A stretch of DNA of 33,645 nt, taken from assembly GCA_003614675.1 (NCBI GenBank), contig ML002403.1, forward strand, positions 1-33,645. The letters run 5' to 3'. This document shows positions 1 through 33,645 of the stretch, in pieces (the first letter of the stretch is position 1; every line of letters starts with the position of its first letter). The position numbers were made by a program, and so were the translations under genes. The stretch is from Dimargaris cristalligena (Eukaryota). The notes under the pieces are model-generated. The model saw nothing but the letters and a program-made list of their open reading frames with translations. It searched no databases and was not told the DNA's origin.

Positions 1-1222
1 AGGGGATAATATTACTACTAGGTCGAGGAGAGGAGGTAAACAAAGCTGGTGGTGACGGTATGGTTGCGGCCGAGGGTTCATTTTATAGCCCCGCTAGAGG
101 GTTATACGGACGAGAATGAGGTCACCGTGGATTTTTTTCATGCCGCGGGATATACACACATTTCCTTTCCTTTACACACACACACACCAACCAAGGTCCC
201 CACAGGTGTGACACGGCCAAACCCTGTGGCACACCGCCAATCATTCTCCGTTTGGACACACTGGTCAACCGTGCCAAGCCTTCGACGCAGAAGGTGGGGC
301 AGTTCACATCCTCACTAACCCTCTATTAAAATATTGGCCTGGGCCTACTTGATGACCTTGACCAGTTCCTCGTCGGGTGGTACCGGCGGATTGCCCTTAC
401 GCTCTTTGGCAACCACCACCATATCTGAACAGCAACAACAATCTATACCACCATTACACTCTATACAACCTTCATTTAAAGGACTTGTAACGGTTCGTCT
501 TTCCCAGGGGATCCCGCCACTTTAATCAGCGGGTTGATAAGTTAGGTGTGTTGTCACGCCATATATATATATGTGTTATGACCGCAAAGGGGAATTGCTA
601 AAGGTTATATTTAATAGTAGCGACCTTTCAGCTCGATCCGACGTAAAACACCTAGGTGGTTGTTAGTGGTCTACGTTATACATTCCCCAGAAAAAGGAAA
701 TGGTAATAGGAATGGGCCTGGGAAATTCAGGTAAACTGCTCACCAATCCCTTGACAGGGCAAAAGGTTCATTGGCAGCCCCCTCCTCCCTCGCTCACAAC
801 TAAGCTCCTACAACTATACAACAAAACCACCCAGTAAGGCCAGACAAATCATATATACATACATTGGATGCGCATTTTATTGTCCTAAAAACACAAGGTG
901 ATTGTTCCGTCATTGAACCCGCGCCAAGACACAACAACGAACAATGAATTTTTAAACGTAATAAAATTCATAACAGTGGGAAGGCATTCCGCGGTGATTA
1001 ACGGAGTGAGTAAGAGAAACAGTCACACACGGAAGCAGAGAGGGGGTAGAGAAAAGGTAAGAGAGTAAATAAAAGAGTGGGTGAGAGAGAAAGCAGGGGA
1101 AGGTGTGGAGAGATGAGAGGGATAGTATGTATGGGATTATAAATAAAAAGGGGGCTTTCCACCTCCTCTACCCCACCCCTCGGATCCAATCCAACCAACG
1201 CCTAGCTATCAACCACTACTGC

Positions 1223-2675
1223 TTAGTAACGGTAGTGTTCGGGCTTGAAAGGACCCTCGGGGTTGAGGTTCAGGTATTCGGCCTGGACGGAGGTGAGCTT
1301 GGTGAGTTTGACACCGAGCTTGTCGAGGTGGGCGGCGGCCACTTCCTCGTCGAGCTTCTTGGGCAGCATGTGCACGCCCAGGGGGTAGGCGGCGGCGTTG
1401 GTCCAGAGGGCAATCTGGGCTAGGACCTGGTTGGAGAAGGAGTTGGACATGACGAAAGAAGGGTGGCCAGTGGCACAGGCCAGGTTGACCAGACGGCCTT
1501 CGGCCAAGAGGATCACGTGGCGGCCGTTGGCCATGGTAAAGCGGTCGACACCGGGCTTGATGGAAGACACAGACTGGGCGTTATTCTTGAGCCAGGCCAC
1601 GTCGATTTCAATGTCGAAATGGCCAATGTTGCACACGATGGAGTCGTCCAACATACGGCTGAGGTGCTCGCCGGTGATGATGTCGCGGTTACCGGTGGTG
1701 GTCACGAAGATGTTGGCTTCGGCGACGGCGTCCTCCATGGTGGTGACTTCGTAACCTTCCATGGCGGCCTGCAGGGCGTTGATGGGATCAATTTCGGTGA
1801 TCAGGACACGGGCGCCCATACCGCGCAGAGCGGCGGCACTGCCCTTGCCCACATCACCGTAGCCGGCCACGACGGCGACCTTACCGGCGATCATCACATC
1901 GGTGGCGCGCTTGATGCCGTCAATCAGGGACTCACGGCAGCCGTACAGGTTGTCAAACTTGCTCTTAGTCACGGAGTCGTTGACGTTGATGGCGGGGACC
2001 TTGAGCTTGCCCTCCTTGAGCATCTGGTAGAGGTGGTGAACACCGGTGGTGGTCTCCTCGGAGACACCCCGGATTTCGGCCAGGTACTGGGGGTACTTCT
2101 CGTGGACCAGGGTGGTCAGATCACCACCGTCATCCAGGATCATGTTCAGGGGCTTGCCCTCAGGGAAGGCGGCGAGGGTCTGGTCAATGCACCAGAGGTA
2201 TTCCTCGTCGGTCTCGCCCTTCCAGGCGTACACGGGCACCCCGGTGGCGGCGATGGCGGCGGCGGCGTGGTCCTGGGTGGAGAAGATGTTGCAAGAGCTC
2301 CAGGTGACTTGGGCGCCCAGGGCGGTGAGGGTCTCGATCAGCACGGCGGTCTGGACAGTCATGTGCAGGCAACCGGCGATGCGGGCACCCTTGAGGGGCT
2401 GGGAAGGACCGTACTTCAGGCGCAGGGCCATCAGACCGGGCATTTCGTTCTCGGCAAGCTCGATCTCCTTGCGACCGAATTCGGCCAGGGACATGTCAGC
2501 TACGGGTGAGGGTTAGAGGGTTATATCAGGGAAAGTGGTTAATACGGGAGTTGGTTATTCAGCAGTCTATATAGAAAAACAAGGCAAGGCTAGCAGGCGA
2601 GAGCTACTTGGAGGGCCTCGGGCTCGAGAGGACAGCGAGGGATTGCAACTTACCGACTTTGTAGGTTTGGGCCAT
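1223..2675 (-). CDS. SAH1: S-adenosylhomocysteine hydrolase (adenosylhomocysteinase), 2 exons: 2675-2654, 2499-1223
   Basis: Motifs [45 protein letters not shown] and C-terminal [11 protein letters not shown] 22-nt first exon (MAQTYKV) with GTAAGT donor, CTAAC branch and TAG acceptor gives the canonical start [20 protein letters not shown]. Confidence 0.98.
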
Positions 2676-3620
2676 GGTGTCAATAGGGAGGGGAGGGAAG
2701 TATGAGATCCGAGTGAAACAGGCAAGAGTAAAATGAAGTGAAGTAAAGGAAAGGAACGGGGAACAAGAAGCAAGCTGCGTGTGGGGTGGGGTATTTAAAA
2801 GTGAGGGGGGAGCAGCCTAGTCTGCCTATATACCACTCAGCAGCTGGAGAAGGAAGGGGGTGGTGCATATAGTTTAGGTTGGTTGGGGTCTCCCTCTCTC
2901 TCTGGCTGCCCTTCTTTCCTCTTCTACCCTCACTATAACTACCATTAACTACTATTACTATATGATGATGATGGTGGGGGGGGGGATTGTTAGTATTATT
3001 ACTATTCCTATTACTAACTAATATATTATCCAACCAGCACTATTCTCCCCTGGTCGGCCGCATGGCGTGATAAACCCCCACCTCGCTAACGGATCGACGG
3101 TGATTGGATTGGATCAACCAGGAGGAAAAAAAGCCGGTCCCGTAGCTGGAGTAAGGCACGTGATACCAATTGGCCACCCTAGGAATAATATATTATGGTG
3201 GCATTTAGATTATACATCAGGTTTAGATTACATCATAATCTCAAGGAAAGGAAAGGGGTTTGTTGACTATTCATAGGGGGGGTCAAATATACGTCATATA
3301 TAATAATTAATTGTAGAGGAAAGAATGCGATCCAGGTATGCATCCGAAACCTACGCGGTTGCCGCAGCCCTTCTTAGATAGCAAGGGGTGCACCAGCAAG
3401 TTAGCAACCCTCTAACTAACCAGCTTAAATTGTTCATCAGGTGTTAGGGTGAGTGGCAAAGAAAGCAAGAGAGAGAGAGAAAGAGCGCTGCTTGATTTAT
3501 TGGTTCTGGCGTGTTTATGTATGGGGGGGGGGGCATTTATTTACTCTATGCACTTCCACCGCGCCTCCCTCCCCTTTAACTGGCTCTCCTGTATATTCCA
3601 TTCGTATTTCGCACTTTTCA

Positions 3621-4160
3621 ATGACCGCTCCACCACCCCGCAAATCCCTTTTCCGTTCGAGGGCTCCCGCGCCGACCTACTCCCCCACCCAAGCCTCGGT
3701 CCTCAAGGAGTACGCCCTTTTACAGCGCCGGGTCCAGGGCATCAACGAGCAGATCCAGACCCTCAATGCAGCCGAACTGCCTGCTCTCATGGACACATTA
3801 CGAACGGTGGAACGTCAATCCGCCCTGGTCTTCACCCTCATTCAGTCCTCCGTCTACTCGCTCATTGCCGAACAGGAAGAAGGGCCCCCTCCTCCCGAAG
3901 CTGACCCTTGGGAACAAGCGGTGACCGCCTCGTCCGTCCACACCCCCCGGGACTCTTATCAGCAGACCCACCCGGCCTTCGTCTCCCCCGCCCTCCACCA
4001 CCCTCCCCCCACCGGCAGTAGCCACCAGTCTAACCTTGGCTCCCGGCTTCGACCGCCTGGCGAGTCATCGATACCCTCCTGTCCCTCCACAGTATCCACT
4101 ACACTACCCCCACCCAGCACCATACGCTTCAACCTTGGTCCCCGCTCCCGTCCCCGGTAG
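3621..4160 (+). CDS. DAD3: DASH/Dam1 complex subunit Dad3 with Pro/Ser-rich C-terminal extension (179 aa)
   Basis: YSPTQASVLKEYALL...LMDTLRTVERQSALVFTLIQSSVYSLI matches the Dad3 pattern (SPxQxxVLxxY...LRxxERKxxLVxTLxKxSVYS). ATG at 3621 follows a pyrimidine-rich leader. Confidence 0.85.
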   Translation: MTAPPPRKSLFRSRAPAPTYSPTQASVLKEYALLQRRVQGINEQIQTLNAAELPALMDTLRTVERQSALVFTLIQSSVYSLIAEQEEGPPPPEADPWEQAVTASSVHTPRDSYQQTHPAFVSPALHHPPPTGSSHQSNLGSRLRPPGESSIPSCPSTVSTTLPPPSTIRFNLGPRSRPR

Positions 4161-4742
4161 TCCAGCTTCATCGCACACCCGTCTCCACGTCGTCCTCAAA
4201 CTGTATTTTATTCCACCCATGGCGGCTTTCTTGTGCATGGGACGACAGGCCCTTCCGTATCCAGCGATACTCCTAAATGGCCCAGTTTTCCCCGCCTGCT
4301 GTATAACCCATCAATCTCGAGCACCTCTAGCCTGTTACGAGAGAAGGAAAGAGAAATTAGGCATATAATATATATATATATATATGTATGTGTGTGGATG
4401 CGGAGGATCTGGTCCTCTGGGCGTGCTGCACTCTAATCTATATTTCGTTGAATATAATGTGTGGTTCGGATGACCATTGGGCCTATAGGTGGTCCCATAT
4501 GGTGCAGCTGGTATATAGATGGAACCCGGCAGGTGGAAAATGTCCTATAAAATAAAATAAAGTAAAATAAAATAATCCCAAATTTAATCAAAAGGGCCGC
4601 AGTAAAAAGGCAGCGGCAGTTCGGTCTACCAAAGGGCTGGTTCGCCTAACCAACCCACGGGGATAATTAACCCGATATACAACAGGGAGGTGGTGAGTTG
4701 CCCAGAGCAAACTCCGACCAGCTGAGGTTGGCGAGGGGAAGA

Positions 4743-5405
4743 TTACGCAGGTCGGCTTAGCCGCCACGCCACGTACTCATCCAACAGGGTCGGCCAAGCG
4801 GCGGTGGGGTCGTATGCGGAACAGTCGCCCGGTACCGTCTGGCTAAATTCGTAGAAGCTGATCCACTGGTCGCGGTTAATGACCCGCAGCTGACTGTGCT
4901 GGCGCAGGTACTCGACGAAGGGCTGGGTATGGGGGCTATCGGGCAGCAGCGAGGGAAGGATTTCGGTGGCAATGGCTACATCCAGCGACTTTTGGGAGGG
5001 CTCCTTGGTAAAACCGAACATCCAGGTGTAGTACTTTTTGCTGTAGTCGGGGCTCCACCGCTGGTCCTTCCATATAGGTAAATGGGCGCGCAGCTCGTCT
5101 AGAGTGCTGCATTGGCACTGTGCTAGGCCCTGGACAAACTCGATCTCGCTGAAATAGCCCATGGATGCCGCCCCTAGTTTCCAGGCCAGGACCAGATACT
5201 CCTCCTGCTCCGCATTGATGTCCAAGTCTCGGCACAAGTCCTCAATACCGTCGGGGGTAATACGGGCCTCGCCGGGGTCTTTATACTTTCGGAATAGGGC
5301 CAGGCGGGCAGGGGACGCCTCGGCACTCGCGGTGGAGGTCGACTTCCGGGAGCGTTTGGCCGAGGTGGTTCGCTTGGAGGTGGTGCTACTTCGTTCTCCG
5401 TTCAT
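4743..5405 (-). CDS. DCN1: DCN1-like cullin neddylation co-E3 (DCUN1D4/5 type, basic N-terminus, no UBA domain)
   Basis: ITPDGIEDLCRDL, LVLAWKLGAASMGYFS, INRDQWISFYEF and YDPTAAWPTLLDEYV are PONY-domain motifs. First ATG is at 5405. Confidence 0.92.
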   Translation of the reverse strand: MNGERSSTTSKRTTSAKRSRKSTSTASAEASPARLALFRKYKDPGEARITPDGIEDLCRDLDINAEQEEYLVLAWKLGAASMGYFSEIEFVQGLAQCQCSTLDELRAHLPIWKDQRWSPDYSKKYYTWMFGFTKEPSQKSLDVAIATEILPSLLPDSPHTQPFVEYLRQHSQLRVINRDQWISFYEFSQTVPGDCSAYDPTAAWPTLLDEYVAWRLSRPA

Positions 5406-6034
5406 GGTCGTCCTCCGGGAATGCGGGTGGTGGTGAGTTGGGTGGGGAATGAGACAGGGCCAGTTAGAAATTGGGGGTGCGACCCTAACCCTTACTAACC
5501 AAACTGTCGAGTAAAAGGAGGTGGTGGTGGTGGTAAATATTAATAGCAATAGAGGAACTGGGAAAGTCAAGGGATGTTCTCATTTAGGGAGAGGGAGGGA
5601 ACCACCAGCTTCCTAGCTGCTTTAGAGGACGAGGGGGCTCTCTTTCTCGCCTGCCCTATTCGCCGCTGGATTGCTTTGGGCCAAAGAAACCCAGCGGGGA
5701 GCGCAAGAGCTATGGCACCACCACCGCCTTTTTTACTGCTGCCTATAGTTTTGGAGAGGAGGGCCTGCCTACCGATTGAATTCCCGCTCCATTCCCCCTC
5801 CCGTTTGACGATCCCGCATATAAAGACAGAGTTAGTTGGTCTACCGTTGTGACCTGGACGCCAGTCGATTAGTAGATGCCCCTTCACCGCTCCATTTAGC
5901 CCATATAACCCCATCTAACCACACCATTTGTGAGTTTGAGACCCCACGGGTGTGCCCCACATTACCACCGGTAATAAGTGGCTGTGTTCTGGACGTACAG
6001 CCTCTATTAATAACCATCGGTTCGCGCGTGAGGC

Positions 6035-6926
6035 ATGGTCGGGGAGACTTCCGACGGGAGTTCTACGACAGTCCAAAGCCCGTCCCTTTTCATTCGACAG
6101 GTCGAGCGCACCAAGCTTCCGTTCACGCCGGACTTTACAGGTACAAGAATTGACCAGAACAGGCTGACAAAGCCCCTCTTTTTGCGCCCCTCTCCACAGC
6201 ACCATTAATGGGGGAGAGCGGGTATTTTATTTATCCTACTAGCCGCAAACGCTAATGCCTTCTTCCTATATACGCGACCATTTTCAATCATCGAACCGAA
6301 TACCCAGGGGATCCTCCTCAACGCGCCCAGGTGACTGGCATTATCACCTCGATTCACCAAACGGCGACCTACATGTCCTACACTGGTAAGTTGGACCCAA
6401 CCCTACAACTACTATGCATTGAACCACAGCCCCCCTACAAACTCTTCGAACTAACCCTCAGTTGGATTTACGTCCACAATTGATACACCGCGCTCTAGTG
6501 GATGACGGGACGGGGGCATTGCCATGTATTTCCTGGATCCCGGCCCACCTGCGCAACCAGCCCGAGCACCAGCCCGACTTTGACCTGGGTCAGCTAGTAT
6601 CCGTCGAAGGCCGGCTGTCGGATTACAAAGGGACCCGGCAAATGACCATCCAGACCATCCGTAAGTAATCTGGGTGGTTAGGGACGCGATGAGTCTCTCC
6701 AATGGGGATCCCACAGGTTTGATAAATAACGGTGCCATATAGGGGGGTGTTTTTTGTAGCTCGCAGAAAGCCTATCGCTAATGAACTTAGTAGTTGGTGC
6801 TGATTATTTTTAAACCGTGCCACCTCACTTGATGATGGCACCACAACAGGTCGACTGGAGGACCCCAACGAAGAAATCCACCACTGGCTCCAGGTCGTGT
6901 ATAACCACCGAACGTTGGCTGGTTAG
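6035..6926 (+). CDS. STN1-like (CST)/RPA2-family single OB-fold protein, 140 aa; exons 6035-6140, 6308-6385, 6499-6660, 6850-6926
   Basis: Four GT-AG exons join in frame (423 nt). Motifs LFIRQV, QVTGIIT, YTVDDGTGALPCISW, LGQLVSVEGRLSDYKGTRQMTI and EDPNEEIHHWLQV are typical of the STN1/RPA32 OB fold. The first-intron boundaries are the least certain. Confidence 0.75.
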
Positions 6927-7396
6927 GGTTAATCTATCCACCATTGCTTTGGAATCCCAATGATGCCATAATAAATATAGCCGCTTGGATCAAACTAGGT
7001 TAGGGGAATTTTTTAAACCATGGAATATAGCTGCTACAATTACTATTATCATTACAATTACCCCATGTTCCCTCGACTCCTCCTCTAGAGGAGGAGGGGA
7101 TGGTGCCATTTTCGCCACAGTTTAACTTGGGCCGCCGGGCACTAATTGGGGGGGGGTGGCCCGGGAGTATTGCGTGGCCCAGACAGACCACCATGCAGTA
7201 CAAGTGGCGGTGGTAAACATTGGCCACATTCCATTTACGCTAACCCGATAATTACGGGTTGGTATTTTTTCTGTAAAAAAATTTCCTTCGCTAATAAATT
7301 GGCTTCTTTACTCTCCATAACCTCATTAACCCTCACCCTCATTTCAGCTATACCTTCGCTGATCCCCCTCTTCTTTCAGCCCGCCCCTGAACCGCA

Positions 7397-8427
7397 ATGC
7401 CCTATTACGCCGTGCTATTGGGCCGCCGCCCCGGGATTTACGACAATTGGTAAGCATGGACTGTGTTAGCCCTACGCCTTTCTGGCCAACCCTCCCCCCC
7501 CACTTACCTAAATGCAACCCTCTAACCTAACACTTGGCCCTCCCTATTCATCACCCCCTTCTTGGGAGGGGTTTCTACTTTGACCCTTATTTACTATACT
7601 AGGTCCGACGCTCAAGCCCAAGTTTTTCGGTTCCCCGGTAACCAGTACCGGCGCTTCGAAGATTACTCTGACGCCGAAGATTATATGGAGGGTGTAGAAC
7701 CGCGTTTCATCGACCCGCCCATTCCTTTCTCTTCCTATTCCTCCCCCTATTCCTCTTAATATTCCTCTTCCTCGTCCCTCTCCGCTTCCTCGGATAGGCC
7801 TCCCATTAAAGTGAGCGTGCGCGGACAGGTTAGGGACCCCGGTGGTTCCGACGCAGTGGCCGGGATTGCAGTCTACTGGGGGCTCGATGACCCTCGTAAT
7901 GTCATGGAAAAATTACCCGGTCCCCATCAAACCATCCCTCGGGCCGAGCTGTGGGCCATTCTCCGGGCCCTCAATATCTACACCACCAGTCAGTATGCCA
8001 TCCGTTGCCTGACCGAATGGATAGCGACGTGGAGACGGAATGGCTGGCGGACTTTCTCGAACCAGGCAGTCGCCCACCAGGATATTATCCGTACCGTAGT
8101 CTGCCTCATTAGCCATCGCCCGGGCAAAGTGAACTTTGTAAGTATATCCCGTGATGCATTATGGCATGACTTAACATTGCCTATATGATACCCCTAAAAT
8201 ATGGCCTAGAAAGGGGGGGAGAGATGGTTCATGGTTGTTGCACCAACAAAGATTATTTATGTGTTATTACAGCTAATGGTTTGTCTTTTGTTATATTTGG
8301 GAATTTGGTATCATTGAATGGCTGGGGTCACTTTTAGATTCGGGTGATTAATCCACGGGGATTCCTGATTTTTCAACAGGCCGTCCTATTAGCCAAGCTC
8401 GCGGCCGCATCAGATGATATCCACTAG
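7397..8427 (+). pseudogene. RNase H1 paralogue (hybrid-binding domain + RNase H domain), catalytically degenerate, in-frame TAA at 7757-7759; exons 7397-7449, 7603-8137, 8338-8427
   Basis: N-terminus YYAVLLGRRPGIYDNW...YRRFEDYSDAEDYM is the hybrid-binding domain. AGIAVYWG..DPRN, RAELWAILRAL, WIATWRRNGWRT and HQDII are RNase H1 motifs. Introns have GTAAG donors and TAG acceptors. Whether this is a pseudogene or a pseudoenzyme is unresolved. Confidence 0.8.
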
Positions 8428-9200
8428 TGGTGACTAACGGCTCCTTGGACTATAGGTGGGCTACGGTATTAATATTATTTGGCAAGACCCGTTAAAGAGA
8501 GGCGAACAGCATCACCGACCTCCCCATACCTCACTGCCTACGGGTCGCAAAGGCATTATTCAATGACCGATATTTTACTCTCCATGATTATAACTCAATT
8601 TAGAATGAATCAATTGCAATAGCGCCATGGTTTATTTGCAAAAAGTGGTGTGGGTGAGAATTACCGGCACTGAAGAGAGGAGTCGCTAATGCTATTTTTT
8701 TTGCTAATCCCCGCCATCGATTTTTCCCGTCGCTGAAGGCCCAGTTTCCGAGGTAGAGAGAGCTCCTCACCCACCTGGACGGGGTGATGGTTAGTAGTAG
8801 TAGTGATAAAGGGGTTGCTATATGTATGGCTGACGCAGAAGCGAGGGAGGGAACCTGGCATCCTTCTGCCCCTATGTGTGGAACAGGCCCCGAAGAGAAT
8901 GCAGTGCCGGGTGGTTTACTTATGGTGGGAATAAGAAGTCCCAAAATAGTCGGAGTTACAAGGCCAGCGGAGCTTCCCAAGCTGGGAAAGGAAGAAAAAC
9001 AGGCAATATTCGGTGCCGGCTGGCCACTGAGGCGAGGGTAGAAGCGTAAAGGGTATCATAATACTCTACTTCTACTGCTATTATTACTACTACGGTTTAT
9101 TGTCCTTTGACCGCGCGCATTCCACCACCCGGCTCTTTTCTCTCCCACCTGCGGAATTACCCCGCTCTTCTGTCCTTCGGACTCATTCACTCTCTCCGCC

Positions 9201-9989
9201 ATGGCCCTACTGTCCAAGCAGCTCAACACTTTGGCCCGTGCCTACGTAGGCCACCTCGAACGCAAGCCCCTCCTGACCAAGGCCGCAACAGCCGGGGTGC
9301 TGCTGGGCCTCCAGGAATACCTGGCCCAAGCCCTCTCGGGTACCCGGGCCACCCACCCCCCTAAGGGCTCCTCTTTGGCTCCGCTCCCCCAGGACTCGCC
9401 CCACCTGGCCGTGGTCAAGGCATTGGGTCGTCGTCTAGACCCCAAAGTGGTCCAAATGGCCCTCTACGGCTTCTTCCTGAGCGGTCCCCTTGGTCACTTC
9501 CTTTATGAACTCCTGGGTCGTGCCTTGGCCAAGCGCAAGGGCCCCCTGGTCCCCGTGCTCATGCTCCTGGGCGCTAACCTACTCATCTCGCCCATTCAGA
9601 ACGCAGGTAAATCCCCCCTCCCGCTTAGGCTCTAATTAATACCCTGTGGCATACTCAACCACCTAAAAACATTGTTTACTAACCTCTATCCGAATGGCCT
9701 GTATGTAGTGTATCTCATGGCAATGGCTTTTATTGCCGGCCAGCGGCACCCCGCCCAGCTAGTGACCGTCGTACGGCAGCAACTGCTCCGGCTACAAAAG
9801 ATTTCCTGGGCGCTGTTTCCCCTGGTTCAACTAATCGCCAATCGCTACCTCCGGCCCCCGCTCTGGGTGCCCTTCTTCAATGTGGTGGGCTTTGTTTTCG
9901 GTCTGTACATCAATACCCGCGCCAAGCTCCAGGCCCAGCGGGCTCGTAAGTCGCGGGATAACGAGCCGGGGGATGATGCCCAGTCCTAA
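9201..9989 (+). CDS. Mpv17/PMP22 (PXMP2-like) peroxisomal membrane protein; exons 9201-9606, 9709-9989
   Basis: YxxxLERKPLLTKAATAG, QEYLAQ, YGFFLSGPLGHFLY, SWALFPLVQLIANRYLRPPLWVPFFNVVGFVFGLYIN. Intron GTAAAT...CTAAC...TAG. Confidence 0.92.
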
Positions 9990-10560
9990 TCCCTAGACAG
10001 TCCGGTCCCGTACGACTCGCTTGGCTTTGTGAAGCGCCATTTGGGGTATCCTTATCCACCCCCCCCCCGTGATTCCGTGGACTCGGGCCACGTACACGGT
10101 TCCTTATTTTTAGTAGTTAGTCGGCTGGGACGTGCTGTGGTGCCATGGTGGTTAGTAATTAATAAACTGGTTTTACTCAGAAATGGCGCTGGGCCAGAAT
10201 CGCTGGGTATTAACTAGCCAGGGGTTTGGGCGGCCCCGCCTTCTTTTCTACTCATGTGAGTCGCACTTGAGTATCCCTCCATACCGTCGGAGCACTGTGA
10301 CGCCCGCTCAGCTGCAGTACCCGGTGGTCATACATATACCGGCTACCGAGCTGGAAGTATGCATTGCTGGGGTAGTTGTGCCTTCTCTCCCCGTGGCCTA
10401 GGCCATATCACTGGGCGGGGCCCATGTACCCAATGGCCGGACTTTGTGCTCCCATTTCTTCTTCTTCTATTGCATTCCGTTCCGTCCATTACCCAACCTT
10501 ATTATTCGCTATACCAGCGCGCCCTTACCCGACTTTCCAACTATAGGTTGTATTAGTGCC

Positions 10561-11866
10561 ATGTCCCCCGGCAATACATTCGTGATTGCCCTCAGGTAAA
10601 CCCCCCCCTTTCCCATTCGCAGAGGCCCTATTCGTAACAGACGCGGTTTTCGGAGAACCTGACCTAATACCGGCCCGACTCACCGGGGCCACCCCACTTT
10701 TATTATCCACTATCAACTGCTCCCTGTTATCAATCCACCAACTGTGACCCCTCCCGCCTGAACACCACTAACCCGATTGAAGCGGCCCCTCTTGTTCGGG
10801 CAAAACGGTAAGTCAAATAGGATAACGGTTAAAGGTAATAACACCGTCATAACGAGGGGGGGGGTGTCCGAGCTCCACTCCGCAACTCCCCACTTCCTTC
10901 CCTTGCCGGAGGACCTTTAGCTAATTAGGACAGATATATACTACGATATTGTGACTCGTCCAGACCCTTGCGCGACAAATCCAAGCCCTCGTGCCGCATT
11001 GTGTGGTGGCTCACCAGGACGACTTTTTCAGGGTAAGTAAGACCCAAAGGGGAGGTGAGAGAAGGACAAACACCCGTTCTTTGGTTTACCTGCATCGACC
11101 TAACCCACCCGTTGGCCCTGTTTCGCGGATGCCCTACCCATGTAGATACACCCATAATCGGACCTTTCCTAGCCCAGGAGAACTCCGTTGATACCCGACT
11201 TCATCCTTGGTATAAGGCGCGGCCTACTTAAATCGGTTTAGTTTAGTACCTTGTAAGCTGACCGAGTACAGTGGCCTGTATATTTCATCCGTATCATCCA
11301 TCATCGCCCGTGACATCCAGCCCGAGTCCAAGATACCCATCGATCCGGTGACAGGGTTGGCCAACTGGGACTGCAATGAGGCCATCGACTGGCCCCGCCT
11401 GACGGCCGCGCTTCTGCACTTCCGTCAGTTCGGCCGGCTGCCGGAGTATCGCCTCACCGAGTTACCCAGCTCCACCGAGCCCCACTTGTGTCTCTCCGCC
11501 AGTGCCCGGGAACAGTTGTCCCCCCTTGTCCAGACGCTATCCCACTCCACCCAAGCCATTCTCTTAGTGGATGGTTTCTTACTCTTCCACCAGCCCACTA
11601 CGGCCCAGCTATTCGATGCCCGCATCCTCATCTCGGCCAGCTATGAGACTATCAAGGAGCGGCGGCTCAATCGGCCCAACTACCAGACCCTCGAGGGATG
11701 GTGGGTAGACCCACCCAACTACTTTGACCTTATCGTTTGGCCCCACTACCTGGCCCATTTGCCTGCTTCAGAGGCCCACGCTGGACTAGTGATTAAATCA
11801 GACCACCAATCGGTCAATGAAATGGTAACGCAGGTAGTCAGCTACATGGCCCAGTGTCGTGCCTAG
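10561..11866 (+). CDS. NRK1: Nicotinamide riboside kinase; exons 10561-10595, 10783-10807, 10964-11032, 11321-11866
   Basis: Spliced product reads IALSGPSCSGKTTLA (P-loop), HQDDFFRP, NWDC.EAID, LVDGFLLF, RRLNRPNYQTLEGWWVDPPNYFDLIVWPHY. Confidence 0.93.
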
Positions 11867-12072
11867 CAGGAGGGGACTCGATCCCCACGTGTTTAGTTTT
11901 CCAATAAAGATGGTCGGATAATAAACGAGGGGAATTCAGCCACCGGGTTTATTAATCGGACATGTTGGTTTTAAATATATTTATATATAAAAATCAGCCG
12001 AGGGGAAGGGCCTCGCCATTTACCCCACCGGGGTCCCCTGACCCCCTCATTACTAGCCCACACTGGAAGGGA

Positions 12073-13526
12073 TTAAGGGCTGGCTAGGCTTCGGAAAAGC
12101 AGCGATACCGACTCCCCGTTATGGGTCCGGCGAATCGCTTCGGCAAAGGTAGTGGACACGTCAATCACGTCAATCTTGGCGCAGAGACGCCGCTTCTCGT
12201 CTTGCGGCACGGTATTGGTGGTGGCGAAGCGACAAATGGGGGAGTTATTGAGGATATCAATGGCAGGCCCCGAAAGCAGTCCATGGGTGACAATGCCGTA
12301 GATCTGGGTGGCCCCGTGTTGCTGGAGAACCTCGGCGGCCAGGCCCACGGTTCCGAAGGTATCGGCCATGTCGTCGATGATAATGGCCACCTTGCCCTTG
12401 ACGTCGCCCACTAGGCCCATTCCGACGCGGGAGCCGGGCTTGCTCTCCTTATGGATAAGGGCGAAATCGAGCCTCAGCTTATTGCAAATGGAGGTCGCCC
12501 TAGGTGCATGCAATACAATAGGCGGGGTGGTTTTAGTAAGGGGTCAGGGGGTATAGAGTATTCTGAGCCATGGGGGCCAGTGAGGAAGAACCCCGCGGCT
12601 ACTTTGTGAGGGACGGATAACCTACCGTTTGGCACCGCCGGCATCGGGGGAAACAATCACCGCCCGTTCGTATCCGGGAATCTCGGACACAATGTACTGA
12701 ATGATGGAAGGTTCGGCGTAAATTTGATCGACGGGGATGTCAAAGTAGCCCTGGAACTGCGGGTCGTGCAAGTCCATGGTGATGATATGGTCCGCGCCTG
12801 ATAAGGGAAGGGAAGGGAAGGAAAGCAGCAGAGCCAAAAAAATAAGAATCATCAATATTAGAGAGGGAGGGGGGATGGGATTACAGGGACCCGTCTAAAA
12901 TCAAACCCTCCAAGGTTATCCTGGGGCGAATGGTTTCCCGCTAGCAATATAAACTTACCGGCGGCGGTCAGCATGTTGGCGATTAAGGTACCCGAGCGGG
13001 CGACCCAGTGACGATAACCCTTGCTATCGGCATTGACAAAGTAGCTCTGGGCCATGGGGGATAGGGGCGGGCAAATGGCCTCTTCCCGTGGGGTACCGCA
13101 CGGCAGCCCGTCGGACAGGAAGCTTTCGCGGCGGGGCTCTTCAGCGGGCGAGGGCAGGGCCGAGTTGCCCTCCAGGGACTTCATGATGACCTGGGCCACG
13201 CGGTCCTTGCGGTTGCTGTTGTAGGGTACGTCGGCCTGGCGGGAGTAGGGGAAGCACGGCAGCACCACACTCACTCGCTTGGCACTGGCGGTCTTGCAGG
13301 CGGCGATCATGATGAGCAGCTCCATGAAGTTGTCGTTGACTTTGCCACAGGCCGACTGGATAATGTAGACGTGCTGGTCACGCACCGACTCTTTAATCTC
13401 GACGTTCGTCTCCATGTTGGAGAACTTTTTGAGGTTGACCTGGCCTAGAGCGATACCGAGGCGCTCGCAGACGGCCTGGGCCAGAGGCAAATTGGACGAG
13501 CCCGAGAAGACCTTGATATTACGCAT
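12073..13526 (-). CDS. PRS5: Ribose-phosphate pyrophosphokinase, Prs5-like with non-homologous insertion (388 aa); exons 13526-12959, 12797-12626, 12499-12073
   Basis: [75 protein letters not shown]. The three exons join in frame. Confidence 0.93.
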
Positions 13527-14810
13527 AGTAGTAGGGGAGAAAGGGAACAAGGAAATCCAATGGGGCAAAACCAACAACAATGTGTATAGCGTAAAAAAAA
13601 TTGGGAGAGGGCAATGGAGAAAGTTGGGAGTCGGTGGGGGGGAGGGAGCAAGTAGTGGTGGCTTCCCTCCTCAAGAGGCCCCCTCTTTCCTTTAGGTGGG
13701 ACTAGCCGAGTCTCTCTCTCTCTCTGCCCTCTCTCGCTTTGGAGAAAGAGGGGCTGGCGGTAGGAGGGTATATAGATTGAGAGAGAGAGAGAGAGAGAGA
13801 GGTATTATATAGCCCTCTAACCTTACTGAAAACCCTCTAACTTTGCCAGTAGGGGAGGTGTGGTACAGAGTTTCGGAATACACACTCCTCCTAGGCTGGA
13901 GGAAAGTGGCGGTCATCGGTATCGTTTGGGCTATGCTAGTTAAGTTGTCTACTTTTTAACCCTTAGGAGGATGGGGGCGCCTGGGTTTCTCGGTTGTACA
14001 TGGCCCACCCCGCCTCGCAAGTTCCACTGGCTGGAAATAATGCCGGGGGATATTGGATGGCTTCAATGGCGTATCCGAGAAGGGTGCTATGTATCCCGGA
14101 AGGAACCCATCTCCCGAAGTCGCCGTTTATTGCAAACCACCAATGGCCACGTATACTTCTCCCCACGGGGCTAGTGGAAACGCGCTTCCGGGAATGGAGT
14201 GCGAAAACGATGTCACATATCTATGTTGGTCGGGGAATGTCCATTAGATTCCGAATAAACCTGCCTACCGATAAAAAGGCATTATTTGATATGGGAGAAG
14301 TTCATCCAAGCTGTATAACGAAAAATCCATTAGATTCGGCCAATATTACTAGTTAAAAATACATTTCCCGTATATTTTCCCATACACGTATAATGGAAAC
14401 CCTTATATAGCTGGGCCGAATTTCACCCATATTCAATGGCCGAGTTTGACATTTTGGGTCTAGTTGGCCAGTGGAATAAAGACCCCCTCTCCCTCCCCCT
14501 ACCCTAAAAATACTACGGTAAGGCAAAATCCACTCCCATCGCGGGACATTTTCTACCACCCTAACTTTCTCTAAACATCTCTAACTAAAAGCAAAAGTAG
14601 TACTAGTGGGTTATTGCGGGGGAGGAGTTGGCCAGGAGGGAGGAATGGGCTGGCTGATCTCACCAACTCCAACTAAATGTAGCTATGAACCAATCAACCA
14701 AATAGCTTCGTTCTTCCCCATTCCGTTTGGATCCCTAACCAGCATTCCTGCCGCATCTCCCCTGTTCTGTACTACTCTACGCAGCCGCCTCTTCTATAGT
14801 TGCATTCACC

Positions 14811-15389
14811 ATGGCTCTCTTGACGTCGTCGAAGGTGGGTCTACAGTCGGTGGCTGGGTGGGGCGCTCGATTCATGCACACCAGTCGACCCTGCGGATTC
14901 CAAGCGAGTGTCCCTGTCCAGCGCCGCACCCGCCGGGACAACCACCCCGACCGTATGCTCACCCTGCCCAGCATCGTGTCTCCCATGCCCACTTCGCCCC
15001 CTGCCTCCGCCACCGTCCACGCCCGCATTCCCCTGGACGACGGTAGCGAGTTTATTGCGCGCGTACCCCTGGACGCCGCGGCCCTCGGGCCCTTGGCCGA
15101 AACGGATCTGCCGCCTCCGCTGTACCCTCGCCGTGAACCCAAGCCCCCGCTCTCCGCCGAGCAACAGGCCGAGGTACGCCAGCTGCGTAATGACGATCCC
15201 GTCCAGTGGACAAGTAAGCGGCTGGCCCTGAAATTCGACTGCGACCCCGTCCACATTTCCCGCATCGCCCCCGCCCCCCGGAGTCATATCAAAAATATGA
15301 TTGCCAAGGCCGAGCTCGAATGGGACCAACTGGGCTGGAAGCGCCGGCTGATTGCCATTAATCGGGTGAAGCGACGGGCCCTGTGGTAA
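14811..15389 (+). CDS. MRPL20: Mitochondrial large-subunit ribosomal protein L20 (mL58) family
   Basis: Arg-rich presequence-like N-terminus. LPPPL...LSAEQQAEVRQLRNDDPVQWTSKRLALKFDCDPVHIS and C-terminal RVKRRALW match the fungal MRP-L20 pattern. Confidence 0.82.
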   Translation: MALLTSSKVGLQSVAGWGARFMHTSRPCGFQASVPVQRRTRRDNHPDRMLTLPSIVSPMPTSPPASATVHARIPLDDGSEFIARVPLDAAALGPLAETDLPPPLYPRREPKPPLSAEQQAEVRQLRNDDPVQWTSKRLALKFDCDPVHISRIAPAPRSHIKNMIAKAELEWDQLGWKRRLIAINRVKRRALW

Positions 15390-16016
15390 TGGGACTATGA
15401 GACATATCGGGTGGATTATATTCGATGGCTATAACTGAACCCGGAGAGGGAGGGAACGTATCCTCCTCCTTTTGATCTGGCCAGCGAACCACTCTACACA
15501 CCCCAACACACATATATACATTTCATTTTTATTTTTATTAAAACCTGGCTTCCCAGTTGCCCCACTACATAGACGGAAGAGGCCATGTACGGTTTACTCG
15601 TATGGCCCGCTTTTACTGAATGGAACTTAATAAATTGATTACATTTATACCTAGGTTTTCGTTCTGGTTCGGCCAGTATATATTATTGCATCGCCTCAGA
15701 AGCCCTTTTTTCAAAAGAAATCCAGAATATTCGAGGGGGGAATATCGGTTTACAATTACTCGGCTGTTGGGGCAGCTCTTACTGAACCTGCCTGCCTGCC
15801 TGATCCAGGCGTAATTAAAATCATCTTGGTGCGTGTGTGATCTCCTCTATTTTCACTGGTGGGAAAGCCGGGCTAGCGGCGCGCTGAGTCTGGCACATAG
15901 ATAGGAGCCAGCATGGGGGGGGTTCCGTGACCAAGTGTTCCCCGCTTATGCCCCTCCCCCATTCCTGGTTCTTAATTTTTGCCTCCAAGTAGTACATTCC
16001 CTCCATTCCTCTAACC

Positions 16017-16738
16017 ATGTTAGCCTGGATCCGGTCCAACATTGGCTCACCCGAGTCGCCTTCACCGACTACTTGTTATTTTATTGTAAGCGAACCCCCC
16101 ACCCCTTGTCTTGTTTTGGCAAAATGAAATTCAACCCCCTTTTTAGGGCGAGGGGTTCAGCTCGTTCAACTCCAGTCAGTGCTTTCCCTGGGCACACTAT
16201 ACTCACCACATTTTGTTAAATCCTCATTGGGAACTAATAGGAAGGATTCCAGGAGTGCGCCTACTTTCATGCGGCGGTCAACCACGCTGAGCAACTCGAG
16301 CAGTACGAACAGGCACGGGGTGCCCCTTTGAACACCATCCGGGTGCATACCCAGGTGACCCCTCGGGACGAATGGGGCAGCCGGGTAGACCAGCTACGCA
16401 AGGTATGTCCACTCTCTCTATCGCTTTACTACCCCAAATTTGGTGGTCTGAATGGAGTGTTCTTGGTACCCGTAGAAGGATGTATATGCCCCGACAACTT
16501 GAAAACTTGGACTGTGGTATCTCTGCTTGACTGACTGATATTGTTTATGGCTATTTTGATCAATCGTTTCCGACGGATGGGGCTCGGGTAAAACAACCTC
16601 CGACTACGCTAGTCAATCCCCGGGGCCACGGCCGACCACACTACTTCGCCATTTATCTATGAGGGATGTGATGCCAACATGCGCCAGTTTATTGGCGGTT
16701 ATATGGCCTTTAAGAAGCGCGCGCGGCCCTCCCGCTGA
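16017..16738 (+). CDS. Small glutaredoxin/thioredoxin-fold protein (118 aa), not in the ORF track; exons 16017-16085, 16241-16402, 16613-16738
   Basis: Three phase-0 exons (donors GTAAGC, GTATGT; TAG acceptors) give ...CYFIEGFQECAYFHAA...HTTSPFIYEG...FIGGYMAF. This contains a CxY site, the cis-Pro (TSP) motif and the GG motif of the Grx fold. Confidence 0.8.
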
Positions 16739-17021
16739 TCCATAGCTTCCTGTATTGAAGAGGTGTGAGATTCCAAAGCCACAACTTGAAAAACAAGTAA
16801 ATATTAGATACTACCGAACCTTTCTTTAGTCGCATAAGTTTCCTCTAGCGAGCTCAGGTATGCAACTGGGGATTCTTCCAAACACCGAATCTTGGTGGCC
16901 TCAATTCTAAGCCATGGATGATTAGGTTGATAACTTGAGTGGGAGAGGGGAGATAATGGGTTTATTATATGATGAATGGGCGAAAAAGAACACCGAAGCC
17001 CTCCCCACCGATGCAGCGGAC

Positions 17022-17534
17022 CTACTGCGGAATACCGCCCGTGGCATGTACCCTTCGCTCCAGAATGTCGGCATTCCGGCCGGCTCCGTAGTAGTCTGAC
17101 AGGGTGGTTACGGTATGGAAACCCAGTCGTCGGTACAGGCGATGGGCCTCCCGTCGACTGGGATCTACGTGTAGCATAGCCCGGGCAATGGGCGTGGGGA
17201 GGCGGGTCACTTGGGCAAGAACGTATTGGACTACACGGCTACCGATGCCGCGGTTGCGGTGGCTCTTCTTTACGGCCAGTTTGGTCAATCGGGCGGTGGC
17301 CTCGCATTTGATAAGGCTGAACAGGGCGTACCCGACCACAAGCGGTTGGGGTTTCTCAAAAGCCACCACAAGGTAAGTGTTGGGTTTGCGCAACTCGTTT
17401 CGCAGCTGGAGGGCCTCCGTTTGGGGAAACGTGCGACGCTCTAGGGCCTGGCACTGCTCAACCAGGTCCGATTGCAGGTACTGTGCCTTGGGTGCTCCCC
17501 GGCAGGGGTATAAGATCAAGCAAGACAGGGACAT
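17022..17534 (-). CDS. GNAT family N-acetyltransferase (RimI-like)
   Basis: Motif A LAVKKSHRNRGIGSRVV; motif B LHVDPSRREAHRLYRRLGF; DYYG.GRNA. Confidence 0.9.
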   Translation of the reverse strand: MSLSCLILYPCRGAPKAQYLQSDLVEQCQALERRTFPQTEALQLRNELRKPNTYLVVAFEKPQPLVVGYALFSLIKCEATARLTKLAVKKSHRNRGIGSRVVQYVLAQVTRLPTPIARAMLHVDPSRREAHRLYRRLGFHTVTTLSDYYGAGRNADILERRVHATGGIPQ

Positions 17535-17615
17535 TGTAATTGCCGAGTCAGGCCGGGTAAAAAGAATATAGGGAGGTAGGAGGGAGTGTTTGGATACTGG
17601 AAACGTTGGGGTTTA

Positions 17616-17897
17616 TTATTTATCGGCTTGGTTTTGAAGTTGCTTCTGCTGCATGCGCTCCTGATAGGTTAGAGGGCGTTCGGTTGAAGCCAGGACCGTG
17701 TTGGAGCCCGGGTTGCGTAAACGGTACTGAGCGTCGTCCCAGGCGAAGTAAGTAACGGCACCGGTGAAGGTAATGAGACCAAAGGCCATGATGTACTTGT
17801 TCTTGGGGAAGAAGAGCTCGGGATTCAGCACCCGAAAGAGCCGGGTGGAGTCAATGGGCTTCGGGGTGTAGGTCGGCTTGGGCGGATCGGCGGCCAT
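17616..17897 (-). CDS. SMIM8: Small integral membrane protein 8 homologue (93 aa)
   Basis: STRLFRVLNPELFFPKNKYIMAFGLITFTGAVTYFAW matches the SMIM8 signature (LFRxxNPELF...MAFGL) with one TM helix. ATG in ACCATGG context at 17897. Confidence 0.85.
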   Translation of the reverse strand: MAADPPKPTYTPKPIDSTRLFRVLNPELFFPKNKYIMAFGLITFTGAVTYFAWDDAQYRLRNPGSNTVLASTERPLTYQERMQQKQLQNQADK

Positions 17898-18524
17898 GGT
17901 AAAGGAATACAGTAGTGAGCAATAGACAATGGGGAGGGCGATACTATATGTGGATAAAGTGGAAAGATCCGAATGGTGTAAAGAAGGGAGCGGCGGGCCA
18001 CCACTATTATTATTGGTGGGGCAGGGCTCTCTATGCTGGATAGAAAGAGAAGCACTACCTACTACTACTAGGTTATATGCGCATAGACTGTTGTACTCTA
18101 TAACCCTAACTAAAAAGGAGGGGGGAGGTCTCACGTGGTACCTACCAGCAGTCCAATAATTTACGTAATGGAGGGGGGGTTTCATTGGGGCTTTTGATGA
18201 ATAGAAAGAGGGCTGTTGCAGGGAAAGCATACGACGACTACCACTACTACTAGTCAGGCTTAGCACATGTCAAAGGAATAGAATAGAGGCGGCGGTATAA
18301 AGCGCGGCCAAGGGTCCCCGTCCCGCCAGCTGATATGCTCCGCTGATATGCTCCGCTGTTTTCTCTCTTCTTTCCTCCGCTGGTTAGTTTCATTTCATTT
18401 CATTTTATTTTATTGATTAGCTGGATATCCGTCCTCTCGCTGTCGCATTTCCCCCGCATTGCACTGAATAAATCTTACTCCCAGTTGCTGGCTCTATTTT
18501 AGATATTTCCAAACTCCGTTTCCG

Positions 18525-18648
18525 GTAAGAGCGAGTGTACCCTTGGATTTACCCCTCGCGAAACAGCAACGTATGCATTTCCCCCAGTCCTCACTAACCC
18601 GTTTTTATCTGACTGCCATTATTACCACATGGTGTGGGGGCGCGCTAG
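18525..18648 (+). other. Probable 5'UTR intron of the SCP2 gene
   Basis: GTAAGA donor at 18525, CTAAC at 18594, CTAG acceptor ending at 18648, 26 nt before the ATG. Confidence 0.55.
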
Positions 18649-18674
18649 ACCGACTGCCGCGAACCTAACTAACC

Positions 18675-19669
18675 ATGAGCCTCCCCAACGTTGCCGACTT
18701 CCAGGCCTCCGCTGTGTTCACCAACATTGCCGCTGCCCTGACCCAGGCCCCCGCTACCACCCGCCAAGCCCTCGTCAAAAAGGTCAATGCCATTTACCAG
18801 ATTAATGTCACCAACCCCGCCAAGCAGACCCACACCTGGTCGCTGAATCTCAAGGATACCGCCACTGACGGGGCTATTGTGGGCGACGGGCCCCCGTCCG
18901 GCAAACCGGGTGTAATCGTTACCGTCGGTGATGCTGACTTGGTGGCCATGAGCGAGGGCAAATTGCAAGGTAGGTTGGATAAGGTTAGACCGTGAATGTA
19001 TTATTGGGCTTGGGCTGTAGCCACTGCCGTTGATTGGGGGGTGCTCCTACACGGACCCTGATTAATGTATTCTGCCCTAGTTTGTCTACTTGGTTTCATT
19101 TAAAATCCTTAGGGCAAGCCGCGTTCATGAAGGGTAAAATAAAGCTCCGGGGAAACATGATGCTGGCCACCAAGCTGGATACCCTATTCAAAACGGTCCA
19201 GGAGCTGGCCGCCAAGTCCCCCAGTGTCTCGTCTGCCCCGGCCCCGGCATCGACATCAGCTCCGAAGGCGGACGCTGGTGTGGCGGTGGACGGGTTCGAA
19301 TCGTCGGCCCTCTTTGTCCAGTTGGCCCATGCCTTTGCTACGATGGCCCCGGCCGAGCGGAAACGAGCCGTCCAGGGCGTCCGGGGGGTCTTCCAATTCA
19401 ATATCCGCAATGCGGCCGGTCAGACCCAGACCTGGGCCTTGGATCTCAAGAACACCGCCGAAAGCGGGGAGGTGGTGGCCCGGGGGGCGCCTGCCAAGGC
19501 GGATATTATTCTGACGGTGGCCGATGCCGACTTTGTGTCAATTGGCCAGGGCAAGACGAGTGCCCAGGGCGCCTTTTTGACCGGTAAGCTCAAGCTGAAG
19601 GGCAACATGGCCCTGGCCATGAAATTGGAGCCCGTGCTCAAGGCGGCCCGCCCCAAGGCCAGTCTGTAG
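18675..19669 (+). CDS. Tandem SCP2 sterol/fatty-acyl carrier domain protein (283 aa), probably peroxisomal; exons 18675-18969, 19113-19669
   Basis: Two repeats of F.SSA.F...W.LDLK...DADFV...GK..Q.AF..GK.KL.GNM.LA.KL joined by an Ala/Pro/Ser linker. C-terminal -ASL resembles PTS1. Confidence 0.92.
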
Positions 19670-20113
19670 TCGAATGCCAACCCGAACGTTCGGCCCATGG
19701 CCTCTAGCGATGTAGCGTGAATATTACTGGACCTGCCTTTATATATAATACCCCCCCTCTCTCTCTCACACACTTCCTCATGGCGTTGGGACCACGCCGT
19801 GCCCCCCCCCCACACCATGCTAATGTCCATATAAATTGATTTAAACTGCCCGATCGGCTAAGTGGACCGTCCCACCCCATTAGTCCCCACTGGAAGTTGA
19901 ATAATGTGGCGGTGGTAATATAATCATCGCAATATGGATGCACAGCGTCGCAGCGACAGGCTCGGAGTATCAATGTGGCATTTAGTGGGTGGACAACCTC
20001 AACGATCGATAGGGACGATTACCTTACCTACGGTGTATGGTAAGTAGTACAGTGTTGATGGCAGCACAGCGGGTAAAACCGTAAGGCATAGAGAGAGAGA
20101 GCGCCAGTCACAG

Positions 20114-20120
20114 TGAGTCA
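20114..20120. promoter_or_regulatory. Candidate Gcn4/CpcA (AP-1) site TGAGTCA upstream of ARG1
   Basis: Perfect TGASTCA inside the palindromic GTGAGTCAC, about 0.9 kb upstream of ARG1. A TATATAAA lies near 20855. Confidence 0.35.
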
Positions 20121-21037
20121 CTTCTTTCTTTCTCTCTGGCCTTGGTTTGCTAGTCACCTAACCTTATCTACACCTTATTGGTTGGCCGACCACGCCCCAC
20201 TCGTTCTTGCACGCTCCAAATCACCCGCTGATTGGCCAACTGGGTTTTTCTTAGCGGATCCGGACCACAACTTGGCTGTGCGCAGCCTAATCTCCCCTCT
20301 CCCTCCTTAGTATTCCCTTATTCGGATTCACTCACTCGGCTCAAACCAATTGCCGCAATAGGAAATATCAATCACTACACTCACTTAGTAAGACATATGG
20401 GGTGGTCCGCTATATATAGGAGAGGGACTAAGATTAAGGTGATGAGACTCCAGGCCTTCATCGCCTATCTTGCTAATGAGTAACACTGAAGGGGGAGTTG
20501 TGGGCGCGTGTATGTCCTTCTCTCCCTCCTCTTGTTGATGGAGATATTATCCTCCACCCAATAAAACCCCCCCTCTATAGATGGTGATTCCAGCCCAATC
20601 ATAATAGCCAATGGATAAGCGCAACGGCGGCGAGTATATCCACCACCATCCTTCTTTTGGTTGTCTGAAATTAGAGGATTAGAAAGGAGGAGGAGGAGAC
20701 CAGGGCGGGTGAATTAATGGGTGCCGATTTTATTGAGCCGCTGAAAAAAAAAACTGGCAGGGGAACCGCGCGGTCTCACCACTCCAGGGAGGGGGGGTAG
20801 GGCGAGCTATGAACGTGTTATTCATCAAATCACCGTAAAAACTCCCGCTCTCTATATATAAATGTGGTTGACGGCCCAGGTGGCCCGGGACTGCTATAAC
20901 TTATCTCGCTCGTTTCCTGTATCTATTTTGCTAGAATATATATTATTCTACCCTTTTATTAACTAGCGTCACTGCCTTGACGTACCCCCCCTTATTAGTT
21001 ATTATTCTCTTCTAACCCTAACTGTATTAACACCACC

Positions 21038-22270
21038 ATGTCCGCTTCCATCAAGGGTAAGGTTCTGCTGGCCTATTCCGGTGGTCTCGATACCTCCTGT
21101 ATTCTGGCCTGGCTTCTGGAGGAGGGCTACGAGGTGCTCGCCTACATGGCTGACGTTGGTCAGGAGGAGGACTTTGTGGAGGCCAAGCAGAAGGCCCTCA
21201 AGATCGGCGCCTCCAAGGTCTTCATTGAGGACCTGCGCCGTGAATTCGTGGAGGAGCTCATTTACCCCGCCGTGCAGACCAACGCCATTTACGAAGGGGT
21301 GTACCTGCTCGGCACCTCCCTGGCCCGCCCCGTGATTGGCCGTCGCCAGATCCAACTGGCCCAGCAGGAGGGCTGCACCCACGTCTCCCACGGGTGCACC
21401 GGTAAGGGTAACGACCAGGTGCGCTTCGAACTGGCCTACTACGCCCTGGAGCCCAAGATCCAGGTCATTGCCCCCTGGCGCGTACCCGAGTTCTTCAACC
21501 GCTTCCAAGGCCGTAACGATCTGCTGGCCTACGCCGCCGAAAAGGGCATCCCCGTCGTGCAGACCCTGGCCAAGCCGTGGTCCACCGACGAGAACCTGTT
21601 CCACATTTCCTACGAAGCCGGTATCCTGGAGGACCCCAACGTCACTCCCCCCAAGGACATGTGGAAGCTGACCGTTGACCCCGAGGAGGCCCCCAACACT
21701 CCCGAGCGTATCCACATTACTTTCGCCGAGGGCCGGCCCGTCAAGGTGGTCAACCAGAACGACGGTACCAAGGTGACTGATCCCCTGGACCTGTTCATTT
21801 ACCTCAACACCCTGGCCCGCCGCAACGGTGTGGGTCGCATTGATATCGTGGAAAACCGCTTCATTGGCATCAAAAGCCGCGGCTGCTACGAAACCCCCGG
21901 CGGTACTATTCTGCGCGTCGCCCACATGGATCTGGAGGGTCTGGTCCTCGACCGCGAGGTGCGTCTCTACCGCGACGAGCACGTGACCCCCGCCTTCTCC
22001 CGTCTGCTCTACAACGGACTCTACTTCTCCCCCGAGGGGGCATTTATCACCTCCACCATTGCGGCCTCCCAGAAGAACGTCAACGGTGTGGTGCGCCTGA
22101 AGCTCTACAAGGGTATGGTGATTGTCGAAGGCCGGTTCAGCGAAACCGAGAAGCTGTATGACATGGAAGAGAGCAGCATGGACGTCCATGGCGGCTTCAG
22201 TCCCCAGGACTCGGAAGGCTTCATCAAGATTCAGAGCATCCGGTTGAAGAAGTGGGGCGGCAAGTTCTAG
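21038..22270 (+). CDS. ARG1: Argininosuccinate synthase (410 aa, intronless)
   Basis: LAYSGGLDTS, YLLGTSLARP, HGCTGKGNDQVRFE, ENRFIGIKSRGCYETPG. Confidence 0.99.
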   Translation: MSASIKGKVLLAYSGGLDTSCILAWLLEEGYEVLAYMADVGQEEDFVEAKQKALKIGASKVFIEDLRREFVEELIYPAVQTNAIYEGVYLLGTSLARPVIGRRQIQLAQQEGCTHVSHGCTGKGNDQVRFELAYYALEPKIQVIAPWRVPEFFNRFQGRNDLLAYAAEKGIPVVQTLAKPWSTDENLFHISYEAGILEDPNVTPPKDMWKLTVDPEEAPNTPERIHITFAEGRPVKVVNQNDGTKVTDPLDLFIYLNTLARRNGVGRIDIVENRFIGIKSRGCYETPGGTILRVAHMDLEGLVLDREVRLYRDEHVTPAFSRLLYNGLYFSPEGAFITSTIAASQKNVNGVVRLKLYKGMVIVEGRFSETEKLYDMEESSMDVHGGFSPQDSEGFIKIQSIRLKKWGGKF

Positions 22271-22650
22271 ATGTAGAGCAGTTTCTTCATTTGTTTTTAT
22301 TTGTTTCATGTAATCCCGGGGGGTGTTTAGTAATGAAGTGGTATGGCCCCCGCCATCCTCACTCCAATGAGAGAGGAGCAGCGCCCTGAAATCAAGACGC
22401 GCATATATCGACAGTCAGCATTACAATAAGCGCCGTTTTATAAATCTATTTAGCCGACGCACAGCTGTATGTTTAAGAGGGTTGGTATTATTGATTAAAG
22501 AATGGTTTACTGTAGACGGATCAAGGTAGGTTGGTAGATATGGTATGGGGGACGGGACAGGTCAGAGAAGGACATGTATATTAGATTATATTCATGTAAA
22601 CGTAAGTAGATGGAGGGATGAGCGGTGGTGGTAGTAAATGGGGGGAGCAC

Positions 22651-22674
22651 GACTGACTGACTGACTGACTGACT
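22651..22674. repeat. (GACT)6 microsatellite between the convergent ARG1 and UBL3 3' ends
   Basis: Read directly from the sequence. Confidence 0.9.
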
Positions 22675-22805
22675 AGACTAGTCAGGTAGATTAGCGCAAA
22701 ATACAAAAGCAGCGACTAATTATAATTAAGGGGAGTACGGAGATGATCGTGAGGGTGAATGGAATCATCAGGCGGAATGGTTTAAGTAAACGGGAAAAGA
22801 ACTAA

Positions 22806-23621
22806 TTAGAAAATGGTACAGTGGCACTTGGGGACTTGTTCAGGGTCGCGCTTATCCACTAGAGGGGGGTATATGTATAGGCGTAAATATAGATTTAGAC
22901 AGAGGGTTAGCTTGGCAGAATGGTTAGTGTTAGGGTATGTAGGGCATGGAAGCGAACGGGCCACCACCTAATTACAGTCCAATAAAAGGGAGGGTGGCTG
23001 CTTACCGGGTACGTCGGGGTCCTCCACCATTTTGATGGTGAGATGCACAATGGTGGGTTTCCGGGCGGGTAGCAGTTGATAATCGGCCAGGCCCCGCGGG
23101 TCCTCGAGAACCTTGCCCAGGTACAGTAGCCGCAGGAACCCCGGGGAGTCGGGCTTATCGGACTCCCATTCTATATATATATATATATATATAGGTAGAA
23201 TGTAAATATGGGGAGGGGTGAGTGATGCTTGGTAATAGAATAATCTATGCCATTTTCCCTAGGCCCTAGAAATGCTTGCATATAAAATGTGAGTTTATAT
23301 CTATCTATCTATTTACGGTGGAGTGATGCCTGGGGTGGGGGTATGAATCCACCACCAGGCCCTCCTGTTTTCCTCTAATTAACCACCCAACCCCCATATG
23401 GTGTGGGCGAGTTGGGGTTAAAGGGCTCTATTACCTTTGGGCCATTCCTGGTAAATTTGCTGCTTGGTTTGGCGAATCGTGGCGCCGGCGGGAAAGCGGA
23501 ATGTGTGCCGTTTGCCGGAGATGAGGAGGCAGGTTAGGGCAACGGTCTCGGACGACGGCGGGGGGGCGGTTGAAGCCGGAGGGCTGGAAGGGGAGGAAGG
23601 GTCAGCCGGCGCCGTCGCCAT
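22806..23621 (-). CDS. UBL3: UBL3/MUB-like membrane-anchored ubiquitin-fold protein (134 aa) with CaaX end; exons 23621-23435, 23170-23006, 22858-22806
   Basis: LLISGKRHTFRF, IYQEWPKEW, LRLLYLGKVLED, PTIVHL and terminal CHCTIF. The three exons join in frame (405 nt). Confidence 0.88.
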
Positions 23622-24655
23622 GGCTTAATGGGTTCGAGTGAGGGAGGAGAAAGGGGGGTAAACGTTGGGGTGTAGTGGGCAGCGAGAGAGAGAGATAAAG
23701 AAGGGGGAGGGCAATGCGAAACGGGCGAACAGCGCGGCCAAGGGCGGGACTACCGGTGGTGGTGCATGGGGGGGGTGCGGGGAGGGAATTACAGCGACAG
23801 TGGACTGGGCGTGGGGGAGGGGAGGGAAAGGAGAAGAAGGGAAAGGGAAAGAAAGTCTAGTAGTGGGGCCTTGTGGATAGAATAGAGAGGAAACCATACA
23901 TACAACACCCAACCCATACACAGCCTTTTGTTGGGAGGAGGACCAGTCAGTAATATAGAGTGTAGTGAGAAGAAGAGAGTTGGTGGAAAAAAGGCGAATA
24001 GGAGGAATAGTATAGCATAGTGAATGAATGGGCGACAGAATCCCTCCTATTATTCTACTCTATTAACATTGTCTCTCTCTCTCTCTCTCTCATTCACACC
24101 CCCGGAGCTAATAGGAGACGAGCGAGAGAGGGGGTTGTGGTTGGTATAAAATAAATGGGGCGGAGGCAGTATAGTAGAAGTAGTAGGTGTAAGTAGTTAA
24201 AGGGGGGAAATGTCTCTAATAGTGCCAGCAGAGAATTACGCGATGCGGCATGGTTTGGTGAAGCCTCTCCTCTAGTAGTAGTATACTAATAGCCTTCTAA
24301 TCCCCAGTATCGTATAAAAGAAGCCTGGCTTTTCCATTCGTATTTTTTTACGTACAGGACCGGGGGATTCGGCGGTAGAAGTGGGCTGGGCTGGGCTGAT
24401 TCAGGTGAACCCGCTAAGTCTGGGATGCTGATACTCTACTATCAGTGCCGCATTGATCCACCAACTACAGCTAACCACTCCTTCATAACCCTAAAATCTA
24501 TGGAACCCTAAAATCCTATTGCACCTTTGTATGGGCCACCTAAGCCCTCTCCTGATATAATAAAATAAGAAATGTAATGAAACCATTTGAGTCCCGAGAG
24601 TTAATAGGAGGGGGCGGGGATTTATAAGAAAGGGTGATATCGTACAGGCGGGGGA

Positions 24656-25253
24656 TTAGAATAGGCGGGTCTTTTGCATGATCATAAAAAAGTCATTGAG
24701 GTCCACCAGACCGTCGCCGTCCCGGTCCGCCATATCGATCATTTCCTGTAGTTCGGCCTGCGGGATGGTCTCGTCCAAATCGACGGCCACTCGCTGCAGG
24801 TCATCAATGCTGATTTTACCCGTCCCTGACCGATCAAAGAGCTTGAATATCTTGGCGACTTCGTGCCGGGAATCCTTGGTCGCCATGACGGGTTGCAGCA
24901 CCGTTAGGTATTGTCGGTAATGGATCTTCCCCTCCCTCTTGGGGTCCAGCTCGGCTGCGAGTTTGCGAACATTGGCAGGATCGGTCGGGAGTTCCAAGGC
25001 CTGCAGGAGGAACCGGAGGTTCGTGGTATTGGCCCAGCTCTGTTGGTTTGGATCAAAGGCGAGGAAGGCGCTCCTCAGCTGGGTTTCGTACACTAAAAGG
25101 CGGTGGACAATGTGAGAGACCGATAGATAGAGAGTGAGCCCAGGGAAACAGAGTGCAGTTAAAGGCAGCAGTGTCTAGTAGACGACGGGACTACTTACGG
25201 TTTTGGAGGCGGCTTGTGGGCTGCGACGGTGACGGGTGGGAATGGTCGCGCAT
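24656..25253 (-). CDS. Divergent centrin-like EF-hand protein (163 aa); exons 25253-25199, 25092-24656
   Basis: C-lobe FKLFDRSGTGKISIDDLQRVAVDLDE...ELQEMIDMADRDGDGLV...IMQKTRLF is centrin-like. The N-lobe EF loops are degenerate. Confidence 0.85.
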
Positions 25254-25812
25254 GGTATAGGTAGGTAGGTGTACTGGAGGGGTTAGAGTTATTAGAGGGT
25301 TTAGGAATTGTCGAAGGCTAGGGATGGGCTAATGCGGGTTACGGACGGCCAAACGGGCAAGATGGAGAAGGGGTTTGAATGCGTGTGTGCCTGGAAGAGG
25401 AGATACTTAGAGTTATTAGGTTAGGGTTGGCAAATGGGGACGCCCAGCCGAATTCATCATCCATCGGCTGGCGGGGTGAAATCTAACGCCCACCAAGTAC
25501 CATCCACCGCATTTAGGGAATAGGGTGCGAAGGGCATACAGGGAGGGGGGGAGTTCAGCCAGCAGCGTCTGCCCAGTTTTTTGTCCCCAACCTTCCCTCT
25601 CAAATATATGGAATGGCCCTTTCCCGCCCTATTAGCAATTGTGTGAGTAAGAGAGAGAGAGAGAGTAACCTTTCTTTAAACCTTTTCCATTCATCCTTTT
25701 TAGACTCGATTTCTCCTCCTCCTCTTCCAGTCCGTTGATTCTAGACTAGAACCCGTCGCCTGCAACGCCCTATTGAACCCTATCTAAAATAACCAACTCT
25801 AGCTAACACGCC

Positions 25813-26433
25813 ATGTCGTCCACTAAACCCGCCACTGCCGTACCGAGTGAACGCGTGCTCGATGATAAGGTAGGCGAAGTGTGCGTGTGTGTAGTCGTCG
25901 TCCCGTCTTTGTACTCTTCCGGCCCTCCGCAAGTGGCTTTGACTAACTCACCCTAAATCCTTCCTTATATGCACCATCGTCTCTATGCGCATACGGCCGA
26001 CCCTGGTCCTCTTTCGGCCGTTGATTCATGTCCATGAACGCATACCACCGGCCGAATTCCCCCTCGCCAATTTCAGTGGGACCAATGCGTGGCCGATCTG
26101 CTCGTCAAGGCTGGCATCGGCTTCTCCGCCGGTGTCGTTGGTTCCGTTCTGCTCTTCCGCCGTAAGTTTGCTGCTATCCTCTCTTCCAGGTCACTCACTA
26201 CCATGCACTCAGCCCTATTTTATTATTCTACCCCCTCTGCCTCTATATAATCGAGCCATTAACTCACTCTCTCCCGCCTGGTCTACTTTTACCGATGCAT
26301 ATGTTTGGTATATCCAGGCCGTACTTGGCCTGTGTGGGCCGGAACGGGCTTCGGTATCGGCCATGCCTACAGCGAGTGCCAGCGCCAATTCCACCCGTCG
26401 GTGGCCTTCCCCCCTCGGTCATCTCCCCAGTAA
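25813..26433 (+). CDS. MIC10: MICOS complex subunit Mic10 (85 aa); exons 25813-25869, 26077-26161, 26318-26433
   Basis: Spliced product SERVLDDKWDQCVADLLVKAGIGFSAGVVGSVLLFRRRTWPVWAGTGFGIGHAYSECQRQF carries the Mic10 GxGxxxG, RRR and GxGxGxG motifs. Confidence 0.95.
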
Positions 26434-26873
26434 AAGCATGCCCTTGTGGTTGACGTGAGGACCAACTAGCCCCTGTTTTATCCACTTTTAATTTGATATA
26501 TATAGAGTTATCGTATTCCCTCGGGGGCGCTGATCTCCTCTCCTAAATAAAACCCTTCTTTTGCCATTATCGCTGGCGGCATTTAAATCCCCCCGCCACT
26601 GGGCCAGGCGAGACCCGGCCGCAGTGGGGTGTCCCCTAGATCGTTTTCACACGCGCCGGACAGGGGCCACTGTTAGTGACATTTGATTATTCAACTCAGG
26701 GTGTCTGGAGATATAGGCGGATTATTACCAAGCCAATGGGGCCAATTTAGCCCCTTCCCGGCATAAAAGGGCCCACCCCGCCCAGTCGCTCTAGCTAAGA
26801 TTAGTCAATATCCCTCTAACTCCCCTTTCTAGTTATAACAATCAATCCCGGTTTCTTCTGTTCTAACCCTAAT

Positions 26874-27650
26874 ATGTCCGCCGCCACTCCGCTCCAGTTT
26901 TGGTTCGAGTTTAATAGTACCTACTCGTACCTGGTCGCCGTGTACTTGTCCCGCACCCTATCGGGCCAGACCGGCCCCGGGACGCTGACCCTCCGCCAGC
27001 CCCTGCGAGTCTCCTTCAAACCTTTACGTTTCGGACCCGTCTTCCAGAAGTTCGGCGGCCAGGCCACCGGCCCCATCTTGTCCAATCCCGCCAAGGCCGC
27101 CTACATGTTCCGTGACCTAAAGCGCGAAGCCTCCTACGCCGCGATTCCCTTCCGGGGCTACCCCGCTCACCCCCAGCCCGGCCCAGTCAACACGGGGCCG
27201 GTGACCCAGGCCACTGCCCTGCTCGTCGACTGCCTGGAGCCTCAGGGCAATTCCCAGCGGCTGCTGGCCCACTGGGTGGCCTCCGTCTACCACGCCTTCT
27301 TCGCCGACCAGAAGGATATCAGCCAGCCCGAGGTGGTGCGGGCCCTGCTCGAGGCCTTTGTGCCCCCCGCCGCCCCCCTGCTGCAGACCAGTGTCTACCT
27401 GGCTCGACTGGCCCCCCAGGCCGCCACTACCCCGGTGTCTGCCCTCCCGGCCCTGATTTACCAACTGGCCGTGGACCACCCGGAGGTCCGGGCGCGGGTC
27501 CGGGCCAATACCGAAGAAGCCATTACCCGGCAGATGTTCGGTGCCCCGTTTTTGGCTACCGCCGACGGCGAACTATTCTGGGGCCACGACCGTTTGCAAC
27601 GGGCCGTCCAGTGGGGCGAGGACCATCCGGTGAAGACCGCTAACCTCTGA
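26874..27650 (+). CDS. DsbA-like thioredoxin-fold protein of the HCCA isomerase/GST-kappa family (258 aa, intronless)
   Basis: FWFEFNSTYSYL, KAAYMFRDLKR, RANTEEA, FGAPF..ADGELFWGHDRL. C-terminal -ANL resembles PTS1. Confidence 0.9.
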   Translation: MSAATPLQFWFEFNSTYSYLVAVYLSRTLSGQTGPGTLTLRQPLRVSFKPLRFGPVFQKFGGQATGPILSNPAKAAYMFRDLKREASYAAIPFRGYPAHPQPGPVNTGPVTQATALLVDCLEPQGNSQRLLAHWVASVYHAFFADQKDISQPEVVRALLEAFVPPAAPLLQTSVYLARLAPQAATTPVSALPALIYQLAVDHPEVRARVRANTEEAITRQMFGAPFLATADGELFWGHDRLQRAVQWGEDHPVKTANL

Positions 27651-27978
27651 TTCCAGCGGCAGCGGGCCAACGGGGGCTCCTACACTAGCTAACGCGAGTA
27701 GACTGGGGTGGATATAGTCGGTGGGTTTTTTTATTAAAGCAACGTGGGGTTGGAGTAGGTTTAGTATTAATGAATGGGGTAGTCGGCCAGGGGGCTCCCC
27801 CCCTCCCCTCTCTGCCTTTCCCCTAGGCAAGTGAAGAACGTGTGATGGAAAAAGGCAACTAATTAAATCAAATAAAAAAATCAAACGTGAATTATGAGTA
27901 CAAGTGAAGCGGGGATTAAGAGACGGGAGGGAGGGGAGGAAAGTGGTGGGCTATTCAATACTACACCGGGGTAGGGCA

Positions 27979-29079
27979 CTAGGGGTTGCCACTCCCTACG
28001 CAGCGGTCCCAGCCCGGGAAGCCGCAGGCCATGGACACGGTCATGTAAACCATAAACAGAATGGCCAGCACCAGCATCGCCATTAGTTTGGTGTTCTTCC
28101 ACCACATGGACCGCTTGAGGGCGGTGCTGCGCTTGCGGAAGGCAAAGGCCGCGTTGCTCAGGTGGTCGGTCTTGTCGACCAGGATATCGATGCGTTCGCC
28201 GCGTTCCAAGACGCGCTCAATGTTTTGTACCATGACGTCCTTCACCTGGGCGATTTCGCCCTGGACCTGGCGGATGCTGTCCACTTGGGTGTTTTTGGAA
28301 AAGTGTTCCATTTGGCGGGCAATGGTGCGCGAAAACTCGTTCATGCCGTAGGCCAGGGCCGACTCGATTTGGTGGGGGGAGTATTGGTCCAGGAACTGGT
28401 GCTTAATTTCCTCCAGAAAGGCAAACGGGATACGGCGGCCTAGTAGAGCACGGTGGCGGTTGGAATGGATCACGGGAAATGGCAGCCGGTGTGAGTAGAG
28501 TGGTTCAGGGGGAGAACATGAAGGGAAAAGGGGCGTGGGCGGGTTCGGCCTAGTTTCGGAATTAATCATGACTTACCGAATTGGTCGTCGGCCATGCACA
28601 TGTACACGATGCCATCCTGGCAGATGTAGTGGAAGAGGTATCTGGGCGGCGGGAAAGGGGGCGGGAGTCCGTAGGATAATGGGTATGACTAATTTAATTA
28701 CGCTTAGAGGGTTGAATGGTGGGGGGACGGGGAATCCCTGGCCGGACACAACCGCCCGGGGGAGCTATAGCCCACCGACGGAAGAATAGCGGCGGGGAAT
28801 TTACCTGTCGTAGACGTAGGTGAGCTTCGAATTGTTGGGCGGAATCTTCTCCAGAATGGCCTGGGTCACTGGCGGTGCAGACAAGCATACCACGGGCGAA
28901 GGGGATGGGGTTTAGTGTCGGGGCCTTGTAAAAACGGTGGCGAGGGTAGAGGGGCGGCAGCATGCAAACGAGGCAAGGGGAGGGAAAGGCGGCTTACCGG
29001 TGTTGAAGTTGCCCGACTCGGTGGCATGCTCGGCGAGGATAATGGGGCCACGAGCGACAAGGGCGGTGATGATGGCCAT
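27979..29079 (-). CDS. VAMP7: VAMP7-type longin R-SNARE (223 aa); exons 29079-28998, 28868-28805, 28641-28577, 28439-27979
   Basis: Longin domain (ALVARGPIILAEH, KLTYVYDRYLFHYI, RRIPFAFL), synaptobrevin coil (VKDVMVQNIERVLERGERIDILVDKT), WWKN and a TM helix. The four exons join in frame. Confidence 0.96.
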
Positions 29080-29808
29080 GGCGAGCAGGTGAGTTAAGGT
29101 TAGATAGAGGGTGTGGACTGGATAACGAAGCGGGGAGAAACGATAAGAAAGCGGGAGGATTGACCAAAGTAGAAACCAAGCAAAGGTGTGGTGGTGTGTA
29201 TGAGAAAAGAGGAGACCTTCTTTCCTCTCTTGGCTCTATTCTGTAGAGAGAGGTGGGCGTGCTGTATGCGCCGCCATTACTATATTATGCCTTTGCCAAA
29301 TTGCTTCGTCATTATCAGTCGGTTCTAATGTAATCTAGCAATCATGTGACTTGGGACGCTCTCGCTCACCAGACCAGCAGCAGCCCATGTGGTGCGGTGT
29401 ACAGTAAAGTAAGTGTAGTTTAGCGTATCTCACAGCCTAATCCTGCCCTGCCCTTCTTTGCCAACCAACACCACCAATTTGACTCCCGAATAACTGGCAT
29501 CCATAACAATAACAACCCTAACCCGGACGGAGCTTTAGGTGGCCCACCCGACCTGTTGTGCCCTTATCCATATACCTGTGTCTTATTAGTAGTAGTAGTA
29601 TTATTATTTTCATTATTATATTATCATTGTCTTTATTACCCGACTTATTTTTCTCCACCTTTTCACTTTGTATGCCTGCATCCCTCCTCCTCTTCTCCCC
29701 TTTTGTATTCCCTAGCCAACTAACTAACTTAACGTCCTTACCCGTTATTCGCTACTCCGCCGACCACCCGCACCGCCCAACCAAGACTATTAACCCCCAA
29801 CTAGAACC

Positions 29809-30968
29809 ATGTCCGACGATCATCCCGCCTCGTTTCCGTCCAGCGAGGCCGAGGCCGCCTACTGGAAGGAGAAGTACCAAGAAATGCGCAGCCTCGCTCA
29901 CTCCACCGAAATGGACCTGCTCGAATTCCAGGAGCAGTCGTCCGAACTAGAGAAGGAACTGGAGGGCGAGGTGGCCCGCCTCGAAAAAACCTGCCAGGAC
30001 CTCACCTCCCGCAACCAGCGCTACATCATGGAAACCGAGGAGTGGAAAATGAAGTACTACGACGCCAAGAAGGAAATGAACCACTCCCTCTCCACCATGA
30101 CCCGTGAGCTCGAGTTCGTCAAGTCCCAGCAGGAGAAGTACAAGAGCCGCACCCGGGAGCTCGAGCAAGACAACGATGACCTAGAGCGCTTCGAGCGCGC
30201 CGCCCGGACCTCCCTCCGCGACATGGAAACCCGTTACAGCCGCGCCCTGGAGCGCACCGTGGTGCTCGAGGCCGAGCTGGAGGAAAAGAACCAGCTCATG
30301 ATTGACGTCCAGCGGCTCAAGGACGAGCTTAAAGACCTGAACCTGGAGCTGAACCTGCTCCGCAGCCGCCAGCGCAAGGCCACCCAGAACAACAACGCCC
30401 AACCCAAGAACGGGTCGGGCCTGCCCCCCACGCCGCCCCCCGGCAGCTCCGGTACCAAGATTCCCTCGGCCTCCCGGTCCCACCACCCCGACTCCTCGTC
30501 CAGCGTCATTGCCGGCAACGACGGCATGGATAATCCCGTCCAGATGGTCCAGAATATCATGGGCCGGGTCAAGGTACGTCCCTCCTTTATCTCGGTCTTC
30601 CTTGGGTATTGGGCGGTGTGTGCTGTATATGGCCTATTACTATTGTTTGACTAATCCAAACCCGCTGTTTTATAAATTTATTACTTTTATTTGCTATCGT
30701 GCCCCTCTAGAATCTGGAAACCCGCCTCGCCTCGTGTCGGTCACTCGTTACCCCGTTGCTGGCTCCGCCCCACTCGTCTCGCAGCGGTATCCCCTCTCTA
30801 GCTTCGAAATCTTCGCTACCAATGTCGGCATCCGGGGGCCCCATGGCCGCCGCTAACTCCATGTCCCCCCTTACCCGGATGCGCATGGCCCGTGCCCGGT
30901 CGATGCGGGCGGAACTTACCCGTCGGGCCAACGGGCCACCCGGCACAACCGCTCCAACCGGCGATTAA
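29809..30968 (+). CDS. nudE: NudE/NDEL1 dynein regulator (340 aa); exons 29809-30573, 30711-30968
   Basis: FPSSEAEAAYWKEKY, LLEFQEQSSELEKELE, RELEQDNDDLERFER, QRLKDELKDL and C-terminal IMGRVKNLETRLASCRS. Confidence 0.94.
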
Positions 30969-31336
30969 TGTATGTCGCACGGCTCTCCTGTTATTTGAAT
31001 AAATACCCACTTAGTATCCTATTCCCATTCCCGTTGTAGTGGTGGTCAGACCGGTGAGGGGTCAGTTTAAGCCGGTTGTAGTCGGCTCGAAAATGTCAGG
31101 GGATAGTATAGGGTGCTGCCCGTAAAGGGTGCGCGCATCGTCCCCATCACCCCTGACTTGTGCTTAGTAGGGTGTGGCTGATCTCTCTCTCTTTTTTTTT
31201 TCTCAATATGTATGTATACCTTGCTAATGTTTACTTTGGTTCCTTTTTATATATATATATATATCTATATAGGTTTTTATTAGTTGGTCCCGTTGCCCAG
31301 CGCCTCTTTTAATTGTATATCGCTCCGACTCCCAAC

Positions 31337-32845
31337 ATGCCGTCATCCCCCCCGCCGACCGCCGACTCTAATGGGAACCCTTCACCACCCCTGGCCACTT
31401 GCCCCAGCCCCAACTCTAGTTCCGACGACGAGGCCTACGGTCCGCCATTGCCCCCCGACATGACTGCCCAACGGCCGGCCCGGGTAGTGGCGGGTCCTTA
31501 CATGCCGGCCAACCTCGACACCCTGCTGGGCCAGACCACCGCATACGCCGACCCCGAGACTCCCGACGACGGCAGCCCTCTCATTGGCCCCGCGAAGCCC
31601 CGACCTTCGACCAAGGGGCCCGCCCAGGTAGGTCACAAACCCCGCGCCAGCCACGCCCACTCGTCCATTACTCCCCGACCTGGTCCTCTCTGACCCTCCC
31701 ATCTCATTCCACACCCTAACACGCATGCCCAGTATTTGCTTGCCTGTGTTATTCTAGGAGCGTCCCAGCGACGGAGATCCCTGGGAACCGTCCCCCCATT
31801 CGCTACCCCAGGTAAGTCGGCGACCTCAGACCGTTTTGTCGGTCTCCTGCCTCTGACCCGGTTCTTACTGCTTCGTAAACAAACCCGGGTCGGCTTAGCT
31901 AATCCCGCCTTTGCATTCGTATTTATCACCCCCGACTCCCTGGAGTATAGCCCGGTTCAGACGATGACACGCCAGCAACCAACCGGCGAGGCGAATGGAT
32001 GCTAGTTCCCCCCACGTCCAAAATCCCAACTAGTAATTTTAAATCCTCTCTATCGTTTGGCGGACGTCCGATCCCCGCCCGTTGCTATTTGTTGGAATGG
32101 TCCCTCGCACTAAACCCTGCCGCTGACTCGAACAACGAGCCCTAATTGCCTCCCCTTCCTCTAGATCCACTCCAAATTAAGAACCGCCAGTTCCAACAGG
32201 GCCGTGCCGCCTCTACTGAACTAGACCCCACCTGGACACAGATTCTCGGAAAACCATCGGCCACCGGCGACCAGAGGGTAAGCAGTCCGACTATAGCTGT
32301 GCCACAATGGTCAAGGGGTGCGGCCCCACCACCCGCCTCCCTTGGACTGGATTTCAAATTAACGCATTCGAATCTGACCAACTATTCATTTATAGCTATT
32401 GCCGACTCTCTGTCATTAATCTTCCCTCGATACAGTCTAGTCGCCAGGCTCAACTCCGGGGCACCAAACGGCCCACTGATTCGCAGGTGTCCGGACCACA
32501 GTATGGCGAATACAAGGTAGGTGGTTAAAGAGCGTTGCGTAATCCAGAGAGGTCCCCGCTATCCATCCACCAGACTTTTATTACTGTAAACCTTGGTGTC
32601 TAATGATTAATCGTGTCCCCATGTTGTTTATATAGGAGGCTACTCGCACCAAATCTCTAATGGAAGAGCACCGTGAAACTATGGCCCGTGAACAGAGGAA
32701 ATCCAAACACAGCAAGCGCGATCGCTTCGATCGGGACCGTGATATGAAAGTACACCACGTGGACACCGGTCGCCTGGAAAAGTATGTCGAGGATGGCGGT
32801 AGTTCCTTGTTTAAAAATTTCAAACATACCTCCCGCAAGTCCTAG
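31337..32845 (+). CDS. GPALPP1/DUF3752 family protein (276 aa); exons 31337-31627, 31758-31811, 31951-32032, 32165-32277, 32436-32516, 32636-32845
   Basis: GPPLPP/GPxxP repeats, RGEWMLVPP, W-T motif, RTKSLMEEH, RFDRDRDM. Six GT-AG exons join in frame (831 nt). Confidence 0.85.
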
Positions 32846-33586
32846 TTAATAAATATACTAATCGGGGGAGTCGTTGTATTTCCATCTTTCCTTGGTATGA
32901 ACCAAAGCTTTTACGGATGCCGGAGTCTAAGTATGGGGTTGTGAGTGTACAGTGTTAGTTATTGAATAGCTTATCCAACGATGGGTTTACAGGGGGTCTT
33001 TATCTAACCAACTCGGCAACGCTATTTGGCCGTTTTAGTAGATCAGGGTCGCCTCCATTCATTTGCCAATGCCTTACTATATTCCTCTACGGCTAATTAT
33101 AGGATGTTGCATTTGCTGTTCGCTTTGTTTTAGTTTAAGGACTTCATTATCATTAATAGATGCCATCGACGTTTGTTATTGTACTGGTGATACATATTTC
33201 GCACAATAGACAAGTCCACAGTCTATAATAACCGAAAGTCATTATGCACATGTATATAGAAACATGACAGATAATAATTTTGATAGTAAAAATAGAATAA
33301 GCTAATTAGGGTCTGCTGGTGGGAAGGAATAAAAGAAGGAGAAAGATAGTGAAACAAATTTTCTTGTGAAAATTTTTCCTTTCTACTTTGGGGAAAGTAA
33401 TACTATCAGGGGTTTTTTTTCTTTCCCCTCTATTAATATAATAAGTTTTTTTAAAATGAATTATTAATAATAGATGCCTATACCCAATAACCCTACCACT
33501 TGGAAATGACAACTCCCTTATGGTAAACTTGCCACATTTTTTACCTACTTTTATTTTTTATCTATTTTTCGCACTTATTGGAAGTA

Positions 33587-33634
33587 TGCCCCTGACAAGT
33601 GAATGAGCCCCCCCTGCCCCTGCCCCTGACAAGT
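33587..33634. repeat. 14-bp direct repeat TGCCCCTGACAAGT x2 in the AT-rich terminal segment
   Basis: Copies at 33587-33600 and 33621-33634, with an extra TGCCCC unit between them. Confidence 0.8.
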
Positions 33635-33645
33635 CTGGTTATTTT

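Follow-up and report, generated by a model that had tools for sequence, protein, structure and literature searches.

Canonical eukaryotic RNase H1 consists of an N-terminal hybrid-binding domain (HBD), a flexible linker, and an RNase H domain with a basic protrusion. The RNase H fold relies on a carboxylate cluster for two-metal catalysis, and the loop His of RNase H1 aids product release. A standard way to detect R-loops in the laboratory is to use catalytically dead RNase H1 as a probe, and the "connection" domain of retroviral reverse transcriptase is a degenerate RNase H fold that has lost its acidic residues and acts as a non-catalytic, nucleic acid-contacting module. Here we describe a locus in a 33,645-nt stretch of Dimargaris cristalligena DNA (the whole stretch analysed is referred to as the window). 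With a probability of about 0.6 for the reading as a whole, we take this locus to be the D. cristalligena orthologue of a small and old RNase H1-derived clade, known so far only from Dimargaritales-type fungi, that would be non-catalytic, maintained by selection, and a putative duplex binder, the D. cristalligena copy having been recently disabled. The features of the locus, in coordinates of the window, are as follows.

7397-7449, + strand: exon 1, with the start codon and the first 17.7 codons of the HBD (MPYYAVLLGRRPGIYDNW), read from the sequence
7450-7602, + strand: intron 1, 153 nt, GTAAGC...TAG, with GT..AG ends
7603-7690, + strand: remainder of the HBD, up to ...AEDYME (Pfam Cauli_VI)
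7691-7807, + strand: linker rich in Ser, Pro, and Tyr, read in the gene's frame and containing three units of 12 nt that begin TATTCCTC (translation)
7692-7811, + strand: putative in-frame intron, 120 nt, GTGTAG...AAAG, which would excise the TAA (assumed by public model P0335)
7757-7759, + strand: in-frame TAA at codon 70, within the linker (translation; 4/4 DNA runs)
7808-8137, + strand: exon-2 part of the RNase H-like domain, strand 1 to strand 5 (Pfam RNase_H, PDB alignment to human RNase H1, and column table)
7820-7822, + strand: CGC, first catalytic Asp replaced by Arg (motif VSVRG)
7946-7948, + strand: GAG, catalytic Glu retained (motif RAEL)
7985-7987, + strand: ACC, second catalytic Asp replaced by Thr (motif IYTTS)
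8138-8337, + strand: intron 2, 200 nt, GTAAGT...TAG, with GT..AG ends
8338-8427, + strand: exon 3, the last helix of the domain, with the stop codon TAG at 8425-8427
8353-8355, + strand: CCA in exon 3, loop His (H264 equivalent) replaced by Pro
8383-8385, + strand: GTC in exon 3, last catalytic Asp replaced by Val

Intron 1 splits the Trp codon that ends exon 1; once it is removed, the Cauli_VI domain is complete again, matching 44/44 profile positions. The spliced reading at exon 1 is collinear with the orthologues from Dispira described below, and the public model P0335 uses an identical exon. The intron 2 junction is likewise gap-free and collinear with these orthologues, and exon 3 aligns without gaps to both Dispira proteins, all three sequences ending on the same final His. 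On the 185-aa P0335, the HBD was recovered by Cauli_VI at 1.1e-15 over all 44 profile positions (8.7e-5 on the exon-2 part alone), and RNase_H matched at 4.7e-10 (3.9e-10 on the exon-2 translation); the human RNase H1 match in the PDB to the RNase H-like domain had a value of 1.8e-12. The neighbours of the RNase H1-like gene in the window are housekeeping genes. An origin from a retroelement was ruled out by the presence of the HBD, by best matches that are cellular RNase H1, and by these neighbours.

At the five active-site positions of RNase H1, the window has R-E-T-P-V in place of D-E-D-H-D (codons at 7820, 7946, 7985, 8353, and 8383), the Thr aligning with the D210N position of the human RNase H1 chain 2qk9. 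The earlier note, made from the letters of this DNA, had claimed that all three Asp and the loop His were gone, that only the Glu of RAEL remained, and that two of the Asp changes needed two substitutions each. Each of these points was confirmed, the changes of Asp to Arg and to Thr being the two-step ones (a single step suffices for Val). It had also described the HBD, the Trp-rich basic protrusion (WIATWRRNGWRT, present in the window), and both introns as preserved, in agreement with our results. Its claim of a preserved reading frame is wrong because a TAA stands in frame between the HBD and the dead domain; it overlooked this codon as well as the absence of ~10 residues, judged against both Dispira orthologues and canonical enzymes, between AAT 7973-7975 and ATC 7976-7978 (i.e. 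between helix A and strand 4).

Two 232-aa proteins, from Dispira parvispora and Dispira simplex, are orthologues of the window gene; their genes carry the source tags IWQ62_004670 and IWQ61_002995. Both are uninterrupted protein models, although, as gene predictions, they could contain introns that conceal stops. Their active-site patterns are R-E-I-P-I (P0002) and R-E-V-P-I (P0151), and the catalytic carboxylates D-E-D-D are thus absent as a set from all three proteins (R-E-T-V in the window and R-E-I/V-I in the orthologues); the full D-E-D-H-D is intact in 154 of 180 related RNase H domains. The window and Dispira sequences form one clade with an SH-like support of 100 (FastTree, 178 rows), and their RNase H domains are collinear save for the 10-residue deletion in the window. 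Among 10 of the canonical sequences nearest to the clade, one was a crustacean protein and the other 9 were metagenome or run-assembly proteins. Because the dead-site pattern is common to both Dispira orthologues, the loss is older than the split of the genera. Shared-word protein searches, which are uninformative either way on this point, returned no intact RNH1 from Dimargaris or Dispira among 26 matches of 482 candidates (only the two dead proteins), among 65 matches of 2806 candidates, or in the best 120 of 831 matches (E<=1e-20; the named ones were mostly from Ascomycota).

One could view the entire clade as a duplicate in ordinary decay, without function, whose common substitutions are just old damage. 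That only one active-site position of five survives (one catalytic acid of four), that the window copy has a stop and a deletion, and that the gene is restricted to three species are all in keeping with decay, but the distribution of changes is not. Between the two Dispira species, conservation is highest in the dead RNase H domain, with 137/151 identical residues (90.7%) compared with 38/46 in the HBD and 20/35 (57%) in the 35-aa linker, the boundaries of which we defined (domain versus linker, p=1e-5, Fisher test). The window and P0002 share 77/141 residues in the RNase H domain, 17/45 in the HBD, and 6/34 in the linker (p=1e-4); between genera, the domain is thus 55% identical, whereas identity of the window linker to the Dispira linkers ranges from 6/34 to 8/34 (18-24%). 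Further, the columns that are identical between the window and Dispira follow the conserved columns of the canonical family (mean conservation among the 154 intact domains, 0.667 versus 0.501; p=3e-4, Mann-Whitney). When neutral evolution to 55% identity was simulated, 4.5% of 1000 runs stayed free of stops; the same simulation for the Dispira pair gave a probability of 0.50 of no stop and so has no power. No rate acceleration in the window lineage was seen with any of 9 outgroups (7-13 unique changes versus 10-16; p=0.13 to 1.0).

Because the dead domain is better conserved than the linker, because the positions kept match those conserved in canonical enzymes, and because the Dispira models are uninterrupted and have a common dead pattern, we conclude that, as far as sequence comparison can tell, the clade is the outcome of long purifying selection on a non-catalytic protein and not of random decay, which we regard as very improbable for the clade as a whole. 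Catalytic residues have been lost with the fold retained, and purifying selection appears to have followed, which is the pattern of a pseudoenzyme. The window copy has, like a pseudogene, a disabling mutation in its coding frame (the TAA at codon 70), but the balanced relative-rate counts are not those of a disabled sequence evolving near neutrality. The proposal in the earlier note of long selection on a non-catalytic hybrid binder therefore stands for the lineage, where both orthologues have dead sites and not the intact DEDD that would have spoken against it, and is not supported in that form for the window copy, in which the frame is interrupted; the hybrid binding that it also proposed is plausible.

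We next consider what the protein could do. The AlphaFold2 model of P0002 (pLDDT 89.6) has the strand and helix order of RNase H, and its best Foldseek matches are human RNase H1 on a hybrid (6vrd_A, target-normalised TM-score 0.91, rmsd 1.6). With residue numbering anchored on the D210N chain, the columns T181, E186, S211, W221, W225, and W230 are kept (N240 is kept in Dispira), and D145, N151, N182, D210, H264, N270, and D274 are lost in all three proteins, including two Asn that are conserved in 97-99% of intact domains. Residues on the side of the DNA strand are therefore kept, and those of the active site are replaced. We take the residues kept in Dispira to be the phosphate-binding pocket that recognises the DNA strand, and the two Asn and a Gln that lie next to the active site to be those that, in the human co-crystal structure, presumably read the 2'-OH groups of the RNA. 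Passages in two papers describe W221 and the phosphate-binding pocket as recognising the DNA strand (PMC8960830, PMC4132731).

Retention of one carboxylate, the Glu, in all three proteins might suggest a nuclease with a rearranged active site. However, Arg, Thr/Ile/Val, and Val/Ile stand in place of three metal ligands out of four, Pro has taken the position of the loop His, and no compensating acidic residue was found in any highly conserved column. Given the established need of RNase H two-metal catalysis for a carboxylate cluster, we consider a surviving nuclease scarcely credible. We favour instead a selected pseudoenzyme, probably a nucleic acid binder that does not cut. In the proposed sequence of events, the common ancestor of the genera would have replaced the metal-binding residues (the first Asp by Arg, the second by a small or hydrophobic residue, and the last by Val or Ile), changed the loop His to Pro, and replaced the two Asn and one Gln beside the active site. 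With its metal-binding residues replaced, the protein would be unable to cut. The clade would have retained the N-terminal HBD, the RNase H fold, the Trp-rich basic protrusion, and, in Dispira, the pocket residues, and the dead domain would have been under purifying selection ever since. The protein is most likely a metal-independent binder of RNA:DNA hybrids or of other DNA-containing duplexes, and the invariant Arg may pair with the retained Glu or substitute for metal at the backbone phosphate. The loss of the two Asn and the neighbouring Gln argues against simple recognition of hybrids by the dead domain itself.

The TAA at 7757-7759 follows codon 69 of a 225-codon reading. The contigs of 4/4 DNA runs from two studies, possibly all of one strain, showed no difference over 7300-8500, and no further stop or frameshift was found in the 139 codons tested downstream. 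The codon is an ordinary stop here, because TAA also terminates the AdoHcyase ORF of the window right after ...HYRY, which we take to be the usual C terminus of this family; reassignment of TAA as a sense codon was ruled out on this ground. With the TAA in frame between the HBD and the dead domain, the window copy can yield a full-length protein only if it is rescued, be it by an atypical intron or by readthrough. Either the copy was shortened not long ago to an HBD peptide of 69 aa, or the atypical 120-nt intron rescues it. The lack of relaxed constraint in the dead domain of the window fits rescue by an intron or by readthrough as well as it fits a very recent stop.

With the intron at 7692-7811, removal of the TAA-bearing linker would leave a functional gene whose 185-aa product has no linker between its HBD and the dead RNase H domain. 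Exactly this protein, P0335, is predicted in a public annotation of a D. cristalligena assembly and is identical to the window read as exons 7397-7449, 7603-7691, 7812-8137, and 8338-8427. The segment is 74% pyrimidine, the dead domain of the window evolves no faster than that of Dispira and remains open, and the AlphaFold2 model of P0335 has a pLDDT of 93.6 and a pTM of 0.82, although such confidence values are no guide to whether the domain is destabilised by the ~10-residue deletion. However, P0335 is not independent evidence for the intron, because gene predictors insert such introns to avoid stops. The donor is GTGTAG, without G in position +5, and AAG serves as the acceptor, compared with GTAAGC, GTAAGT, GTAAGT, and GTAGGT as donors and TAG, TAG, CAG, and TAG as acceptors in the four homology-verified introns of the window; none of the 7 GT sites in exon 2 upstream of the TAA is a GTAAG-type donor. 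Donor-hexamer counts over the whole window did not discriminate. Moreover, translation of the 3' end gives D-R-P-P-I-K, which is homologous to the D-G-P-I-L-K found where strand 1 begins in the Dispira proteins, so the putative intron would remove coding sequence, and the 35-aa linker is kept in translated form in the Dispira proteins. We doubt this splicing, but give it more weight than any other alternative. We note that the second public model of the locus, a 115-aa fragment, hides the TAA as P0335 does with its invented-looking intron, which is a warning that annotation can conceal a stop codon that is clear in the DNA.

Readthrough of the TAA would give the full-length 225-residue protein with the linker still translated. 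The gene's frame is kept in the linker on both sides of a single stop, and the domain downstream shows no decay. The open linker frame, however, carries no information, in that 84% of 5000 shuffles of the same 120 bases had <=1 stop; no readthrough signal was identified, and TAA functions as an ordinary stop in the window, which makes readthrough improbable. Most likely, the window copy yields a peptide of 69 residues that comprises only the HBD, its message, the fate of which we can only infer, having a premature stop; this product would mean that a long-conserved gene was disabled recently in the D. cristalligena genome.

Other degenerate RNase H1-type domains were present among the matches, namely P0074 of Gonapodya prolifera (H-A-N-F-V), P0008, P0003, and, in the tandem-domain proteins P0007 (Terramyces sp.) and P0005 (Ancora sagittata), the first of the domains, but none lies in the 17-tip subtree around the Dimargaris/Dispira clade. 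Unlike this clade, P0074 has no HBD, and P0007 and P0005 have an intact domain beside the dead one. As a tentative and rather unlikely extension, Dimargaritales might carry a dedicated natural reader of RNA:DNA hybrids or DNA-containing duplexes, derived from RNase H1, that does not cut, in which Arg replaces the metal at the phosphate and the RNA-reading Asn and Gln have been discarded. It would possibly be the sole RNase H1 homologue left and, together with the Gonapodya and tandem-domain cases, would represent a so far undescribed class of pseudoenzymes that recurrently arose from RNase H1. Were it the sole homologue in Dimargaritales genomes, hybrid removal would fall to RNase H2 alone. 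A selected natural dead RNase H1 would indicate that cells themselves use the scaffold to read duplexes and not to cut them, and would offer a ready-made, metal-independent binding module with measurable specificity. A full-text literature search found no description of a natural protein of this kind, and a preprint on Arabidopsis RNH1 (10.1101/662080) retained only DEDD-complete sequences.

Compared with known systems, the clade shares its architecture with canonical eukaryotic RNase H1 (human RNASEH1, PDB 2qk9/2qkk/6vrd, and fungal RNase H1), which provides its best sequence and fold matches and both of its Pfam domains. Unlike canonical RNase H1, it keeps only the Glu of D-E-D-D, has Pro in place of the loop His, and has replaced N151, N182, and N270 in all three species; the window copy, in addition, has the linker stop and the deletion of ~10 residues described above. 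The "connection" domain resides in a retroelement polyprotein and has no HBD, whereas the window gene lies among housekeeping genes and is closest to cellular RNase H1. The clade, predicted to bind, resembles the engineered dead RNase H1 as a form that does not cut, D210N chains of which were crystallised on RNA:DNA hybrids according to the entry titles. In the engineered protein, however, a single residue is changed and every substrate contact is kept, including the two Asn conserved in 97-99% of intact domains, whereas the natural clade has rebuilt the whole active site and the RNA-strand face, with Arg in the metal site, and its binding specificity may therefore differ from that of the engineered protein.

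The RNase H1-like gene has three exons, laid out as follows:

7397-7449, plus strand, exon 1 
7450-7602, plus strand, intron 1 (GTAAGC...TAG)
7603-8137, plus strand, exon 2
8138-8337, plus strand, intron 2 (GTAAGT...TAG)
8338-8427, plus strand, exon 3, ending in TAG

Pfam detects an RNase_H domain (3.9e-10) and, at the N terminus, Cauli_VI, the hybrid-binding domain (HBD) of RNase H1. For Cauli_VI, the exon-2 part alone gave 8.7e-5, and the public protein model P0335, which is spliced, gave 1.1e-15 with 44/44 profile positions covered. The top solved-structure matches were human RNase H1 chains (8swb_A, 1.8e-12; 2qk9_A, 1.9e-12), and the pairing of IYTTS in our gene with LYTNS of D210N mutant chains fixes the human numbering. 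As the earlier note had described, the three catalytic aspartates are replaced by Arg (CGC at 7820), Thr (ACC at 7985), and Val (GTC at 8383), the loop His is lost, the catalytic Glu is retained (GAG at 7946), and both the HBD and the basic protrusion WIATWRRNGWRT are in place; at the His position, the gene has Pro (CCA at 8353). We note that about 10 residues, whose loss had been overlooked, are absent where the end of helix A leads into strand 4, compared with orthologues and canonical enzymes. Among 180 RNase H domains (drawn from the 150 top-ranking representatives in an exhaustive HMMER search and from the matches of a further protein search), 154 read D-E-D-H-D at the five active-site columns, 15 are truncated at at least one of them and canonical elsewhere, and 11 are substituted; the gene under study and two orthologues from Dispira account for three of the 11. 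The neighboring genes encode AdoHcy hydrolase, Dad3, a DCN1-like protein, PRPP synthetase, mitochondrial ribosomal protein L20, argininosuccinate synthase, synaptobrevin, and NUDE; among these ordinary housekeeping genes, we saw no sign of a retroelement origin.

The exhaustive HMMER search gave only two matches below 1e-30, the gene's own fragment and P0002, a 232-residue protein of Dispira parvispora with 59% identity over the domain. P0151 of Dispira simplex, also of 232 residues, is 84% identical to P0002. A profile of the three sequences retrieved no further member from 2806 candidates, its next match being a canonical enzyme (1.4e-47), and the clade is known from three species. Both Dispira proteins are uninterrupted and contain both Pfam domains. 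An intact active site in the orthologues, which the earlier note had named as evidence against its proposal, was not found: the five columns read R-E-I-P-I in P0002 and R-E-V-P-I in P0151. The three genes form a single clade with support of 100 (FastTree, 178 rows), with end-branch lengths of 0.53 for the window gene and about 0.44 for Dispira (the latter derived from path lengths). In all three proteins, Arg has taken the place of the first Asp and Pro that of the His, the last Asp has given way to a hydrophobic residue, and Ile-Pro is found where Asn-Gln would precede RAEL; the second Asp position varies (T, I, or V). The common substitutions indicate that the active site was lost before Dimargaris and Dispira split.

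A gene decaying neutrally is expected to diverge evenly across its regions. With boundaries that we set on P0002 (HBD, 1-46; linker, 47-81; RNase H domain, 82-232), identity between D. parvispora and D. simplex was 137/151 (90.7%) in the RNase H domain, 38/46 in the HBD, and 20/35 (57%) in the linker (Fisher, domain versus linker, p = 1e-5), and between the window gene and P0002, it was 77/141 (54.6%), 17/45, and 6/34 (17.6%), respectively (p = 1e-4). Columns identical between the window gene and Dispira were more conserved among the 154 intact domains than the others (mean 0.667 versus 0.501; Mann-Whitney p = 3e-4, 124 columns), as was found again with P0151 (p = 6e-4) and for the Dispira pair (p = 0.03). 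Further, when the window domain DNA was mutated neutrally to 55% identity, no stop arose in the frame in 4.5% of 1000 runs, the mean being 3.0 stops. Together, these region, column, and simulation tests show, as far as protein-level comparisons reach, that purifying selection acts on an RNase H domain that cannot be catalytic, and for the clade, the proposal of long selection rather than random decay is borne out.

The reading frame, which had been described as preserved, is in fact interrupted by an in-frame TAA (7757-7759) in the linker, after codon 69. Contigs of all four DNA runs matched the window over 7300-8500 with no other letter and no gap at word depths of 17 to 187, the runs belonging to two studies, covering no more than three samples, and possibly all being of the source strain. 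TAA serves as an ordinary stop codon in this genome: in AdoHcy hydrolase, it directly follows ...HYRY, the usual C terminus of that family, and it ends 5 of 11 Pfam-supported frames, some of which may end at an exon rather than a true terminus. At 7745-7780, the linker consists of three consecutive 12-nt units starting TATTCCTC and ending CCCC, TTAA, and TTCC; TAA closes the middle unit as its fourth codon, and the stop therefore sits inside a short tandem repeat. On the minus strand, the linker and the beginning of the RNase H domain are overlapped in antisense by a 122-codon open frame (7544-7912), whose Gly/Arg richness mirrors the pyrimidine-rich linker.

One way to bypass the stop would be a 120-nt intron (7692-7811, GTGTAG...AAAG), the removal of which would yield a 185-residue protein. 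This is exactly what P0335, deposited under the name Dimargaris cristalligena, contains, as it matches the window over these exons:

7397-7449, plus strand, P0335 exon 1
7603-7691, plus strand, P0335 exon 2
7812-8137, plus strand, P0335 exon 3
8338-8427, plus strand, P0335 exon 4

Because gene predictors create introns of this kind to skip stops, P0335 is not independent evidence for the intron. We compared its ends with those of four homology-verified introns, the two in the gene itself and the following two in the PRPP synthetase gene, verified by collinearity with human PRPS1 chains:

12958-12798, minus strand, PRPP synthetase intron (GTAAGT..CAG)
12625-12500, minus strand, PRPP synthetase intron (GTAGGT..TAG)

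The PRPP synthetase gene (12073-13670, minus strand, two introns) also has a long insertion 3' of the conserved ...PCFPYSRQA motif. The verified donors are GTAAGC, GTAAGT, GTAAGT, and GTAGGT and the acceptors TAG, TAG, CAG, and TAG; unlike these, the candidate has an AAG acceptor and a donor that lacks G at +5, and its 3' end encodes D-R-P-P-I-K, the homologous counterpart of D-G-P-I-L-K, with which strand 1 begins in the orthologues. Seven GT dinucleotides precede the TAA in exon 2, none of which opens with GTAAG as the two verified introns of the gene do. Given the deviant splice ends and the homologous coding 3' end, the intron is possible but atypical, and we consider it unlikely. The other public model, P0001 (115 residues, 7841-8185), is a 5'-partial fragment running into intron 2; the two models conflict, and the stop is visible in neither.

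Downstream of the TAA, the gene has no second stop or frameshift, and relative-rate counts against nine outgroups gave no acceleration of the window domain over the Dispira domain in any of the nine (unique changes, 7-13 versus 10-16; p from 0.13 to 1.0). This implies either that the TAA is very recent relative to the age of the clade or that the downstream domain is still made, by the atypical intron or by readthrough of the TAA, the latter being quite improbable. We favor a window copy that is truncated or recently disabled, with a probability of about 0.55-0.6. The product of a truncated gene would be a 69-residue HBD-only peptide, and its message, in which the premature stop would precede an exon junction by 380 nt, would probably be unstable.

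The AlphaFold2 model of P0002 (68-row alignment) has a mean pLDDT of 89.6, with values under 70 in the linker, and arranges its strands and helices in the order typical of RNase H; Foldseek matched it best to hybrid-bound human RNase H1 (2qkk_F, E = 1.8e-12; 6vrd_A, target-normalized TM-score 0.91, rmsd 1.6). P0335 also gave a confident fold (pLDDT 93.6), with helix A (89-99) and strand 4 (103-105) shorter than in P0002 (126-139 and 148-152); both models draw on the canonical sequences aligned with them and are no measure of stability. In human numbering, all three proteins keep Gly-146, Thr-181, Arg-184, Ala-185, Glu-186, Ser-211, Trp-221, Trp-225, Trp-230, and the equivalents of Tyr-213 and Asp-243, and Asn-240 persists in Dispira and gives way to His in the window gene; from the human co-crystal, we take Arg-179, Thr-181, and Asn-240 to form the phosphate-binding pocket. 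Replaced in all three are Asp-145 (Arg), Asn-151 (Pro/His), Asn-182 (Ile), Gln-183 (Pro, from the alignment rows), His-264 (Pro), and Asn-270 (Phe/Tyr), as well as Asp-210, Gly-263, Gly-269, and Asp-274; Asn-151, Asn-182, and Gln-183 presumably make 2'-OH contacts in the same co-crystal. On this reading of residue roles, the clade would have preserved the side of the domain that faces the DNA strand and taken apart the side that faces the RNA strand and the metal. Two papers (PMC8960830, PMC4132731) describe Trp-221 of the basic protrusion stacking on a deoxyribose, the phosphate-binding pocket selecting the DNA strand by deforming it, and the catalytic domain reading four successive RNA 2'-OH groups. 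We propose that the ancestral protein of the clade may have been a duplex binder that does not cut, in which the HBD would supply hybrid recognition, the dead domain would contact the DNA strand through the basic protrusion and pocket, and the invariant Arg might neutralize the retained Glu or replace the metal at a backbone phosphate. What the data show is the sequence pattern and the selection; that the protein binds duplexes, how specifically it does so, and what the Arg contributes are inferred.

A full-text literature search found no paper describing such non-catalytic RNase H1 proteins, and a naturally selected dead RNase H1 appears to be undescribed so far; the species that have it are three members of an obscure order, and the gene is interrupted in the genome examined. 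Among the intact RNase H1 proteins nearest to the dead domain (50% identity) are P0013 and P0015, both with an HBD and D-E-D-H-D; they come from run assemblies (P0015 on five contigs) and are not assignable to D. cristalligena. Substituted catalytic columns also occur in P0074 of Gonapodya prolifera, a single domain without an HBD that reads H-A-N-F-V, in P0007 of Terramyces sp. and P0005 of Ancora sagittata, both tandem-domain proteins with the substitutions in the first domain, and in the RNase H1-type domains of P0008 and P0003. Such degenerate domains, which arose independently elsewhere, suggest that catalysis may have been lost recurrently in nature in the RNase H fold. Compared with one-residue laboratory mutants of RNase H1, the changes in the clade are more extensive, and compared with the enzyme family, the gene keeps the architecture and fold but fails on the defining carboxylates; we would class it as a new form of RNase H1, non-catalytic and kept by natural selection.
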